In this document: positions 1 to 7,207 of the stretch, one piece after another
Position numbering within the stretch: the stretch's first letter is position 1
How the letters are laid out: every line of letters starts with the position of its first letter
Origin: a virus
Taxonomy: Duplodnaviria > Heunggongvirae > Uroviricota > Caudoviricetes
IMG/VR virus record: IMGVR_UViG_2703718769_000012
DNA length: 7,207 bases
Direction: 5' to 3' (one strand)
Position numbers and translations under genes: made by a program
Notes under the pieces: generated by a model
What the model was told of the DNA's origin: nothing
What the model saw: only the letters and a program-made list of their open reading frames with translations
The model's database searches: none

Positions 1-177
1 ATGATCTGGCAGCCTGAGTTCACAGATAAAACACTCTCCAGGAAAATCGGGGCGGTTCAAAATCTTAATCAGGAAAAGTATGCTAACCATTGTGGTGAAG
101 TGCAGGTTTGCTGCATGAATAGTTTTACAGCAGAAGCTAACTGCTGGCATGGCAAAACAAAGTGCGTAAGTGGATGA
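1..177 (+). CDS. Short Cys/His-rich ORF (58 codons from window position 1, TGA at 175-177), possibly the 3' end of a gene truncated by the window edge
   Basis: Open frame from base 1: MIWQPEFTDK...HCGEVQVCC...CWHGKTKCVSG. It lies just upstream of the lysis cassette, where lambdoid phages carry the late regulator Q, but I do not recognise the sequence as Q. The ATG at position 1 may be coincidental. Confidence 0.35.
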   Translation: MIWQPEFTDKTLSRKIGAVQNLNQEKYANHCGEVQVCCMNSFTAEANCWHGKTKCVSG

Positions 178-202
178 CTCCCACAAAAAGCACCACAATC
201 TC

Positions 203-226
203 AAACCCGCTCAGGCGGGTTTTTTA
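203..226 (+). terminator. Rho-independent terminator
   Basis: Hairpin CCCGC-tcag-GCGGG (206-219) followed by a run of six T (220-225), 26 nt after the upstream ORF stop. Could be the end of the upstream gene or a tR'-like late terminator. Confidence 0.7.
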
Positions 227-284
227 TTATCTGCTTTAAATATATTATTAAAATATAAAAAATACTTGTTACTAATAAAATCAA

Positions 285-455
285 TCAGGCTACAGCTTTA
301 AGATTTGTCTGGAATACTTTGTTGCAATGAGGGCAGATCAAAAGGGCACCTTTTTGTACTCTTGAAAAACTGTGTTCTGACTCTTGGGTGCAGTTTGGGC
401 AGGAACATTTAACGAGATAATTACGGCGTGATTTTGAGTTTTTACGTTCTGACAT
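285..455 (-). CDS. Small zinc-ribbon protein, 56 aa from the internal Met (the ORF track extends it to 506)
   Basis: Minus-strand ORF with a CxCxxC ... CxxC motif (KCSCPNCTQESEHSFSRVQKGALLICPHCNKVF). The internal ATG at 453-455 is preceded by AGGAAA with about 7 nt spacing; the ATG at 504-506 has no Shine-Dalgarno. A TTGAAA -35-like hexamer lies upstream on the minus strand. No homology search was done. Confidence 0.45.
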   Translation of the reverse strand: MSERKNSKSRRNYLVKCSCPNCTQESEHSFSRVQKGALLICPHCNKVFQTNLKAVA

Positions 456-674
456 AGGCTTTTCCTGTATAAATGGCCGTATACAGTACACTAAATATGA
501 AAACATTTCTCGTATTATTATTTTATATATGACTTTCTTTCAAAATAATTACCCACATTTTTAATGTGTATGTTTTTTTAGCGCCGTTGAGAACAACGTG
601 TGCTGTCAAAACTACCCCGTAGACTCCGATCTTTTCAAACATATTGCACCATCCGTGTACATCGGGGTGAGGAT

Positions 675-890
675 ATGAAATCAATGGATAAGTTAACAAC
701 AGGTGTTGCCTATGGCACATCGGCGGGTAATGCTGGTTTCTGGGCATTGCAGTTACTCGATAAAGTAACTCCGTCACAGTGGGCTGCAATCGGTGTGCTG
801 GGTAGCCTGGTTTTTGGCCTGCTGACGTATCTGACAAATCTTTATTTCAAGATTAAAGAAGACAGGCGTAAGGCTGCGAGAGGAGAGTAA
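675..890 (+). CDS. essQ: Phage-21-type class II holin (pinholin) with dual-start motif
   Basis: 71 aa, MKSMDK... gives two starts (Met1 and Met4, antiholin/holin). TMD1 is Gly/Ala-rich ([22 protein letters not shown]-like), TMD2 is [23 protein letters not shown], with a charged C-terminus [13 protein letters not shown]. Closely matches my memory of S21. The ORF track start at 600 is an upstream extension. Confidence 0.9.
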
Positions 891-894
891 TCCA

Positions 895-1202
895 ATGACT
901 CAAGACTATGAACTGGTTGTGAAAGGAGTCCGTAATTTTGAGAATAAAGTTACGGTAACTGTAGCCTTACAGGACAAAGAACGCTTTGACGGTGAAATTT
1001 TTGACCTGGATGTCGCCATGGACCGTGTTGAAGGAGCTGCGCTGGAGTTTTATGAGGCAGCAGCCAGAAGGAGCGTCCGGCAAGTCTTCCTGGAAGTAGC
1101 AGAAAAATTGTCAGAAAAAGTTGAGTCTTATCTGCAGCATCAGTACTCCTTTAAGATTGAAAATCCTGCCAATAAGCACGAGCGTCCTCATCATAAATAT
1201 CT

Positions 1203-1206
<4 letters not shown>
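895..1206 (+). CDS. ydfR: DUF1327-family prophage protein (YdfR-like), function unknown
   Basis: 103-aa ORF starting 4 nt after the holin stop, with its stop overlapping the endolysin start (ATGA at 1203-1206). Same length and position as ydfR in K-12 Qin (from memory). Confidence 0.75.
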
Positions 1207-2230
<1,024 letters not shown>

Positions 2231-2412
2231 GGTAATATTAAATCGGAACATTTACATCGCGGAATGTAAAATTTAAATAAAAAGGACTCTTCCATGAGCC
2301 AAAATTCCTGAAATCTTAAGGGTAAGATAAAAGGTCTTAATCAGAATGACACGTTTTATTAATAAATAAAGCTATTCTTTCATTGCTGTGTTTTTCTTTA
2401 CAAAAGTAATCC

Positions 2413-2592
2413 TTGCTATGGGTGGTTAATCATGCGTTAATGGTGTTCTGGTTTGTTACAAATTTATCTGAAGCAGTCATTGTTATAATTTTATTATTTG
2501 TACCTCTTGAGATTTCCTTGTTGGTTTTTCTCTCTGATATTTTTTTTCGGACCATTCTGCCCAAGGGCTAATTTCTTCAAAAGGTAATAATT
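2413..2592 (+). promoter_or_regulatory. cspI promoter and long cspA-type 5' leader with cold-box-like element
   Basis: Candidate sigma70 promoter: -35 TTGCTA (2413-2418), 17-bp spacer, TGn-extended -10 GTTAAT (2436-2441), predicted start near 2448 and leader about 145 nt. A second candidate is TGtTATAAT at 2481-2489. The leader start (GGTTTGTTACA...AAGCAGTC) resembles the cspA cold-box region, and AAGGTAATAATT precedes the ATG. Start sites are not determinable from sequence alone. Confidence 0.4.
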
Positions 2593-2805
2593 ATGTCTAA
2601 CAAAATGACTGGTTTAGTGAAATGGTTTAACCCTGAAAAAGGTTTTGGTTTCATCACGCCGAAAGATGGCAGCAAAGATGTGTTTGTCCATTTCTCAGCA
2701 ATTCAGAGCAACGATTTCAAAACATTAACTGAGAATCAGGAAGTTGAATTTGGTATTGAGAACGGACCTAAAGGTCCTGCCGCTGTTCATGTAGTGGCGC
2801 TTTGA
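2593..2805 (+). CDS. cspI: Cold-shock protein, CspA family (CspI)
   Basis: 70 aa, [38 protein letters not shown]...: cold-shock domain with RNP1 (KGFGFI) and RNP2 (VFVHF) motifs. Matches CspI as I recall it. AAGG Shine-Dalgarno 8 nt upstream. Confidence 0.95.
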
Positions 2806-2815
2806 GGTAGACAAT

Positions 2816-3004
2816 ATTACAAACCATATTCACTTTAGATGCCCGTGTTGTCATGGTTCCCAGTATAGAACATCATCTTTTGATGTTTCTGACATGAATC
2901 CTTTCGGGGCAAAATGTATCTTTTGTAAATCAATGATGATTACATTTGATAATATTTCACAATACTTAAATGCCAGCCGTCTGTCGTTGGATTTAAAAAA
3001 GTGA
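2816..3004 (+). CDS. Possible small zinc-ribbon protein with no canonical start codon (AUU start candidate, or frameshifted pseudogene)
   Basis: Frame open from 2795 to TGA 3002-3004, with CxxC-(21)-CxxC (RCPCCHGSQYRTSSFDVSDMNPFGAKCIFCKS). No in-frame ATG/GTG/TTG before the first Cys pair. GAGG (2804-2807, overlapping the cspI stop) sits 8 nt before an in-frame ATT at 2816, giving 62 aa. An ATG at 2839-2841 is out of frame by 1 nt across a CCC run. A terminator follows immediately. Confidence 0.3.
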   Translation: MTNHIHFRCPCCHGSQYRTSSFDVSDMNPFGAKCIFCKSMMITFDNISQYLNASRLSLDLKK

Positions 3005-3010
3005 AAATGA

Positions 3011-3032
3011 AGGCTCCTTCGGGAGCTTTTTT
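3011..3032 (+). terminator. Rho-independent terminator with UUCG tetraloop
   Basis: GGCTCC-ttcg-GGAGC hairpin (3012-3026) followed by TTTTTT (3027-3032), 7 nt after the zinc-ribbon ORF stop. Likely ends the cspI transcript. Confidence 0.75.
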
Positions 3033-3076
3033 GCTTGGTGTCTATTCGATGGATACTCACATACTACGGTAACATC

Positions 3077-3307
3077 ATGAAAAAAATCATAGTTTTTTTT
3101 AACTCTGAACCAGCAGTGGTAGTGCCAGCGATGACTGGAGTTAACACCATCATGCGTGAATATCCAAATGGCGAAAAAACACACCTTACTGTAATGGCCG
3201 CAGGGTTTCCATCTCTGACCGGAGATCATAAAGTCATTTATGTAGCCGCGGATCGACATGTTACTTCAGAAGAAATTCTGGAAGCAGCAATAAGGCTCTT
3301 GAGTTGA
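3077..3307 (+). CDS. ynfN: Small protein of the cold-shock cargo module (YnfN-like); start uncertain
   Basis: 76 codons from ATG 3077 (MKKIIVFFNSEPAVVVPAMTG...). Alternative starts are 3131 and 3152; the 3152 form is 51 aa, the length I recall for K-12 YnfN. Sits between cspI and gnsB as ynfN does in Qin. No strong Shine-Dalgarno for any start. Symbol rests on synteny and length, not recalled sequence. Confidence 0.5.
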   Translation: MKKIIVFFNSEPAVVVPAMTGVNTIMREYPNGEKTHLTVMAAGFPSLTGDHKVIYVAADRHVTSEEILEAAIRLLS

Positions 3308-3407
3308 TTTGATGCTATTGCATTGATAATTCAGGAAAATTCTCTTTGTCTGTTTGTGTAAAATTTAGACTATCGTATGTTGATTATTGCGATGTTTCAT
3401 CTTATCT

Positions 3408-3430
3408 TTTACACGTTTGCACCATATAAT
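3408..3430 (+). promoter_or_regulatory. Candidate promoter for gnsB
   Basis: Consensus -10 TATAAT at 3425-3430, about 48 nt upstream of the gnsB start. The -35 is poor (TTTACA at 3408-3413 is only 11 bp away). Sequence-only prediction. Confidence 0.3.
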
Positions 3431-3478
3431 CGACTTACTGTGTAACTGGAAAGTCATAACAGACTAAAAGAGGAAATG

Positions 3479-3652
3479 ATGAATATTGAAAACTTAAAAA
3501 CAAAAGCAGAAGCAGATATTTCTGAATATATAACAAAAAAAATTATTGAACTTAAGAAAAAGACCGGGAAAGAAGTTACCAGTATTCAGTTTACCGCACG
3601 GGAAAAAATGACGGGTCTTGAAAGCTATGATGTCAAGATTAATTTAATCTGA
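3479..3652 (+). CDS. gnsB: GnsA/GnsB-family small protein
   Basis: 57 aa, MNIENLKTKAEADISEYITKKIIELKKKTGKEVTSIQFTAREKMTGLESYDVKINLI. AAGAGGA Shine-Dalgarno 5-6 nt before the second of two adjacent ATGs. TAREKMTGLESYDVKI matches my memory of GnsA/GnsB. Not in the ORF track (under its length cutoff). Confidence 0.85.
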   Translation: MNIENLKTKAEADISEYITKKIIELKKKTGKEVTSIQFTAREKMTGLESYDVKINLI

Positions 3653-3678
3653 TGTATTCAATAATAAAATTTATCCAT

Positions 3679-3704
3679 AAACCTCGTTTTTACGGGGTTT
3701 TGTT
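3679..3704 (+). terminator. Rho-independent terminator downstream of gnsB
   Basis: Stem CCTCG/CGGGG with 6-nt loop (3682-3697), followed by TTTTGTT. Lies between the convergent genes gnsB and ydfO. Confidence 0.55.
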
Positions 3705-3766
3705 ATATTTGAATGGTTCCGAATATCTAAATCACAATTGTTGATGGTTTTTATTAAACCAATGCA

Positions 3767-3795
3767 GTCCGGCTCAGGAGTGAGAGAAGCCGGAC
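3767..3795 (-). terminator. Perfect 8-bp inverted repeat just downstream of ydfO (possible terminator or structured 3' end)
   Basis: GTCCGGCT (3767-3774) and AGCCGGAC (3788-3795) with a 13-nt loop, 9 nt after the ydfO stop. No clear U-tract on the minus strand, so the terminator role is uncertain. Confidence 0.35.
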
Positions 3796-3803
3796 GTTAT
3801 GGT

Positions 3804-4214
3804 TTAGCGTGGTAAGATCTGTGTAGTTTTCTGGATGCTTTCAGTAAATAGTAATGAATTATCAAAGGTATAGTAATATCTTTTTTGTTCGTGGATATTT
3901 GTAACCCACCGAAAAACTCCTGCTTTAGCAAGGTTTCTTCTGTATTCCTGAAATGTGATCTCTCTGGATTTCAGCTTATTAGAGGTCGTTTCTATAAGAT
4001 GCCTATCCTTTGAAAATTTGACAGACACAATGTTTTTTAGGCCCTTTAATAACACTGTATTATCATTTTTTAATACAATATGAACATTCTCTGTGGCTAA
4101 ATAGTAAATGTAATGTGAGACATTGTGACGTTTTAGCTCAGAATAAAACCATTGATAGTTTAAATCGTTTCGAACTTTATCAAATATTTGTTTAAAAATG
4201 ACTACCTGATCCAT
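3804..4214 (-). CDS. ydfO: DUF1398-family prophage protein (YdfO-like), function unknown
   Basis: 136 aa from the ATG at 4212-4214 ([23 protein letters not shown]...), which has GGAAGG 7 nt upstream. The ORF track start at 4229 adds 5 codons. Matches YdfO of Qin in length and, as I recall, sequence. Confidence 0.8.
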
Positions 4215-4439
4215 AGATAAACCTTCCATGTGATATGAGGGGGCGTAGTCTGCACGATTATCTAAATTGCTTCAATCTGGTCTGACCTGTTTTCTGAGCA
4301 ATTCAGTAATGTCACTCTTTTCTTTGTTTGCTTCAGAAGAAACTCTTTTTTCTGAGCACAGTCTCCGGCGGCAGGCTTCAATGACCCAGGCTGAGAAATT
4401 GATTATTTGACGTGGTTTGATGGCCTCCACGCACGTTGT

Positions 4440-4689
4440 GATATGTAGATGATAATCATTATCACTTTACGGGTCCTTTCCGGTGATCCGACAGGTTACG
4501 GGGCGGCGACCTCGCGGGTTTTCGCTATTTATGAAAATTTTCCGGTTTAAGGTGTTTCCGTTCTTCTTCGTCGTAACTTAATGTTTTTATTTAAAATACC
4601 CCCTGAAAAGAAAGGAAACGACAGGTGCTGAAAGCGGGCTTTTTGGCCTTTGTCGTTTCCTTTCTCTGTTTTTGTCCGTGGAATGAACA
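4440..4689. other. Lambda-type cohesive-end site cos (cosQ, cosN, cosB)
   Basis: Near-identical to my memory of the lambda genome ends. Right-end sequence ...GATGATAATCATTATCACTTTACGGGTCCTTTCCGGTGATCCGACAGGTTACG, then the 12-nt cohesive end GGGCGGCGACCT (4501-4512), then cosB with three CGTTTCC-core elements (about 4554-4561, 4614-4622 inverted, 4652-4660) corresponding to R3/R2/R1. Confidence 0.9.
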
Positions 4690-5235
4690 ATGGAAGTCAA
4701 CAAAAAGCAGCTGGCTGACATTTTCGGTGCGAGTATCCGTACCATTCAGAACTGGCAGGAACAGGGAATGCCCGTTCTGCGAGGCGGTGGCAAGGGTAAT
4801 GAGGTGCTTTATGATTCTGCCGCCGTCATAAAATGGTATGCCGAAAGGGATGCTGAAATTGAGAACGAAAAGCTGCGCCGGGAAGTTGAAGAACTGCGGC
4901 AGGCCAGCGAGACAGATCTCCAGCCAGGGACTATTGAGTACGAACGCCATCGACTTACGCGTGCGCAGGCCGACGCACAGGAGCTGAAAAATGCCAGAGA
5001 CTCCGCTGAAGTGGTGGAAACCGCATTCTGTACTTTCGTGCTGTCGCGGATCGCAGGTGAAATTGCCAGTATTCTCGACGGGATCCCCCTGTCGGTGCAG
5101 CGGCGTTTTCCGGAACTGGAAAACCGACATGTTGATTTCCTGAAACGGGATATCATCAAAGCCATGAACAAAGCAGCCGCGCTGGATGAACTGATAACGG
5201 GGCGCACTTTGACGGTGACCAGAGCGGCACGGTGA
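4690..5235 (+). CDS. nohA: Terminase small subunit, lambda Nu1 homologue with a replaced C-terminus
   Basis: 181 aa, MEVNKKQLADIFGASIRTIQNWQEQGMPVLRGGGKGNEVLYD... matches lambda Nu1 as I recall it through ...KAMNKAAALDELI. The last ~12 residues (TGRTLTVTRAAR) are read out of frame from J-derived DNA. Sits directly downstream of cosB. Confidence 0.9.
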   Translation: MEVNKKQLADIFGASIRTIQNWQEQGMPVLRGGGKGNEVLYDSAAVIKWYAERDAEIENEKLRREVEELRQASETDLQPGTIEYERHRLTRAQADAQELKNARDSAEVVETAFCTFVLSRIAGEIASILDGIPLSVQRRFPELENRHVDFLKRDIIKAMNKAAALDELITGRTLTVTRAAR

Positions 5236-5497
5236 ATGGTGTCACGCCGCCAGCAGTTCAGCACCTGACCGCAGAAGTCACCGCAGACAGCGGGGAATAC
5301 CAGGTGCTGGCGCGCTGGGACACGCCGAAGGTGGTGAAGGGGGTGAGCTTTATGCTTCGCCTGACCGTGGCAGCGGACGACGGCAGTGAGCGGTTGGTCA
5401 GCACGGCCCGGACGACGGAAACCACATATCGCTTCACGCAGCTGGCGCTGGGAAATTACAGGCTGACAGTCCGGGCGGTAAATGCATGGGGACAGCC
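5199..5497 (+). pseudogene. Internal fragment of tail host-specificity gene J (about 100 codons), no 5' or 3' part
   Basis: Frame beginning near 5199 reads ...GAHFDGDQSGT(V)NGVTPPAVQHLTAEVTADSGEYQVLARWDTPKVVKGVSF...[23 protein letters not shown], which I recognise as an internal stretch of lambda gpJ. It is out of frame with Nu1 upstream and stf downstream. The ORF-track start at 5232 is a GTG within this fragment. Confidence 0.7.
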
Positions 5498-5794
5498 GGT
5501 GCACATACCCATTCGATGACATTTGTTTCAGGTGGTTCCAGTGGTGCTCCGGGAAGTGGATCACCTGATTATTCTAAATACAGTGTTAACACTTCTTCTG
5601 CAGGCGCTCATACGCACTCTGTATCGGGTACTGCTGCAAGCGCAGGTGCACACGCACATACTGTCGGTATTGGTGCTCATACGCACTCCGTTGCGATTGG
5701 TTCACATGGACATACCATCACCGTTAACGCTGCTGGTAACGCGGAAAACACCGTCAAAAACATCGCATTTAACTATATTGTGAGGCTTGCGTAA
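5486..5794 (+). pseudogene. 3'-terminal fragment of side tail fibre gene stf (C-terminal ~100 codons)
   Basis: Ends ...[32 protein letters not shown], the lambda Stf C-terminus as I recall it, with GAHTHS/GAHAHT histidine repeats. Stop overlaps the tfa start (TAATG). The ATG at 5486 lies inside J-derived sequence and has no convincing Shine-Dalgarno. Confidence 0.75.
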
Positions 5795-6369
5795 TGGCAT
5801 TCAGAATGAGTGAACAACCACGGACCATAAAAATTTATAATCTGCTGGCCGGAACTAATGAATTTATTGGTGAAGGTGACGCATATATTCCGCCTCATAC
5901 AGGTCTGCCAGCAAACAGTACCGATATTGCACCGCCAGATATTCCGGCAGGCTTCGTGGCTGTTTTCAACAGTGATGAGGCATCGTGGCATCTCGTTGAA
6001 GATCATCGGGGTAAAACGGTTTATGACGTGGCATCAGGGGACGCGTTATTTATTTCTGAACTCGGTCCGTTACCGGAAAATGTTACCTGGTTATCGCCGG
6101 GAGGGGAATATCAGAAGTGGAACGGCACAGCCTGGGTGAAGGATACGGAAGCAGAAAAACTGTTCCGGATCCGGGAGGCGGAAGAAACAAAAAACAGCCT
6201 GATGCAGATAGCCAGTGAGCATATAGCGCCGCTTCAGGATGCTGTGGATCTGGAGATCGCAACGGAGGAAGAAACCTTGTTGCTGGAAGCCTGGAAAAAG
6301 TATCGGGTGTTGCTGAACCGTGTTGATACATCAACTGCACCGGATATTGAATGGCCAGCACTGCCGTAG
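5794..6369 (+). CDS. tfaQ: Tail fibre assembly protein (Tfa)
   Basis: 191 aa, [54 protein letters not shown]..., near-identical to lambda Tfa as I recall it. Coupled to the stf fragment by the TAATG overlap. Confidence 0.9.
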
Positions 6370-6466
6370 GGTAAAACATATAAATTCTATAATTAGATGT
6401 ATCTCTCCATTTACGGCAAGGAAGGGGGCTTGGAAGACGTAAAGCATCTCACACCGAGATTATTTT

Positions 6467-7057
6467 TTATATGTCAGGTGTCTGAAGTTTTGCTTTGGCT
6501 CTTAAAATGGTTTGCCGCGAGGTTTTGAATTCCCGGGCAATGGCACTTATACTTACACCTGACTTAATTCGTTCGAATACCACCTGTTTCTGTTCTTCAT
6601 TTAACACAGGTGGTCGACCAAAACGTTTCCCTGCGCCGCGGGCTCTTACTATCCCGGAATGAGTGCGTTCAAGTAAAAGGTCTCGTTCAAATTCAGCGAC
6701 TGCTGAAATTACGTGCATCATCATTTTTCCTGTTGGACTGGTCAGGTCAATGCCCCCCAATGCTAAGCAATGCACTCTGATACCTGTTTCGGTCAGTTGT
6801 TCCACTGTTTTCCTGATATCCATTGCATTACAACCAAGGCGATCCAGTTTTGTCACAATCAATTGATCACCACATTTCAGGCGAGCAAGCAACCGGTTAA
6901 AACCAGGACGCTCACTGGTTGCTGCTGAGCCGCTAATGTGTTCTTCGATTATTTGCTGAGGTTTGATTTTAAAACCTGCACTTTCGATTTCCCGGCGTTG
7001 ATTTTCGGTGGTCTGATCCAGCGTTGATATCCGACAGTAAGCAAAAATTCGAGACAT
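6467..7057 (-). CDS. pinQ: Site-specific DNA invertase, serine recombinase of the Hin/Gin/Cin/Pin family
   Basis: 196 aa. N-terminal catalytic motif Y-C-R-I-S-T-L-D-Q (catalytic Ser11), resolvase-type catalytic domain, C-terminal HTH ([20 protein letters not shown]). Appears intact. Lies next to tfa, as Pin genes do in e14, Rac and Qin. Confidence 0.93.
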
Positions 7058-7207
7058 AGTGAGACTCTATACGAAATTGGTGTTCATATCATAATGCATC
7101 TCAGAAAATAATTTTGATTATTTTTGTGCATATTTGTATGTACACGTTCGAAAATAAACGAATGCGTATGCAACCCCGTAACGGTGATGCTGCCAACTTA
7201 CTGATTT

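Follow-up and report, generated by a model that had tools for sequence, protein, structure and literature searches.

Several described systems bear on small genes in the late region of lambdoid phages and on small zinc-binding proteins encoded beside cold-shock genes. The bor gene of phage lambda is expressed in the lysogen from its own promoter, occupies the other strand of the late region, and encodes a lipoprotein. Lin28 and the plant CSDPs join a cold-shock domain to CCHC zinc knuckles, and the DNL-type zinc finger (Tim15/Zim17/Hep1, PF05180) defines a eukaryotic organellar family. Generic Cys4 zinc ribbons are present in LysW, the N-terminal part of PhnA/YjdM, the C-ribbon of TFS/RpoM, eL42, L37Ae and the mini zinc proteins bound to archaeal ribosomes. 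The YmcF-like family (PF23641), which includes ynfQ after cspI and ymcF after cspG, consists of small, Cys-rich proteins encoded next to csp genes.

In the Qin prophage of Escherichia coli K-12, the gene order is ydfT(Q) - small ORF - cspF - cspB - ynfU - holin - ydfR - rrrQ - rzpQ - cspI - ynfQ - ynfR - ynfN - gnsB. The ynfU gene was found by ribosome profiling, with a reported initiation peak, and the protein carrying a chromosomal SPA tag was seen on immunoblots in both growth phases in LB at 37 °C, at the highest level among the new proteins of that study (Weaver et al. 2019). The same authors remarked that YnfU has "a pair of zinc knuckles" and pointed out that it moderately matches PA0128, a PhnA-like protein (Weaver et al. 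2019). A later genetic screen (PIRT-seq) also picked up ynfU. Of the other small Qin proteins, YnfR is reported to be induced by cold (PMC6001520). Past the discovery and the zinc-knuckle remark, no literature on YnfU function was found, and the gene is mentioned only incidentally.

The DNA analyzed here, referred to as the window, is a stretch of 7,207 nucleotides from a tailed virus (IMG/VR record IMGVR_UViG_2703718769_000012). A preliminary description made from its letters had pointed to a 56-aa minus-strand ORF with Cys pairs between an upstream gene and the holin gene, thought to resemble small prophage proteins such as YdaE or YnfU. The features discussed below are as follows, in window coordinates.

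1-57, no strand assigned: end of an IS3-family insertion sequence, matched at 100% under "IS3 family transposase" features at 24,514 E. coli genome positions
203-228, T-run on the plus strand: G+C-rich hairpin and T-run from a terminator scan, between convergent cspB-side transcription and ynfU
285-455, minus strand: ynfU CDS, 56 aa and a TGA stop, for a protein of the YnfU family with a predicted zinc ribbon; same coordinates as RefSeq WP_211180497.1 in K-12
324-335, minus strand: second putative zinc knuckle (C41-P-H-C44), with C41, P42 and C44 conserved, placed by the model between its strands 3 and 4
390-407, minus strand: first putative zinc knuckle (C17, C19-P-N-C22), with C19, P20 and C22 in all family members and C17 lost in remote ones
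456-506, minus strand: in-frame upstream extension of 17 codons, outside the protein and holding the Shine-Dalgarno sequence AGGA (466-463)
483-488, minus strand: TACTGT, the K-12 form of the TAnnGT block (consensus GTGTATGGT), lying about 27 nt ahead of the ATG and a candidate -10 element
514-543, minus strand (read 543 to 514): alternative sigma-70-like site TTGAAA-18-AATAAT, 10/12 matches in a consensus scan

The longest ORF at this position occupies 285-506 on the minus strand and has 73 aa when counted from its first ATG, while the 56-aa reading starts at the ATG at 455-453 and stops at the TGA at 287-285. The N-terminal extensions added by some gene callers differ or are missing among homologues, and the start of the protein is therefore placed at the conserved MSERK (M18 of the long ORF). 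The resulting sequence, MSERKNSKSRRNYLVKCSCPNCTQESEHSFSRVQKGALLICPHCNKVFQTNLKAVA, is strongly basic (10 Lys/Arg against 3 Glu) and holds 5 Cys and 2 His in 56 residues, the Cys being arranged as C17-x-C19-P-x-C22 ... C41-P-x-C44. Positions 150-700 of the window match E. coli K-12 MG1655 with 100% identity, as they do more than 1,500 further genomes of E. coli. This stretch is found in 1,653 of 5,426 complete genomes, a distribution as expected for a prophage-borne accessory gene. The same CDS is labeled in the K-12 RefSeq record as ynfU (b4776), "putative zinc-binding protein YnfU", in the Qin prophage. Profile HMM searches returned Pfam PF23499 (YnfU; E 3.5e-31, 107.3 bits against a cut-off of 27, residues 1-49 on a 49-position profile) and NCBIfam NF038384 (E 1.1e-22, 79.4 bits against a cut-off of 36). 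The ORF is thus a full-length member of the family and is ynfU itself, where the preliminary description had guessed at a YnfU-like protein. As the gene is annotated, its family is covered by curated models and the protein has been detected, the observation is a rediscovery of a known gene, which as such opens no new question.

The YnfU family is small and well constrained. A word-indexed search of 5.8 billion proteins gave 49 relatives, nearly all labeled as YnfU family and as Enterobacteriaceae. Its small size is also apparent from a profile search run exhaustively over 1.84 billion cluster representatives, in which only 42 matches were obtained. None of these 42 showed an informative domain fusion; long matches that might have been taken for fusions were rejected as start-codon over-extensions, read-throughs or repetitive CPxC proteins. 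Eighty loci, one per species, were fetched with 6 kb on each side, and their ynfU genes had a median dN/dS of 0.10 against the K-12 copy (Nei-Gojobori), with dS often saturated. The gene is under strong purifying selection. Taken with its RefSeq annotation and its scores against Pfam and NCBIfam, this constraint across 80 species bears out the first claim made for the ORF, that it is real. In an alignment of 27 sequences, K5, L14, P20, C22, S26, E27, H28, S29, F30, K35, P42 and C44 are invariant, with at least 90% of the sequences keeping C19 and C41. More remote members, of 53-63 aa and 30-42% identity, retain the two CPxC knuckles and an S-x-H-S segment and have I, V, S or T in place of C17.

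The left part of the window needs a different reading from the one first given. The gene thought to flank ynfU upstream corresponds to an ORF at 1-177. Its bases 1-57 are the end of the IS3-family element, K-12 differs over this segment (intergenic DNA and then cspB there), and no ORF equivalent to 1-177 exists in K-12. For these reasons the "upstream gene" is not a gene; it is a chimera of the IS3-family end and intergenic DNA, made by the IS junction and the edge of the window. In the strain from which the window comes, this insertion sequence end lies about 230 bp past the 3' end of ynfU. The antiterminator gene Q falls outside the window; its K-12 position is about 1.2 kb further upstream, past cspB and cspF.

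The preliminary description had also tentatively grouped YnfU with the Cys-rich ORF after cspI as divergent members of one small family, partly on account of an S-F dipeptide between the Cys pairs of both. The two peptides do have roughly the same C-x-C...C-x-x-C layout and a similar size, both adjoin csp genes, and their families are neighbors in 15 of the 80 loci, all of which could fit two diverged paralogues of one zinc-ribbon family. The ORF after cspI is RefSeq ynfQ (2816-3004, plus strand, ATT start, 62 aa), however, and its product gives a full-length match to the YmcF-like Pfam family PF23641. BLASTP gave no alignment between YnfU and YnfQ at E<=100. A comparison by hhalign of the YnfU profile with a YmcF-like profile, built from a 21-sequence alignment of YnfQ homologues taken from the fetched loci, returned 4% probability over 7 columns, with knuckle 2 of YnfU paired to knuckle 1 of the other family. 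Each protein matches its own Pfam family only: PF23641 is absent among YnfU matches at E<=0.1, and YnfQ matches nothing but PF23641 at E<=10. The conserved motifs differ as well (SEHSF...RVQKG in YnfU, HGSQYRTSxFDVS...NPFGAKC in YmcF-like proteins), and the S-F dipeptide belongs to SEHSF in one and to RTSxFDVS in the other, so that it is no sign of kinship. Many YmcF-like members moreover have a conserved non-ATG (ATT) start. An absence of similarity past the Cys pairs had been named in advance as the outcome that would speak against kinship, and this is what the pairwise comparison gave. Common descent of the two families as paralogues is hardly credible on these results. Kinship with YdaE of the Rac prophage of K-12 fared no better, as BLASTP gave no alignment with YnfU at E<=100. 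What the YmcF-like family shares with YnfU is small size, richness in Cys and csp adjacency, with the YmcF-like gene often next to ynfU in other genera, and no homology between them is detectable.

The fold class of YnfU is clear at the level of prediction. The two CPxC knuckles lie about 18 residues apart with the conserved S-E-H-S-F segment between them, the arrangement that characterizes the family. An AlphaFold2 model based on the wider alignment has a mean pLDDT of 75 (68 for an earlier model), with disordered termini, and shows a strand at 14-18, a strand at 25-29, a helix at 30-34, a strand at 38-40 and a strand at 47-49. Each knuckle is placed at the turn of a beta-hairpin and the four Cys are brought together, as in zinc ribbons. 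C17 is replaced in remote members, which makes C19, C22, C41 and C44 the likely ligands of one structural zinc and the "CxCxxC" pattern a local feature. The sub-threshold Pfam matches of the family are spread over about 140 zinc-finger families, and this scatter across many zinc-ribbon families supports the fold class. The PhnA/YjdM zinc ribbon PF08274 reaches 22.4 bits, below its gathering threshold of 30.8. A Foldseek search of the PDB gave a best E of 0.7, the top matches being small zinc proteins bound to archaeal ribosomes, and a profile search of PDB sequences gave marginal matches, at E about 0.01, to Tim15 (DNL zinc finger) and eL42 that became no better after remote members had been added. 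The generic Cys4 ribbons listed above thus have the same predicted topology, two knuckles between beta-hairpins, but all scores against them are sub-threshold, only YnfU has the SEHSF segment and the basic tail, and no function can be transferred. No functional family is assignable to YnfU from fold or sequence matches.

The resemblance to Tim15 is the main support for another reading, in which YnfU, like many small proteins of bacteria, would bind and modulate one larger protein, a chaperone or an enzyme, through a ribbon that serves as a protein-protein interface, as in Tim15/Hep1 with Hsp70, or in LysW. The best PDB match of the family profile includes Tim15 (E 0.01-0.016) and extends across both knuckles and the S-x-H-S segment, the spacing in DNL-type fingers is similar (C-x2-C, S-x-H-x-x-S, K-G-x-x-L-I-x-C-P-x-C), and 5 of 22 family members give a sub-threshold zf-DNL match, with a best E of 0.013. 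It is also expected that most small proteins bind larger ones (Weaver et al. 2019). Every such match, however, stays under the family thresholds (zf-DNL 13.5 bits against 27). DNL-type fingers have H-L-I-x-D-N-L after the second knuckle, whereas YnfU has no D-N-L motif after the second CxxC; the K-12 protein reads ...CNKVFQTNL there, with only F48 conserved across the family in an otherwise unconserved segment. The strong basic charge and the csp neighborhood favor nucleic acid as the partner. The resemblances to Tim15 and LysW are marginal, compatible with a protein modulator without establishing one, and we consider this role somewhat unlikely, though the strongest of the competing ideas.

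A role in metal handling, with YnfU buffering, storing or sensing zinc or iron in place of binding nucleic acid, might be read from the 5 Cys and 2 His in 56 residues and from the nearly invariant H28. HypA, a metallochaperone, is among the sub-threshold matches, and one preprint has ynfU up together with the suf genes. Against this, zinc ribbons with one Cys4 site typically use it for structure, and the fifth Cys, C17, is not conserved in remote members. Furthermore, metal-homeostasis genes do not recur among the neighbors, and no Zur or Fur box is evident by eye in the conserved upstream block. Metal handling therefore appears very unlikely as the function of YnfU.

The claim that ynfU has its own translation signals holds: AGGA ends 7 nt before the ATG, its GGA is conserved across 72 leaders, and translation has been reported (Weaver et al. 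2019). About 60 nt upstream of the ATG are conserved across unrelated genomic contexts, with a mean top-base frequency of 0.68, compared with 0.44 over the 75 nt past the stop, and the leader consensus reads ..GCTAT..N12..cGTGTATGGT..N6..CC.ATT.A.tCAGGA..CCTATG. Conservation of this kind across unrelated contexts supports ynfU as a transcription unit of its own. Within it, the TAnnGT block has column frequencies of at least 90% in 72 distinct leaders from different contexts and looks like a -10 element, from which a leader of about 20 nt would follow; no convincing -35 element or known operator was recognized beside the block. The sigma-70-like site upstream is confined to Escherichia, and such sites occur 2.3 +/- 1.4 times in shuffles of the same 900 nt, so that this match, not above expectation, is weak evidence by itself. 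The block and this site are two candidate promoter elements of ynfU.

Downstream of ynfU, the hairpin at 203-228 likely ends plus-strand transcripts. It may also end the ynfU transcript, for which the T-run on the minus strand is poor. Terminator-like hairpins in the window are barely commoner than in shuffled sequence. G+C-rich hairpins follow ynfU in most genera, with comparable ones in other genera at about 60-110 nt, and at loci with a csp gene convergent on ynfU the hairpin is placed between the two genes; in the window this hairpin occupies 203-222. The idea of an RNA thermosensor in the leader found no support: RNAalifold gave no consensus structure, and single-sequence z-scores ranged from -1.1 to +0.9. 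Rfam returned no known RNA family on either strand of positions 1-900. A 7-bp hairpin spotted by eye in the K-12 leader was not conserved and was set aside.

With regard to its position in phages, the placement of ynfU in the cargo region between Q and S is confirmed, since K-12 Qin and the phages PhiR42_1 and HannyBb all have the order Q - cspF - cspB - ynfU - holin. Its antisense orientation to the lysis genes is confirmed too, as it occupies the minus strand of the window, opposite to the late operon. Eight isolated phages carry a YnfU homologue. In PHB10 it lies beside a csp pair near the integrase, and one Klebsiella phage has ynfU alone, without a nearby csp gene, directly upstream of the holin gene and antisense to it. 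A tRNA array considered for the region of tiny ORFs in HannyBb was rejected, as this region has no tRNAs and holds unannotated cspB and cspF. Like the bor-type morons of lambda, ynfU lies in a lambdoid late region on the strand opposite to the late genes, where it would form an independent unit, and its product is likewise made without induction. In terms of moron signals, the promoter-like and hairpin sites are not significantly commoner than in shuffles, the upstream block is conserved, and the protein is present in uninduced K-12 (Weaver et al. 2019). In contrast to bor-type products, YnfU is cytoplasmic, basic and a putative zinc binder and is not a lipoprotein, and its family is mostly chromosomal.

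Its place immediately upstream of and antisense to the holin gene in K-12, PhiR42_1, HannyBb and the csp-less Klebsiella phage, together with promoter-like sites of its own, could suggest that ynfU is cargo serving the prophage or lysogen (exclusion, defense or lysis timing), or that its antisense transcription damps read-through into the holin gene. Most homologues, however, are chromosomal and non-phage, without a holin gene within 6 kb, and the protein is under a strong purifying selection that an RNA-only role would not require. The absence of conserved leader structure and of Rfam matches in 1-900 is likewise unfavorable to an RNA-only role. Searches of NCBIfam gave no defense-related family and those of PHROGs only marginal matches to families of unknown function. 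With most family members outside phages and the protein sequence strongly constrained, a primary function centered on the phage, antisense interference included, is unlikely, and we give this reading little credence; in Qin-type phages, such a role may exist as a side effect.

The wider distribution places ynfU in a different setting. Neighbors of the 80 loci were located by tblastn and by HMMs built on the window's own genes, and a gene with a cold-shock domain (CSD) was found within 500 bp of ynfU in 57 of 80. Counted over all loci, 92 CSD genes are at most 1.2 kb away from ynfU, compared with 7 in the remaining flanks (about 0.93 Mb of flanks). Sixteen distinct local arrangements were seen; the commonest, with ynfU, a convergent cspB-like and a divergent cspF-like gene, accounts for 19 loci, and 4 more have it with a YmcF-like gene on the other side. 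The 15 loci with a YmcF-like neighbor mentioned above have it within 1.2 kb of ynfU. Qin-type lysis genes are present at only about 12 of 80 loci (Escherichia, Shigella, some Citrobacter, Superficieibacter and Yokenella). Elsewhere the setting is chromosomal, as read from gene calls with Pfam labels. In Kluyvera, ynfU lies between thrS-infC-rpmI-rplT-pheST and yniD/pfkB, in the order YmcF-like, YnfU, CSD, CSD; in Raoultella it adjoins the acetoin (bud) operon; in Klebsiella it lies between amino-acid and PTS genes; in Kosakonia it is beside a convergent CSD gene; and in one Enterobacter lineage no csp gene accompanies it. Most homologues are thus chromosomal and ynfU is not phage-specific. Its linkage to csp genes is frequent and not obligatory, given that 18 of 80 loci (for example, Enterobacter L086-L088) lack both csp and YmcF-like genes in the vicinity. 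One island inherited by common descent, without selection for co-function, may account for part of this linkage. The description of the locus as cargo between Q and S is right for E. coli; what is carried there is a cold-shock island of host type, with ynfU as one of its genes.

Altogether, we modestly favor the view that ynfU is a free-standing unit of the csp island carried by Qin-type phages and encodes a basic protein with a predicted zinc ribbon, for which a role as an accessory protein that binds RNA or the ribosome is a more tentative suggestion. The unit would consist of its own promoter region, a Shine-Dalgarno sequence, a 56-codon ORF and a downstream hairpin. Its product is predicted to begin with a disordered tail rich in Lys and Arg and to continue as a Cys4 ribbon, in which two CPxC knuckles enclose the invariant SEHSF strand-helix segment. 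The gene would be no phage invention and would belong to a conserved enterobacterial island made of a cspB-like/cspF-like pair, often with a YmcF-like gene, which E. coli lambdoid phages of the Qin type carry between Q and holin. There, transcription of ynfU would start at a promoter of its own and run against the late operon, and YnfU is made in ordinary growth. The functional part of this proposal is tentative and less likely than not: charge, fold class and neighborhood, and these only, hint that the basic tail and zinc ribbon may bind RNA or the ribosome and that YnfU may work in the same RNA-handling physiology as the neighboring Csp RNA chaperones. A strictly cold-specific role is argued against, since LB cultures at 37 °C contain abundant YnfU in both growth phases, so that it is not a cold-only protein.

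A bolder version of this proposal would make YnfU a dedicated partner of CspB/CspF-type proteins, providing in trans what zinc knuckles provide in cis in Lin28 and plant CSDPs, and would make the csp/ynfU/ymcF island an ancient enterobacterial RNA-chaperone module captured and spread by lambdoid phages. As in these proteins, a CSD and a small zinc module occur together at ynfU loci, there as adjacent genes and not as one polypeptide. The knuckles of Lin28 and the plant CSDPs, however, are of the CCHC retroviral type and fused in cis, whereas the pairing of YnfU with Csp proteins is seen here as gene adjacency alone. Such a partnership, suggested by analogy, is improbable.

For the biology of this locus, three points are corrected: there is no kinship between the two Cys-rich ORFs, the "upstream gene" arises artificially from an IS junction, and ynfU is not phage-specific. 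Beyond these, the linkage to the csp island is a modest new lead that goes past existing annotation, as the adjacency of ynfU to CSD genes, and frequently to a YmcF-like gene as well, is tight and has been repeatedly rearranged and yet retained in at least 14 genera. It gives a well-expressed and uncharacterized small protein of E. coli a testable idea, namely that YnfU may bind RNA or the ribosome within Csp physiology. Qin-type phages, in turn, hold a host-derived stress island in the slot that other lambdoid phages use for toxins.

The DNA upstream of ynfU, the 56-aa zinc-ribbon gene of the window (285-455, minus strand), carries a GTGTA(T/C)(G/T)GT block whose conservation between genera exceeds 90%, in the window and in loci L005-L084, which carry ynfU homologues.

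Features in the window
Within 456-530, minus strand: GTGTA(T/C)(G/T)GT block, some 27 nt before the start codon of ynfU; same region in L005-L084
2447-2832, plus strand: cspA thermoregulator match (Rfam), 112.8 bits versus a gathering score of 78, spanning the cspI leader and coding region
2816-3004, plus strand: YmcF-like gene after cspI, start codon ATT
6137-6335, plus strand: IS009 match (Rfam), 221.5 bits, within the tail-fibre assembly gene tfaQ

The block may serve as a -10 element or may bind a regulator. A conserved G at hexamer position 5 is unusual, and no convincing -35 element accompanies the block, either in window 456-530 or in L005-L084. Window 1-57, the terminal part of an IS3-family element, matches 24,514 places in E. 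coli genomes, and the DNA of K-12 MG1655 differs over this stretch; an IS therefore lies between cspB and ynfU in the source strain of the window. The 58-aa ORF at window 1-177 is an artefact of the IS junction. In several E. coli strains (cS76a, F3_13_1_3 and EH01-18-04-A among them), IS1 or IS200C is inserted within the ynfU-holin stretch, which, together with the IS3 end of the window, suggests that insertion sequences often target the AT-rich DNA around ynfU.

Four contigs with ynfU (L007, L029, L039 and L041) are filed as Veillonella parvula (MAG), Vagococcus, Kocuria and a Bacillota MAG. The DNA of L007 is that of E. coli Qin (protein identity 98-100%), and all four appear to be contaminant or mis-binned contigs, not genuine occurrences outside Enterobacteriaceae. 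Among phages, ynfU itself was left unannotated in Tritos and 2H10. Between Q and ynfU, the deposited annotation of phage HannyBb (PP925841) shows about 20 ORFs, each 30-55 aa long. Missing from it are cspB and cspF, both found by tblastn at 100% identity; the region (L095 3700-6900) holds no tRNA genes.

Features in other loci
L095 (HannyBb) 4038-4250 and 4551-4760: cspB and cspF (tblastn)
L090/L091 (Kluyvera) 5403-7600: compact chromosomal island, lying between thrS-pheST and yniD; also in L038, L051, L076 and L078

The YmcF-like gene after cspI begins with ATT, and 20 YmcF-like homologues of other genera have Ile or Met as first codon at the same position; this recurrence suggests a conserved non-canonical start. 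RefSeq gives its product as 'cold-shock protein', yet the protein lacks a cold-shock domain, and its RefSeq label, ynfQ, was given by VanOrsdel et al. (2018) to another ORF, of 37 aa.

The chromosomal island contains a 75-aa gene of no known kind, a YmcF-like gene, ynfU and two genes for cold-shock domain proteins. In Qin-type phages, the module is split in two, with cspF-cspB-ynfU and cspI-ynfQ flanking the lysis cassette on either side, and the thrS-pheST/yniD island may be near the ancestral form of this module.

Follow-up and report, generated by a model that had tools for sequence, protein, structure and literature searches.

ydfR in a Qin-type lysis cassette: an optional gene whose overlap with the endolysin gene is probably incidental and whose product may bind RNase E

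Gene content of the lysis cassette

The window, by which we mean the whole stretch of 7,207 nucleotides of Caudoviricetes DNA analysed here (IMG/VR record IMGVR_UViG_2703718769_000012), is 99.98% identical to the genome of E. coli K-12 MG1655 over positions 58-4400. Its gene order matches that of the cryptic prophage Qin, and the cassette essQ-ydfR-rrrQ-rzpQ that it carries is a lambdoid lysis cassette of the Qin type. The genes and sequence features of this cassette are as follows:

675-890, plus strand: holin gene of the S21 family (essQ/essD type; essQ in the K-12 annotation), 71 aa with the MKSM dual-start motif (the protein starts MKSMDK); PF04971 at 116.7 bits, holin families phrog_9876 and phrog_20
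878-887, plus strand: Shine-Dalgarno sequence GAGAGGAGAG of ydfR, inside the 3' end of the holin gene; anti-Shine-Dalgarno duplex of -9.5 kcal/mol
895-1206, plus strand: ydfR, 103 aa from an ATG start; DUF1327/YdfR family, K-12 b1555, UniProt P76160
895-1110, plus strand: conserved N-terminal domain of YdfR (aa 1-72) with the motif DRxEGAxLEFYEA, delimited by two family alignments (A1 and A2), an AlphaFold2 model and dN/dS values of 0.17-0.57
1111-1192, plus strand: Qin-type C-terminal segment of YdfR (aa 73-99), common to the 174-aa and 206-aa forms of the family (sequences P0023 and P0240; phrog_34145)
1193-1202, plus strand: almost certain deletion junction (1192/1197) followed by the endolysin leader ATAAATATCT, which lacks a Shine-Dalgarno sequence and is read here as the last ydfR codons, H-K-Y-L
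1203-1206, plus strand: ATGA, in which the rrrQ start ATG (1203-1205) overlaps the ydfR stop TGA (1204-1206)
1203-1736, plus strand: rrrQ, a 177-aa lysozyme of the Qin/933W type; PF00959 at 84.5 bits, phrog_7 endolysin
1733-2230, plus strand: rzpQ, an Rz-like i-spanin with a GTG start; PF10721 (DUF2514) and phrog_312
1926-2180, plus strand: rzoQ, whose Rz1-like lipoprotein is encoded within rzpQ in the +1 frame, placed by translation of that frame and by the K-12 annotation mapped through the 99.98% alignment

The original prediction had placed a gene of 103 codons between a pinholin and a SAR endolysin, and this arrangement is confirmed by the profile matches to an S21-type holin (PF04971) on one side and a SAR-type lysozyme on the other. 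The N-terminus of RrrQ is rich in glycine and alanine, as in SAR sequences, and the catalytic spacing E35-x8-D44-x5-T50 is present. RrrQ shares 89% identity with the R protein of phage 933W and only about 33% with R21; judged by these identities, the endolysin of the window is of the Qin/933W type and not an orthologue of R21. Downstream of the cassette lie cspI with its thermoregulator leader, nohA, tail-fibre fragments, tfa and the pin invertase gene. No promoter-like or terminator-like site was found between positions 550 and 2280, and the holin, ydfR, endolysin and spanin genes are therefore read as one unit, which we take to be Q-dependent by analogy with other lambdoid late operons.

YdfR and its conserved N-terminal domain

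The protein encoded at 895-1206 is identical to E. coli K-12 YdfR (100% protein identity), and the two genes have the same neighbours, essQ-ydfR-rrrQ-rzpQ, with no difference at the protein level. The gene is already catalogued and annotated in E. coli prophages ("YdfR family protein", DUF1327) and counts among the uncharacterised "y" genes of K-12; most E. coli genomes sequenced contain the gene or its cassette. The DUF1327 profile (PF07041) matches the protein at 179.9 bits, against a curated cut-off of 25, with all of its 93 positions covered (1-93), and phrog_34145 matches at 4e-58, with YdfR aligned to residues 1-99 of 174. Because of this profile score, because dN/dS between lineages is 0.17-0.57 over the N-terminal domain, which indicates purifying selection, and because the gene is intact in 79 of 80 close relatives of the locus, which keep the 103 codons together with the ATGA, the reading frame is a real gene rather than a chance open reading frame. 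Its description as an acidic, non-membrane protein of 103 aa also holds, with the amendment that it is only mildly acidic: the isoelectric point is 5.56 (4.67 for the N-terminal 75 aa), and the maximum Kyte-Doolittle mean over 19 residues is 0.67, which leaves the protein without a hydrophobic stretch.

Across the DUF1327 family only the N-terminal 72 aa or so are conserved, and all invariant columns of the first alignment are present in YdfR (Y5, E6, V9-K10-G11, D43, E46-G47-A48 and L50-E51-F52-Y53-E54-A55). In the AlphaFold2 model this part adopts a beta3-alpha fold with three antiparallel strands (residues 5-14, 18-27 and 33-43) and a helix (50-83), followed by a disordered tail; mean pLDDT in blocks of ten residues is 72-89 over residues 1-70 and falls below 50 from residue 79. 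The C-termini range from none to about 260 aa. They are absent from proteins of 71-76 aa, consist of the Qin-type helix in those of 103, 174 or 206 aa, or are built from a linker (AAGLCEGDE...ITYKGKLPG), coiled coils and a further C-terminal domain in proteins of 114-333 aa in total. This further domain also occurs alone, as proteins of 213 aa, and the model of a long form of 296 aa is poor (pLDDT 53). Structure prediction and remote-homology search, which had been proposed as a way to characterise the protein, thus yielded a beta3-alpha model and the DUF1327 match; the same searches gave no match to a known lysis regulator, and no PDB sequence was matched when profiles built from the N-domain and long-form alignments were used.

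The ydfR/endolysin overlap as a deletion scar

ydfR starts 4 nt past the holin stop (TAA, 888-890) and uses a Shine-Dalgarno sequence held in the last codons of the holin gene, a junction conserved in 78 of 79 close loci. At -9.5 kcal/mol this is the strongest Shine-Dalgarno sequence of the cassette, followed by those of rzpQ (-8.4 kcal/mol) and the holin (-7.5 kcal/mol), against a median of -2.7 kcal/mol across the window. The endolysin gene is different. No Shine-Dalgarno sequence was found in the 21 nt upstream of its start, where the anti-Shine-Dalgarno energy of +1.2 kcal/mol is worse than the window median, and its start codon is fused to the ydfR stop in the ATGA at 1203-1206, which is present in 79 of 80 close loci. 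Both the overlap and the missing Shine-Dalgarno sequence agree with the original prediction.

The origin of this overlap becomes apparent from a related locus (L167) that carries the 174-aa form. Window positions 861-1192 are collinear with positions 2539-2870 of that locus at 91% identity, and positions 1197-1254 of the window align next to 3451-3508, with about 580 bp skipped and a microhomology, TCCTCAT/TCCTGAT, at the junction. From these alignments the ATGA overlap is almost certainly the scar of a deletion of about 580 bp relative to the 174-aa form and not a conserved design. The deletion would have removed the distal 75 codons, a convergent gene of phrog_2572 and most of the endolysin leader. 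It would also have fused ydfR codon 99 to what was left of that leader, so that the last four codons (HKYL) would derive from the leader and the ATGA overlap would have been created in the same event.

Translation of the endolysin gene

In every DUF1327-bearing cassette examined the endolysin gene is preceded by the same leader, ATAAATATC(C/T)ATGA, which lacks a Shine-Dalgarno sequence (anti-Shine-Dalgarno energy of +0.6 kcal/mol). The distance from the end of the DUF1327 reading frame to the endolysin gene varies widely among these cassettes, from 50 nt in BP-4795 and 55 nt in mEp460 to 321 nt in 2H10, 359 nt in the cassette with the 174-aa form and 452 nt in Stx2-86. In the uncoupled cassettes only trivial reading frames of 0-24 aa end at the endolysin start or within 12 nt of it, and in Stx2-86 a 37-aa frame stops 19 nt upstream of that start. 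The uncoupled leader is thus found in mEp460, 2H10, BP-4795, Stx2-86, the cassette with the 174-aa form and a cassette with a PF16080 holin. The comparison indicates that an endolysin start without a Shine-Dalgarno sequence is a property of the DUF1327 cassette and not of the overlap.

These observations bear on the possibility that ydfR serves as a pure translational coupler, in which its translation would deliver ribosomes to the rrrQ start and the polypeptide itself would be irrelevant. The ATGA overlap, the absence of a Shine-Dalgarno sequence before rrrQ and the strong one before ydfR all fit such a role, and the rrrQ/rzpQ junction overlaps as well, as GTGA. Conservation of the overlap in 79 of 80 close loci carries little weight, because these loci are 98-100% identical to one another. 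Against the coupler stand the identical leader that drives R in several deposited phage genomes with no upstream reading frame ending at it, the unstructured start region of rrrQ, and the purifying selection that acts on the N-terminal domain across uncoupled lineages. We consider it unlikely that coupling is all that ydfR provides.

Re-initiation on rrrQ by ribosomes that finish ydfR is nevertheless very probable in the present arrangement, and it may raise the yield of rrrQ. Because the identical leader serves uncoupled in deposited phage genomes (mEp460, BP-4795 and 2H10), the endolysin should be translatable without coupling, and we conclude from this comparison that it is probably not strictly dependent on ydfR translation, the coupling being incidental and non-essential. 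The proposal that endolysin translation depends on ydfR is therefore not upheld: the same leader stands uncoupled in relatives, the start is unstructured and the overlap is a by-product of a deletion. It follows that a widespread endolysin type would routinely be translated from a leader that lacks a Shine-Dalgarno sequence, which is relevant to the engineering of such cassettes.

We also considered an occluding hairpin as the basis of an obligatory coupling. The region around the rrrQ start is rich in A and U and folds no better than shuffled sequence (z of about -0.2), and this model was rejected. The leader may perform worse in the context of the window than in its native one.

ydfR as an optional passenger

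The identity of the gene as ydfR, its accessory nature and its deletion origin are near certain in our analysis. In phage 933W, S is followed by R, with the same holin and endolysin types and the same 4-nt spacer, and there is no DUF1327 gene. Aligned with BP-4795, the 933W sequence loses homology at the start codon that follows S and regains it about nine codons into R. The 933W endolysin is served directly by a Shine-Dalgarno sequence in the 3' end of the holin gene (-8.5 kcal/mol). Insertion of a DUF1327 cassette would take over this strong site and leave the endolysin gene with an A/U-rich leader without one.

The same picture emerges from larger sets of genomes. Endolysins of this type, at 80% identity or more, were found in 355 phage records, against 100 records with DUF1327. 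Among 80 close holin loci, 49 have a DUF1327 gene, and 27 carry an R21-type endolysin and no DUF1327. In the R21-type loci the stop of the holin gene (TAA) and the start of the endolysin gene (ATG) share bases in the sequence TAATG, and no gene separates them, as had been stated for phage 21, where the endolysin directly follows the holin. The cassettes of phage 21 and 933W (S-R-Rz/Rz1) thus resemble that of the window in having an S21-type pinholin, a SAR-type endolysin and genes that overlap or are tightly spaced, and they differ from it in that the endolysin gene comes straight after the holin gene and uses the Shine-Dalgarno sequence in its 3' end, the slot that ydfR fills here. Taken together, these comparisons make it near certain that ydfR is an optional passenger between an S21-type pinholin and a SAR endolysin of the Qin/933W type.

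Presence or absence between collinear neighbours, which is characteristic of morons, was found both in 933W versus BP-4795 and in the tail-module insertions described below. The self-contained variety, with a promoter and terminator of its own or a deviant GC content, was considered and rejected: positions 550-2280 hold neither type of site, and the GC fraction of ydfR (0.44, compared with 0.46-0.51 for the neighbouring genes) was not counted as deviant.

Distribution of the DUF1327 family

The DUF1327 family is very small, with 267 clusters matched among 5.8 billion proteins and 57 representatives among 1.84 billion. A scan of one genome per species, which used a single narrow peptide pattern and says little on distant relatives, gave matches in Escherichia and Shigella and in two metagenome-assembled genomes; the latter, labelled Veillonella parvula and Bacillota, are presumably mis-binned. 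The cassette or part of it matches 4,599 of 5,426 complete E. coli genomes, at least 80% of the cassette being matched in 2,089 of them. The 100 deposited phage records with DUF1327 include mEp460, 2H10, Perceval, BP-4795 and many Stx1a and Stx2c phages. The complete phage genome PhiR42_1 has a Qin-type cassette with an identical YdfR (100%), and two further complete phage genomes carry a near-identical ydfR (97-98%). Literature searches on essQ/rrrQ and on the PhiR phages found nothing useful.

In the Escherichia relatives inspected, the DUF1327 gene starts 3-4 nt past the stop of an S21-type holin gene or shortly after a PF16080 holin gene. The longer members of the family (mEp460_055, BP-4795 ORF47, 2H10 gp52 and Stx2-86 orf5; PHROGs 2735, 406, 2091, 1085 and 34145) have the same N-terminal domain as YdfR, and their phages share with the window both the start 4 nt past the holin stop and the endolysin leader without a Shine-Dalgarno sequence. 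Unlike YdfR, they have different C-termini (104-333 aa in total) and end 50-450 nt before the endolysin gene, and a convergent gene often lies in between; an overlap with the endolysin gene is confined to the Qin type.

Beyond the lysis cassettes, stand-alone DUF1327 homologues of 76-94 aa lie between tail genes of lambda-like phages, namely between gpM and gpL, gpL and gpK, or gpI and gpJ. Their homology is backed by PF07041, by phrog_2735 at 2e-18 and by reciprocal tblastn. On this evidence the DUF1327 homologues appear not to be lysis-specific, the distant ones occupying tail modules and not lysis cassettes. A repetitive protein of 3,128 aa (P0254), matched by phmmer, was dropped from the family as it looks like a low-complexity or repeat artefact.

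Is YdfR a lysis regulator?

The position of the gene had led to the suggestion that YdfR is a lysis-timing or lysis-inhibition factor. Such a protein, similar to a chaperone or an antiholin cofactor, would act in the cytoplasm on the tail of the pinholin or on the SAR endolysin before its export. There are precedents for small soluble proteins encoded beside holin and endolysin genes: T4 RIII is a cytoplasmic antiholin cofactor, and Gp1 of mycobacteriophage Ms6, encoded just upstream of lysA, is an endolysin chaperone. In its small size, mild acidity and helical C-terminus, YdfR resembles secretion chaperones. In addition, ydfR is translated from the strongest Shine-Dalgarno sequence of the cassette, right after the holin gene. 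The Escherichia DUF1327 loci examined all lie between a holin gene and an endolysin gene of this type, and they do so with two unrelated holin families (PF04971 and PF16080), an observation that would also fit a role linked to lysis.

Most of the remaining evidence points the other way. Cassettes with the same S and R types can do without the gene, as that of 933W does, and R does not co-vary with it, being 89-90% identical to RrrQ with or without ydfR. Linkage to holin and endolysin is not consistent, since the family is absent from 933W-type cassettes and its distant homologues sit in tail modules, and the C-terminus is freely exchanged or deleted. YdfR has no hydrophobic segment that could serve as the membrane or holin-binding segment of an antiholin, and no match to known antiholins or lysis regulators was found in Pfam, the "lysis" category of PHROGs, NCBIfam or the PDB. 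The same is true of T4 RIII and Ms6 Gp1, which show no homology to YdfR in the libraries searched and from which it further differs in being dispensable for the same S/R pair and in having homologues outside lysis cassettes. Finally, overproduction of YdfR leaves growth unaffected (Gopel et al. 2026, PMC13232886).

A mutant phenotype requires separate consideration. The Keio ydfR mutant was among the envelope-leaky strains of a CPRG screen, in which essQ and rrrQ were not listed (Paradis-Bleau et al. 2014). Such leakiness is compatible both with an inhibitor having been lost and with rrrQ being expressed through a polar effect. The kan cassette of ydfR::kan would be transcribed in the sense orientation towards rrrQ and rzpQ just downstream, and we think it likely that read-through from the kan promoter explains the phenotype; the leaky mutant may simply express the downstream lysozyme.

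Overall, a role in lysis timing or lysis inhibition is improbable. The optional presence of the gene, the exchanged C-termini, the tail-module homologues, the harmless overproduction and the reported binding to RNase E (PMC13232886) together argue against it.

A candidate binder of RNase E and RNA

The only partner of YdfR with experimental support is RNase E, through its catalytic N-terminal half, along with RNase G (PMC13232886). In that work a two-hybrid screen that used RNase G as bait yielded a fragment of YdfR comprising residues 1-72 on three occasions, and this fragment gave stronger two-hybrid signals when paired with constructs of RNase E; an interaction with Rne 1-597 was seen for full-length YdfR, and Strep-tagged YdfR co-purifies Rne 1-598 together with DNase-resistant nucleic acid (Gopel et al. 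2026). Overproduction caused no growth defect and changed few transcripts, and the authors could not exclude that the RNA was retained by a contaminating protein. The interaction comes from this one study, with overproduced and tagged proteins (PMC13232886). The study did not remark that ydfR sits inside a lysis cassette.

The fragment that interacts with RNase E (1-72) coincides exactly with the conserved domain defined here. We propose that the N-terminal beta3-alpha domain of about 72 aa would have a host factor as its cytoplasmic target while late genes are expressed, and that YdfR, as a small protein encoded by the phage, would modulate RNA decay or serve as an adaptor in it rather than form part of the lysis clock. 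As a functional assignment, a late-expressed binder of RNase E and RNA is tentative, and we place it somewhat below an even chance. The broader reading, in which ydfR is an accessory late gene with a product that binds a host factor and with an incidental, probably non-essential coupling to rrrQ, seems to us evenly balanced between right and wrong.

Phage proteins that target RNase E are not without precedent, T7 gp0.7 being one of them. It shares with T4 Srd and phiKZ Dip, and with YdfR, the character of a small cytoplasmic protein of phage or prophage origin that is reported to bind RNase E. Dip of phiKZ targets RNase E (PMC4980113), and Srd of T4, according to Qi et al. 2015 as cited in PMC13232886, binds the N-terminal half of RNase E and stimulates decay. 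A late phage product that binds the catalytic half, as YdfR is reported to do, thus has a precedent in Srd. No homology of YdfR to T4 Srd or phiKZ Dip was detected. Should the link to RNase E be real, lambdoid phages would be a further group, beside T4, T7 and phiKZ, that targets the RNA decay machinery of the host.

Extended to the whole family, the proposal becomes more doubtful, and we hold it to be less likely than not. The DUF1327 N-terminal domain would then define a new temperate-phage family of proteins that bind RNase E's catalytic domain as well as RNA and are produced from late operons, whether in lysis cassettes or in tail modules. Such proteins would adjust RNA decay in the host, for instance by shielding the long late transcript or by passing selected RNAs to RNase E, with the variable C-termini as interchangeable effectors. 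A DUF1327 domain that acts as a cytoplasmic governor of pinholin/SAR-endolysin lysis is a less likely alternative.

The placement of ydfR changes how both the published RNase E lead and the Keio envelope phenotype are to be read. Our analysis adds the origin of the overlap in a deletion, the leader that lacks a Shine-Dalgarno sequence and belongs to the cassette, the modular nature of the family, its tail-module homologues and a polar effect as the likely cause of the Keio phenotype. We regard these points as useful corrections rather than a surprising discovery.

Truncation and convergent neighbours

YdfR is short in comparison with the forms of 174, 206 and 268-333 aa, many members of the family in E. 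coli genomes are frameshifted or cut, Qin itself is cryptic, and almost no ydfR reads were seen in RNA-seq under standard growth (PMC13232886). The gene could on these grounds be an inert remnant, the truncated and functionless 103-aa product of a defective prophage, kept by its linkage to lysis genes. This seems quite improbable to us. The truncation has left the conserved N-terminal domain whole, and proteins of 71-76 aa made up of this domain alone occur elsewhere. An identical gene is present in one complete phage genome and genes at 97-98% identity in two others, and the N-terminal domain alone suffices for the reported interaction with RNase E (PMC13232886).

Another candidate reading takes ydfR for one half of a two-gene accessory cassette. 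A convergent reading frame follows the DUF1327 gene in most relatives, in lysis-cassette and tail-module copies alike, and the convergent frames belong to recognised families (PHROGs 2572, 1853, 18578 and 6806). It is very improbable, all the same, that the DUF1327 protein works with or counteracts the convergent product, for instance as a late antidote to a lysogen-expressed protein of which the window keeps the orphaned half: there is no fixed partner (at least two convergent sequence families, plus four genes that match nothing else in the set), no convergent gene matches a defence or toxin model, the DUF1327 gene stands without a convergent gene in mEp460, BP-4795 and the Qin type, and a hot-spot for cargo explains the pattern equally well. 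A Pfam search of the convergent frames gave no match. PADLOC defence models, searched with both the DUF1327 proteins and their convergent neighbours, gave no credible match; the sole match was to HamA (E 0.005), and it was rejected on that judgement.

Genomic neighbourhood of the DUF1327 genes

In most of the relatives whose loci were compared, the DUF1327 gene is followed by a small, convergent open reading frame on the opposite strand, and these convergent genes fall into several phage protein families (PHROGs 2572, 1853, 18578 and 6806). The window no longer carries such a gene, its copy having been removed by the ~580-bp deletion that distinguishes it from the 174-aa form (L167). The DUF1327 gene and its convergent neighbour could constitute a two-gene accessory cassette, or else the site could be a hot-spot for cargo.

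Convergent small genes downstream of DUF1327 genes, by relative locus
3817-4131 (-), convergent small gene, L004
3039-3320 (-), convergent small gene, L167
5465-5725 (-), convergent small gene, L176
4967-5515 (-), convergent small gene, L170
768-1328 (-), convergent small gene, L175
754-966 (-), convergent small gene, L166
5282-5506 (-), convergent small gene, L174
1958-2218 (-), convergent small gene, L189

The DUF1327 N-domain is also encoded as stand-alone proteins of 76-94 aa, with ~31-38% identity to YdfR, in lambda-like metagenomic phages, where the genes are housed in tail modules, in the gpM/gpL, gpL/gpK or gpI/gpJ gaps. This tail-module placement was found in no isolated phage of the searched collection.

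Stand-alone DUF1327 N-domain genes in tail modules
511-741, stand-alone gene, L166
4695-4925, stand-alone gene, L170
3788-4018, stand-alone gene, L171
5001-5285, stand-alone gene, L174

Long members of the YdfR family carry a C-terminal domain with the motif ECNRPSFVVSGD...GRCMGYLQVAAEIEALASGAD...PGLTYLK (residues 185-296 of the family protein P0151), which matches no Pfam family and which a low-confidence structural model suggests is a further beta3-alpha-alpha unit. The same domain also stands without DUF1327 in abundant E. coli proteins of 213 aa, P0176 and P0189 among them.

Endolysin leaders

A short hairpin (CAGGGAUU...AAUCCUG) lies 10-12 nt 5' of the endolysin start, which has no Shine-Dalgarno sequence, in uncoupled variants, and part of its sequence variation preserves the pairing. 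Among the leaders compared, it is absent from mEp460 and from the window. The hairpin might serve endolysin translation as a standby site or as a site of processing.

Endolysin-leader hairpins
3356-3384, hairpin, L003
4220-4248, hairpin, L004
3334-3362, hairpin, L002
about 5797-5825, hairpin, L176

Other features of the window

Apart from positions 1-57 and 5203-5605, which have no alignment to K-12 Qin, identity to that prophage is 97.6-99.98%; the window therefore derives from a strain other than K-12, and differs from K-12 Qin in its upstream junction and side-tail-fibre segment. A terminator-like hairpin (203-222) is followed by an antisense YnfU-type ORF and then the holin gene, an arrangement in which late transcription would oppose the YnfU-type ORF. 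This ORF encodes 73 aa here versus 56 aa in the K-12 annotation. An Rfam scan of the window gave two matches exceeding the gathering score.

285-506 (-), YnfU-type zinc-ribbon ORF (PF23499, 73 aa)
2447-2832 (+), cspA thermoregulator (Rfam, 112.8 bits), spanning the leader and coding region of a cspI-like gene
6137-6335 (+), IS009 (Rfam, 221.5 bits), within a tfa-like gene

Resident cassettes in E. coli

In a supplement to Paradis-Bleau et al. 2014 (PMC3879167), the list of CPRG-positive strains, those with a leaky envelope, includes the Keio ydfR mutant but neither essQ nor rrrQ. Since the rrrQ start sits within the ydfR stop codon (ydfR, window 895-1206), the ydfR::kan leakiness could plausibly result from the kan cassette reading through into the genes for the lysozyme and the spanins.

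Many otherwise identical E. coli cassettes contain IS elements (IS1, IS3, ISVsa5) in or beside rrrQ/rzpQ, and several E. coli ydfR copies are frameshifted or cut, to 25, 85 or 129 aa. Such interrupted or damaged cassettes, seen in L005, L039 and the E. coli genome matches H1-H15, fit a decay of lysis genes in resident prophages.

Follow-up and report, generated by a model that had tools for sequence, protein, structure and literature searches.

Cold-shock cargo genes between lysis cassette and cos in a Qin-type lambdoid prophage and their mosaic likeness to the chromosomal cspG locus

Between its lysis cassette and cos site the window, by which we mean the whole stretch of 7,207 nucleotides analysed, carries the annotated cspI-ynfQ-ynfR-ynfN-gnsB cold-shock cluster that is known from the right end of E. 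coli lambdoid prophages of the Qin type. The cargo is genuine, and of an ordinary kind that is already largely described in RefSeq and in the literature. The best explanation of the observations, in which we place considerable confidence, is that of a Qin-type cargo cluster residing in the moron slot between Rz and cos and expressed by the operon scheme proposed below.

Results

Identity and distribution of the cluster

Over positions 2231-3710 the window shows 100% identity to Qin as carried by derivatives of E. coli K-12, including DH5alpha, and positions 58-4400 are 99.98% identical to MG1655. Gene order (cspI b1552, ynfQ b4724, ynfR b4749, ynfN b1551, gnsB b1550), terminators and the flanking rzpQ and ydfO are those of Qin in K-12, without any difference inside the cluster. 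Outside it the window departs from K-12 in its first 57 nt, in a 200-bp difference at about position 4400 that truncates ynfO, and from nohA onwards, where identity is 97.6-98.6%. Of 5426 complete E. coli genomes, 2152 contain the stretch 2231-3710, whereas among 50,697 phage records only 7 have the entire cluster. All elements named in the original prediction, which were cspI, a zinc-ribbon ORF, ynfN and gnsB, were found at the positions given for them, on the + strand and in the same orientation as the lysis genes (Table 1). The 21-codon ynfR had been overlooked in that prediction.

Table 1. Features of the cold-shock cluster and its surroundings (window coordinates)
Feature	Position	Strand	Description
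Lysis cassette essQ-ydfR-rrrQ-rzpQ	675-2230	+	RefSeq annotation of identical DNA
rzpQ	1733-2230	+	Final gene of this cassette; annotated in RefSeq on identical DNA
Inferred sigma-70 promoter of cspI	2413-2441	+	-35 TTGCTA (2413-2418), 17-nt spacer, extended -10 TGcGTTAAT (2433-2441)
cspI leader	2447-2592	+	5' untranslated region of ~145 nt; homologue of the thermosensor in cspA mRNA; cold-box-like start TCTGGTTTGTTACAAA
cspI	2593-2805	+	70-aa CspA-family cold-shock protein (RNA chaperone/antiterminator family); cspI in RefSeq
ynfQ	2816-3004	+	62-aa YmcF-family zinc-ribbon protein; ATT start; motifs CPCC...CIFC
ynfR	3007-3072	+	21-aa small protein; RefSeq annotation
Intrinsic terminator of the cspI-ynfQ bicistron	3010-3033	+	AAGGCUCC-UUCG-GGAGCUU, then U6
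ynfN	3077-3307	+	76 aa; soluble, beta-sheet and helix
ynfN-gnsB spacer	3308-3478	+	171 nt, 31.6% GC; two candidate promoters
Candidate promoters in the spacer	3380-3408; 3425-3430	+	TTGATT-17-TATCTT; perfect TATAAT; sequence reading
gnsB	3479-3652	+	57-aa GnsA/GnsB-family protein; Pfam PF08178, E = 3.1e-35
Intrinsic terminator after gnsB	3679-3709	+	AAACCUCG-UUUU-ACGGGGUUU, then U-rich tail; terminator scan
cosN	4501-4512	+	Exact lambda cohesive-end sequence GGGCGGCGACCT

Phage context and base composition

The cohesive-end sequence occurs as a single exact match, with 0.17 matches expected by chance at up to 2 mismatches, and lies about 180 nt upstream of nohA (4690-5235); the sequence flanking it resembles the left end of lambda. 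Since rzpQ ends and cosN begins on either side of the cluster, its placement between lysis cassette and cos is literally true. The GC content of 2231-3710 is 34.7%, lower than the 47.1% of the lysis cassette (600-2230) and the 48.7% of 4401-7207, and the predicted AT-rich block is in this respect distinct from its neighbouring phage genes. With 36.1% GC in 3711-4400, the AT-rich stretch runs on to about position 4400, taking in ydfO and the ynfO remnant as well.

In lambda, the slot between Rz and cos is occupied by bor. With right-end morons of the bor type the cluster shares this position, a distinct base composition, terminators and, as published for phage Tritos (PMC9928086), expression in the lysogen that is independent of the lytic genes. 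Morons of that type consist of a single, constitutively expressed surface or virulence gene, whereas the Qin cluster is multi-gene and stress-regulated and carries an mRNA thermosensor leader. On the basis of lysogen transcriptomes, CspI and YnfN were classed as morons of Tritos, a plaque-forming siphovirus whose module is 99.8% identical to the cluster; they were expressed 93-fold and 27-fold, respectively, over prophage background in an LF82 lysogen, while GnsB is absent from that listing (PMC9928086). Location, base composition and this published precedent together support the view that the module is cargo in the late region.

The cspI promoter and leader

CspI is a cold-shock domain protein (Pfam CSD PF00313, E = 1.6e-31), and its top NCBIfam matches are CspG and CspA, with scores slightly under the equivalog cut-offs. 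That cspI would have a cspA-like leader was confirmed by Rfam, where RF01766 (cspA thermoregulator) matches 2447-2832 from model position 1 with 112.8 bits (E = 5e-29) against a gathering score of 78. The long leader homologous to the cspA thermosensor, the conserved -10 region and the cold box liken cspI to the cspA, cspB and cspG mRNAs, which are the Rho-dependent thermoswitches of RF01766. In the cspA model a terminator follows straight after the csp gene, but this terminal hairpin is missing at cspI and a second gene is translationally coupled instead.

The position of the cspI promoter is inferred from homology, conservation and the start of the Rfam match. The DNA upstream of it has 31% GC. 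A promoter block, CTTGC.ATG..TGGTTAA.CATGCGTTAATG, is nearly invariant among Qin, phage mEp460_ev081, Citrobacter pasteurii and C. murliniae, and ATCATGCGTTAAT of this region is found identically upstream of cspG. A consensus promoter scan of 2100-4500 gave 2 sites where 9.2 were expected, neither of them upstream of a gene, and it passed over the putative cspI promoter because this scores 8/12; the scan therefore lends no independent support to the idea that the module has its own promoters.

A review places a putative Rho-utilisation (Rut) site of cspI upstream of the promoter and counts cspI among the cold-induced, Rho-controlled genes. Cold induction of cspI has been reported as well, according to secondary citations, and overproduction of CspI changes termination at a test terminator.

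Coupling of ynfQ to cspI

The ATT start codon of ynfQ lies 10 nt past the cspI stop codon, which is itself overlapped by the Shine-Dalgarno sequence GAGG. No terminator separates the two genes, and they therefore form a bicistron that is closed by an intrinsic terminator. YnfQ matches PF23641 (YmcF-like) over its full length (E = 1.7e-32) and is 66.1% identical to YmcF, with invariant CPCC and CIFC motifs. The ymcF gene also starts with ATT, and in all 45 of the 46 csp-coupled ymcF homologues have an ATT or ATC start; a terminator-type hairpin is found 3' of 36 of these 46. In RefSeq the product of ynfQ is named 'cold shock small protein YmcF'. Cold induction of ynfQ has been reported, and a literature search found no primary report on the gene.

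Terminators, ynfR and ynfN

A terminator scan returned 4 terminator-like sites where 1.1 were expected. The hairpin that closes the bicistron begins 6 nt 3' of the stop codon of ynfQ (fold energy -13 kcal/mol, z = -2.0), and the one after gnsB (-11 kcal/mol, z = -2.5) marks the right end of the + strand cluster. Of the predicted own promoters and terminators, it is thus the terminators that stand, while the cspI promoter is deduced from homology and conservation and that of gnsB is a candidate.

The ynfR ORF begins 3 nt ahead of the first hairpin and continues through it, and any mRNA that encodes it would have to come from read-through. Tagged YnfR (YnfR-SPA) is strongly raised on cold shock (PMC6001520). 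For YnfN no family was found in Pfam or NCBIfam, and a fold search gave no match. The MG1655 annotation of ynfN covers its last 51 codons only, from position 3152.

gnsB and its spacer

The first of the two candidate promoters in the spacer is common to C. pasteurii as TTGAT(T/A)-17-TATCTT, whereas the TATAAT is not, and the consensus scan reported neither. According to a preprint (bioRxiv 10.1101/2024.03.27.586906, with reference to Sugai et al. 2001), overexpression of gnsA or gnsB increases unsaturated fatty acids and rescues cold-sensitive mutants; the preprint also describes gnsA and gnsB clones that rescue low-temperature growth defects, with gnsA expression restoring the proportions of 16:1 and 18:1 fatty acids. 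Our literature search turned up no report of gnsB being induced by cold.

Comparison with the chromosomal cspG locus

The order of the module was predicted to parallel that of cspG-ymcF-ymcE-gnsA, and this was borne out, with true paralogues at three of the four positions (amino-acid identities of 78.6% for CspI/CspG, 66.1% for YnfQ/YmcF and 64.9% for GnsB/GnsA). The cspH-cspG-ymcF-ymcE-gnsA locus of Escherichia, also associated with cold shock, shows the same succession: csp is followed after 10 nt by a zinc-ribbon gene with an ATT start, and then come a terminator hairpin, a small ORF and gns. DNA homology extends from the cspI start through the hairpin after ynfQ, whose counterpart 3' of ymcF has altered stem bases, and resumes about 20 nt before gnsB.

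The middle of the two loci differs. In permissive BLASTP searches neither YnfN (best E = 8) nor YnfR showed similarity to YmcE, which forms its own Pfam family (PF15939), while YnfN has none. The alignment proposed in the original prediction thus succeeds for csp, ymcF and gns and fails for YnfN against YmcE, which means that one of the two intervening small ORFs lacks the likeness on which that prediction had made itself depend. Further differences are that ymcE overlaps both of its neighbours, that the 171-nt spacer has no equivalent before gnsA, and that the locus lies between gfcA and yccM without flanking phage genes.

Compared with Qin, the cspG locus is a composite. Its homology to Qin comes in exactly three blocks. 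The divergent cspH and, with it, the promoter, leader and first 115 nt of cspG match the cspF-cspB island of Qin (76% over 635 nt), whereas the right part matches cspI-ynfQ. The switch lies inside the first 115 nt of csp; informative sites favour cspB by 10:5 in the first 72 nt and cspI by 29:13 thereafter. A cspH-csp-ymcF arrangement also exists in Citrobacter sedlakii.

Among 80 ymcF-family loci, the conserved unit is the csp-ymcF pair, to which ynfN and gns come and go. Some loci have just the pair, others add ynfN or gns to it, and others again have all of these; the suggestion that the whole unit from csp to gns had moved as a block is not supported in this fixed form.

Discussion

Operon scheme

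Published expression data link the genes of the cluster. Induction by AZT is 6.5-fold for cspI, 5.9-fold for ynfQ and 5.8-fold for ynfN, with an SspA dependence of 38-, 42- and 51-fold, and the expression ratios of cspI and ynfN are near-identical over four growth-phase comparisons. Deletion of cspI leads to loss in long-term stationary-phase competition.

In the scheme we propose, the leader would hold cspI output low at 37 C through an unstable or closed mRNA, possibly with the help of Rho, and the mRNA would be stabilised and translated after a shift to cold, and also in long-term stationary phase and under replication stress. The terminator behind ynfQ may be leaky; since it lies so close to the ynfQ stop codon, a terminating or re-initiating ribosome, or antitermination by Csp, could suppress it. 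Read-through would then bring ynfR and ynfN to roughly one third of what cspI reaches, and transcription of gnsB could stem from polymerases that read on past ynfN or from a weak dedicated promoter. Thus the predicted self-containment is only partly true, as cspI-ynfQ-ynfR-ynfN would act as one leaky operon. During lytic growth, the cluster would presumably be transcribed by Q-antiterminated late transcription as well. If GnsB increases the share of unsaturated fatty acids in the membrane, a lysogen with this regulation and read-through would gain RNA-chaperone capacity and probably membrane-fluidity capacity. A benefit to the host at low temperature may be suggested by analogy, from overexpression and paralogue studies.

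Origin of the cluster

The cluster appears to be a mosaic, in which an old csp-ymcF core, widespread in Enterobacteriaceae, would have been joined by ynfN and gns as separable pieces. One may speculate that the chromosomal cspH-cspG-ymcF-ymcE-gnsA locus is a domesticated remnant of a Qin-type prophage rather than the source of the phage module, a possibility that we hold tentatively and consider somewhat doubtful. Recombination between two phage csp paralogues, a cspB-like one upstream of the lysis genes and a cspI-like one downstream of them, would in that case have deleted ynfU and the whole lysis cassette, and fused the promoter, leader and 5' end of cspF-cspB to the 3' end of cspI, followed by ynfQ and gns. 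The three blocks of homology and the switch within csp fit such an event. The reverse history, in which an ancestral single island was split by insertion of a lysis cassette, could also have taken place.

It seems unlikely that a single ancestral module of four genes was transferred whole between the cspG locus and phage, to leave the two loci as colinear copies of it. The shared order and orientation, the three paralogous positions and the homologous hairpins after ymcF and ynfQ are what such a transfer would leave, and the complete csp-ymcF-ynfN-gns block found among non-phage genes in C. murliniae, outside any recognisable prophage, indicates that four genes can relocate together. These likenesses are outweighed by the unrelated YnfN and YmcE, by DNA that is unalignable from the hairpin to gns, by the independent assortment of ynfN and gns relative to csp-ymcF, and by a cspG promoter, leader and 5' end that match cspB and not cspI. 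The dS values of the three paralogous pairs are 1.4, 2.0 and saturated, and with synonymous sites saturated or nearly so in all three an equal age cannot be shown.

Benefit to phage or host

Rather less probable still is that the cluster mainly serves the phage, with CspI and GnsB, transcribed along with the late operon, aiding late expression, lysis or assembly on infection or induction at low temperature. The cluster is co-oriented with the late genes downstream of Q and pR', and from lambda biology a Q-modified polymerase would be expected to pass both terminators. It is retained in the plaque-forming phages Tritos, mEp460_ev081 and 2H10, at the right genome end in the first two as in Qin. 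Immediately 5' of the lysis genes there is another csp island, cspF-cspB; mEp460_ev081 has the cluster without that island. Lambda itself is not known to carry the cluster genes, which speaks against a role for the phage. Service to the phage is difficult to reconcile with expression far over prophage background in an uninduced lysogen, with intact clusters in Qin-type prophages that lack most virion genes (in the window nohA runs straight into a tail-fibre fragment), and with the presence of the same genes in non-phage contexts.

The notion that GnsB is a toxin with YnfN as antitoxin, modelled on the pairing proposed for ymcE and gnsA, is highly improbable and was rejected for lack of homology and of constant co-occurrence: the name 'addiction module toxin' in RefSeq/Pfam, the Pfam names GnsAB_toxin and YmcE_antitoxin, a modelling paper that lists ymcE-gnsA among E. 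coli type II systems and the place of ynfN directly upstream of gnsB speak for it, but YnfN has no homology to YmcE by BLASTP, Pfam or NCBIfam, the 171-nt gap leaves no overlap between the genes, gns occurs without ynfN (locus L015) and ynfN without gns (loci L016, L036, L039, L040 and others), gnsA and gnsB clones rescue growth instead of killing, and YnfN is strongly expressed in the Tritos lysogen, for which GnsB is unlisted. No test of GnsB toxicity was found in the literature.

Significance

With the reading of the region as a cargo cluster of the Qin-type prophage, RefSeq and the literature already cover the genes and the families to which they belong, as well as the induction of most of them by cold or stress and their standing as morons in a live phage. 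The analysis opens no new question and has little import beyond bookkeeping. What is added here is the anatomy of the csp-ymcF bicistron, with its conserved AUU start and a putatively leaky terminator that is crossed by a small ORF, and the demonstration that the parallel to the cspG locus is real but mosaic. These results give a hint that rearrangement inside csp connects a 'core' host cold-shock locus with the csp islands of the prophage, and they may be of use to studies of how prophage cargo feeds the host cold-shock regulon.

Results

Judged from its ORF listing and from database comparison, the window comes from a defective E. coli prophage of the lambdoid Qin type. Its sequence starts just 3′ of cspB and runs through ynfU (minus strand), essQ-ydfR-rrrQ-rzpQ, the cluster cspI-ynfQ-ynfR-ynfN-gnsB, ydfO (minus strand) and a ynfO remnant to cos, nohA, a stfQ fragment, tfaQ and pinQ (minus strand). 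Positions 58-4400 are 99.98% identical to K-12 MG1655 and DH5alpha and the remainder 97.6-98.6%, with a 200-bp difference near 4400. These missing 200 bp, together with a divergent nohA-stfQ junction, indicate a close relative of K-12 and not K-12 proper. Many E. coli strains carry 2231-3710 with 100% identity. Among 5426 complete E. coli genomes, 2095 contain the interval at a coverage of at least 80%, and 2152 show some match. The GC content of the interval is 34.7%, whereas the lysis cassette has 47.1% and the sequence past 4400 has 48.7%, in agreement with the AT-richness originally described, and the AT-rich tract extends beyond the interval to about 4400. The position assumed for cos was also right, as the exact lambda cohesive end GGGCGGCGACCT lies about 180 nt 5′ of nohA, in flanking sequence which we take to be lambda-like. 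This lambda-type cos is retained although nohA joins directly onto a tail-fibre fragment.

Features of the cold-shock cluster and its surroundings (window coordinates)
Feature	Position	Strand	Remarks
ynfU	285-455	-	56-aa zinc-binding small protein, between cspB and essQ
Putative cspI promoter	2413-2441		TTGCTA-17-TGcGTTAAT
Rfam cspA thermoregulator	2447-2832		full-length match, 112.8 bits (gathering score 78)
cspI	2593-2805		
ynfQ	2816-3004		62-codon zinc-ribbon gene, ATT start
ynfR	3007-3072		21 codons; annotated by RefSeq
First intrinsic terminator	3010-3033		
ynfN	3077-3307		
gnsB	3479-3652		
Second intrinsic terminator	3679-3709		
Strong hairpin	3766-3797	-	-20 kcal/mol, z = -4.9; between gnsB terminator and ydfO stop
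200 bp missing relative to K-12	~4397-4400		includes ynfO 5′ end
cosN	4501-4512		
nohA-stfQ junction	5202-5606		divergent from K-12
IS009	6137-6335		full-length Rfam match, 221.5 bits; within tail-fibre assembly gene tfaQ

The observation itself is confirmed, since cspI, its leader, the zinc-ribbon ORF, ynfN and gnsB were all recovered by ORF list, sequence and protein comparison. Owing to the ATT start of ynfQ, a mechanical ORF list gives just a 36-codon ATG fragment of this gene. The leader is cspA-like as proposed, and the cluster has terminators of its own. Its own promoters are less evident: a consensus scan of the cluster region gave no relevant site, the gnsB promoter is a candidate only, and that of cspI we infer because the Rfam model starts at 2447 and the block hardly varies between copies from Escherichia and Citrobacter, and is partly common to cspG. 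The strong hairpin beyond gnsB probably terminates the convergent ydfO transcript.

Homologues of YnfN are limited to Enterobacteriaceae and the protein has no Pfam family. It is annotated with 51 aa in MG1655 and with 76 aa in other RefSeq records. Conservation starts at the first residues, the first 25 (MKKxxVFFN...) being kept in homologues down to 52% identity, and the 76-residue form is therefore probably the real one, the 51-codon annotation seemingly being truncated. The predicted fold is confident (pLDDT 86.7) and comprises five strands plus a C-terminal helix; it has no significant neighbour in the PDB.

Discussion

Seven phage records contain the entire interval, among them Tritos (99.8%), PhiR42_1 (100%), 2H10, HannyBb and mEp460_ev081 (about 92%), and in Tritos and mEp460_ev081, whose annotation was inspected, the cluster lies behind the lysis genes at the right genome end. 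Tritos, a siphovirus of strain LF82, forms plaques, and transcriptomes of the LF82 lysogen led to CspI, YnfN and CspB being called morons at 93-, 27- and 59-fold over prophage background, GnsB being absent from that list (PMC9928086). The moron reading is thus correct and already published. With the K-12 genes annotated and cold or stress induction of cspI, ynfQ, ynfR and ynfN reported, the cluster is a known feature. A role that benefits the phage during cold lytic growth would be compatible with its being a moron but is less likely.

Csp proteins are antiterminators. Overproduction of CspI changed termination at a test terminator (PMC9765468), and cspI is listed with the cold-induced Rho-controlled genes (PMC12360218). 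In the Rfam alignment the terminator hairpin of cspA itself is absent after cspI, and ynfQ comes next with a coupled non-AUG start. As the first terminator begins just 6 nt past the ynfQ stop, ribosomes could modulate termination there. The ynfR ORF begins 3 nt before this hairpin and extends through it, so its mRNA would have to be made by read-through, and tagged YnfR is strongly cold-induced (PMC6001520). A leaky terminator would also fit the drop from CspI to YnfN in LF82. In long-term stationary phase the cspI ratios (2.61/5.82/3.76/2.01) are tracked by ynfN (2.01/5.59/3.92/2.16; PMC7406224), and cspI, ynfQ and ynfN respond similarly to AZT and SspA (PMC11228462). No measurement of gnsB induction was found in the literature. 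A preprint citing Sugai et al. 2001 attributes more unsaturated fatty acids and rescue of cold-sensitive growth to GnsA/GnsB overproduction (bioRxiv 10.1101/2024.03.27.586906), which provides a rationale for the linkage of gns to csp.

The original prediction drew a parallel with chromosomal cspG-ymcF-ymcE-gnsA and suggested that the csp-small-gene-gns unit had moved as one block, an interpretation that is partly supported. Comparison with the MG1655 cspG locus at DNA and protein level gave amino-acid identities of 78.6% (CspI/CspG), 66.1% (YnfQ/YmcF) and 64.9% (GnsB/GnsA), and exactly three blocks of DNA homology to Qin. The first covers the initial 115 nt of cspG together with cspH and the intergenic region, which match Qin's other island, cspF-cspB (76% over 635 nt); the second pairs cspG and on to nt 137 of ymcF with cspI-ynfQ (74%), and is extended by global alignment as far as a homologous terminator hairpin; the third joins gnsA and its ribosome-binding site to gnsB (73%). 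The parallel in gene order is thus real, and the first small ORF is homologous, but the second is a different cassette: unlike the Qin cluster, the chromosomal locus has ymcE in the middle, YnfN and YmcE show no similarity (best E = 8), and YnfN is clearly not a YmcE-type peptide. Synonymous divergence of the three paralogue pairs is saturated or nearly so (dS 1.4, 2.0 and saturated; dN 0.14-0.23), which indicates old divergence under purifying selection, with relative ages beyond resolution.

Transfer as a single block is further weakened by independent assortment. A scan for YmcF/YnfQ relatives, with one genome per species, gave 151 loci, of which 80 were examined. The constant unit is csp followed after 10-13 nt by a ymcF-family gene, present in Escherichia, Citrobacter, Salmonella, Kosakonia, Scandinavium, Siccibacter and others, often amid ordinary chromosomal genes (an epimerase and a LysR regulator in Salmonella enterica). 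To this pair ynfN, gns, both or neither are added. The complete four-gene block occurs 3′ of lysis genes in several Citrobacter prophages and among non-phage genes in C. murliniae, and Citrobacter sp. NCU1 joins a ymcE-type spacer to a GnsB-like gns. The ymcF-family start is ATT or ATC in 45 of 46 csp-coupled loci, with a Shine-Dalgarno sequence overlapping the csp stop codon, and 36 of the 46 have a terminator-like hairpin no more than 70 nt further on. Among loci for which no csp was detected in the 25 nt upstream, 23 use ATG and 11 use ATT. That the non-AUG start and the overlap go with csp coupling suggests coupled re-initiation setting a fixed Csp:YmcF ratio. A toxin-antitoxin reading of GnsB and YnfN fails, as neither homology nor gene spacing nor co-occurrence supports it.

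The module is therefore a mosaic on an old bicistronic core and not a rigid four-gene unit. The cspG locus is itself composite relative to Qin, which again speaks against a single block: of the informative sites within csp, those in the first 72 nt favour cspB by 10:5 and the later ones cspI by 29:13. In the K-12 cspH-gnsA locus (L002, 3464-4741), the cspH-cspG half resembles the cspF-cspB island of Qin (L006/L001) and the cspG-ymcF...gnsA half resembles cspI-ynfQ...gnsB. Given the switch within the first 115 nt of csp, this locus looks like Qin minus ynfU and the lysis cassette, and may be a prophage remnant from csp-csp recombination that deleted the lysis cassette. YnfU-like genes lie divergently just 5′ of csp-ymcF pairs in many genera besides, among them Scandinavium, Pseudescherichia and several Citrobacter, so ynfU may be part of the same cold-shock island. 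Beside a chromosomal csp pair, two C. gillenii strains carry appA and gnsB, and the corresponding site in Citrobacter sp. FP75 (L011) holds the quinolone-resistance gene qnrB89 (PMC7996913); with such different genes in the csp-flanking position, the csp-ymcF neighbourhood may be a site of cargo swapping.

Follow-up and report, generated by a model that had tools for sequence, protein, structure and literature searches.

The cspI-ynfQ locus of the Qin prophage

The stretch of DNA analyzed here (hereafter the window; 7,207 nt) is the late region of the Escherichia coli Qin cryptic prophage, and an exact sequence match showed that its positions 2593–3072 are base for base those of E. coli K-12 MG1655. 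Within this segment, the cold-shock protein gene cspI is followed by a short frame that starts 10 nt further on and for which the original prediction had offered three explanations: rare initiation at AUU, a frameshifted pseudogene or sequencing error, or programmed frameshifting. We found that this zinc-ribbon frame is ynfQ, a cold-shock gene already described in E. coli and paralogous to ymcF (Table 1). In our assessment, 2816–3004 is best explained as the member of the ymcF/ynfQ pair of cold-shock small proteins that resides in the Qin prophage, namely ynfQ, with translation starting at AUU (probability roughly 0.93).

Table 1. Features of the window discussed in the text, with strand and the basis of each assignment.
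Feature	Position	Strand	Basis
ynfU, small zinc-binding protein	285–455	−	PF23499, E = 3.5e-31; NCBIfam NF038384
cspI mRNA leader and body	2447–2832	+	RF01766 match
cspI, cold-shock protein gene	2593–2805	+	RefSeq CDS, WP_000066495.1
Shine-Dalgarno GAGG of ynfQ	2804–2807	+	8 nt upstream of start codon; AGG conserved
ynfQ (b4724), 62-aa four-cysteine zinc-ribbon small protein, YmcF-like family	2816–3004	+	PF23641 match, K-12 identity
AUU (ATT) initiation codon of ynfQ	2816–2818	+	RefSeq/K-12 annotation, comparative codon count
Out-of-frame ATG with 9-codon frame (MPVLSWFPV, stop)	2839–2868	+	By-product of AGA-TGC (Arg8-Cys9), not a start
ynfR, 21-aa small ORF through the terminator, neighbor of ynfQ	3007–3072	+	RefSeq CDS
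Intrinsic terminator hairpin and U run, after ynfQ	3009–3037	+	Fold

The K-12 MG1655 record lists ynfQ (b4724; YP_009518790.1) at 1638256–1638444, between cspI and ynfR, an interval that corresponds to 2816–3004 of the window. The two copies share DNA, coordinates, neighbors (cspI, ynfR, ynfN, gnsB and ydfO) and the annotated ATT start, and we found no difference between them. RefSeq names the product of 2816–3004 "cold shock small protein YmcF" and labels the gene ynfQ, also ymcF. Two further RefSeq records, annotated by PGAP in other strains, carry a ynfQ CDS that maps to the same positions, and the annotated start is therefore the ATT. The locus is common in the species: of 5426 complete E. 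coli genomes, a 541-base query around it matched 2145, many of them with 100% identity and with cspI, ynfQ, ynfR and ynfN as the annotated features under the match, and the E. coli genome search returned 1575 records that were at least 99% identical.

ynfQ is a conserved coding unit

The frame had been described as open and as encoding two Cys pairs, and both points can be read directly from the sequence: it is open from 2795, following a TAG at 2792–2794, to a TGA at 3002–3004, and the translation contains C9-x-x-C12, 21 residues, and C34-x-x-C37. The suggestion that it is a real coding unit was borne out by the wider comparison. The ynfQ product matched Pfam family PF23641 (YmcF-like) at 109.9 bits against a cut-off of 27 (E = 6.9e-32), with residues 1–62 aligned to profile positions 1–62, a full-length match which argues that the frame is far beyond a chance ORF. 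We also identified 131 homologues at E ≤ 1e-3 across the Enterobacteriaceae, mostly of exactly 62 aa. Variation at the first, second and third positions of ynfQ codons 1–50 in 80 loci was 0.13, 0.07 and 0.39, respectively, as is typical of coding sequence, and none of these loci carried an insertion or deletion within the same codons.

Other family collections were less informative. No NCBIfam model scored above its cut-off for YnfQ, and PHROGs held no family for it. One candidate, the ECs_2282 family putative zinc-binding protein model (NF047912), was rejected at 17.8 bits against a cut-off of 37, the resemblance being a generic one between CxxC motifs.

The start codon of ynfQ is AUU

To compare start codons, we used 80 loci from one-genome-per-species collections, each from a different species of Enterobacteriaceae (loci L004–L083, in which the match starts mostly at position 1501), and read the codon where residue 1 aligns. 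The codon homologous to 2816–2818 was ATT in 60 loci, ATG in 16 and ATC in 4, such that its first two bases were invariant. In the 16 species with a plain ATG, this codon lies exactly at codon 1 of the long frame, and Atlantibacter reads ATT-ATG, with the ATG at codon 2. The paralogue ymcF likewise has ATT at this codon, at the same spacing from its TAAGG.

The sequence upstream of this codon gave a consistent picture. The predicted GAGG was confirmed 8 nt before the in-frame ATT that opens the 62-aa frame, and an AGG core was present upstream of the start in all 81 sequences, at 8 nt in 74 and at 7 nt in 7. Positions −11 and −9 of the Shine-Dalgarno never varied and position −10 varied at 0.09, compared with 0.3–0.7 for the flanking bases. 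We also confirmed that the window has no ATG, GTG or TTG in frame from the upstream stop codon to the first Cys, an interval in which L004–L007 match it exactly. Many loci have an in-frame stop codon 3–7 codons upstream with no canonical start between it and the ATT, which therefore leaves AUU as the only plausible start. Codons 1–8 varied by codon position at 0.17, 0.06 and 0.37, a pattern that the 30 nt upstream did not display, so selection on the protein sets in at the ATT or directly after it. Local RNA structure offered no explanation for the use of AUU, as 2780–2860 folded no better than shuffled sequences (z = −0.4).

Together with the RefSeq and K-12 annotations, these observations bear out the proposal of AUU initiation. 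Translation would start at the AUU at 2816 with initiator tRNA, directed by the GAGG 8 nt upstream, and YnfQ would therefore begin with Met. D'Lima and colleagues are said to have used comparative proteomics of cold-shocked cells to find YmcF and YnfQ, and reportedly identified the ATT start codons of both by mutagenesis. As conveyed by the papers that cite it, that work is the experimental proof of the ATT start (D'Lima et al., 2017); one of them refers to it (J Proteome Res 16:3722) on the subject of bacterial AUU starts (PMC10191623). Another lists an ATT start in three E. coli genes, namely infC, ymcF and ynfQ, the last misprinted as "ymfQ" (PMC6200909).

Coupling of ynfQ to the upstream csp gene

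The TGA stop codon of cspI (2803–2805) overlaps the Shine-Dalgarno of ynfQ (UGAGG), so the csp stop lies inside the element that precedes the AUU. This arrangement recurred in about 50 of the 80 loci, with UGAGG in the window versus UAAGG in most species, and a motif search placed the csp stop codon (TAA or TGA) 9–10 nt before the ynfQ/ymcF start in 50 loci. With the cspI stop forming part of this Shine-Dalgarno, ribosomes that complete cspI are released some 10 nt from the AUU, and this proximity probably aids the use of a weak start codon.

We compared start codons with respect to this context. By tblastn, a csp gene was adjacent in 53 of the 80 loci, where the start codon was ATT in 48, ATC in 4 and ATG in 1; the loci with no adjacent csp gene had ATG in 15 and ATT in 12, and 3 of those 12 had an ATG at codon 2. 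Such a split would fit a requirement for a strong start codon where the gene stands alone, a reading that we regard as possible rather than established. The ATG cases come from few lineages, mainly one clade of Klebsiella and Raoultella together with Silvania confinis (L082) and Citrobacter sedlakii (L013).

These data bear on a version of our main explanation in which YnfQ would be made mostly by ribosomes that end cspI and re-initiate 10 nt downstream, with its output tied to the translation of cspI and not to ribosomes that load independently. The embedding of the csp stop in the Shine-Dalgarno at 9–10 nt from the start in 50 loci speaks for this account, as does the prevalence of ATT next to csp genes relative to the loci without one. 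Against it, the ATG cases trace to few independent lineages, a good Shine-Dalgarno at ideal spacing could suffice on its own, and ATT is retained in Pseudescherichia, whose loci lack an upstream csp gene. We therefore consider dependence on re-initiation conceivable but doubtful, and, as the Pseudescherichia loci show, an AUU start does not depend on coupling to cspI. On a broader and tentative view, one that we think unlikely to be correct, the AUU and the csp stop within the Shine-Dalgarno could form a conserved coupling device by which YnfQ/YmcF needs ribosomes leaving csp and possibly responds to the level of IF3 in the cold; were this so, it would set a fixed low ratio of the zinc-ribbon protein to Csp.

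Other start sites and frames

Near-cognate starts are hard to place by sequence alone, a point in favor of translation from another such codon. One candidate is a second in-frame ATT at 2828, which encodes Ile5, a residue that at least 90% of the aligned sequences share. This codon lies 20 nt from the Shine-Dalgarno, however, which is beyond normal spacing, whereas the spacing to codon 1 is fixed at 7–8 nt in all loci. Residues 2–4 vary like coding sequence, codon 1 is itself ATG in 16 species, and curated annotations place the start at 2816, all of which make a start at 2828 very improbable.

The remaining readings depend on the ATG at 2839–2841, which had been noted as out of frame by one base and next to a CCC run (2842–2844). 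Both features are present, and the frame opened by this ATG reads MPVLSWFPV before a stop codon. The A of this ATG is the third base of the Arg8 codon (AGA) and its TG opens the Cys9 codon (TGC), so that the ATG arises only where Arg8 is encoded by AGA or CGA (28 of 81 sequences). In the other 53, Arg8 is CGC, CGT, AGG or CGG (one sequence has TGG) and the ATG is absent. The paralogue ymcF reads CGC TGT CCA at this site; because its Arg8 codon is CGC it has no out-of-frame ATG, and comparison of the homopolymer showed that it also lacks the CCC run.

According to one of these readings, the gene is a recent pseudogene or the product of a sequencing error, with ATG 2839 as the former start and the frame broken by a 1-nt change in the CCC run. 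An ATG followed by such a run, one base out of frame, is indeed what the sequence contains, but the comparison was not kind to this idea. The ATG depends on a synonymous choice of Arg8 codon and is missing from 53 of 81 sequences, and neither it nor the CCC run occurs in ymcF; initiation at 2839 would cost the protein its invariant Cys9 as well as the conserved residues 1–8, which show purifying selection; a single unbroken frame matches PF23641 from 1 to 62; and in none of the 80 loci does an ATG open a frame that runs into the zinc ribbon following an insertion or deletion at this site. Many independent assemblies agree at this site, which excludes a sequencing error: the DNA of the locus is 100% identical across many E. 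coli genomes that were sequenced independently. Since ATG 2839 is missing so often and its frame is only 9 codons long, the frameshift and pseudogene readings are refuted, and we attach next to no probability to the latter.

Programmed frameshifting, by which ribosomes would pass from the short ATG-2839 frame to that of the zinc ribbon and for which an ATG beside a C run is the sole pointer, can likewise be dismissed as having a negligible chance of being right, given that the upstream ATG is unconserved (28 of 81), the frameshifted product would lack Cys9, ymcF has no CCC, no conserved slippery heptamer is evident (the bases are the Cys9-Pro10-Cys11 codons, whose third positions vary), and a plain ATG stands at codon 1 of the long frame in 16 species.

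We conclude that ynfQ is neither a frameshifted nor a broken gene. Two class assignments were rejected in the same analysis: a frameshift gene of the prfB or dnaX kind, as the upstream ATG occurs in 28 of 81 sequences, CCC is absent from ymcF and one frame encodes the whole protein, and a frameshifted pseudogene, as codons 1–50 hold no insertions or deletions in 80 loci and vary at 0.13, 0.07 and 0.39 by codon position.

Transcript, terminator and cold induction

The Rfam cspA thermoregulator model (RF01766) matched the cspI transcript at 112.8 bits (gathering score 78; E = 5e-29) over model positions 1–428. The match passes the cspI stop codon and runs over the ynfQ Shine-Dalgarno and start codon. 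YnfQ would be made on the cold-stabilized cspI transcript, with a leader of the cspA thermoregulator type.

A strong terminator had been predicted 7 nt after the ynfQ stop codon, and we located the start of the G+C stem of a hairpin at precisely that distance 3′ of the stop. The structure (GGCUCC-UUCG-GGAGCU followed by U6) folded at −14.9 kcal/mol (z = −3.1 versus shuffled sequences). A scan for consensus terminators listed no plus-strand terminator here, although direct folding shows one. A hairpin followed by a T run was found after the stop codon in at least 50 of the 80 loci by a crude test that undercounts such structures. The cspI-ynfQ transcript probably ends mostly at this hairpin, just after ynfQ.

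With respect to expression, ynfQ has been described as "Qin prophage, cold shock induced", and the three columns of values reported for cspI, ynfQ and ynfN read 6.5, 5.9 and 5.8; 4.3, 4.0 and 9.9; and 38, 42 and 51, respectively, indicating that the three genes are co-induced at similar ratios (PMC11228462).

The YnfQ protein

YnfQ carries the motif FRCPCCHGSQ, then 21 residues, then CIFCK, with its four cysteines arranged as C9-P-C-C12 and C34-I-F-C37. In an alignment of 30 diverse members of the family, C9, C12 and C37 were invariant and C34 was at least 90% conserved; C11 and H13 were nearly invariant in the same set. An AlphaFold2 model of YnfQ had a moderate mean pLDDT of 74.6 and displayed short strands around the two Cys pairs, with residues 44–58 forming a helix. 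Searching this fold against the PDB with Foldseek gave no significant match, returning generic zinc ribbons only (such as TFIIE and eL43; best E = 0.83), and the YnfQ profile against PDB sequences gave chance-level matches to Rieske and UvrA motifs (best E = 0.048).

YnfQ is thus predicted to be a 62-aa protein with two Cys-x-x-Cys knuckles, most likely holding one zinc (or iron) ion, and a C-terminal helix. It has been modeled elsewhere as a rubredoxin-like metal-binding miniprotein (PMC13348028). As to its role, our best guess, held with low confidence, is that it may act as an accessory factor in the cold response, in association with nucleic acid or the ribosome, because the gene is linked to csp genes and the fold is that of a zinc ribbon.

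Prior annotation and what the comparison adds

The gene, its name, its link to cold shock and its ATT start are already known from the K-12 and RefSeq annotations and from the literature, so the locus carries little weight as a discovery. Our additions are modest and comparative only: the start-codon census, the csp stop codon within the Shine-Dalgarno, and the finding that phage records and PHROGs omit the gene. The locus is more useful as a calibration case, in which one of very few AUU-initiated E. coli genes was correctly picked from raw sequence. There is also a practical point. Among nine deposited records of phage genomes that encode YnfQ, five (H32–H35 and H37) have no annotated feature at the site, and ordinary gene callers still miss ynfQ with its ATT start.

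Relatives of ynfQ

The closest counterpart of ynfQ in E. coli is ymcF (b4723), which lies after cspG and encodes a protein that is also 62 aa long, belongs to the same Pfam family and is approximately 63–66% identical to YnfQ. Like ynfQ, ymcF has an ATT start, a Shine-Dalgarno (TAAGG) that overlaps the csp stop codon at equal spacing, a terminator a few nucleotides after its stop codon, and a gene of the ymcE/ynfN type followed by one of the gnsA/gnsB type downstream. The two differ in that ymcF is chromosomal, whereas ynfQ is prophage-borne.

The classic AUU-initiated gene of E. coli is infC, which encodes IF3, and its AUU underlies IF3 autoregulation. ynfQ shares the AUU start with infC, but the proteins are unrelated, and only the AUU codon itself is common to ynfQ and IF3-autoregulated genes of the infC type. 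We know of no IF3 feedback of the infC kind for ynfQ.

The same prophage also encodes YnfU, which is small and has two CxxC knuckles like YnfQ but belongs to a different family (PF23499 versus PF23641). Unlike ynfQ, ynfU has an ATG start in the window and no link to a csp stop codon. It bears no relation to ynfQ and lies between cspB and the lysis genes.

Neighboring genes and nomenclature

Downstream of ynfQ, the small gene ynfR runs through the terminator hairpin (3009–3037), and in the cspG locus (L084, 1548–1778) ymcE starts before the ymcF terminator. Given these overlaps, the downstream genes ynfR, ynfN and gnsB, as well as ymcE and gnsA, seem to depend on read-through. Csp proteins have antiterminator activity, and such read-through of the terminators would fit this activity. 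Tagged YnfR has been detected and was strongly increased after cold shock (VanOrsdel 2018; PMC6001520).

The next gene, ynfN (3077–3307, plus strand), starts 4 nt after ynfR and is 76 aa long as annotated by PGAP, compared with 51 aa in the K-12 record; phrog_3425 covers all 76 residues (E = 7e-54), and phrog_4911 covers residues 26–76 only. A list of uncharacterized Qin genes includes ynfN, ynfR, ynfQ and rzpQ, in that order (PMC11551758).

The name ynfQ has been used for another frame as well. In PMC6001520, "ynfQ" denotes a 37-aa ORF between ydfJ and ydfK, the sequence of which is identical to ynaM and which is not the zinc-ribbon ynfQ.

Further along the window, an Rfam match to IS009 (6137–6335, plus strand; 221.5 bits) falls inside a 191-aa ORF (5794–6369) and just upstream of a 196-aa minus-strand ORF (6467–7057).

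Follow-up and report, generated by a model that had tools for sequence, protein, structure and literature searches.

The locus and its features

The stretch of DNA analysed here (the window; 7,207 nt) carries a cos site, the nohA gene and the remains of tail genes on a 7.1-kb piece of the Qin prophage that is bounded by IS ends, IS629-like on the left and IS1 on the right (Table 1). In a similarity search, positions 58-4400 and 4397-7182 were found to be 100% identical to E. coli ML35 and to many other complete genomes, and 596 genomes span at least 80% of the window. Both this near-identity and the order of the genes (essQ, ydfR, rrrQ, rzpQ, cspI, ynfQ/R/N, gnsB, ydfO, cos, nohA, J fragment, stf fragment, tfaQ and pinQ) are those of Qin, which is annotated at the same locus in K-12. 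By its sequence, the locus is, consequently, the already annotated cos-nohA region of this cryptic lambdoid prophage of E. coli. The Qin sequence begins at approximately 58, where the identity to other Qin copies starts. At the opposite end, the terminal 25-mer (7183-7207) recurs at contig positions in other loci and is presumably an IS1 end. The host is probably a Shigella or an E. coli rich in IS elements. The locus itself is ordinary, being the annotated nohA/cos of Qin, and that defective prophages may be packaged in trans is already well established. Searches of the literature for nohA and the Qin cos gave nothing relevant.

Table 1. Features of the window, with positions counted from its first letter
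Feature	Position	Strand	Description
IS629/IS1203-like (IS3 family) right end	1-59		96.6% match to the annotated IS1203/IS629 repeat end of O157 Sakai
ynfO-region deletion junction	4397-4400		200 bp, lambda 48199-48398; 4-bp overlap
cosQ	4471-4477	+	GGGTCCT, packaging-termination signal; identical to lambda 48473-48479
cosN	4498-4514	+	17-mer ACGGGGCGGCGACCTCG, identical to lambda
cosB	4550-4665	+	R3, spacer with presumed IHF site I1, R2 (inverted), R1
nohA	4690-5235	+	ORF of 181 aa; named nohA in RefSeq genomes
Nu1::J deletion joint (5196/5197)	5193-5202	+	Imperfect microhomology GATA-N-CGGGG; recurrent hot-spot endpoint
Internal J fragment (tail-tip gene)	5197-5499	+	Lambda 17306-17608, 92% identity; Pfam Ig_J, E=6e-35 (Ig-like domain)
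stf (side tail fibre) C-terminal remnant	5500-5794	+	Pfam Phage_fiber repeat; annotated partial tail fiber protein
tfaQ	5794-6369	+	Intact tail fibre assembly gene (annotation, similarity, Pfam)
pinQ	6467-7057	-	Serine DNA invertase, not integrase (Pfam Resolvase and HTH_7; annotation)
IS1 terminal inverted repeat (presumed)	7183-7207		Identity to other Qin copies stops at 7182

The cos site

The cos region was compared with that of lambda (NC_001416) by means of our own scripts, following the anatomy described by Murialdo and Feiss (PMC9026076). Positions 4397-5196 are collinear with lambda 48399-48502 followed by 1-697, and the homology reaches 5202. While 4397-4500 matches lambda 48399-48502 at 100%, with no mismatch, 4501-5202 differs from lambda 1-703 by 12 mismatches and one gap (138delG), the latter reflecting a peculiarity of the lambda reference, as 138G is absent from all the other phages aligned. 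The cosQ heptamer, whose 7-bp definition we take to be that of Wieczorek and Feiss (2001), lies ~30 bp upstream of the top-strand nick. The 12-nt cohesive end GGGCGGCGACCT is found at 4501-4512 and, together with the symmetric bases that flank it, is identical to that of lambda, and from the sequence the nicks are expected at 4500/4501 on the top strand and at 4512/4513 on the bottom strand.

In lambda, R3 extends over bp 50-65, TerS contacts have been located by NMR at bp 55-63, and functional mutations are known at bp 56, 58 and 59 (PMC9026076). In the window, R3 (4550-4565) carries a single change, lambda C53T (window 4553), which falls outside 55-63 and is not at any of these three positions, bp 54-65 being the same as in lambda. 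R2 (4609-4624) and the 15-mer core of R1 (4651-4665) are identical to their lambda counterparts, with one substitution (C151T) at the edge of R1, and the spacer between R3 and R2 differs only at bp 73 and 102, where the changes are common to most of the phages compared. Altogether, cosB has five substitutions relative to lambda (bp 53, 73, 102, 137 and 151; window 4553, 4573, 4602, 4637 and 4650). There are no indels between cosN and R3, which leaves the cosN-to-cosB spacing unaltered, and the order of the elements (R3, spacer with the presumed I1, R2, R1), the spacing and the TerS contact bases are all as expected of a lambda cosB. The pattern used for the IHF site I1, WATCAANNNNTTR, had no match, not even in lambda itself.

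All five cosB changes occur jointly in phages 2H10 and PhiR70_1, several of them are found in most of the ten phages compared, and the change at bp 53 of R3 is present in PhiR29_1 and Stx1_112808 as well as in those two. As the five changes co-occur in deposited phages, the cosB of the window is most readily regarded as a natural, working allele. Every sequence criterion that was tested places the locus in the lambda-type cos family, and we infer that the site is sequence-competent, that is, that a phage of lambda specificity should bind cosB and nick cosN. A sequence-only reading of this DNA had described cosQ, cosN and cosB as almost base-for-base those of lambda and had called for an alignment of the substitutions. 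The description holds: there are no changes in cosN, one in R3, none in R2 and none in the core of R1, and a search of cosN and the R elements for mutations that abolish cutting found no change at any position known to matter.

The truncated Nu1 protein

Residues 1-169 of NohA (4690-5196) are those of Nu1 except for A75T and L132I, while residues 170-181 (TGRTLTVTRAAR) are read out of frame from the J sequence up to a stop codon, just as expected from the earlier description of a near full-length Nu1 in which only the last ~12 codons are replaced. Within the replaced tail, G171 of Nu1 is kept by coincidence. The Pfam family Phage_Nu1 (PF07471) covers 164 of 164 profile positions (E=4e-101, 336 bits), and the N-terminal winged-HTH DNA-binding domain and the central oligomerisation region of the gpNu1 family are present. 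By contrast, the C-terminal TerL-binding segment is incomplete and no TerL gene is adjacent, gene A being wholly deleted. It has been shown that the last 30-40 residues of TerS are needed for TerL binding, and that the protein without its last 30 residues binds TerL poorly (PMC9026076). NohA can be classified as a truncated member of the gpNu1 family and, because part of the TerL-binding tail is missing and there is no TerL partner, it is predicted not to be a working terminase subunit.

Deletions that shaped the remnant

Two stretches of lambda are absent to the right of cos, 698-17305 (16.6 kb) and ~17609-21678 (~4.1 kb), which together amount to ~20.7 kb and confirm the loss of the head and tail genes. 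Left behind are an internal 303-bp piece of J (residues ~601-701), the last ~100 codons of stf and an intact tfa. The earlier estimate of roughly 20 kb of lost morphogenesis genes was right in size, but its account of the loss as reaching through most of J was slightly off, as the piece of J that is kept is internal and not the C-terminus. The first joint, CTGATA/ACGGGGCGCAC, takes lambda 697 to J 17306; at the second, located at ~5496-5499, J 17608 gives way to the final ~100 codons of an stf allele. A third deletion, of 200 bp, took out the greater part of ynfO and stopped 71 bp before cosQ. These 200 bp are present in ML35, K-12 and lambda, the loss being specific to the window copy, and an exact scan of the GTDB species representatives found no instance of the resulting junction. 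An exact look-up with the protein of the shortened ynfO ORF had no match.

Such an arrangement probably arose through two microhomology-mediated deletions, one from A through mid-J and a following one that took the remainder of J together with lom and the bulk of stf. The former would have its left end near the 3′ terminus of Nu1, at lambda 697-700, where breaks or stalls would recur, and because of the position of this endpoint any such deletion would leave cosQ-cosN-cosB and Nu1 codons 1-169 in place.

A recurrent breakpoint at the end of Nu1

In public contigs, some 20 or more distinct deletions have their left end at the breakpoint at lambda 697-700 (GATACCG). The hot-spot stretch at the 3′ end of Nu1 reads GATACCGGGG. 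Lambda 697-700 sits just before the ribosome-binding site and the start codon of A.

IMG/VR was scanned with exact patterns consisting of Nu1 18-mers followed by a non-cognate base. At lambda 697, at least 8 distinct joints were found, with right ends in A (2489), Z (8065), J (17306 and 17971), lom-like DNA, fibre-like DNA and one further sequence. At 699 there were 4-5 distinct joints (A 2246; J 15806, 16140 and 16488) and at 700 a single one, while the control positions 640, 676, 703 and 760 gave no joints in IMG/VR, just SNP variants or matches by chance. When metagenome contigs were searched independently for joints of the 697 class, 13 Nu1-bearing contigs with 11 distinct right sides came up, among which those in A (2179), W/B (2694), E (6595) and stf (21851) were new; in one metagenome contig, the stf right side of K-12 is joined at 697 instead of 720. 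When 113 Nu1-bearing viral contigs were taken in a roughly unbiased way, true deletions were seen in 7, three of which begin at 697, 699 or 720 and four of which are spread over 880-1534. There may be a second cluster of deletion endpoints at 719/720.

The E. coli genomes that were sampled for lambda 500-900 also hold other defective prophages, at other chromosomal loci, in which Nu1 is joined to J. For instance, strain AR_0369 has the joint GATACC/CGAACAC, which leads to J at ~16140, and an ETEC prophage beside the bio genes has GATA/TCGGTGCC, which leads to J-like sequence at ~18140. A GTDB scan with a Nu1 18-mer brought no further joints, the hits being mostly intact lambda (contamination) or loci of the DLP12 type. 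Directly to the left of the joint, the partner sites always have TA in common with Nu1, and often GATA or TACC; to the right, they are enriched in similarity to CCGGGG (23 of 48 positions). From these sequences, the joints appear to be of the annealing type, formed at a break or stall just to the right of lambda 697-700. In all the derivatives with visible sequence, Nu1 runs unbroken as far as residue 169 and is followed by a random tail, and nearly all of these derivatives have an intact cosQ and cosN.

Diverse candidates for the cause of the clustering were considered and set aside. Nu1 does have an ACC-GG-GGTT core that recalls a quasi-site for a Pin/Gin-type invertase, but the joints do not fit an exchange at the central dinucleotide and the partner sites have no right half-sites. 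As for an IS target with adjacent deletion, there is no IS end at any joint, and the ISEc8 in the nu1 gene of Sakai Sp4 lies ~275 bp into the gene. The DNA fold of lambda 650-770 gave z = 0.19, which does not point to a local hairpin, and among Chi, type I restriction sites, a pseudo-cosN and a gyrase site, an inspection by eye found none convincing.

From the distribution of endpoints, the retention of cos and Nu1 probably reflects a deletion hot spot, with no need of a packaging function. This undercuts the proposal that keeping exactly the packaging module implies a function, as a recurrent endpoint automatically leaves cos and Nu1 behind. It is conceivable, albeit doubtful in our opinion, that cos plus Nu1(1-169) is the product of a previously undescribed route, either a site-directed process or selection for a TerS without its tail. 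In the site-directed case, the DNA could be specifically nicked or broken, or replication could stall, where Nu1 meets A, perhaps in connection with terminase or with replication through cos. If such a route existed, it would be one that makes prophage remnants reduced to the packaging site across E. coli. An endpoint that is precise to the nucleotide and common to many independent prophages suggests, in any case, that prophage decay at the hot spot is not random, and it bears on the origin of cryptic prophages and on the high frequency of noh genes, the homologues of Nu1, in E. coli genomes. The hot spot is also the one item that might surprise a lambda specialist.

Probable exchange with active phages

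Between the Qin of K-12 and that of the window, there is a single homopolymer indel over the ~4.5 kb up to lambda bp 52, followed by 7 differences in the 123-bp cosB and 3 more by 4832, after which both are identical to their breakpoints. The cosB allele of K-12 is common to phages PhiR34_1 and PhiR42_1, and that of the window to 2H10 and PhiR70_1. The pattern is that of a short conversion patch that would begin next to cosN, although its boundary may lie anywhere in the ~350 bp adjoining cos. This agrees with what has been observed in recombination between lambda and DLP12, where half of the joints are right at cos (De Paepe, PMC3945230). We infer that there is sequence exchange between the remnant and active phages, which would account for its near-identity to them. 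A realistic role of the segment might be that of a substrate for homologous recombination, and possibly of a break site, in exchanges with active lambdoid phages, and such exchange would hold it close to phage sequence. In any cell in which a phage of lambda specificity grows, a sequence-competent cos in the chromosome could be broken and could serve to anchor recombination.

Possible cutting and packaging in trans

The sequence-only reading had also suggested that the element could be cut and packaged in trans by the terminase of another phage, in the manner of a cosmid or a cos-type satellite. The first part is plausible, since the cos site is intact and helper terminase acts on chromosomal cos sites: in the passive-prophage experiments of the Feiss laboratory, it initiated at the chromosomal cos of repressed prophages (PMC4669245). 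Once cutting has taken place, the enzyme remains bound to the end that carries cosB and moves along the DNA in the direction opposite to cosQ, and a downstream cosQ-cosN is needed to finish (PMC9026076, PMC4669245).

The transfer of the element as a cosmid or satellite does not fit the layout of the locus. It would require another cos of like orientation at a distance of about one genome length, or else excision together with multimerisation. Here, packaging would proceed from cosN through cosB/Nu1 to nohA, tfaQ, pinQ, the IS1 end and the flanking DNA, and the remaining Qin genes are on the unpackaged side of a single cos. No second cosN (at most 2 mismatches in 17) was found within 64 kb downstream in ML35, the nearest complete genome, and neither a pair of equally oriented cos sites at a distance of 38-51 kb nor replicon multimers, as in a cosmid-like substrate, are seen when judged in that genome. 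Neither the ORF list nor Pfam revealed an integrase or a replication module in the window. In regard to the features of satellites or PICIs, related Qin copies have int and xis and no replication genes, the cosB is lambda-type instead of island-specific, and the ORF next to it is a truncated Nu1 and not an Rpp-type protein.

A helper phage with lambda packaging specificity, whether superinfecting or induced, would bind cosB and nick cosN, and packaging would then run rightwards out of the remnant without meeting a terminating cos. From established lambda biology, the expected product would be abortive or have one cohesive end (docL-type), with no transmissible copy. Such one-ended packaging of flanking DNA would resemble the particles that Sternberg and Weisberg (1975) reportedly described for unexcised lambda prophages. 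In kind, we consider the remnant to be most probably a fossil of deletional decay whose cos could be cut by a helper and which does not transfer itself as a cosmid or satellite, a reading to which we assign a probability of approximately three in four.

Other explanations were weighed as well. The remnant might be a cos-type hitchhiker, cut and packaged by a lambda or phi80-type helper, with the module kept for the sake of mobility. Its cos is intact with a phage-type cosB, cos sites are used by E. coli PICIs, helper terminase does act on chromosomal cos sites (PMC4669245), and defective O157 prophages without head or packaging genes are packaged with the help of co-resident prophages (PMC2669165). 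Additionally, the ML35-type Qin has an annotated integrase (int) and excisionase (xis) and a length of ~24 kb, so that a dimer would fit the lambda head. However, the lone cos points away from the remaining genes, with no second cosN over the 64 kb downstream in ML35; there is no replication module and no Rpp-like redirecting protein, NohA being an ordinary truncated TerS; and the window copy, 7.1 kb between two IS ends, shows no integrase. Moreover, Qin, like DLP12 and Rac, is not excised during lambda infection of K-12 (De Paepe et al., PMC3945230), and the deletion hot spot already explains retention. This explanation thus seems highly improbable to us, rare mobilisation in some hosts being only remotely possible. 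A second alternative is that the solitary cos acts as a launch or stop site for the packaging of the neighbouring chromosome by a helper, yielding docL-type or rare transducing particles or, in polylysogens with a second cos of lambda specificity in the same orientation 38-51 kb off, a complete molecule with two cohesive ends. Particles that end without cos are largely non-infectious, no partner cos was present in the one genome examined (ML35) and nothing suggests selection for chromosomal packaging, all of which make it unlikely, even though the initiation (cosN and cosB) and termination (cosQ and cosN) signals are both intact. Tandem passive prophages are packaged cos-to-cos off the chromosome to give 1-4 virions per cell (PMC4669245), and packaging from unexcised prophages is mentioned in a passage of PMC8008629 that cites Sternberg and Weisberg 1975.

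It could also be argued that NohA itself is kept for a function, its truncation having been selected because a TerS whose core for DNA binding and oligomerisation is intact, but which has no TerL-binding tail, could poison or misdirect the terminase of incoming phages of lambda specificity in an Rpp-like way. Many independent truncations drop just the last 5-12 codons and leave the ORF intact to residue 169, the C-terminal segment lost is the TerL-binding domain (PMC9026076), and the Rpp of PICIs works by binding TerS. The endpoints are, however, precise to a single nucleotide (697, 699 and 700) and do not keep to one reading frame, and random sequence has been appended, up to and including a J fusion of 300 aa; such clustering argues for a mutational cause and not for selection at the protein level. 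Furthermore, there are also deletion endpoints inside A, DLP12 keeps a full-length NohD, and lambda plates normally on K-12, which carries nohA. Selection for the truncated protein is, in our view, very unlikely.

Comparison with known systems

The closest relative is the nohA-cos region of Qin in K-12 (b1548), which is the same element with the same gene order, 99.98% identity in the DNA from essQ to cosN and identical cosQ and cosN. Nevertheless, in K-12 the break in Nu1 is at lambda 719/720 and stf follows directly (NohA of 189 aa, StfQ of 320 aa), whereas in the window copy the break is at 697 and is followed by a J fragment and a shorter stf remnant. The two also differ in their cosB allele, and the window copy, which has IS ends on both sides, lacks 200 bp in ynfO. 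The nohD-cos region of DLP12 is similarly a lambda-type cos with a Nu1 homologue in a defective prophage, and it recombines with infecting lambda at joints that are concentrated at cos (PMC3945230). Unlike the window, DLP12 still has Nu1 in full length as well as the 5′ part of A, and its function after transfer into lambda has been shown experimentally, while Qin is known here from its sequence.

The cos-type E. coli PICIs with Rpp share with the window a chromosomal location, the absence of capsid genes and a cos beside a TerS-like wHTH gene. They have, in contrast, an integrase, modules for replication and for sensing the helper, a cosB of their own and an Rpp by which the helper TerS is retargeted, whereas the window has the cosB of lambda, a truncated TerS and no mobility modules. 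In the passive tandem prophages of the Feiss laboratory and in lambda doc particles, terminase supplied in trans starts at a chromosomal cos and moves rightwards, as would be expected here, but in the tandem prophages the process is productive thanks to a second cos one genome length downstream, of which none was found for the window in ML35. The defective prophage pool of O157 Sakai also consists of degraded lambdoid prophages, packaged through complementation by co-resident ones (PMC2669165); those prophages excise or co-amplify and most keep terminase genes, and the window remnant shows neither. Judged on these features, the remnant falls outside the definition of both PICI-type satellites and cosmid-like substrates and is best described as the nohA/cos region of Qin, in a variant whose breakpoint is other than that of K-12.

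Recurrent deletion endpoints in Nu1

In lambdoid prophages, a short stretch (lambda 697-700, GATACCG) at the 3′ end of the lambda small terminase gene, Nu1, is repeatedly found to form the left boundary of deletions. This hot spot was observed in the window and in the compared loci L016, L017, L101-L122, L169, L254 and L258-L321, with about 20 or more distinct joints, whose right sides correspond to A, W/B, E, Z, J, lom and stf. No joints were found at four control positions. It is possible that lambda 719/720 constitutes a second endpoint cluster, which was seen in the Qin prophage of K-12 and in L169.

Two metagenome contigs carry joints at the hot spot. In L296, the Nu1::J joint is the same as in the window, and the homology to J extends beyond lambda 17608; this contig is therefore likely to represent a precursor of the double deletion of the window. 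In L287, the presence of the stf right side of K-12 at lambda 697 instead of 720, with ATA in common, implies that a nested second event would have occurred at the hot spot.

Comparison of the window with K-12 Qin and lambda

For approximately 4.5 kb, ending at lambda bp 52, the window and K-12 Qin are identical, and they are so again beyond codon 48 of nohA, the truncated Nu1 of Qin. Between these segments, from R3 of cosB to that codon, there are 10 differing sites, and the window and K-12 alleles each match different active phages. Judging from these alignments, this region is a mosaic patch relative to K-12 Qin.

Upstream of cos, the window has lost 200 bp (4 bp overlap), including most of ynfO, that are present in K-12, ML35, lambda and the top-ranked E. 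coli complete genomes among the matches listed. The junction was not found in GTDB species representatives. Additionally, a T run that differs by one base from K-12 alters the reading frame of ynfN, annotated as 231 bp in ML35 versus 156 bp in K-12.

Positions of features in the window
Feature	Window position	Remarks
IS629/IS1203-like end	1-59	Left border of Qin fragment
cspA thermoregulator	2447-2832	Rfam, 113 bits; upstream of cspI, reaching into the gene
T run	3093	ynfN
200-bp deletion	4397-4400	
Mosaic patch	4553-4832	
Hot spot	5193-5202	
IS009 family	6137-6335	Rfam, 221 bits; within tfaQ
IS1 end (presumed)	7183-7207	Right border of Qin fragment

Both Rfam matches reach the gathering score. 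As the Qin fragment is bounded by IS ends on both sides, an IS-rich host, such as Shigella, is suggested.

Regarding lambda itself, the reference (NC_001416) carries an additional G (bp 138) in the R2-R1 interval; this base is missing from the window, both Qin copies and all other phages aligned (11/11). In the GTDB scan (L018-L097), intact lambda Nu1-A sequence was observed on many short contigs of unrelated genomes, including Marinifilum, Bradyrhizobium and Kitasatospora, most likely as a consequence of contamination of these assemblies with lambda DNA.

Follow-up and report, generated by a model that had tools for sequence, protein, structure and literature searches.

The segment from 5480 to 5794 very probably holds the joint left by an old deletion inside Qin, a lambdoid cryptic prophage, with the 102-residue open reading frame (ORF) that spans the joint a by-product of the same event. 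The DNA analysed, referred to here as the window, is 7,207 nucleotides long. Its ORFs and their annotated counterparts identify it as the late region of E. coli Qin in a non-K-12 allele, and positions 58-7182 are 100% identical to many complete genomes. The genes follow the Qin order essQ, ydfR, rrrQ, rzpQ, cspI, gnsB, ydfO, ynfO and nohA, after which come two gene fragments and, beyond these, tfaQ and pinQ (Table 1). According to the ORF list, tfaQ is the only tfa gene in the window.

Table 1 Features of the nohA-pinQ interval, in window coordinates
Feature	Position	Strand	Basis or remark
nohA ORF, 181 aa	4690-5235	+	RefSeq: nohA
Scar 1, nohA-J joint, GATAACGGGGC	5193-5203	+	Comparison with native Nu1 and strain 300709
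J fragment, Ig-like domain	5193-5496	+	Lambda J residues 600-701
Chimeric ORF, 102 aa	5486-5794	+	ATG and two codons from J DNA (+1 frame), remainder stf tip
Scar 2, 4-nt microhomology CAGC	5493-5496	+	Alignment of J, window and intact stf; limits of 100%-identical parents
stf 3' remnant, last 99 codons and stop of a 1116-aa side tail fibre gene, five HxH motifs	5497-5794	+	
His box, diverged copy (70%)	5498-5517	+	Directly 3' of the joint
TGA closing the J frame	5517-5519	+	7 codons after the joint
His box, reference copy, GGCGCTCATACGCACTCTGT	5603-5622	+	
His box, further copy	5642-5659	+	
His box, second copy	5672-5691	+	90% identical to 5603-5622
tfaQ, intact tail fibre assembly gene	5794-6369	+	Pfam Caudo_TAP
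pinQ, intact serine invertase gene	6467-7057	-	Pfam Resolvase and HTH_7

J and stf sequences at the joint

The upstream fragment derives from J. The frame that begins at 5193 is identical to lambda J residues 600-701 at 100 of 111 positions (90%) and ends in AVNAWGQ, so that the similarity to J proposed in the preliminary description is real. The fragment matches Pfam Ig_J (PF24421; E = 3e-36) and is annotated in RefSeq as an incomplete "phage tail tip protein J-related protein" (5193-5495). Of the 1132 residues of lambda J, only 101 are left in the window. The Ig_J domain is retained, but the fragment has neither a start codon of its own, nor the N-terminal tip domains, nor the receptor-binding C-terminal part, and is hence an incomplete gene. 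It is entered out of frame from nohA. Residues 1-167 of NohA are homologous to lambda Nu1 (Pfam Phage_Nu1, E = 4e-101), the last 14 codons of the nohA ORF consist of out-of-frame J DNA, and the native Nu1 continuation is present in K-12 and in metagenome contigs. Past the joint with stf, the J frame reads PVHIPIR before it stops.

The downstream fragment is the 3' end of stf. Intact E. coli stfR genes are 100% identical to the window from 5493 onward, and the remnant begins at codon 1018 of 1116; the N-terminal tail-attachment domain and the shaft (about 1000 residues) are absent. Similarity extends to the last 101 residues of the 1117-residue Stf of phage 2H10, which are 80% identical to the 102-aa ORF and fully identical over its last 66 residues, and to lambda Stf (74% of 80 aligned residues). 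The remnant matches the C-terminal 77 residues of the T4 gp37 tip structure (PDB 2xgf, E = 4e-25) as well as Pfam PF03335 (phage tail fibre repeat). HxH motifs of T4 gp37 coordinate iron ions (PMC11705849). RefSeq assigns 5588-5794 to an incomplete "tail fiber protein". The window thus shares with Stf and the gp37 tip the HxH C-terminus and a downstream tfa gene, the ATG of which overlaps the stf stop as TAATG, but it lacks the attachment domain, the shaft and most of the solved-tip region, and its ATG is borrowed. Among phage records, the closest DNA match to 5496-5600 is the gp37-like fibre gene of AV116, a T4-like Mosigvirus (87% identity), which suggests that T-even and lambdoid phages have exchanged fibre tips.

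E. coli prophage J genes are 100% identical to the window through 5496, and thus overlap the match to stfR by the four nucleotides CAGC. The parental sequences have CAGC in common (six of seven positions over CAGCNGG) and are otherwise unrelated. With the joint marked by a slash, the J parent reads GGGGACAGC/AGGGCG and the stf parent GCTTCAGC/CGGTGC; in the three-way alignment, GCTTCAGC/CGGTGCAC of stf stands against GGGGACAGCCGGTGCAC of the window. The preliminary description had placed the end of J at AVNAWGQ, near 5495. The terminal Q codon does occupy 5493-5495, but the match runs one base further and into the 4-nt overlap with stf. That stf-type sequence follows at once in another frame, as had been described, agrees with the parental alignment. 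Since CAG is a codon in J but is spread over TCA GCC in stf, the joint is out of frame, and both remnants are therefore pseudogene fragments.

J and stf are separate and collinear in strain 14EC001, in phage 2H10 and in mEp460. Strain 14EC001 has an intact J-lom-stf-tfa block, in which window position 5499 corresponds to position 926 of the locus (in J) and window position 5493 to position 6001 (in stf). The deletion consequently measures 5081 bp (about 5.08 kb), and the sequences lost are J codons 702-1132 (the 3' third of the gene), lom, and stf codons 1-1017 of 1116.

We propose that an ancestor with the gene order J-lom-stf-tfa-pin would have lost about 5.08 kb in one illegitimate, microhomology-guided event, the end points of which were J codon 701 and codon 1017 of an stf gene of about 1116 codons. 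RecA-independent slippage or end joining at the 4-nt microhomology would produce such a joint; CAGC is short, and would not prove the mechanism by itself. As in other microhomology-mediated illegitimate deletions of prophages, a 4-nt string joins unrelated sequences, the intervening DNA is gone and no recombinase site is present. Scar 2 is a typical deletion of this kind and belongs to ordinary decay. That the J and stf pieces are incomplete is already known, as RefSeq flags both of them.

Alternative origins of the joint and the chimeric ORF

It is next to impossible that a sequencing or assembly error has split what is really a continuous stf or J gene. The flanks of the joint come from genes separated by 5 kb in intact prophages, and the joint recurs unchanged in strains of unrelated origin, 91 of the 5426 complete E. 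coli genomes covering a 141-nt probe across it. Because 91 independent complete genomes share the joint, a sequence error is excluded, and with it a continuous in-frame stf gene. It is very unlikely that J and stf came from two different prophages, a view to which the positions of the best intact matches lend themselves (stf at the DLP12 locus of 14EC001, J at the ydfI locus of YZLc23-1). Such an exchange would also have rearranged the chromosome, but the sequences downstream (tfaQ, pinQ and ydfK) and upstream of the joint are collinear with Qin in all strains examined. No genome examined carries a 100% identical J parent together with a 100% identical stf parent in one intact prophage, and a joint between prophages therefore keeps a small probability; it is less simple than an internal deletion. 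An stf ORF of full length, 1116 aa, is called in some Qin copies, of a nohA-lom type, the locus sequence ending inside the ORF with its 3' end unread. The live phage 2H10 has a matching right arm, consisting of stf, tfa, an opposite-strand invertase, a ydfK-like gene and an integrase. Given this right arm and the Qin copies with the 1116-aa call, an internal deletion in a Qin-like prophage is the simplest origin, and the event probably took place within a single prophage.

Two recombination systems lie close to the joint. The pinQ gene is intact 0.7 kb downstream, and invertases of the PinQ family can use quasi-sites. A deletion by PinQ at secondary sites is nevertheless extremely improbable: no match to the AAACCNNGGTTT core is found near 5493, even with two mismatches, CAGC shows no dyad symmetry, and no inverted repeats surround stf or tfa. 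Across 5100-7207, there is no AAACCNNGGTTT-like core of Din-family crossover sites, and the only inverted repeat of at least 14 nt is one local pair inside J. An invertase gene therefore adjoins the fibre sequence as in the invertible segments of the Din family (Pin/Gin/Cin/Hin), but the pair of inverted crossover sites is absent. Homology-guided unequal exchange between His-box repeats is likewise highly improbable as the source of the joint. The stf breakpoint does lie directly 5' of the diverged His-box copy, and the boxes do recombine, as judged from shortened derivatives of the ORF, an additional repeat unit and the boundaries between stf alleles. However, the J parent has no such repeat, and its sequence is unrelated to that of stf beyond CAGC; the His boxes thus did not make the joint, for which the internal deletion at CAGC is preferred.

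The near-identical repeats noticed in the preliminary description exist, at positions slightly different from those proposed. The reference and second copies are identical at 18 of 20 positions, share a 14-nt exact core (GCTCATACGCACTC), and are spaced by 69 rather than 72 nt. By estimate, about 2e-4 exact repeats of 14 nt would be expected by chance within some 300 nt; the repeat is explained by the five HxH protein motifs (Pfam PF03335). Their proposed role as recombination substrates applies to later changes and not to the joint itself. Two shortened, in-frame versions of the 102-aa ORF occur in E. coli assemblies, both with its first 10 residues. The 96-aa version lacks TAASAG, deleted between GGT repeats, and the 84-aa version lacks 18 residues, deleted between two CATAC strings. 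One additional 27-nt repeat unit is present in lambda and in AV116. Similarity to the window begins at 5603 in K-12 stfQ and at about 5645 in lambda stf, both of which are starts of His-box copies. The His boxes are therefore recombinogenic; they gave rise to later in-frame deletions and mark mosaic boundaries between stf alleles. Exchange at a "His box" of T-even gp37 was reportedly described by Tetart et al. in 1998. A search of the available literature for His-box recombination in tail fibres and for stfQ/nohA deletions returned nothing usable.

The 102-aa ORF exists as described, and its incidental ATG arises from a shift of frame within GC-ATG-G of J. The 17 bases before it, which include the SD-like element GGGCGG, pair with the 3' end of 16S rRNA at -7.1 kcal/mol (-5.6 kcal/mol for tfaQ), a value within the top 4% of the 145 plus-strand ATGs of the window. 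Consensus scans revealed no more promoter or terminator sites beside the ORF than expected by chance, and a transcript would have to arise by read-through of the late operon. The ORFs of this interval overlap in series. The J-frame ORF starts at a GTG that shares GTGA with the nohA stop (5230-5238), and has 34 nt in common with the 102-aa ORF (5486-5519), and the 102-aa ORF shares TAATG with tfaQ (5792-5796). Ribosomes could pass along this chain from nohA to tfaQ, and translation of the 102-aa ORF is possible, as far as can be judged from the sequence.

There is only a slim chance that the ORF is a retained and expressed fibre-tip gene that acts together with TfaQ, e.g., in receptor binding or in interference with phage fibres. 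The 52 genomes with the window-type allele keep the ORF intact; strains with this allele include ML35, FORC 064 and NCTC9038. The ORF has the favourable SD-like element and the overlap with the intact tfaQ, and is called a protein in some NCBI annotations and by some pipelines. On the other hand, no nearby promoter-like site rises above chance, the ORF tolerates in-frame losses of 6 and 18 residues, the remnants kept in K-12 and other lineages are quite different, and the copies are essentially identical, so that there has been too little time for selection to show. Most of the solved gp37-tip region is also missing; the ORF retains only its C-terminal part, and the parts for attachment to the virion are gone. 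The chain in the T4 gp37 structure turns back after reaching the tip, as part of an intertwined trimer. As only part of such a structure is retained, a native fold or function would seem unlikely, and the 102-aa ORF, regarded as a by-product of the deletion, is most likely without function.

Age of the scars and other Qin alleles

The nohA-J joint is the younger of the two scars. Scar 1 agrees with native Nu1 (GATACCGGGGT) at nine of 11 positions and with the corresponding site of strain 300709 (GATAAAGGGGC) at 10 of 11. A probe for this joint is covered in 52 of the 5426 complete genomes, and a 571-nt probe spanning both scars gives a single-piece match in the same 52 genomes. Strains 300709 and F829 carry the identical J-stf joint together with longer J fragments and nohA-side joints unlike that of the window. 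In 300709, remnants of A, W, B, C, G and T lie between nohA and a J fragment of 1938 bp; in F829, the J fragment starts near codon 407. Because these strains share the J-stf joint but differ in the longer material upstream, the J-stf scar is older than the nohA-J scar. The preliminary description had counted it as the second scar; it is a genuine scar, but it came before the other one. By the same comparison, it predates at least three nohA-side deletions, including that of the window.

K-12 MG1655 Qin has no J fragment (window 5203-5602 compared with locus 4886-6368). Its nohA runs 21 nt further (to LLSEY), and after GAATATA/ gives way directly to the final 320 codons of a different stf allele, a remnant annotated as the 320-aa StfQ. 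K-12 shares with the window the locus and the order of the genes; there is near-identity in tfaQ, pinQ and the flanks, and stf is 97.5% identical from 5603. The K-12 and window alleles are independent decay products, neither of which can be derived from the other by deletion. A third, likewise independent arrangement is found in strain LR-58-1, where the J piece begins near codon 576 and ends near codon 777 and the stf remnant is longer. A far more complete lambdoid prophage, with stf fused to ydfI, occupies the Qin side of ydfI in YZLc23-1; this prophage and phage 2H10 suggest that the site has been repeatedly occupied and that its occupants have decayed. In the Qin variant of GCA_053257695.1 (locus 3492-5360), a foreign cassette lies between the nohA GATA joint and J, which resumes from about codon 593. 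The cassette comprises a truncated integrase, an AlpA-like gene, a TIR-domain protein that is defence-like (Pfam CAP12-PCTIR_TIR) and a small opposite-strand gene.

The window has another small deletion and two divergent ends. At 4397-4400, 200 bp comprising the 5' end of ynfO and the region upstream are missing, all of which are present in the four Qin copies compared directly. This joint sits in the 4-nt string AATT, and the matches listed for a probe of it in complete genomes are all joined two-piece matches. Positions 1-57 are unlike those of any Qin copy; with a 130-nt probe (window 1-130), a single genome can give as many as 49 matches, and the matches listed span positions 58-130 only. 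In all complete E. coli genomes searched, neither 1-57 nor 7183-7207 is contiguous with the remainder of the window. The last 25 bases (7183-7207, GGTGATGCTGCCAACTTACTGATTT) presumably resemble the terminal inverted repeat of IS1. Mobile-element insertions that were not seen in the complete genomes searched may bound the window on both sides.

The nohA breakpoint and decay of Qin

The breakpoint in nohA lies directly after GAACTGATA (CTGATA/), between window positions 5196 and 5197; in the native sequence, GCTGGATGAACTGATA (5181-5196) continues as CCGGGGTTGCTGAG. We identified 13 non-native continuations, 11 of which begin directly after GATA and two after two or three further native bases. 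Five of these alleles are from complete genomes (four from Qin of different strains, one from DLP12 of BL21), two from draft assemblies and six from metagenome contigs. To the right of the joint they enter A, W, J (at four places), lom (at two places), the stf tip or a foreign integrase gene. A search with the NohA protein added more than 20 further fusion ORFs that diverge right after AALDELI, with tails from B, E, FI, U, V, I, J, lom, stf, tfa and int. Metagenome contigs are a less biased sample. Of the 120 with the anchor, 112 are native and eight (seven alleles) diverge 0-3 nt after GATA; seven genuine joints were counted in the following 1500 nt, and the enrichment per base at GATA is about 375-fold. 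In addition, each of the nine mappable partners has TA as its last two bases before the joint (GATA, TTA, GTA, GATA, CTA, GTA, GTA, ATA and GTA), for which the chance expectation is 1 in 16 each.

By these counts, the nohA breakpoint is a strong, nucleotide-precise deletion hot spot. Compared with shuffled sequence, the native lambda Nu1/A region shows no gain in folding (z = 0.13), and thus gives no sign of an unusual hairpin, and no Chi-like or Type I restriction site was found by eye to fit. Insertion sequences were considered and rejected; in the two copies examined, the IS elements of Qin in RM10410 and NCTC9038 sit elsewhere. Whether decay is non-random, in that lambdoid prophages lose their structural genes through a sequence-directed break or strand exchange at a 2-nt TA core, is doubtful, and we regard it as a tentative possibility.

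The stf tip (5600-5700) also recurs in fusions. The starts of many unrelated phage genes are fused to it in frame at a few recurring points, i.e., /THSVSG, /TAASAG, /SAGAHAH, /TVGIGAH and /IGAHTHS, where the DNA reads CATA/C or GGTA/. Fusion partners include Nu1, A, D, Z, U, T, L, J, holin and lysozymes, as well as ClpP, RusA, HTH regulators and IS3 orfB. As a right-hand target, the stf tip with its His-box codons CAT-AC and GGT-A seems to recur often; as the sample is biased toward short ORFs, this is a lead only.

The J-stf scar by itself has little weight, since it records one step in the erosion of Qin. Its order relative to the nohA-J scar (91 and 52 of the 5426 genomes, respectively) makes it a dated marker that could be used to type Qin alleles. 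Caution is warranted with the K-12 reference structure (nohA-stfQ), which is one of several independent decay products. A hot spot at the 3' end of the small terminase gene would bear on how prophages are disarmed by bacteria while selected genes are kept and, if directed decay by a dedicated enzyme or at a defined fragile site were true, it would constitute a new mechanism of prophage domestication.

Follow-up and report, generated by a model that had tools for sequence, protein, structure and literature searches.

We propose that pinQ, the serine recombinase gene next to the tail fibre genes of the Escherichia coli cryptic prophage Qin, is in all likelihood the tnpR gene of an 834-bp mini-Tn3 that lacks a transposase and was inserted once in a lambdoid phage, and that its product now probably binds DNA while carrying out little strand exchange. 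On this account pinQ was never part of a tail fibre inversion switch, and therefore no invertible segment and no gix/pix site would be expected beside it; the capture of a Tn3-family resolvase gene, on a mini-transposon that is now dead, accounts for the missing segment with no need to assume the loss of a switch.

The DNA analysed here, which we refer to as the window, is a stretch of 7,207 nucleotides that corresponds to the right part of Qin, with 100% identity and annotated matches in many complete genomes. Its genes are in the order known from Qin, namely essD, ydfR, rrrQ, rzpQ, cspI with its neighbours, ydfO, ynfO, nohA, a fragment of J, an stf tip, tfaQ and pinQ. The C-terminal tip of stf (5486-5794, + strand, 102 amino acids) matches the Phage_fiber repeat and is annotated in Qin as a partial tail fiber protein; upstream it is joined to an Ig-like fragment of J and to a complete Nu1 domain, and this fusion of J with the stf tip is the product of an old deletion in Qin. 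The tail fibre assembly gene tfaQ (5794-6369, + strand; Caudo_TAP, E=2.4e-43) has homology to lambda tfa that stops near 6356-6359, and it is a gene of the phage backbone that lies outside the recombinase element. A gap of 97 bp separates it from pinQ (6467-7057, - strand), which encodes a small serine recombinase of 196 amino acids with a Resolvase domain (PF00239, E=3.6e-36) and an HTH_7 domain; K-12 PinQ and the protein of the window differ by R3Q, H115Q and V159A. The initial annotation of this DNA had described one stf tip, one tfa gene and a Pin invertase gene; the open reading frames and domain matches bear out this layout, with a full-length recombinase on the opposite strand.

The window ends with the left end of an IS1 (7183-7207, + strand), inserted in the remnant of the mini-Tn3. 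These 25 nucleotides, GGTGATGCTGCCAACTTACTGATTT, open a 768-bp element with an IS1 transposase gene in a related locus (L030), and among the best matches listed, from complete E. coli genomes, none extends past 7182. In the genome from which the window derives, the IS1 sits between pinQ and both the left repeat of the element and ydfK. In longer copies of Qin the genes that follow pinQ are ydfK, ynfT and ydfJ, with no tail fibre genes among them.

Descent from a Tn3-family resolvase gene

The gene pinQ is a descendant of the resolvase gene tnpR of a Tn3-family transposon. PinQ is 38% identical to PinE, 38% to Gin and 33% to γδ resolvase, but 78-84% identical in amino acid sequence to TnpR resolvases that are abundant on enterobacterial plasmids and chromosomes, so that its description as a Pin-family protein in the initial annotation does not hold. 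Members of the Hin/Gin/Cin/Pin group are much closer in sequence to one another than PinQ is to them. In every context that we read, the gene of the TnpR relative and that of a DDE_Tnp_Tn3 transposase of 994 amino acids are divergent and about 160 bp apart, as is the case for two proteins with 84% (P0014) and 78% (P0100) identity to PinQ. The P0014-type unit, found at four loci (L004, L005, L006 and L008), is a transposon of 3815 bp with 38-bp terminal inverted repeats, which is flanked by a TAATA target duplication in one copy (L008) and is annotated on plasmids as a Tn3 family transposase and a recombinase. Positions 6428-7137 of the window align with the res-tnpR-IRR part of this transposon at 82.3% nucleotide identity over 712 bp, and the alignment runs on past the pinQ stop codon and terminates in the repeat at the end of the element.

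The nearest solved structures place PinQ closer to Gin (E=2e-30) than to γδ resolvase (E=3e-22), and therefore the whole TnpR subfamily is invertase-like. Consistent with this, site I in this TnpR family is 26 bp long (12-2-12), a length as in the crossover sites of invertases. No NCBIfam family scored above its cut-off, the best being the Mpi invertase family with an uninformative 86 bits against a cut-off of 272.

The boundaries of the element that carries pinQ can be placed. The right terminal inverted repeat (IRR; 6424-6458, + strand), GGGGGCTTGGAAGACGTAAAGCATCTCACACCGAG, with its outer end at 6424, aligns with the 38-bp repeat of the intact 3815-bp transposon, GGGGTCCGCTTGGAAAACGGAAAATATCCCACGCTAAG, and is preceded by AGGAA (6419-6423), one copy of a 5-bp target-site duplication. 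The left repeat lies outside the window because the IS1 intervenes, but in Qin copies without the IS1 and in K-12 its relic, TGAGTCCGCCCGGAACTCGAAAAACAAACCGAGTTAAAG, is found 162 bp upstream of the pinQ ATG and pointing inward. This relic, present in Qin, K-12, mEp460 and two further loci (L014 and L015), matches the intact left repeat at 26 of 38 positions and has the tip TGAG in place of GGGG. The same AGGAA stands outside the left repeat in Qin (FORC 064, L003, positions 8659-8663) and in K-12. With AGGAA directly outside both ends, the element measures 834 bp and has the layout IRL-res-tnpR-IRR; a match of 5 bp at fixed positions has a probability by chance of about 1 in 1024, and TTCCT/TTCCT flanks occur in at least 72 of 104 viral-contig loci.

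Upstream of pinQ, the region 7058-7182 (- strand) contains the pinQ promoter and a decayed res, and aligns with the res between tnpA and tnpR of the intact transposon. The remnants can be assigned approximately to site III and the promoter (7058-7101), site II (7099-7130) and the crossover site I (7145-7170). Intact transposons have five to six half-sites within two mismatches of TGTCCGAAA, most of them within one, which form a site I of 26 bp, a site II of 32 bp and a further site close to the promoter, whereas the window has no half-site within one mismatch of TGTCCGAAA and three with two, and the left half of its site I is unrecognisable. In a tblastn search with TnpA, no tnpA remnant came to light, either in the window or in any of five related loci.

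A sister element on plasmid pAPEC-O1-ColBM is intact, with a length of 852 bp, perfect repeats, a clean res and Arg76, and its region from the left repeat to the 5' part of tnpR is found at a coverage of at least 80% in 97 plasmid records. Two contigs that encode P0003 (L017 and L018) resemble a join of this plasmid mini-element and the Qin copy; as they are possible assembly chimeras, only their left part was used, which was confirmed at 100% identity on plasmids.

A shared insertion without an invertible segment

Viable lambdoid phages carry the same insertion, in the order J-lom-stf (full length)-tfa-pin(-)-ydfK-like-int-xis. Phages with a pin region that is 97-99% identical include mEp460_ev081, Tritos, 2H10, Turner, Kati and the PhiR series, and intact prophages, with an stf of about 1100 amino acids, share the layout. 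Across phages and prophages, full-length stf genes of about 1000-1140 codons are followed by the same tfa, 97 bp and pin(-), and the missing cassette is therefore not a product of the decay of Qin. All 104 viral-contig loci with both flanks have one single arrangement. An empty site, with the tfa flank joined to the ydfK flank, was found neither in 5,426 E. coli genomes nor in the phage collection, so that the insertion is deduced only from the repeats and the duplication. From these we conclude that there was probably one ancestral transposition, in which the transposase-less mini-Tn3 would have landed in the b region of a lambdoid ancestor, with tfa on one side and ydfK on the other, and generated the AGGAA/TTCCT duplication. 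Such an event, single and ancient, would now be the marker of a large Rac/Qin-like clade among the lambdoid phages.

The absence of a switch beside pinQ is real. There is no inverted tfa'/stf' cassette between tfaQ and pinQ because the gap is only 97 bp, which agrees with the initial annotation, and the occurrence of ydfK, ynfT and ydfJ as the next genes in longer Qin copies means that there is no second tfa/stf cassette on the other side either. The possibility that an alternative cassette lies just beyond the window can thus be set aside, with ydfK next to pinQ in complete Qin copies and in phages alike. The earlier failure to find gix/pix-type sites by eye was also confirmed, as pattern and 26-mer searches of the window returned none above chance. 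The pattern AAACCNNGGTTT, with up to two mismatches, gave three matches against 4.7 expected by chance, none of them within 5480-7207, and the best 26-mers differed at 8-11 positions from both e14 pix sites, the invertase consensus and site I of the family, with shuffled sequence scoring equal or better. Inverted repeats in 4200-7207 are short, imperfect and chance-like, and the window has no second copy of res or of the terminal repeat. The search for 26-bp hix/gix/pix sites that had been proposed was extended to the whole mEp460 genome (45.9 kb), which contains no invertase-type crossover sites and no second res or repeat that could act as a partner site, with one match to a dimer site against a chance expectation of 1.75. 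No alternative orientation of the region, another possibility raised at the start, occurs among the 104 viral-contig loci, and no inversion polymorphism is reported for Qin or rac in PMC12529663.

The active site and selection on the protein

The initial annotation took the recombinase to be catalytically intact. The catalytic nucleophile, Ser11 (codon 11, TCA, 7025-7027, - strand), is equivalent to resolvase S10 and falls in an invariant alignment column, and the equivalents of Y6, R8, S10, Q14, Q19, R45, D67 and R68 (Tn3 numbering) are all kept; in PinQ itself Y7, R9, S11, E39 and R73 are present, the D36 position being Glu throughout this subfamily. However, codon 76 (6830-6832, - strand) is TGT, encoding Cys, where relatives have CGT for Arg, and the protein reads LDRLGC for LDRLGR. 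Cys76 aligns without gaps with R71 of Tn3 and γδ resolvase and with the matching Arg of Gin and PinE, and thus the full set of serine recombinase catalytic residues (Y6, R8, S10, D36, R68 and R71) is not found in PinQ.

The change is characteristic of the prophage proteins. In the best 120 homologue clusters the position is Arg in 115 and Cys in 5, all of the latter being prophage types (PinQ/PinR and L014). TGT is found in 120 of 120 viral-contig copies, which had been gathered with a pattern that allowed either TGT or CGT at codon 76, and K-12 PinQ also has Cys76. The only prophage copy with Arg that we saw (L016) regained this residue through gene conversion by the plasmid transposon. In Tn3 resolvase the mutants R71A and R71K do not recombine and cleave at least 1000-fold more slowly, while binding and synapsis persist (PMC2794168). 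R71 is located in the assembled active site (PMC4499144), and this arginine was proposed to be the general acid by Keenholtz et al. (2013), as cited in PMC4499144. Judged by its sequence, PinQ appears not to be fully intact as a catalyst, and the Arg-to-Cys change is arguably the kind of inactivating substitution that the initial annotation had named as evidence against its own reading. PinQ is therewith a natural test of serine recombinase function without an R71-type arginine.

A comparison with the plasmid mini-element separates the parts of the element that decayed from those that were kept. Identity is 68% in the left repeat, 67% in the spacer, 58% in site I, 66% in site II, 88% in the last 44 bp before the ATG (promoter-proximal), 83% in the coding sequence and 79% in the region of the right repeat. 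As synonymous sites are 59% identical, the ends and recombination sites have drifted approximately neutrally, in contrast to the promoter region and the protein. What was required for mobility and for recombination in cis (the left repeat, site I for crossover and site II as accessory site) has thus decayed at a roughly neutral rate after insertion, and the recombinase has acquired its Arg-to-Cys change at the R71 position. The promoter-proximal region and the coding sequence remain under purifying selection, and the protein is probably retained for a role independent of its own res.

Selection on the protein is evident at two depths. The two lineages with Cys, the PinQ type and the L014 type, have 84% protein identity and differ at 21% of synonymous sites, with a dN/dS of 0.38 (Fisher p=6e-4), and 98 close copies of the PinQ type contain 17 synonymous and 15 non-synonymous polymorphisms, with a pN/pS of 0.27 (p=1.7e-4). 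An intact 196-amino acid open reading frame is present in 110 of 120 copies, and some copies are truncated or changed at otherwise invariant positions (Q15K, G52S, G147D). The gene, maintained by purifying selection, is carried by about half of the complete E. coli genomes that we searched and also by viable lambdoid phages. Hence pinQ is not dead, and purifying selection shows that it has a function, although not which one.

Present-day role and comparison with known systems

With regard to how the gene came to stand alone, the initial annotation had raised the possibility that it is the relic of a Hin/Gin/Pin-type tail fibre switch; the stf'/tfa' cassette and the crossover sites would then have been deleted as Qin decayed. 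Qin is indeed heavily deleted here, with Nu1, the J fragment and the stf tip fused, and the gene is annotated pinQ and adjoins tfa. We nevertheless regard this as highly improbable, and the layout shared with intact phages already refutes it, given that the identical tfa, 97 bp and pin(-) are found where stf is full-length, both in prophages that are intact and in phages that are viable. Moreover, the gene lies inside a Tn3-type mini-transposon, the 97 bp are made up of phage flank, target duplication and transposon repeat, identity to true invertases is only 38%, and none of the 104 loci is inverted. A different possibility is that pinQ is a functionless neutral remnant, kept through recent insertion or through hitch-hiking with the prophage, for which one could cite the lost catalytic Arg, the decayed res and left repeat, the absence of tnpA, and the copies that are truncated or altered at invariant positions. 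This too seems improbable when set against the dN/dS and pN/pS values, both significantly different from 1, the open reading frame that is full-length in most copies, and a promoter-proximal region that is far better conserved than synonymous sites, and phenotypes have been reported for deletions of pinQ and pinR.

The rival that deserves the most careful consideration is the published one, in which PinQ is an active invertase that acts in trans on the pix sites of e14 and flips the 1797-bp P segment, so that a chimeric StfE2 blocks adsorption of T2; this was presented as an anti-phage system (Kirigo et al., 2025, NAR, PMC12529663). The P segment was inverted in T2 survivors carrying pCA24N-pinQ, inversion measured by qPCR was 30% in the wild type and 88% upon PinQ overproduction, and the effect was abolished by deletion of stfP, stfE or e14 (PMC12529663). 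The invertase-like length of site I in the family and the similarity to Gin in structure searches are also in its favour. Against it, the K-12 protein used in PMC12529663 has Cys76 at the position of R71, which is essential in Tn3 resolvase, and by the paper's own account a pinE mutant does not leave the non-inverted state even though pinQ and pinR are present. The deletion of pinE may, however, also have taken away the enhancer, a Fis-bound element that in Hin/Gin/Cin/Pin systems usually lies in cis within the 5' end of the invertase gene. A term search of the main text of PMC12529663 brought up neither a mutant of the catalytic serine, nor an assay in vitro, nor an experiment with PinQ where PinE activity is lacking, and it brought up no reference to Tn3, to descent of PinQ from a transposon or to a change in a catalytic residue. 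By direct comparison, the pix half-sites share only 5-7 of 12 positions with the half-site of the family, TGTCCGAAAnCG, and free phages also conserve the element, although it is not obvious how a function specific to e14 would be selected there. For an unbiased invertase an equilibrium of about 50:50 is expected. The reported 88% inversion is above this value, which suggests selection or bias, but if PinQ itself catalyses that inversion, then Cys76 does not prevent catalysis. We therefore treat the trans model as possible, though on the unlikely side. It may be noted that this model fits the transposon ancestry of pinQ and conflicts with the inference of little or no catalysis. The suggestion in the initial annotation that Pin might act on sites elsewhere in the genome is matched by the claim made for e14, while its premise of a Hin/Gin/Pin-type switch was wrong.

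Returning to the reading of pinQ as the retained tnpR of a mini-Tn3, the element is inert in cis, as it lacks a transposase, its left repeat has decayed, its site I is unusable and the phage genome offers no partner site. Any recombination promoted by PinQ, including the reported inversion of the e14 P segment, would have to occur in trans. The most likely role, in our view, would be sequence-specific DNA binding of a regulatory or interfering kind, with little or no strand exchange by the protein itself. The arm and recognition helix of PinQ are almost identical to those of plasmid TnpR, and for this reason it should still recognise sites of the TGTCCGAAA type, which are now found on plasmid-borne elements and not beside pinQ. 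A bioRxiv report of transcriptional repression that depends on PinR fits loosely with a DNA-binding role in trans.

A more speculative idea, which we put forward as rather unlikely, is that PinQ without R71 is an exapted, non-catalytic DNA binder that hits plasmid res/TnpR or biases PinE, or else that it has a non-canonical active site. As a binder, PinQ could act as a repressor or poison of the res/TnpR systems that Tn3-family elements bring in on plasmids, and it might interfere in this way because its DNA-binding determinants are almost unchanged; another option is that it could bias the e14 invertase PinE by binding to pix sites. Should either exaptation or non-canonical catalysis be true, the 'recombinase-activated' anti-phage model would need recasting, with a domesticated resolvase of transposon origin at its centre.

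Published work already describes PinQ as an orphan and proposes that it acts at other places in the genome, and a literature search returned no report of the descent of PinQ from a Tn3 mini-transposon, of the terminal repeats and duplication, or of the Arg-to-Cys change. This matters for the annotation 'DNA invertase Pin', which is applied to pinQ and pinR and has passed from them to many tnpR genes of plasmids. It also matters for the 2025 paper, in which a new class of anti-phage defence rests on PinQ as an invertase, and the reported inversion of the e14 P segment by PinQ now calls for a catalytic control.

In relation to known systems, the anti-phage system of Kirigo et al. (2025) involves the same gene as the pinQ of the window, while the window itself says nothing on e14. 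PinQ resembles Hin, Gin, Cin and PinE in being a small serine recombinase whose gene adjoins tail fibre genes, in the 26-bp geometry of site I in its family and in having Gin as its best-scoring structure. It differs from them in its low identity (38%), in the absence of a flanking invertible segment and crossover sites, in the loss of the conserved Arg and in its orientation, as pinQ points toward tfa and not away from a segment. Tn3 and γδ resolvase are more distant relatives of PinQ than is the plasmid TnpR. The latter, from the 3815-bp tnpA-res-tnpR element on plasmids of E. coli, E. albertii and E. marmotae (L004, L008), has the same length as PinQ and the same Resolvase and HTH_7 domains, with an arm and recognition helix that are nearly identical (K/R-T-S/T-RQTILR), a homologous res region upstream and a homologous 38-bp terminal repeat, which in the window follows the pinQ stop codon. 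In contrast to that element, the pinQ element has no transposase, degenerate res half-sites of which site I is the most decayed, and Cys in place of Arg, and it resides in phages and prophages where the 3815-bp element resides on plasmids.

The pinQ element is a non-autonomous derivative of the Tn3 family with a retained resolvase. To our knowledge, TIMEs as described carry no gene. The closest parallel is the 852-bp mini-element of pAPEC-O1-ColBM, which has the same architecture as the 834-bp prophage element, a homologous spacer between IRL and res, and Tn3-type repeats at both ends. Compared with this plasmid element, with its clean sites I and II and Arg76, the prophage copy is decayed, yet it still has its 5-bp target duplication, and in the absence of a transposase it is, like the plasmid mini-element, non-autonomous.

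The two ends of the mini-Tn3

Where the window ends, it holds the left end of an IS1 (7183-7207), inserted 125 bp upstream of pinQ and within the remnant of the res region. In the window's genome this IS1 separates pinQ from the left repeat of the mini-Tn3 and from ydfK, and among the listed best matches in complete E. coli genomes there were none that extended past window position 7182. Insertion of IS1 may have altered pinQ expression.

Both ends of the mini-Tn3 can be seen in the IS1-free Qin of strain FORC 064 (L003), where the flanking direct repeat (L003 7818-7824 and 8657-8663, the first copy being window 6417-6423) is 7 bp long, CAAGGAA, when it is taken to include the two outermost bases of the degenerate left repeat. 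The duplication may be of 5 bp next to a left repeat with a mutated tip, or something else.

Related units and exchange between plasmids, prophages and phages

A comparable IRL-res-tnpR-IRR unit of 852 bp, without a transposase gene, is found in plasmid pAPEC-O1-ColBM (L142 2549-3400), where it adjoins a RelE/ParE toxin-antitoxin pair and this copy has no target duplication. The region from its left repeat to the 5' part of tnpR is found again in many large E. coli plasmids, and the unit may be a mobile multimer-resolution cassette.

The copy at 6001-6591 of L016, from a prophage at prfC in E. coli GCA_910593615.1, matches the plasmid-borne Tn3-family transposon at 100% identity over the res-proximal region and most of the coding sequence, and it has flanks of the prophage type. 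The pattern suggests that gene conversion took place between the plasmid and prophage sequences and gave back Arg76. In the two 1-kb contigs that encode protein P0003 (L017 and L018), sequence of the plasmid mini-element makes up the left half, and that of the Qin copy, including its tfaQ flank, the right half; these are either true recombinants or assembly chimeras formed through the common tnpR sequence.

Phages Tritos, HannyBb and PhiR63_1 differ in their fibre genes, yet from window position 6259 onward (L002 5001-5923 in Tritos) they all carry the 3'-terminal 110 bp of tfa together with the flank and the mini-Tn3. The boundary at 6259 marks a mosaic recombination joint within the 3' end of tfa.

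The cos region and two deletion joints

Immediately upstream of nohA lies a lambda-type cos region (4490-4690), which holds GGGCGGCGACCT together with an inverted repeat whose 15-bp arms (4609-4623 and 4651-4665) match perfectly, and which we take to be cosN/cosB from its likeness to the lambda sequence. Two old deletion joints follow (4690-5794): at the first, the complete Nu1 domain of nohA continues into an Ig-like fragment of J (5232-5519), and at the second this fragment continues into the last ~100 amino acids of stf (5486-5794). The Qin of K-12 retains a longer stf fragment, and therefore the Qin of the window's genome was deleted differently.

Residue 115 of PinQ

Codon 115 of pinQ (6713-6715) encodes His in the window, whereas Gln is the residue in the TnpRs of the transposons and in the majority of copies; His is present in 30 of the 98 viral-contig copies. 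In alignment, this position corresponds to a helix-E His in Gin and PinE, a site at which Fis-independent hyperactive invertase mutations are located.
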